DNA of 15,774 bases, taken from NCBI GenBank assembly GCA_038046605.1, contig JBBSVW010000088.1, positions 1 to 15,774 of the forward strand. Direction: 5' to 3'. The first letter of the stretch is position 1, and every line of letters begins with the position of its first letter. Made by a program: the position numbers and the translations under genes. Positions 1 through 15,774 of the stretch are shown piece after piece. The stretch comes from Candidatus Micrarchaeota archaeon. Its GTDB lineage: Archaea > Micrarchaeota > Micrarchaeia > Norongarragalinales > SBBD01. Below the pieces are notes generated by a model, which was not told the origin of the DNA, searched no databases, and saw only the letters and a program-made list of their open reading frames with translations.

Positions 1-10
1 CGCTATATGA

Positions 11-48
11 GAATAAGGCAACAAAAAGTTCCAATAATTGCCTTATTC
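11..48. repeat. Perfect 11-bp inverted repeat GAATAAGGCAA-N16-TTGCCTTATTC
   Basis: Arms at 11-21 and 38-48 are exact reverse complements. It lies downstream of the minus-strand channel gene; function (operator or terminator) is unknown. Confidence 0.7.
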
Positions 49-121
49 GCTATAACTTGCCATCTTTAATAAAACTGGCAATTAGTGAAATGGCGCATTA
101 AGCGGCGTTTGGAAAAAAGGC

Positions 122-730
122 TCATATGACTTTCGAGGCACCGGTCCTTCGAAGGTATAGCGTGATGACAATGCCCATCAAAATGACGTTGACTATGTTT
201 CCGGAAAATACGGTCAGGACGGAAAGTATTTTGCTAAGGCCCATGGGGCATATATCGCCATAACCGATGGTAAAGAAGGTTACGGCTGAAAAATAAAAAT
301 AGTCGTGGGAAATGCTTGGATCATTTGCAATCATGCCCGGATCGAAATTGTCGCTGCAACTGCTATACGTAAGGTAGCCAAGGCTTAGGCGGTTGATTTC
401 AAAATACATGAGGGAAATCAGGATAAGTATGCCAAGGACGAATGCGATGTAGCTAAGGAGGAGGGAACCAAGGCTTTTTGCAGTCAGTAGATTGCCAATT
501 GGCTTTTGGATCAAATAATCCAGCAGTATTTTCACCACCAGATATGCAAATAGGATCGATGCGATAACTATCAGGATAATTGGCAGGATGCTAAAAATCG
601 TCGAAGGCCCAAAAAAACCCGTCAGGGAAAATTCGGCCGTTGAAAGAAGGCCAATGACAAATACAAGCACGATGAGGCTGACAACTGGCCTATCCAGTAT
701 GAGCTTTTTTAGCTTCGGAATTATAGGCAT
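122..730 (-). CDS. Potassium channel family protein (ion_trans_2-type pore domain)
   Basis: Pore helix and selectivity filter YFSAVTFFTIGYGDICP followed by a TM helix; several N-terminal hydrophobic helices; no C-terminal RCK domain. Confidence 0.9.
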   Translation of the reverse strand: MPIIPKLKKLILDRPVVSLIVLVFVIGLLSTAEFSLTGFFGPSTIFSILPIILIVIASILFAYLVVKILLDYLIQKPIGNLLTAKSLGSLLLSYIAFVLGILILISLMYFEINRLSLGYLTYSSCSDNFDPGMIANDPSISHDYFYFSAVTFFTIGYGDICPMGLSKILSVLTVFSGNIVNVILMGIVITLYLRRTGASKVI

Positions 731-827
731 GGTAATCCAGTAAATATCCAGGTTAATATTCGTTGCTTAATTCCCCCGTGGATTGCATTTTGGGCAATCT
801 TATATTTGTTGCCAGCCTAAGCCTTGC

Positions 828-1334
828 ATGGAACGGCCGCTTACAAAAGCGCAGGTTGAGGAATTGCTTTCTGATTACGCTCACCTGCCGCATTTTAGGG
901 ATGGAAGGATCAATTTCACGGATTCCAGGAGAGCACCGATTATCGCCTGCTTTGTCGAATACAGGGGAAGGATACTACTCATGAGGAGAAGCTCCAAAGT
1001 AGGCACGCACAGGGATAGGCTCAACAACATATCTGGCTACATCGATAAGGCTATAGGCCACTTGGGTATTTTGTCCGAAATGAGCTCAGGGAGGAGGCTG
1101 GAATCCGGAAGGGCAACATAAACGATTTACGGAAAAAGCTATGAATATTACGATGATGAGACAAAGCGCACCTACCATATCCATCCGGTGCTTGTAAGAT
1201 TGAAGCGGAAGCAAAGGGTATCGCTAAACGAGGAGCATACGGAAAGAGTGCGGGCAGGAAAGAATAGGCTTGGCGAATACGGCGTCATCCCAAGCACCCT
1301 CAAGTCGCTGAAGAGGGTCTTGCCGCATGAATAG
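828..1334 (+). pseudogene. Nudix hydrolase disrupted by two compensating frameshifts
   Basis: ATG828 frame gives ...ILLMRRSSKVG...ISGYIDK. The Nudix-box remnant RPLGYFVRNELREEAGI is in the -1 frame (~1055-1105). The C-terminal part YGKSYEYYD...IHPVLV...SLNEEHTE resumes in the original frame after TAA 1119-1121 and ends at TAG 1332-1334. Confidence 0.8.
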
Positions 1335-1393
1335 AACGGTTATTATCGAAGGTGCCCATATATTTCCAATTAGCCAAACACGAAGTGGTTTTA

Positions 1394-1801
1394 ATGAAAC
1401 GAAGGGAACGCATCCTGGAGATGCGCAAAATATTCAAGCAAAAGCTGCTTAGGCCCCTAGCCGCGATGATGTATTTTGAAATGCACATTAAAGAAAAGAA
1501 AATAGAGGAAGGCATCAGGTTGGAACACTTCGAAAGGCAACTCCTCGAAAAGCTCACTTTGGAATCCAATGCATTCCATGATTTCCTCCAATCGCACGAA
1601 TTTAGCAGCCGCCCGAAGCTTTCCAATTTGATTTTGCAAAAGTTAATTTCAGTAAATGCGGCAATAAAGGGACTTAGGGCGCGCTATATTTTCCAAAAGG
1701 AAACGCCGGAATTGTTCGATGCGATGGCTCGGGGAATCAAGACGATGATGGCCGAAATTGAAAAATTCGAGGCTTTTGAGGAAAGGAACAGATTATTTTA
1801 G
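1394..1801 (+). CDS. Hypothetical charged, probably helical protein (start at ATG1394 or GTG1352)
   Basis: Longest ORF in the interval, K/E/L-rich; its stop overlaps the stop of the convergent gene. No family recognised. Confidence 0.65.
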   Translation: MKRRERILEMRKIFKQKLLRPLAAMMYFEMHIKEKKIEEGIRLEHFERQLLEKLTLESNAFHDFLQSHEFSSRPKLSNLILQKLISVNAAIKGLRARYIFQKETPELFDAMARGIKTMMAEIEKFEAFEERNRLF

Positions 1802-2133
1802 TGGTCCAAAATCTTTTTCCGTTGCTCTTCCACAAAATTTGCGGCATTTCGCTTTATTTCGCCGTAAACCCCCCAAAGCCGCAAGCCAGGGGCATATGCA
1901 GCAATTATTGCAATAATAATTGCAAGCCCTATTTCGAATTGCGTCACGGATTCCAAGAGCCAGAATTCGGGCATCAGCCCAACCAAAGCAACCGCAATGA
2001 ATACGGAAATTTCCACATACAGGATCATTCGCGATAGCTTAAGTTCTACCTCGCGGGTTTTCCCCTTTGCAAAGTCCTCAATCGTATGGATTGCAGCTTG
2101 TTTTGGGGTTTGGATGGCTTTTTTCACCTTCAA
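1798..2133 (-). CDS. Hypothetical membrane protein with two TM helices
   Basis: Two hydrophobic stretches (ILYVEISVFIAVALVGLM; IGLAIIIAIIAAY); TTG start; follows the small ORF at 2157-2306 on the same strand. Confidence 0.65.
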   Translation of the reverse strand: MKVKKAIQTPKQAAIHTIEDFAKGKTREVELKLSRMILYVEISVFIAVALVGLMPEFWLLESVTQFEIGLAIIIAIIAAYAPGLRLWGVYGEIKRNAANFVEEQRKKILDH

Positions 2134-2156
2134 TTACGGCATTTGATTTGTACATA

Positions 2157-2306
2157 TTACTCAAGCTTCTTTTTTAGCTCCGCAATCCTGTCATGGAGCT
2201 TCCAGTCCTTCTTAAGAGGGTCCATCTTTGCCTTCTCCTCGAGTTCCGCAAGCGCCCTAACCAGATTCTTATCCTTTCTTGTCAAATCAGCTTTGCTCAT
2301 TCCCAT
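2157..2306 (-). CDS. Small 49-aa charged coiled-coil-like protein MGMSKADLTRKDKNLVRALAELEEKAKMDPLKKDWKLHDRIAELKKKLE (not in ORF track)
   Basis: Translated by hand; GGTG SD-like motif about 10 nt upstream of the ATG; protein-like K/E/L composition; fills the gap between two minus-strand genes. Confidence 0.75.
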   Translation of the reverse strand: MGMSKADLTRKDKNLVRALAELEEKAKMDPLKKDWKLHDRIAELKKKLE

Positions 2307-2395
2307 TTAGTTTAGCACCCTTTTGATTGGTAGGTCGGGCATATTTTTGAATAGCATGCCCCGTTACATTATTGGGGATAATCATAAAAATCCCC

Positions 2396-3820
2396 CTAAC
2401 CCGCAACCCAGCTAAGCAGCATCCAGAGGATCACAACCGCAATCACGAAGAGGATGTAGAAGAGCACAGTGTAGGAGATCTTCCTCCCATCATACACGCT
2501 AAGCCCTTTGTCGCTCAACTGCTTTGCCGTTTTTTCATCGAGCTTTTGGGTATTCCAGAAGAATGTTGCAAGCACAAAGCCAATCATTGTTGTAAAGTTC
2601 CAAAGGCTGTGCATGGCAAGGTGCGCATCATCAACGGATCCGTCCTTGAAAATCACCCTTCCGGCTGCGATGCTCGCCACTGCCGAGCAAATTGCCATCA
2701 TGAGAATAAGAACTACCCAGAAATTGTCTGCTATGACCTTTTTTAGCCCAAATGAGATAGGAAGGCCCGAATCGAACCACAGATCGTCCTTGAAATTAAT
2801 TGAGGGCTCGTTTATTGTGATTTTGGTGAAATCGAGATTTGAAAGCGTCCTGCCGGGCCGGAAGAATTCCTCGGTGTTGGAGGGAGCCGATCCGCGGTAA
2901 TAATTATTCACATTCCCATTGCGGAAATAATCGGCTTTTACCCCTCCGCCAATCCCCGAGTAGAGCTTTGGCTTGTAATTGCCAATCATGTAGAGTGTGA
3001 TTGGGATCACGCGATCGCCGTACATGGAGGTTAGTTTTAGGGGAAAATATGGCTTTTCGCTCGGGAAGCCAATACGCAGGGAAATTGGGGTTGTGGATCC
3101 GCGCGAGGGATATTGGGCGCCGTACGAGCCATAGCCGTATGGATCATATGCGCCGGAGCTAGTTTTGCTTGATTGGAATTTTTGCCAATCCGAAATGTAA
3201 GTGACAACAAAAGAATAATCCTTGTCGACGTATTTTTCAAGGATCATCTTGTATTCGCCGGCGAGCTCCACTCCTTTTGAACTTAGGTAGCGTTCCAATT
3301 CGGCAGGATCCTTTGTTGCGACAAGGTCGGATGTGACGCCGCCAAGGGAGACGCGCTGGAAGATGGAGATGCCATCATAATAAGAAGAGCCATACATGCC
3401 ATCTGCTTTCATCGATGCGCCGGAGAGCGTGCCCCTAAAAATGAACAAAAATCCTAAGGGCAATGCAAGGGGGAATGTGCCCCACACAGCTGCCGAAAGG
3501 GCGGCGGATGAAATAATATTTCGCGATTGTTCGCTTATGCTGCTTCCAGTTGGAATCGGAAAGCCGTCGATCAATTTGATGTCCACTTTTGTTGGGCTTG
3601 CAGGGATTGGGACTACCCATATCGCATTTGTCCCCTGGGAGCTAGCCGCAAATTCGACCGTGAGGCCAAGGCGCTCGTAGCCGTCATTGTAGTCGATGAT
3701 CGCATACTGCTGCGATTCGGGATGGATCTGCCAGCGGTCGGGCATCCGTATCCAAGCGCCGCCATCTGCAGTGGCAAATCCGGAAAACAACAAAATCAAT
3801 AGCAAAACGGCGGCACGCAT
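2396..3820 (-). CDS. DUF2330-like exported protein with signal peptide and C-terminal TM helices
   Basis: Signal peptide MRAAVLLLILLFSGFATADG; motifs QQYAIIDY..G.E.L, AIWVVPIP and PYFPLKLTS resemble DUF2330 from memory; three C-terminal TMs. ATG3820 preferred over TTG3868. Confidence 0.65.
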   Translation of the reverse strand: MRAAVLLLILLFSGFATADGGAWIRMPDRWQIHPESQQYAIIDYNDGYERLGLTVEFAASSQGTNAIWVVPIPASPTKVDIKLIDGFPIPTGSSISEQSRNIISSAALSAAVWGTFPLALPLGFLFIFRGTLSGASMKADGMYGSSYYDGISIFQRVSLGGVTSDLVATKDPAELERYLSSKGVELAGEYKMILEKYVDKDYSFVVTYISDWQKFQSSKTSSGAYDPYGYGSYGAQYPSRGSTTPISLRIGFPSEKPYFPLKLTSMYGDRVIPITLYMIGNYKPKLYSGIGGGVKADYFRNGNVNNYYRGSAPSNTEEFFRPGRTLSNLDFTKITINEPSINFKDDLWFDSGLPISFGLKKVIADNFWVVLILMMAICSAVASIAAGRVIFKDGSVDDAHLAMHSLWNFTTMIGFVLATFFWNTQKLDEKTAKQLSDKGLSVYDGRKISYTVLFYILFVIAVVILWMLLSWVAG

Positions 3821-3981
3821 GCAAATTACCGCAATAAGGTAGTTAAATTGGCTTTTTAAAAGTATCAAAATGGTTATTGCGAAGGGTTGGGAAAAATTGC
3901 CGCAAATGCGCGGATAAATCCACTATTGTGGTAGATTTTTATTTTCACCGCAGTTAATTGTCCTAATTGAAGGAGGTGGGA

Positions 3982-4698
3982 ATGATGGCAAAGGAGGAAT
4001 CGGATGATGCTAAGGAAAAAAGCGGTTCAGGAGGCTCCATTTTTGGGAACAGGATATTTCAAGTGGTCATCGGATTGATCATTGTTGTGATTTTATTCCT
4101 AGGGTACATGGGATTTATTCCCGGCTTGTCGGATTTGATGGGTTCGGGCCCGGTAAATTTAGGGATCAAATACACTGATGCGGACTACCAAAGCGCGATT
4201 GCAAAGGTTCCTGGGCATGTTGCCAAAACAACGGAATTTGCCTGCTTTACCTGCAACTATAAATCATCCGGGAATGTGCCAGTCAACAACTCATTCACTG
4301 ACGAGGAATTGACCGCGCTTGCAAATCACCTAAACTCAAAGAAAGGGCCACTTAAGAATATCCAAATCAGATTGAATGGCGATGGTTCCATAGAAATGTC
4401 CGCCAGGGGATCGGATGGGCTAATCAGCACGCCGGTTTATGTGAAGGCAAAAATTGCAAGCACTAGCATCAGATGGGTAAACATTAATCTTGAGAGCGCA
4501 AATGCGGGGAAAATTGGCGTCAGCTCGGAGAATGCGCAAAAGGCAGCTGAAGGGGTATTAAATGAGCTTTTCAAGAGCAATACGGGCCTATCCATCGAAT
4601 CGCTTACAATTGAGGATGGGAAAATTAATTTCAAGGGGACGCTCCCGCAGGAAGTTGTTGGAGACCCCAATGCGGTTGCACAAAGCGTGCTGAATTGA
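3982..4698 (+). CDS. Membrane-anchored hypothetical protein, possibly LmeA/DUF2993- or YpmS-like
   Basis: Strong SD AGGAGGTG just before ATG3982/3985; one N-terminal TM; FTDEELTALAN...IQIRLNGDG...IESLTIEDGKINFKG pattern. The fold call is tentative. Confidence 0.7.
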   Translation: MMAKEESDDAKEKSGSGGSIFGNRIFQVVIGLIIVVILFLGYMGFIPGLSDLMGSGPVNLGIKYTDADYQSAIAKVPGHVAKTTEFACFTCNYKSSGNVPVNNSFTDEELTALANHLNSKKGPLKNIQIRLNGDGSIEMSARGSDGLISTPVYVKAKIASTSIRWVNINLESANAGKIGVSSENAQKAAEGVLNELFKSNTGLSIESLTIEDGKINFKGTLPQEVVGDPNAVAQSVLN

Positions 4699-4830
4699 CC
4701 AAAAAAGACGAGCCAATCGGGGAATTAAATTTAGCCATTGGCTTTTTGCACCCATATTTGTTATGATTCGAATGCCAAAGCTAATTAAATTTTGCTTGAG
4801 CAATTACTGCGTGGAGGCGGGGGGATACGC

Positions 4831-5397
4831 ATGAGACCAAGCCTTGCCATGAATTTTTTGCTGATTCTTTTGGGGATTGCAATTGGCCTAATTGCCAGCG
4901 AATATTTTGAGGGGCCCATTCCCCAAAAATTAATTGCGAACGCCAAAACGGTGGATTTTTGCCTTGCAAGCGCAATTATTTCCCCCGGAGCTGGGGATGA
5001 GATGGTCGCCATTATGGACAATGCAAAAAGCAGCATCCACATCATCCTTTTCGAATTTTCCTATCCGGATTTGAAGGAAGCGCTCGTGCATGCGGCCCAA
5101 AGGGGAGTGGATGTGAAATTGATATTGGATCCCAAAGTGAGCCAGAATTTGGATACGGCAAAATTCCTTAAAGCTAAGGGGATTGATGTGAAGTGGTCTT
5201 CCTCAAAATTCAACTATAACCATGCAAAAACGGCCATCTTAGACGGAAGGAAGGTGCTAACGGGAAGCATCAATTGGAGCCGGAATGCGATGACAAGAAA
5301 CCGTGAAATTGGGGTGCTGGTGGAGGATTTGGCTGTTGCATCGGAATTGGAGGGGGTATTTTGGCAGGATTGGAACGATGCATCGGAAGTAAAATAA
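4831..5397 (+). CDS. Phospholipase D-family (Nuc-like, single HKD) protein with N-terminal membrane anchor or signal
   Basis: HAKTAILD (HxKxxxxD) and TGSINWS...NREIG motifs; AKSSIHI and AAQRGVDVKLILD are typical of PLDc_2 domains; hydrophobic N-terminus. Confidence 0.9.
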   Translation: MRPSLAMNFLLILLGIAIGLIASEYFEGPIPQKLIANAKTVDFCLASAIISPGAGDEMVAIMDNAKSSIHIILFEFSYPDLKEALVHAAQRGVDVKLILDPKVSQNLDTAKFLKAKGIDVKWSSSKFNYNHAKTAILDGRKVLTGSINWSRNAMTRNREIGVLVEDLAVASELEGVFWQDWNDASEVK

Positions 5398-5450
5398 GTT
5401 AAAGCGGTAGGGAGTAGTTTTATTTGCCTTAGCAAGAAGAGGCAACTGGA

Positions 5451-5924
5451 ATGTCCATGGATCTAAAAGAGCTAGAAATTCGAAATGCAAGCAGGAAGGA
5501 GCTATATACGATTACGGTGCTCACCCGAAAATTCTTCCCCTATACCGGCTTTAACATGGAAATGATCGCAAAAAGGCTCAAGGATGGGAGCATCCATTAT
5601 TTGGTTGCGCTCATGGGCGGCTATACCGCCGGATTCATTGATTTCAAGGAGAATGCAAAAAGCATTAAAATAATGGGCCTTGCGGTAATTCCGGAAATGC
5701 AGCGCAAGGGGATTGGAAGGAGATTGGTGGAGGAGGCAATTGAATTTGCAAAAACAAAGCGCAAGGAGGTCGTATACCTTTTGGTAGCCTCCGAGAATTC
5801 GTCCGCCCTTAAGATGTATGAAAAGTTCGGATTCAAATCGAAGGGAAAGCTTGCTAGGCAGATATGGGGGCAGGAAGTATTATTACTTTTTAAGCAAATA
5901 AGGAAGGGTAAGGCGACACGATAG
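5451..5924 (+). CDS. GNAT family N-acetyltransferase (RimI-like)
   Basis: Acetyl-CoA motif LAVIPEMQRKGIGRRL and N..A..MYEKFGF. Confidence 0.9.
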   Translation: MSMDLKELEIRNASRKELYTITVLTRKFFPYTGFNMEMIAKRLKDGSIHYLVALMGGYTAGFIDFKENAKSIKIMGLAVIPEMQRKGIGRRLVEEAIEFAKTKRKEVVYLLVASENSSALKMYEKFGFKSKGKLARQIWGQEVLLLFKQIRKGKATR

Positions 5925-6063
5925 GGAATGCACTAGAAACCTAAGAGTTTCTAGGCACGCCCAGAACCAACCCGGTTCTGGAGCGACGTAGTTTCCCTTT
6001 GTGTCAGGTTGATATGGGGGCAGGAGGTGCTTTTATTGTTTAAGGAATTGAAAAAAGGAAAAA
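5861..6063 (+). repeat. Diverged direct repeat of the GNAT 3' end (5861-~5913 and 6011-~6063), period 150 bp
   Basis: Both copies start with the identical 15-mer GATATGGGGGCAGGA; they translate to IWGQEVLLLFKQIRKGK and IWGQEVLLLFKELKKGK. Confidence 0.9.
5915..6005 (+). mobile_element. Composite palindromic element: GACA...TGTC outer stem with a nested 57-bp twin hairpin (putative REP/MITE-like)
   Basis: Outer arms GACACGATAGGGAA / TTCCCTTTGTGTC; inner hairpins CTAGAAAC-CTAAGA-GTTTCTAG and CCAGAACC-AACCC-GGTTCTGG. The structure is seen directly; mobility is inferred. Confidence 0.55.
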
Positions 6064-6112
6064 GCCGTAAAAGTAAAGGTTAAAAATAATCCAATGTATT
6101 CAATTTCGTATT

Positions 6113-6370
6113 ATGGGCTTCATAGAAAATACCCTAGCTAACCTGCTTAAGGATATAGGAACAAGCATCCGCAAATTCACCGCGTTCGTATTCTTGGTTT
6201 TTGCTATCGGAGTGATAGTTGGCGAGCATGTGGCGTCCAGGGGAGGGGACCCAAGCATGCTCCAAATGGCATATTCCGTTCCGCTTGTTTTGGCCCTTGC
6301 TTCCTATCTATTTGTTGAAATTGCTATAGCATTTTTCGCGCTATTCATGATTCTTCTGATTTTCCTGTGA
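6113..6370 (+). CDS. Small hypothetical membrane protein (2-3 TM)
   Basis: ATG start; strongly hydrophobic; first of three tightly spaced + strand genes. Confidence 0.75.
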   Translation: MGFIENTLANLLKDIGTSIRKFTAFVFLVFAIGVIVGEHVASRGGDPSMLQMAYSVPLVLALASYLFVEIAIAFFALFMILLIFL

Positions 6371-6374
6371 GAAT

Positions 6375-6614
6375 ATGGCAAACCTGAAGGGGAGCGGAGG
6401 GGCAATAGTGTTCATGGCAATGGCAATCATTGGGATTTCCCTAATAGCCTACTCATTCATGGGGAATGACAACCCTTCCGCAATAAAAGATCCGGCTCCA
6501 TCTCCCGGGTACCCAACAAGCACCCCCACTTACAATCCGACAAATAGGTCAACAGTTACAATTGCAACCGTTGCCGTAGGGGGCGATGAGCCTCCGCCGC
6601 TGCCGCCAGAATAA
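6375..6614 (+). CDS. Small single-TM protein with Pro/Thr-rich tail ending DEPPPLPPE
   Basis: Starts 4 nt after the previous stop; N-terminal TM followed by a low-complexity P/T segment. Confidence 0.7.
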   Translation: MANLKGSGGAIVFMAMAIIGISLIAYSFMGNDNPSAIKDPAPSPGYPTSTPTYNPTNRSTVTIATVAVGGDEPPPLPPE

Positions 6615-6634
6615 AATTCAAATCTTGATTGATT

Positions 6635-7942
6635 ATGAAAGCGCAATATGCATTCCCAAGCTGGCTCGTTTTTTTTGTCCTGATTTTTGTGGGCCTCACG
6701 TTGATCATAGTTCCGTTTTTCATAGATAGTCGGCTTTTGGATGATGTTACATCTTTCCCGAAAATATTATTTCCAACTGAATTGCCGCCCTGGATTGTGC
6801 CGCAAGTTACCCTTCAAAATTTTGCAAGCCCAACGCCAACTGCATACCAAAATATGGCAAGGAGGGAGTTCATTTACTCACTTGGCGCTGAAGAGGCAGC
6901 TTTTGGGGTTAGCCAAATTGCGCAAACAAACCTGGTCGGCTGGATAAAGGGAAGCACGGGAAAATATAGCCTCTTAAATGGGTGCGAAAGGAAAATAGCC
7001 TATTCGGCAACCAAATCCCAGGGACAATCCAGCACGGATGTGGAGGTGGTTTCCTGTGGATACTCCCTTTCATCATCCACAGAAAAAGATGCGCTTTCGC
7101 TTTGGAATGATGTTGCAGATGCGAAGCAGACAATATTGCTTGAGGATGGGAGGGTTGTGACATATACCTCTAGCACCAGCCAAATAAATTACGAATCATA
7201 TGGATTTTCGTGCGGGGATCTTTACATCCATACATACTACATGTCAAAGGAATTTACCGATTTGGATAAGTTCCGGAAAATGAAGGGGGAAATACTGGAT
7301 GCCTGTGCAGCCTGGGAAAAAACCCCAAGGGCAACAACCTTTAAGCCCAATCCGACTACTGGGCCAGCAATCAATAATCCTACAGTTGCAATCGGCATAA
7401 AGGAGCCTGCGGCGCCCTCCTATGAGGAGGAGAATCTTGAACGTTATTTTGACTTCCAGGAAAACGAGCTCGAAAGGCAAATAAGTTTCATCGGACCTAG
7501 ATTCGATGGAAGTGCGATTCCGCTAGATTATGAAAGAACCCGACCTGAAAGGAGGCTTTGCCGCGAATACATGGCTTATGCAGCTGGAATTAAGATTGGC
7601 GGTCAAGTTATGGAAAGCCTCTCTATTGGCTATTATTTCTGCCAAAAATCGTTTGCAAACCTTACGCTTGATTTCGCCCTAAAGCAGATTGGAATTCCTC
7701 AAGTAAACCCCCCGTTCAGTAACTTATCTGATATCAAGGGCGAAGGCAGGGACGTAAAACTCTTCGAATCTGGGAATCTTGGATACCGAATCGAAATCCA
7801 CTATTTGAAATGCGCCGACTACGTCTTGGTTTTGGGGCATTCGGCATTCTCAACTTCACCGCGCCTTGAGGCTAATGTTAAATCCATTAGGAGCGAACTT
7901 GAGCATACCTGCGCCCTGATCGAATTGCAAAGGGCAAAATGA
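6635..7942 (+). CDS. Membrane-anchored extracellular protein with two diverged Cys-containing repeat domains
   Basis: N-terminal TM, P/T-rich linkers, and matching motifs in the two halves (see findings). Confidence 0.8.
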   Translation: MKAQYAFPSWLVFFVLIFVGLTLIIVPFFIDSRLLDDVTSFPKILFPTELPPWIVPQVTLQNFASPTPTAYQNMARREFIYSLGAEEAAFGVSQIAQTNLVGWIKGSTGKYSLLNGCERKIAYSATKSQGQSSTDVEVVSCGYSLSSSTEKDALSLWNDVADAKQTILLEDGRVVTYTSSTSQINYESYGFSCGDLYIHTYYMSKEFTDLDKFRKMKGEILDACAAWEKTPRATTFKPNPTTGPAINNPTVAIGIKEPAAPSYEEENLERYFDFQENELERQISFIGPRFDGSAIPLDYERTRPERRLCREYMAYAAGIKIGGQVMESLSIGYYFCQKSFANLTLDFALKQIGIPQVNPPFSNLSDIKGEGRDVKLFESGNLGYRIEIHYLKCADYVLVLGHSAFSTSPRLEANVKSIRSELEHTCALIELQRAK

Positions 7943-7943
7943 T

Positions 7944-8963
7944 CTAAAGCATTTTGAACATGTCAACTAATCTGCTGGAATAGCCCCACTCGTTATCGTA
8001 CCATGCAAGCACTTTTAGCATGTTGCCCTTGATTGAGTTGGGCTGCTTGATTACGCTTGTTAGCTGCGAATCGACAATTGCGCTTGCGGGGTTGCCGATA
8101 ATGTCGGATGAGACAAGGGGCTCTGTTGAATATTCCAAAATGCCCTTCATTTCATTGTTAGCGGCATCCTTGAGCATCGCATTGGCCTCCTCTAGTGAGG
8201 TTTCCCGCTCCACCTGGACCGTAAGGTCGTTAATGGAGCCATCCGGAACGGGTACACGAAGGGAAAGGCCATCCAGTTTTCCTTTTAGTTGGGGCAAAAC
8301 CTCACCAATTGCCTTGGCTGCGCCGGTTGATGTTGGAATGGTGGAAAGGGCCGCCGCCCTTGCGCGCCGAAGGTCCTTGTGTGGCAAATCAAGGATCCGT
8401 TGGTCGTTCGTGTAGGCATGGATGGTCATCATGAAGCCGCTTTTGATCTTGAAATTGTCATCGAGCACTTTTGCAACGGGCGCTAGGCAGTTTGTTGTGC
8501 AGGATGCCATGGAAATGATGTTATGGGTGTTCTTGTCGTAGTTTTGCATGTTGACCCCCGGAACTAGTGTCACATCGGGGTTCTTTGCGGGGGCGGAAAT
8601 CAGCACTTTCCTTGCGCCCTGTGAAAGGTGCACTTGCGCTTGCTCCCTATCGGTGTAAAAACCGGTGCTTTCAAGCACATAATCAACGCCCATCTCCTTC
8701 CATTTGAGCCCTTCAATGGTTTTTTCGGAAAGGATTTGGATGTCATGGCCATTAACGGATAGGGACTTTTCCTTTGCGATTACCTCATAGGCCACTTTGC
8801 CATGGACGGAATCGTATTTGAGCAGATGCGCAAGGGTTTTGGCGTCGGTCAAATCATTAACTGCAACTATATCGAATTGGTTCATGAATGAGTTGTCCTT
8901 GATGGCGGCCCGAAGGAACATCCTTCCGATCCTTCCAAATCCGTTGATTGCCAGGTTTTTCAT
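7944..8963 (-). CDS. gap: Type I (bacterial-type) glyceraldehyde-3-phosphate dehydrogenase
   Basis: AINGFGRIGR, LLKYDSVHG, catalytic ASCTTNCLAP, HAYTNDQ, RVPVPDGS and WYDNEWGYS. True start is MKNLAING at ATG8963 with a GCGGTG SD upstream. Confidence 0.97.
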   Translation of the reverse strand: MKNLAINGFGRIGRMFLRAAIKDNSFMNQFDIVAVNDLTDAKTLAHLLKYDSVHGKVAYEVIAKEKSLSVNGHDIQILSEKTIEGLKWKEMGVDYVLESTGFYTDREQAQVHLSQGARKVLISAPAKNPDVTLVPGVNMQNYDKNTHNIISMASCTTNCLAPVAKVLDDNFKIKSGFMMTIHAYTNDQRILDLPHKDLRRARAAALSTIPTSTGAAKAIGEVLPQLKGKLDGLSLRVPVPDGSINDLTVQVERETSLEEANAMLKDAANNEMKGILEYSTEPLVSSDIIGNPASAIVDSQLTSVIKQPNSIKGNMLKVLAWYDNEWGYSSRLVDMFKML

Positions 8964-8996
8964 ATTAAATGCACCGCGGGTATTACTAGACCAAAA

Positions 8997-9004
8997 TTTA
9001 AATA
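8997..9004 (-). promoter_or_regulatory. Putative archaeal TATA box for gap
   Basis: TATTTAAAT on the minus strand about 35-40 nt upstream of ATG8963. Confidence 0.4.
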
Positions 9005-9117
9005 TCAGGGGGGAAGCGAAAAAATCATCTTGCGCAATTGAGAATGGAAAGTAGGCGGAATTAGCCATTTATTTTTCAAGCGCAATCATAATTAACTCCA
9101 AATCCCATATTTCCCCT

Positions 9118-9228
9118 ATGAATTACCTGCTTTTCATGGAAGGGGATGCCCTGTCAGTTGTTACGATGGTAGCGGTCATTTTCATCCTCTTCAAGCTTTT
9201 GGAGGAGGCGGGGCTTGTCAAGATTTGA
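9118..9228 (+). CDS. Putative 36-aa single-TM peptide MNYLLFMEGDALSVVTMVAVIFILFKLLEEAGLVKI (not in ORF track)
   Basis: Translated by hand; hydrophobic core with a charged C-terminus; the stop abuts the 9231 palindrome. Confidence 0.45.
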   Translation: MNYLLFMEGDALSVVTMVAVIFILFKLLEEAGLVKI

Positions 9229-9230
9229 TT

Positions 9231-9288
9231 GACAAACCCAAGGGGGAGACCCCCTTAGTTTTGTCGGATGCCCAAACCCCCCTAAGTA
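9231..9288 (-). repeat. GACA...TGTC palindrome (35 bp, 9231-9265) with G-rich leader; inverted copy of the family
   Basis: Minus strand reads ACTTAGGGGGGTTTGGGCATCC-GACAAAACTAAGGGGG-TCT-CCCCCTTGGGTTTGTC-AA. Confidence 0.7.
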
Positions 9289-9289
9289 T

Positions 9290-9339
9290 AACTTATTCCA
9301 ACTTACCGCAACTAATTTAAACTTATTTGCGCTAATTCC
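9290..9339 (+). promoter_or_regulatory. Five degenerate 10-bp-period repeats over a TTTAAA TATA box; likely TA promoter/operator
   Basis: AACTTATTCC, AACTTACCGC, AACTAATTTA, AACTTATTTG, CGCTAATTCC immediately upstream of the antitoxin; GGTGGAGG SD follows. Confidence 0.55.
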
Positions 9340-9355
9340 TATTGGTGGAGGCAAT

Positions 9356-9610
9356 ATGGGAATAAGCATGAACCTTAAGGTCAGCAACTATACGGCAAGG
9401 GTTTTGGGCGTAATAAAAGAGAAGTACGGCTTGCGCAACAAGGATGAGGCGTTGGATAGGTTTGCGCAGATGTACGGGGATGAGTTTGCCGACCGCGAAG
9501 TGAAGGAAGAGGTAATTCGAGACGTTTTACGCTCGGTTGATCAACACGTCAAGAAGTATGGGCTAAAGCCAATGACTTTTGACGAACTCGATAAGCTTTG
9601 CGGGGTTTAA
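9356..9610 (+). CDS. Antitoxin, DUF2683-like
   Basis: YTARVLGVIKEKYGLRNKDEALD pattern typical of archaeal DUF2683 proteins; small gene directly upstream of a RelE-like toxin. Confidence 0.75.
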   Translation: MGISMNLKVSNYTARVLGVIKEKYGLRNKDEALDRFAQMYGDEFADREVKEEVIRDVLRSVDQHVKKYGLKPMTFDELDKLCGV

Positions 9611-9615
9611 GGAAG

Positions 9616-9897
9616 ATGGCGTTCAATTATGTGCTTTCAGATCGCCTTAAGGACACCTTGAGGATATTGTCAAAGCGAAATAGGCAGCTCTCCTTAGAGG
9701 CAGATAAGAAAATAAGGCAAATATTGCTTTGTGATGATATTACAATCAACCACTACAAGAATCTTCGGCATGACCTGAGCGAATATAAGCGGGCTCATGT
9801 GGGGAAAAGCTTCGTTTTGATTTTCAAGGTTTTTTATAATGAGAAAATAATTGTTTTCGACCGGCTCGAGCACCACGATGATGCGTATAGGAGATGA
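9616..9897 (+). CDS. RelE/ParE-superfamily toxin
   Basis: HYKNLRHDLSEYKRAHVGKSFVLIF...IVFDRLEHHDDAY matches archaeal RelE/YafQ-like toxins; ATG 5 nt after the antitoxin stop. Confidence 0.85.
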   Translation: MAFNYVLSDRLKDTLRILSKRNRQLSLEADKKIRQILLCDDITINHYKNLRHDLSEYKRAHVGKSFVLIFKVFYNEKIIVFDRLEHHDDAYRR

Positions 9898-9924
9898 AAT
9901 AAAAAATGCGCATATGTCTGATTT

Positions 9925-10392
9925 TCAAGCAGGCTGGGGACCGCAGTTGAAATGCGCATTATCCTGCTTCCAGCGTGTGCCATCTAGGCCATATTCCGGA
10001 GTTGTAAGGCATTTGGGATTGACACCATAAGAAGATGCAAGCAACCCTGTTGGGGAAGGGTTCCATGTCTTGTTTTCGAAGTAACAATTCGGCACTTGCG
10101 CAATCTGGGCTAGGCATACTGCCCTCAATATTCTGGGCTCGCCAATGCCGCCATTTCCGGTGATTGAGAAGGGTAAAGCAATCAGCCCTATGACGAAAAA
10201 AACCAATAGATCCAATCCAGATATGCTCTTTTTCTGGAGGAAATAGATGCCCGAAATGAAGAACACTAAGAAGACCCAGGAATTACTATAACTCGAATCC
10301 GTCCTCAATATGAAAAAGATTATACCAAAAATAATTGATAAAATCAACATGCCTAAAATCAACAGCCTCTCTTTGGGGTTTGGGATCTCCAT
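9925..10392 (-). CDS. Hypothetical membrane protein (3 TM plus a 4-Cys C-terminal domain)
   Basis: ATG start 12 nt after the upstream gene's stop; three hydrophobic helices. Confidence 0.7.
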   Translation of the reverse strand: MEIPNPKERLLILGMLILSIIFGIIFFILRTDSSYSNSWVFLVFFISGIYFLQKKSISGLDLLVFFVIGLIALPFSITGNGGIGEPRILRAVCLAQIAQVPNCYFENKTWNPSPTGLLASSYGVNPKCLTTPEYGLDGTRWKQDNAHFNCGPQPA

Positions 10393-10404
10393 AAAAATCA
10401 GTTT

Positions 10405-11271
10405 TTAGCATGTGACTAGGTAATCCATCATATTCGTGACAAGCGTCTTGCTTGCAGATTGCTCAAGTGGAAAAGCAACATATGCAACCGGGCCGGCGTA
10501 CCTGTTGGCAATGACGGCATCGCAGGGGGCATCCTTGGTGCATTCCTTGGTTCCGTAAATGAAGGCGATTGCATCGCCAGAGGCCGAATTGCGGTTAACA
10601 ATGGAAAATTCCGTAGCATCAATTGGGAACTCCGGACGCAGCCCCCTAGCAATCAAATGGTCTTTTTGTGTGATTGAAAGTGTAAGTTGTTTTCCGGAAT
10701 CATTCTTCTTCCAATTCACCTGCAAAATCTGTGAAAGCGAATCCCCAAAGCCCTTGGTCTGGTTGATTTTTTTTACCAAGCGCTCGTAATAGCCCGGATC
10801 CGTATCATTCCTGTTGAGCGCGTCCTGATAATCATTGGAGGTCAGGTAATGCTCGGTTCCGGAATCCGCAACCCAAAGGAGGGATCCTCCGCTGGAGGCA
10901 TAGTCGCGAAGGGCATTTATCTGCAAGGGTGAGATACGTTTTGCACCCTCCACAATCACAAGCTCATAGCCCTTGAGCACGCCAAGGCTAAGCCTACTCA
11001 TGGGAAGGGGTTCCACATAGGTATAAATGCGGTTCCTTGTGATCATGCGGGAAAGTTCATCCGCATCTCCAAGCCCTCCTTCCCCGTGCACGATTGCAAC
11101 CCTCGAATTGCCTGACATTTTGCAATAAATTGAGCACCAATCACCCGGCACCTGGGAGCAATGGACCCATTTGAACTTGGTGACTACGAATAGCAATATG
11201 AAAACTAGTATGGCAAGCACGATGATGTGGGGGATTTCCTTCTTGAAATCATCGGAAATTGGGGAAGCCAT
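10405..11271 (-). CDS. Membrane-anchored protein with a class I glutamine-amidotransferase-like (ThuA-type) fold
   Basis: N-terminal TM and C-x7-C-x3-C; LKGYELVIV...INALRDYASSGGSLLWVADSG is typical of GATase1-like domains. Start at ATG11271 or ATG11286. Confidence 0.7.
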   Translation of the reverse strand: MASPISDDFKKEIPHIIVLAILVFILLFVVTKFKWVHCSQVPGDWCSIYCKMSGNSRVAIVHGEGGLGDADELSRMITRNRIYTYVEPLPMSRLSLGVLKGYELVIVEGAKRISPLQINALRDYASSGGSLLWVADSGTEHYLTSNDYQDALNRNDTDPGYYERLVKKINQTKGFGDSLSQILQVNWKKNDSGKQLTLSITQKDHLIARGLRPEFPIDATEFSIVNRNSASGDAIAFIYGTKECTKDAPCDAVIANRYAGPVAYVAFPLEQSASKTLVTNMMDYLVTC

Positions 11272-11368
11272 GTAAGAATCACGCATACGGGCAGATGTGG
11301 CAGCCGGGCAAGAGGGCGAAAACCACCTCTGAGAAAACCTTAAACTTACCCCTTAAATACGCAAACAA

Positions 11369-11421
11369 ACTAAGGGGGTGACGACCCGACAAGAGTAGGG
11401 GGATATCCCCATAGGCTTGTC
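11369..11421 (+). repeat. GACA...TGTC palindrome (34 bp, 11388-11421) with G-rich leader; third family copy
   Basis: ACTAAGGGGGTGACGACCC-GACAAGAGTAG-GGGGATATCCCC-ATAGGCTTGTC-AG. Confidence 0.7.
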
Positions 11422-11447
11422 AGCGAATAGTTTAAAACGTTGGAAGC

Positions 11448-11455
11448 TATATAAA
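11448..11455 (+). promoter_or_regulatory. Putative TATA box (TATATAAA) for Sec61beta-thioredoxin
   Basis: Ends 30 nt upstream of ATG11485. Confidence 0.45.
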
Positions 11456-11484
11456 GGTAATATCAGTAAATAAGGTTGGTATTT

Positions 11485-11640
11485 ATGGCAGATGGAAACA
11501 AAATCTCAGCCCCCAGCAGCTCAACTGGAATCATAAGGTTTTATGATGTCAAGAGCTCGAATGTGCAAATCGAGCCCCAGCTTGTGATTGCGGGCACCGT
11601 GATATTCGTGCTGATAGTGCTTGCATTGCAGTACTTTTAG
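11485..11640 (+). CDS. secG: Preprotein translocase subunit Sec61beta (archaeal SecG), 51 aa (not in ORF track)
   Basis: MADGNKISAPSSSTGIIRFYDVKSSNVQIEPQLVIAGTVIFVLIVLALQYF: the S-x-G-hh-R-F-Y...I-x-P-xx-V motif plus a C-terminal TM is the Sec61beta signature. Confidence 0.9.
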   Translation: MADGNKISAPSSSTGIIRFYDVKSSNVQIEPQLVIAGTVIFVLIVLALQYF

Positions 11641-11664
11641 CCCTGATGCTCGAGGTGTGTCGAA

Positions 11665-11982
11665 ATGGCAGTTGTTCATGTAGATAAGGCTAACTTCGAC
11701 AAGGAAGTGCTGAAAAGCGATAGGCCGGTGATTGTGGATTGCTGGGCCAGCTGGTGCGCGCCTTGCAGGATCATGGCGCCTAGGTTTGAGGAGCTTTCAA
11801 ATGAGATGCCAAAAGTCAAGTTTGCCAAATTAAGCACGGAGGAAGCCCCGGAAATTGCGCAGCAATTCGAGGTCATGAGCATCCCAACGCTTATTTTATT
11901 CAAGGATGGGAAAGAAGTCGATAGGATGATTGGCGCCCTTCCAAAGGAGTATTTGAAGGGCTGGCTGGATAAGCACGTTTAA
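11665..11982 (+). CDS. trxA: Thioredoxin
   Basis: [12 protein letters not shown] active site, [19 protein letters not shown] upstream. Confidence 0.96.
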
Positions 11983-12077
11983 ACTGCGAAATAAACTTTT
12001 TTATCGCACCACCTTATTTTTGATTTTTCCAATAGGGCATTAACTATGCTTAATTAAAAAATGGAAAAAAAAGGCAC
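11983..12077. terminator. Convergent oligo-T tracts; probable archaeal terminators for trxA and the dehydrogenase
   Basis: T-runs on + after trxA and A-runs (T-runs on -) after the dehydrogenase stop. Confidence 0.4.
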
Positions 12078-13217
12078 CTACTTTTTAGATGGATTTTTAT
12101 CCGGGCCCCCCTTCCTCGAATCCATCGCCTTTCGCACACGTTCCTTGGCAATTTCAAGGGCGGCTTCCCTTGCCGTCATCTTGGATTCCTTGGCGTGCTT
12201 TAGCACTAGAAGCGTGTTCTTCTTGATCTTCTCCTCTACCGTTTTGAACATCTGCTCGGGAGTGCCATTGATCGTTTCCACATAAGAGGAGATGACACCG
12301 CCGGCGTTTGCAACAAAGTCGGGAATCATCCTAATGCCCCTTTTTTCGAGCTCGGCTTCCACTCGTTCAGGGATTGGAATGTTTGCCGCCTGGACGATCA
12401 TTTTCGCCTTCACAAACGCCTTGTTGGAATCGTTTATCACATCCGGGCGGGCGCCAGGGATGAGAACATCAACCGGGAGCGTAAAGAGATCTTCCACTTT
12501 GAGCACTTTTCCGGGCTTGTAATTGATGACAGAGCCGGTCTTTTTCTTGATGGATTCGAGCACTTTCACATCGAGGCCCATTTCATTGTAAATTGTGCCC
12601 TTGGAATCGGATACCGCAACAATCTTGACGTCGTTTTCGGATAGAAATCTTGCGGTGAAGACGCCCACATTGCCAAACCCTTCTATTGCAACCTTTGTTT
12701 TCTTGGGCTCCCAGCCGTAAAACTCCAAACCAACAAGTGTGGAGTGCGCAACCCCAAAGCCTGTGCTTCCTAATTCGTGGGGAAGGCCGCCAACTGATGC
12801 GGGCTTGCCGGTGGAGGCCTTAAGTGTGCCAACCGCTTCTGCAAACGCCTTCATCTCAACTTCAGAGGTGTTCATGTCGGGGCCGGCGATATATTTGCCA
12901 GGGATTAGGGGCCTAAGTTTTTCCCCAAAAGCCTTCAAATAGGCAATTTTATCAATTTTCTTGGGATCGGCAAGGATGCCAGCTTTTGCGCCTCCGAAGG
13001 GAATGTCCGCAAGCGCGTTCTTCCAGGTCATGGCGCGGGCAAGGCGGTAGACCTCCTGCGCGGAAACATCTGGAACAAGGCGGATTCCTCCCTTTCCTGG
13101 GCCCCGGGCGGTGTTGTCAATAACTAAAATGCCCTCCATGCCGGTTTTTGGGTCGTAAACATTCACGACGTATTCCGGCCCGAATTCATCTGCAACTATT
13201 TTCTCAGAACCTAGCAT
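12078..13217 (-). CDS. gdhA: Glu/Leu/Phe/Val dehydrogenase, probably glutamate dehydrogenase
   Basis: GPGKGGIR, LARAMTWKNA, PFGGAKAG, GPDM, Rossmann motif EGFGNVG, PDFVANAGGVISSY; GAGGTG SD upstream. Confidence 0.85.
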   Translation of the reverse strand: MLGSEKIVADEFGPEYVVNVYDPKTGMEGILVIDNTARGPGKGGIRLVPDVSAQEVYRLARAMTWKNALADIPFGGAKAGILADPKKIDKIAYLKAFGEKLRPLIPGKYIAGPDMNTSEVEMKAFAEAVGTLKASTGKPASVGGLPHELGSTGFGVAHSTLVGLEFYGWEPKKTKVAIEGFGNVGVFTARFLSENDVKIVAVSDSKGTIYNEMGLDVKVLESIKKKTGSVINYKPGKVLKVEDLFTLPVDVLIPGARPDVINDSNKAFVKAKMIVQAANIPIPERVEAELEKRGIRMIPDFVANAGGVISSYVETINGTPEQMFKTVEEKIKKNTLLVLKHAKESKMTAREAALEIAKERVRKAMDSRKGGPDKNPSKK

Positions 13218-13437
13218 GTAAACACCTCAAGGTAAAATGCAAAGTGGAAAAGTTTGTGTGTGGTGGTTTAAATTCATATTGGAATGGGGAATTGGGATAA
13301 GCGGATAGGGAAGCAATATATAATATCCGCTATTGTTGGCAACTTTGAAAAAAATCAACGGGAAGTTTATCCAAAATCAACCAAGCAAATATATTGGGGC
13401 CTTGCAAGCAATAGTTGGTGGGGGCGGGGTTGAAAAA

Positions 13438-15774
13438 ATGTTCCGCCAATTTTTCGCGCTTTTGATTTTAGTTCTTGCATCAGCAAGCGCATTTTCCGAA
13501 TTCGGGCATTTGTTCCCGGAAAGGCAGCCCGCAAGCCTCATTTACCTTATGCTCCAACCCAGGGATTGCGGAGAACTCGCAATCAATTTCGAGCCGGTTC
13601 CAAGGAACGCAATTCCAACAGATTCTAGGGACGCCCTATTGCATTATGACATCGCAATGGGGGATTTGGAAATGCTATTAAAGTTTGCAAAATATGTCCC
13701 TTTTTCCGCATACAGCATGCAGCCAATGAGCGCTTATTCGGTTATTTGCCATCAGGGCGCAATTGATGCGATAAACCATGCATCCGCCTCATTGAAATCA
13801 CTATTTTTGGAAATTGATGAAAAGGCGGCCCGATTGGACCTGCTGCAGGGGGATGAGGAGGTATTTTCTTCAGGAATGGCAGTTGAAAAAAGGCAATTGG
13901 AATTTGAGATTGCAAATGGAAAGCGCGATGGGAAATTCGTTGAGGCAGTTCTGGAAGCATCTGGAAATCTAAGCAGGTTCTGGGCGCAGTTCCCATTCAA
14001 GACGGATGGTTTTTTGGCAATTTCCAAAATACTTGGTGCAGGCGGTGCCTTGCATGAGGCGGCAATTTTTTCAACCAGGATCGGATTGGCAACTACGGAG
14101 CTTGAGGCATTGCAATTAAATGCCACACGAGGATATGCAAGCGCATTATTTGATGCGCAGGAAGGGATCCTTCGCCTAAGGCAGGATAAGATCGATGCGA
14201 TAAGGGGGAGCGATGCATTTTATTTATTAAAGCAGGGTTTGGGCCAAAATCCAATAAGCCCAATTTCGGGGAATTTCTATTCACAAATCAAGGAGCTCGA
14301 TTCTGAAATTGGAAAGGCAAGGTCCATGCACACCCAATCCGAAAAAACGCTGGCGGCAAAAATGAGAGGCTATCTGGCGCATGCCTATTTGCTGGAAAGC
14401 GGCGCAAACGGAATCCTAATGGATGCGGCTTTTGAAGAAAATGAAATAGCAAGGGAAGCGGAAGAATTGGAAAATGCCTTAACAGCCCTTATGGATCATT
14501 TGGGGGATCAAATCAAAACCGAATTAGGGTTAAAAATTTCCGACCCAATTGCACACGAATACCTATCCGGGAGGTTTTTGGAAATTGAAAAAAGAAGGCA
14601 AATGTCCCCTTTTTCGGCACCCATTGGCGAGAGGGTAAATGCCTTGGCTGCAATAAGCGTGGAAATGGATGCGCTCCTTAATTCCGCATCCGCATCCGAT
14701 GTGGCAGCATACAAGCTTGCCCAAATCAAGGGAAAAACCCAAACGCTCAATTCCCTAATTGGGAGGGCAAGAAAGGAGGGAATTGATGCATTCGATGAGG
14801 AGGCGGCATATTCGTCGCTTAGGGGCGCCCTTGCAGGGGTCGGTTATGATGCAAACCTTTTTTTGCTTGAGGGTTTGGAAAAAAGCGCCGATGGGATAAA
14901 AAGCGCAATTGAGGCGAAGGCGAAGGGAAGGTTCGCATACCTGGAAGGGATTTACTTCGAAATTATTTCGCATAAGGAATACCTGGATTTGCAGGATAGG
15001 ATAAAATTGGAAAATTATGGGCGGTTTTTTGATGGGGAAAGGCTCAATTTGCTTGAAAACCTTGGAGAGCTTGCGGATTTCGAGGCATTCGCCTTGAAAA
15101 AATCCGAGGAATTCGAGGCAAAAAAACCAGGGATTATTTCCCGGGAACTTGAGGCCTCATTGGTAGTCAGGGAAATATCAAAACCAACCATGCTCGATGT
15201 TCCAACCGCATTCACAGCATACGTAAATATTGAAAACCGCCTGGATTTCTTTTCGCCAAACGTGCGGGTTAGGCTTCCCCTGCCAGAAAGCGCAACCTTG
15301 GCAAATGCATCGCGGGGAATCAGCCTGCTTAGGGAAAATGGCGCGTTGTACTTGAATATTCGGGAGAAGATGGATAGGTACTTTGCAATTTTGGAATATT
15401 CGCAAATTGCCAACGAAGCCGGATTGGATAAAACGGAATTTGAGAGTGTGGAATTTGAAAAAATAAGCCTTGTTCGGACAATTGCCTTCACCACAACCAA
15501 ATATTCGCATGCGATTATAGCAATTGATGCGCCATCGGAATCTTTCCACATGAGCTATTCGGGAGAATATTCCCAAGAGATAGCTGATGGGAAAATCAAC
15601 ATGGTTTTGGAGGCATATCCCGGGAAAAATAAGCTGGCAATCCGGTTCGAAATCCCTTCACCATTCACAGTAAAGGAGGCGGCGGGCCGGGGCGATTCCA
15701 CATCGCAGGAAATCGGATTTGAATTTGCCAATACCGCCATAGATGTGCCTTTTTCGGGCATAGCCCTGGATAGG
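13438..15774 (+). CDS. Large secreted hypothetical protein, at least 779 aa, truncated by the window edge (not in ORF track)
   Basis: Open frame from ATG13438 to the window end; signal peptide MFRQFFALLILVLASASAF; helical A/E/L-rich middle and a beta-like C-terminal region. Confidence 0.85.
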   Translation, partial: MFRQFFALLILVLASASAFSEFGHLFPERQPASLIYLMLQPRDCGELAINFEPVPRNAIPTDSRDALLHYDIAMGDLEMLLKFAKYVPFSAYSMQPMSAYSVICHQGAIDAINHASASLKSLFLEIDEKAARLDLLQGDEEVFSSGMAVEKRQLEFEIANGKRDGKFVEAVLEASGNLSRFWAQFPFKTDGFLAISKILGAGGALHEAAIFSTRIGLATTELEALQLNATRGYASALFDAQEGILRLRQDKIDAIRGSDAFYLLKQGLGQNPISPISGNFYSQIKELDSEIGKARSMHTQSEKTLAAKMRGYLAHAYLLESGANGILMDAAFEENEIAREAEELENALTALMDHLGDQIKTELGLKISDPIAHEYLSGRFLEIEKRRQMSPFSAPIGERVNALAAISVEMDALLNSASASDVAAYKLAQIKGKTQTLNSLIGRARKEGIDAFDEEAAYSSLRGALAGVGYDANLFLLEGLEKSADGIKSAIEAKAKGRFAYLEGIYFEIISHKEYLDLQDRIKLENYGRFFDGERLNLLENLGELADFEAFALKKSEEFEAKKPGIISRELEASLVVREISKPTMLDVPTAFTAYVNIENRLDFFSPNVRVRLPLPESATLANASRGISLLRENGALYLNIREKMDRYFAILEYSQIANEAGLDKTEFESVEFEKISLVRTIAFTTTKYSHAIIAIDAPSESFHMSYSGEYSQEIADGKINMVLEAYPGKNKLAIRFEIPSPFTVKEAAGRGDSTSQEIGFEFANTAIDVPFSGIALDR

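What the first reader, a model, noticed from the sequence alone, without database searches (positions are those of the whole stretch)
5861..6082. 150-bp unit that duplicates and may have replaced the GNAT C-terminus, bounded by a perfect 15-bp direct repeat
Seen: GATATGGGGGCAGGA occurs at 5861-5875 and 6011-6025, exactly 150 bp apart and in frame. Copy 1 completes the live gene (IWGQEVLLLFKQIRKGKATR*). Copy 2 is a stranded alternative end (IWGQEVLLLFKELKKGKSRKSKG*). Over the first 11 codons every difference is synonymous (GAA/GAG, GTA/GTG, TTA/CTT, CTT/TTG), so both ends appear to have evolved under coding selection, as orthologous alleles rather than a decaying local duplicate. The palindromic element sits between them and copy 2 begins 5 nt after its right end. 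Inference: a mini-circle or ssDNA made of a relative's gene 3' end plus the hairpin element integrated by single crossover at the 15-bp core, an attP-like gene-end replacement with no enzyme gene on board.
Basis: partly seen in the sequence, partly recalled or inferred. Interest (0 to 1): 0.8.

Follow-up and report, generated by a model that had tools for sequence, protein, structure and literature searches.

The report
Mobile hairpin element duplicating gene end
A tiny gene-less hairpin element, common in one family of ultrasmall archaea, sits inside the last codons of an acetyltransferase gene between two copies of the gene's end that differ the way working alleles of two species differ, so one end seems to have been brought in by recombination, not left to decay.

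Summary
The 15-nt repeat lies at 5861-5875 and 6011-6025, 150 nt apart, inside a 39-nt duplication of the GNAT gene end.

The DNA between the copies is one member of a hairpin repeat family. My covariance model finds 84 matches in this genome and matches in 10 of 10 sampled genomes of its family, but in only 1 of 30 genomes of other families of the order.

Five of six same-genus relatives have an empty site with an ...ELK/DLK-type tail. Copy 2 is therefore the displaced native end. The last nine codons of copy 1 (QIRKGKATR*) are not a GNAT allele. They are read from the element's conserved left arm and stem.

In this genome 17 of 44 family copies carry similar flanking duplications of 20-67 nt. 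Some are perfect. Others differ almost only at synonymous sites: 55 synonymous against 16 non-synonymous codon differences, and 0 of 5000 neutral-decay simulations were as low. The copies are as diverged as orthologues of other species.

Best reading: a non-autonomous element inserts with a long target duplication, and its "gene end + hairpin" cassette then recombines between diverged lineages.

This scan has already noted the same phenomenon in other DPANN genomes. My literature searches found no published description.

The parts
5451..5924 (+). GNAT acetyltransferase gene (157 aa). Its last 9 codons and stop (5895-5924) are read from the inserted element.
   Evidence: ORF. Pfam Acetyltransf_1 E=1.1e-17. 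Orthologues in 40 of 41 related genomes.
5856..5894 (+). Copy 1 of the duplicated gene end (RQIWGQEVLLLFK). It is live and contains the perfect 15-mer at 5861-5875.
5895..5914 (+). Truncated left arm of the hairpin element (..CAAATAAGGAAGGGTAAGGC). The family consensus is AATTCGCAGAAGTAAATAAGGGGGTAGAGGC.
   Evidence: The family HMM matches 5887-5926. Contigs of other family copies lie on 5896-5928. Consensus.
5915..6005 (.). Hairpin core. The outer stem is GACAC (5915-5919) with GTGTC (6001-6005). The inner stem is GGGAA (5924-5928) with TTCCC (5993-5997). The in-frame TAG stop lies at 5922-5924.
   Evidence: Sequence. Folds. The short forms of the family have the same stems.
5929..5987 (.). 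Nested twin-hairpin module: CTAGAAAC 5933-5940 with GTTTCTAG 5947-5954, and CCAGAACC 5961-5968 with GGTTCTGG 5974-5981. It sits in the loop of the core hairpin.
   Evidence: The same module occurs in other copies in either orientation and at another position of the core: C31, C23, C9 and C103.
6006..6044 (+). Copy 2 of the duplicated gene end (RLIWGQEVLLLFK), displaced. It contains the perfect 15-mer at 6011-6025.
6045..6083 (+). Displaced native tail ELKKGKSRKSKG* that follows copy 2.
   Evidence: Empty-site orthologues end ..KELKPGKQA*..KDLKKKKV* and ..KKLKKRNG*.
6113..6370 (+). Downstream 85-aa membrane-protein gene. It is syntenic in relatives and marks the native right flank.
   Evidence: The same gene follows the GNAT gene in G005, G001, G003 and G010.

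Best explanation
The 111 nt at 5895-6005 are a non-autonomous, gene-less hairpin element of a repeat family restricted to one family of Micrarchaeota. It lies 13 codons into the end of the GNAT gene.

The element's right end is precise (..GTGTC). Its left arm is truncated and supplies stop codons. In this reading frame it adds a short basic tail (QIRKGKATR*). A 39-nt copy of the target lies on each side, so the gene stays closed and almost unchanged. The native end (copy 2 plus ELKKGKSRKSKG*) is pushed downstream and silenced.

Step 1: the family inserts together with a long, variable duplication of the target (20-67 nt). This is shown by young copies elsewhere in the genome.

Step 2: the direct repeats make the unit "gene end + hairpin" a recombining cassette. 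The unit is exchanged between lineages diverged at about species level and joins the homologous gene end by recombination inside the short homology. As a result copy 1 and copy 2 come from two different working alleles. This step is inferred.

On this reading copy 2 is a recently silenced fossil of the resident allele, and most of copy 1 plus the hairpin came from elsewhere. Host recombination is assumed to do the work, because no element-encoded or obviously dedicated enzyme was found.
For: Family membership:
- The HMM gives 61 hits at E<1e-3.
- The covariance model R1 gives 84 matches in G000 and 4-72 in each of the other 10 genomes of family f1. It matches only 1 of 30 genomes of other families of the order.
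- The exact core motif was found in 36 stretches of the 185,579-species collection. Of these, 35 lie in records titled Micrarchaeota, Norongarragalinales or 'archaeon'.

Empty sites:
- G005, G001, G003, G004 and G006 have the GNAT gene without an element, with native-type tails. A metagenome contig, L021, shows the same.

Independent hit in the same gene:
- G002 has a short-form hairpin 9 nt further on, again with a 39-nt duplication: 7 codons the same, 5 synonymous, 1 non-synonymous.

Step 1:
- 17 of 44 copies in G000 have flanking duplications. The right-hand copy starts 0-6 nt after GTGTC in 13 of the 17.
- Perfect duplications occur at C55 (36 nt), C76 (29 nt) and C26 (20 nt). C42 has 43 nt with 1 mismatch.

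Allele-like divergence:
- In 11 pairs (171 codons), 100 codons are identical, 55 differ synonymously and 16 non-synonymously. Nucleotide differences by codon position are 17/12/61.
- The neutral-decay null expects 62 non-synonymous codons, and 0 of 5000 simulations gave 16 or fewer.
- Copy 1 against copy 2 is 31/39 identical, the same as copy 2 against the G001 orthologue.
- In the C73 array the gene-end copies are 37-44/54 identical to each other and 39-44/54 identical to the live end of G005.

Cassette behaviour:
- At C73:31336-31863 five copies of one gene end are stacked. Three units share identical junctions but have hairpins of different subtypes (H1 resembles H3; H2 differs).
- G003 has one unit at the same junction, with 4 synonymous and 0 non-synonymous differences.

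Reality of the locus:
- Contigs of a second sample and of another study support the arrangement.
Against: - No empty allele, circle or donor allele of this locus was seen in four runs. These are contigs, which drop rare variants, so the evidence is weak.
- No relative sampled carries a GNAT end close to copy 1. The best match is 29/39.
- Some diverged pairs share identity blocks of only 8-9 nt (C34; C73 a/b). That is little for homologous recombination.
- No enzyme is identified. RVT_1, Phage_integrase and the TnpB zinc ribbon all gave 0 hits in a genome that is 90.7% complete. The single IS200-like Y1 transposase has terminal hairpins unlike this family.
- The pairs are not all independent, because four share copies of the C73 array. 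I also dropped gapped pairs and 5'-end pairs.
- The same pattern could arise if only the live gene, up to the element boundary, was replaced by recombination.
Confidence: 0.5

Rival explanations
1. Frozen relic plus allelic replacement. The element inserted here once with a perfect 39-nt target duplication. Later the live GNAT gene, up to the homology boundary at the element, was overwritten by homologous recombination with a diverged allele that may lack the element. Copy 2 keeps the old resident allele. No cassette or circle ever moved.
For: Perfect long duplications elsewhere show that this mode of insertion exists. The differences are allele-like. This model needs no integration through 15-40 nt of imperfect homology.
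Against: The C73 array has three units with identical junctions and an identically truncated left arm, yet their hairpins are of different subtypes, and neighbouring units are not the most alike. Serial insertion or tandem duplication followed by replacement explains this poorly. Differences lie on both sides of the identical core in the window and at C23:63632.
Confidence: 0.22
2. Both copies stay under protein-level selection in place because both are used. Possible routes are removal of the element and one repeat from part of the mRNA, ribosome bypass of the hairpin, or frequent DNA excision and re-insertion.
For: Silent copies keep open, conserved peptides at species-level divergence. Members of the family sit inside a tRNA intron that must be spliced out: removing 81 nt restores a standard tRNA-Gly.
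Against: I see no bulge-helix-bulge motif at the window element's borders by inspection. The fold shows a stem with an internal loop. In the tRNA the element lies in the opposite orientation to its orientation in the GNAT mRNA. Copy 2 has no start codon, and three in-frame stops precede it. Only 5 of 11 pairs are spaced in frame. Arrays are not shared by sister species: G005, G002 and G004 lack them.
Confidence: 0.1
3. An ordinary MITE or REP-type insertion whose target duplication is simply decaying, with the synonymous pattern arising by chance.
For: It is a multi-copy hairpin repeat with flanking direct repeats.
Against: In the window, 0 of 20000 simulations matched the observed pattern. 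Across 11 pairs, 0 of 5000 did. There are no frameshifts or stops in copies as diverged as other species' orthologues.
Confidence: 0.05
4. Assembly chimera of two strains joined through a repeat.
For: The genome is a metagenome-assembled genome of 106 contigs. The element is a repeat.
Against: An independent per-run assembly from another sample spans 5822-6500 with no differences. The left junction is identical in a run of another study. The nearest other copy of the long form is only 76% identical. The same architecture recurs in other genomes.
Confidence: 0.03

Closest known systems
Insertion with long target duplication (Nobusato et al. 2000, recalled; Furuta et al. 2010, PMC2853133, passages read)
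   Same: An insert with no mobility gene is flanked by direct repeats longer than 30 bp of a sequence that occurs once in the empty genome. The repeat often overlaps a gene's 3' end. The authors propose that the flanking repeats allow amplification and release.
   Different: There the cargo is a restriction-modification gene unit of kilobase size in bacteria, the repeats are nearly identical, and no archaeal case passed their screen. Here the insert is a 60-110-nt hairpin present in dozens of copies, and the repeats differ like alleles.
Integrative elements that replace a gene end (prophage e14 at icd, with the displaced icdC fragment; PMC13626634, passages read)
   Same: The live gene runs into the element. 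A displaced C-terminal fragment lies on the far side. The two ends differ mostly at synonymous sites. Excision recombines them.
   Different: e14 is a 15-kb prophage with an integrase (recalled) and one fixed att site. Here there is no integrase in the element or, as far as searched, in the genome. The element is about 100 nt, and many different genes are targets.
REP/REPIN elements with RAYT transposases (PMC3116915, search listing only; the rest recalled)
   Same: Short GC-rich imperfect palindromes in tens of copies, non-autonomous and lineage-restricted. This genome holds one single-copy Y1 transposase.
   Different: REPs are extragenic and make no target duplication (recalled). Here the Y1 gene has unrelated terminal hairpins, and the elements sit inside gene ends with 20-67-nt duplications.
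C-terminal duplications next to mobile endonuclease ORFs in fungal mitochondrial genes (PMC6279837, passages read)
   Same: A mobile insert at a gene's end is accompanied by a second copy of the C-terminal coding segment, so the gene stays functional.
   Different: Those inserts encode GIY-YIG or LAGLIDADG endonucleases. Here no ORF is carried.

Membership tests
MITE (miniature inverted-repeat transposable element) | Short, non-coding, multi-copy element | tested here: met
   111 nt with no ORF. 84 covariance-model matches in the genome.
MITE (miniature inverted-repeat transposable element) | Short target-site duplication of fixed length, set by the transposase | tested here: not met
   The duplications are 20, 29, 36, 39, 43 and up to 67 nt.
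MITE (miniature inverted-repeat transposable element) | A parent insertion sequence with matching ends and a transposase | tested here: not met
   The only transposase-type hit is an IS200-like Y1 gene whose end hairpins differ from this family. No kb-sized split copy appears among the HMM hits. The genome is 90.7% complete.
REP/REPIN-RAYT | A RAYT gene flanked by the repeats it mobilises, with extragenic repeats and no target duplication | tested here: not met
   The nearest family copy lies about 1.1 kb from the Y1 gene, beside a tRNA. The elements lie in gene ends and carry duplications.
Integrative element with a gene-end-replacing attachment site (e14/icd type) | A displaced gene-end fragment that differs from the live end like an allele | tested here: met
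Integrative element with a gene-end-replacing attachment site (e14/icd type) | A site-specific recombinase and one fixed attachment core | tested here: not met
   Phage_integrase gave 0 hits in G000. The duplicated sequence is different at every locus.
Insertion with long target duplication | Direct repeats longer than 30 bp flank the insert and align to a single copy in a genome without the insert, with no mobility gene present | tested here: met
   A 39-nt repeat here. Single-copy gene ends in G005, G001, G003, G004 and G006.
Archaeal bulge-helix-bulge intron | Two 3-nt bulges separated by a 4-bp helix at the borders of the excised segment | tested here: not met
   By inspection and the fold, the borders form a continuous stem with an internal loop. 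For comparison, the tRNA-Gly intron that contains a family copy does have TTCA/TGAA flanked by AAT bulges.
Diversity-generating retroelement (variable and template repeat) | A reverse transcriptase nearby and differences confined to adenines of the template repeat | tested here: not met
   RVT_1 gave 0 hits. The differences are of several kinds and sit at third codon positions.

The most novel reading that the evidence does not exclude
A new class of enzyme-less mobile DNA. It is a 60-110-nt hairpin that travels with a working copy of its target's last (or first) codons. It hops between species-level lineages of Micrarchaeota and lands at the homologous gene end by homology to its own cargo. 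Behind the live gene it leaves stacks of silenced but intact "fossil alleles", up to five at one ATPase gene. This would be a natural record of inter-lineage DNA exchange in organisms that cannot be cultured.
Probability: 0.35. Interest if true: 0.85.

Novelty: new variant of a known kind. Interest (0 to 1): 0.68.

Why it matters
If the reading holds, these elements show how a streamlined, gene-dense archaeal genome tolerates dozens of insertions inside genes. The element brings stops in one orientation. In the other orientation it brings what looks like a promoter, though I did not test this. It also keeps a copy of the piece it displaces.

The allele-like silent copies would be direct sequence evidence of DNA exchange between species-level lineages of DPANN archaea. 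They would also give a dated series of past alleles at each locus.

The same hairpins sit in tRNA introns. They may therefore bear on the open question of how archaeal tRNA introns are gained.

For annotation, the gene ends and short tails next to these elements (here QIRKGKATR*) are element-derived and should not be read as native protein sequence.

Tried and rejected
- Rfam: no family matched the window at gathering score. None matched L001 or L002 at E<=1.
- ARAGORN found no tRNA in the window.
- Metagenome scan with the GNAT protein: of 80 loci only one (L021) was a useful orthologue. It has the same empty allele as G005. The other 78, apart from the window's own contig, were unrelated GNATs.
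- Laid contigs: no joint that skips the element and no circle junction. X3 has a contig that starts exactly at 6005. This could mark a graph branch or merely low depth (2.2), so I draw nothing from it. Parts without cover in X3 and X4 are not evidence.
- Viral contigs held no exact match to the core motif.
- Enzyme hunt in G000: TnpB zinc ribbon, Phage_integrase and RVT_1 all gave 0 hits. One Y1 transposase was found but has unrelated ends. A LAGLIDADG ORF beside it has no visible link to the family.
- The diversity-generating retroelement idea is rejected: no RT and no adenine-specific pattern.
- Read-through translation is rejected: there are three in-frame stops between the copies.
A coordinate-only version timed out and then ran.
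- Rows dropped before the count: C9 (gapped); the 5'-end type pairs C90, C60, C50 and C23:59181; and C42, C26 and C55:24848. For these last three the frame was unclear or the pair was identical and short.
- Supplementary files of the papers were not seen.

Full report
**1. The observation**

The window holds GATATGGGGGCAGGA at 5861-5875 and again at 6011-6025, 150 nt apart. The repeat finder extends the pair to 56 nt at 73% identity.

Copy 1 lies in the 157-aa ORF 5451-5924. This ORF is a GNAT acetyltransferase (Pfam Acetyltransf_1, E=1.1e-17). Copy 2, read in the same frame, gives ...IWGQEVLLLFKELKKGKSRKSKG*, with its stop at 6081-6083.

The duplicated block is best drawn as 39 nt, 5856-5894 against 6006-6044. 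Of its 13 codons, 8 are identical, 4 differ synonymously and 1 differs non-synonymously (Q/L).

The stretch between the copies folds into a closed three-way structure: -47.2 kcal/mol, z=-7.1 on the + strand and -43.1 kcal/mol, z=-6.3 on the - strand. Rfam and ARAGORN find nothing there.

**2. What lies between the copies**

It is one member of a repeat family. The long form has a second copy in the same genome, C31:7565-7648, at 76% identity.

Motif scans showed that the shared part is a roughly 42-nt hairpin preceded by a conserved left arm. The consensus of 20 copies is AATTCGCAGAAGTAAATAAGGGGGTAGAGGCGACACGnGTAGGGGGnTTAGCCCCCTAGAGGTGTC.

An HMM of ten copies finds 61 hits at E<1e-3. A covariance model of 20 copies finds 84 matches in this genome.

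The window's copy has three features:
- a truncated left arm (5895-5914);
- the outer stem GACAC/GTGTC (5915-5919 with 6001-6005) and an inner GGG/CCC stem;
- a nested twin-hairpin module in its loop (about 5929-5987).

In other copies the same module occurs in the opposite orientation and at another position of the core (C9, C103).

The last nine codons of the live gene (QIRKGKATR*, 5895-5924) are not a GNAT allele. They are the element's left arm and stem read in frame. The HMM match covers 5887-5926, and contigs of other family copies lie on 5896-5928.

**3. Relatives**

The GNAT gene is found in 40 of 41 related genomes. In the same genus G005, G001, G003, G004 and G006 have it without any element. 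Their tails are ...LLKKELKPGKQA*...LLYKDLKKKKV*...LLHKKLKKRNG* and similar. In G005, G001 and G003 it is followed by the same small membrane-protein gene that follows copy 2 here. The one useful metagenome orthologue is also empty.

Copy 2 with its tail is therefore the native end, displaced.

G002 has a short-form hairpin in the same gene end, shifted by 9 nt. It again has a 39-nt duplication, and the live gene again ends ...GRATR*. Its 13 codons are 7 identical, 5 synonymous and 1 non-synonymous. The shift and the different hairpin form point to an independent event.

**4. The phenomenon is genome-wide**

Of 44 well-scoring copies in this genome, 17 have a flanking duplication (local score 30 or more, z of 9 or more against shuffles). 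In 13 of the 17 the right-hand copy starts 0-6 nt after GTGTC. On the left, 8-32 nt of the left arm remain in most of these copies, more in a few. The right end is thus precise and the left end variable.

Some duplications are perfect or nearly so: C55 36 nt, C76 29 nt, C26 20 nt, C42 43 nt with one mismatch. These show that the family can arrive together with a long, variable target duplication.

Other duplications have diverged, and they diverge like coding alleles. In the HSP20 gene of C34, of 20 codons 8 are identical, 11 differ synonymously and 1 non-synonymously.

At C73:31336-31863 five copies of the end of a FlaI/GspE-type ATPase gene (D-Y-x-x-W-V-D-x-YLAKPLLKK*) are stacked, each pair separated by a hairpin.

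Both 3' ends and 5' ends of genes are duplicated. C90 is an example: MKSKRFIFKDHKAD against MKNKKFTFKDHKAD on the opposite strand.

tRNA 3' ends are duplicated as well (L112 465-487 and 662-684).

**5. Statistics**

I took 11 gapless 3'-end pairs by coordinates, 171 codons in all.
- 100 codons are identical, 55 differ synonymously and 16 non-synonymously.
- Nucleotide differences by codon position are 17, 12 and 61.
- If one copy were a neutrally decaying image of the other, with the same number of changes, the expected count is 62 non-synonymous codons (sd 3.5). None of 5000 simulations gave 16 or fewer.
- For the window alone, 0 of 20000 simulations gave 1 or fewer.

Caveats: four pairs share copies of the C73 array. 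I dropped one gapped pair, four 5'-end pairs and three short or unclear ones. A mixed null, with some changes in the live copy, would expect fewer non-synonymous changes than 62 but still far more than 16.

In a second species (G002), 9 of 22 hairpin hits in 20 fetched loci have duplications. In the four where a long ORF runs into copy 1, 50 codons split 35 identical, 10 synonymous and 5 non-synonymous.

**6. Depth of divergence**

Copy 1 and copy 2 of the window are 31/39 identical. That is the same as copy 2 against the orthologue of another species (G001, 31/39).

In the C73 array the four full copies are 37-44/54 identical to one another and 39-44/54 identical to the live end of G005. The live copy is closer to G005 (42/54) than to any of its own silent copies (37-41/54).

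Silent copies that had sat in place for that long would be scrambled. They have no stops, no frameshifts and few replacements. G005, G002 and G004 have no element at that gene, while G003 has one at the same junction.

**7. Mechanism**

Shown:
- A lineage-restricted, gene-less hairpin family. It is in 10 of 10 genomes of family f1 and 1 of 30 genomes of other families of the order. The exact motif is in 36 stretches of the species collection, 35 of them in Micrarchaeota-type records, and in none of the viral contigs.
- Insertion with long target duplication.
- Gene ends kept closed.
- Allele-like divergence of many duplications.

Inferred:
- The two copies come from two functional alleles brought together by recombination.

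I favour a cassette model at about 0.5. In it, the repeats let "gene end + hairpin" leave and re-enter at the homologous site of a diverged lineage. The reasons are these. The three upstream units of the C73 array share identical junctions and the same left-arm truncation. Their hairpins are nevertheless of different subtypes, and neighbouring units are not the most alike. Differences also lie on both sides of the identical core in the window and at C23:63632.

The main rival, at about 0.22, is a single local insertion followed by recombinational replacement of the live gene up to the element boundary.

Weaknesses:
- No empty allele, circle or donor allele was seen in four runs (contigs only).
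- Some pairs share only 8-9-nt identity blocks.
- No enzyme is identified. RVT_1, Phage_integrase and the TnpB zinc ribbon gave 0 hits. One IS200-like Y1 transposase is present, but its end hairpins are unrelated.

**8. RNA-level readings**

Family copies lie inside a T-loop intron of tRNA-Gly(GCC). In silico removal of 81 nt restores a standard 74-nt tRNA. The intron borders form TTCA/TGAA flanked by AAT bulges (read).

The hairpin there is antisense to its orientation in the GNAT mRNA. The window element's borders show no such motif. Three in-frame stops separate the copies, and only 5 of 11 pairs are spaced in frame. I give use of both copies about 0.1.

**9. Assembly**

An independent per-run assembly from a second sample covers 5822-6500 without a difference. 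A run of another study has 5801-5951 without a difference. The long form has no close copy elsewhere: the best other match is 76% identical. A chimera is unlikely (0.03).

**10. Comparison with what is known**

The nearest known kinds are these:
- Insertion with long target duplication, described for restriction-modification units in bacteria (PMC2853133, passages read).
- Integrative elements that supply a replacement gene end and leave a displaced fragment, such as e14 with icd and icdC (PMC13626634, passages read).
- REP/REPIN repeats with Y1 transposases (PMC3116915, search listing only).
- C-terminal duplications beside endonuclease ORFs in fungal mitochondria (PMC6279837, passages read).

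The element fails defining tests for MITE, REP-RAYT, integrase-type elements, BHB introns and DGRs (see Membership tests). It meets the operational definition of insertion with long target duplication.

Seven literature searches found no description of such hairpin elements in Micrarchaeota or other DPANN archaea. Supplements were not available.

Earlier notes of this scan describe the same phenomenon in other DPANN genomes. This window is therefore a further, well-documented instance and not a first sighting. Those notes gave me the leads to the long-target-duplication, e14 and fungal analogies, which I then checked in the papers.

**11. Verdict**

The feature is a new variant of known kinds. 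Interest is 0.68.

Noticed in passing
L002 (G000:C31) 1588-1742, minus strand: tRNA-Gly(GCC) is interrupted in its T-loop by an 81-nt intron (1681 down to 1601). The intron's 5' part is a short-form copy of the hairpin family. Its borders form a TTCA/TGAA helix between AAT bulges. Removing the 81 nt gives a standard 74-nt tRNA in ARAGORN.
   Followed up: partly
L002 (G000:C31) 1441-1590: A long-form copy of the element lies directly after the 3' end of that tRNA-Gly. It has the twin-hairpin module plus two further hairpins in its left part.
   Followed up: no
G000:C26 about 14560-14780, minus strand: An apparent tRNA-Asp(GTC) gene has the same hairpin inside a T-loop insert and a further insert near the anticodon. 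This was read by eye only.
   Followed up: no
G000:C73:31336-31863 (L100): Five stacked copies of the last 12-18 codons of a FlaI/GspE-type ATPase gene are separated by four hairpins. One hairpin carries a nested insert of about 50 nt. All copies keep ..YLAKPLLKK*.
   Followed up: partly
L112 (G000:C9:22500-25800): An IS200-like Y1 transposase gene (148 aa) lies next to a 277-aa LAGLIDADG-domain ORF. Beside them is a tRNA whose 3' end is duplicated (23 nt, 96% identical) around a hairpin copy.
   Followed up: partly
whole genome G000: No match to Pfam Phage_integrase (which would include XerA-type recombinases) in a genome rated 90.7% complete. All 14 control genomes gave matches.
   Followed up: no
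family consensus (alignment A1); for example G000:C90:12833-12899: Read on the opposite strand, the left arm is CCCCC-TTATTTA-CTTCTGCGAAT, which looks like an archaeal BRE/TATA box. In the copies that duplicate a gene's 5' end, it points at the live start codon. This is untested.
   Followed up: no
window 4792-5397: A PLD-like (PLDc_2, E=1.6e-27) protein gene lies directly upstream of the GNAT gene. I found no evidence linking it to the element.
   Followed up: no
window 11361-11410: A weak HMM hit to the hairpin family (E=0.085). It may be a degenerate second copy in the window.
   Followed up: no
L177: The only exact-motif hit outside archaeal records is a 2.4-kb contig filed under a Geobacteraceae MAG. 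It is probably a mis-binned contig.
   Followed up: no
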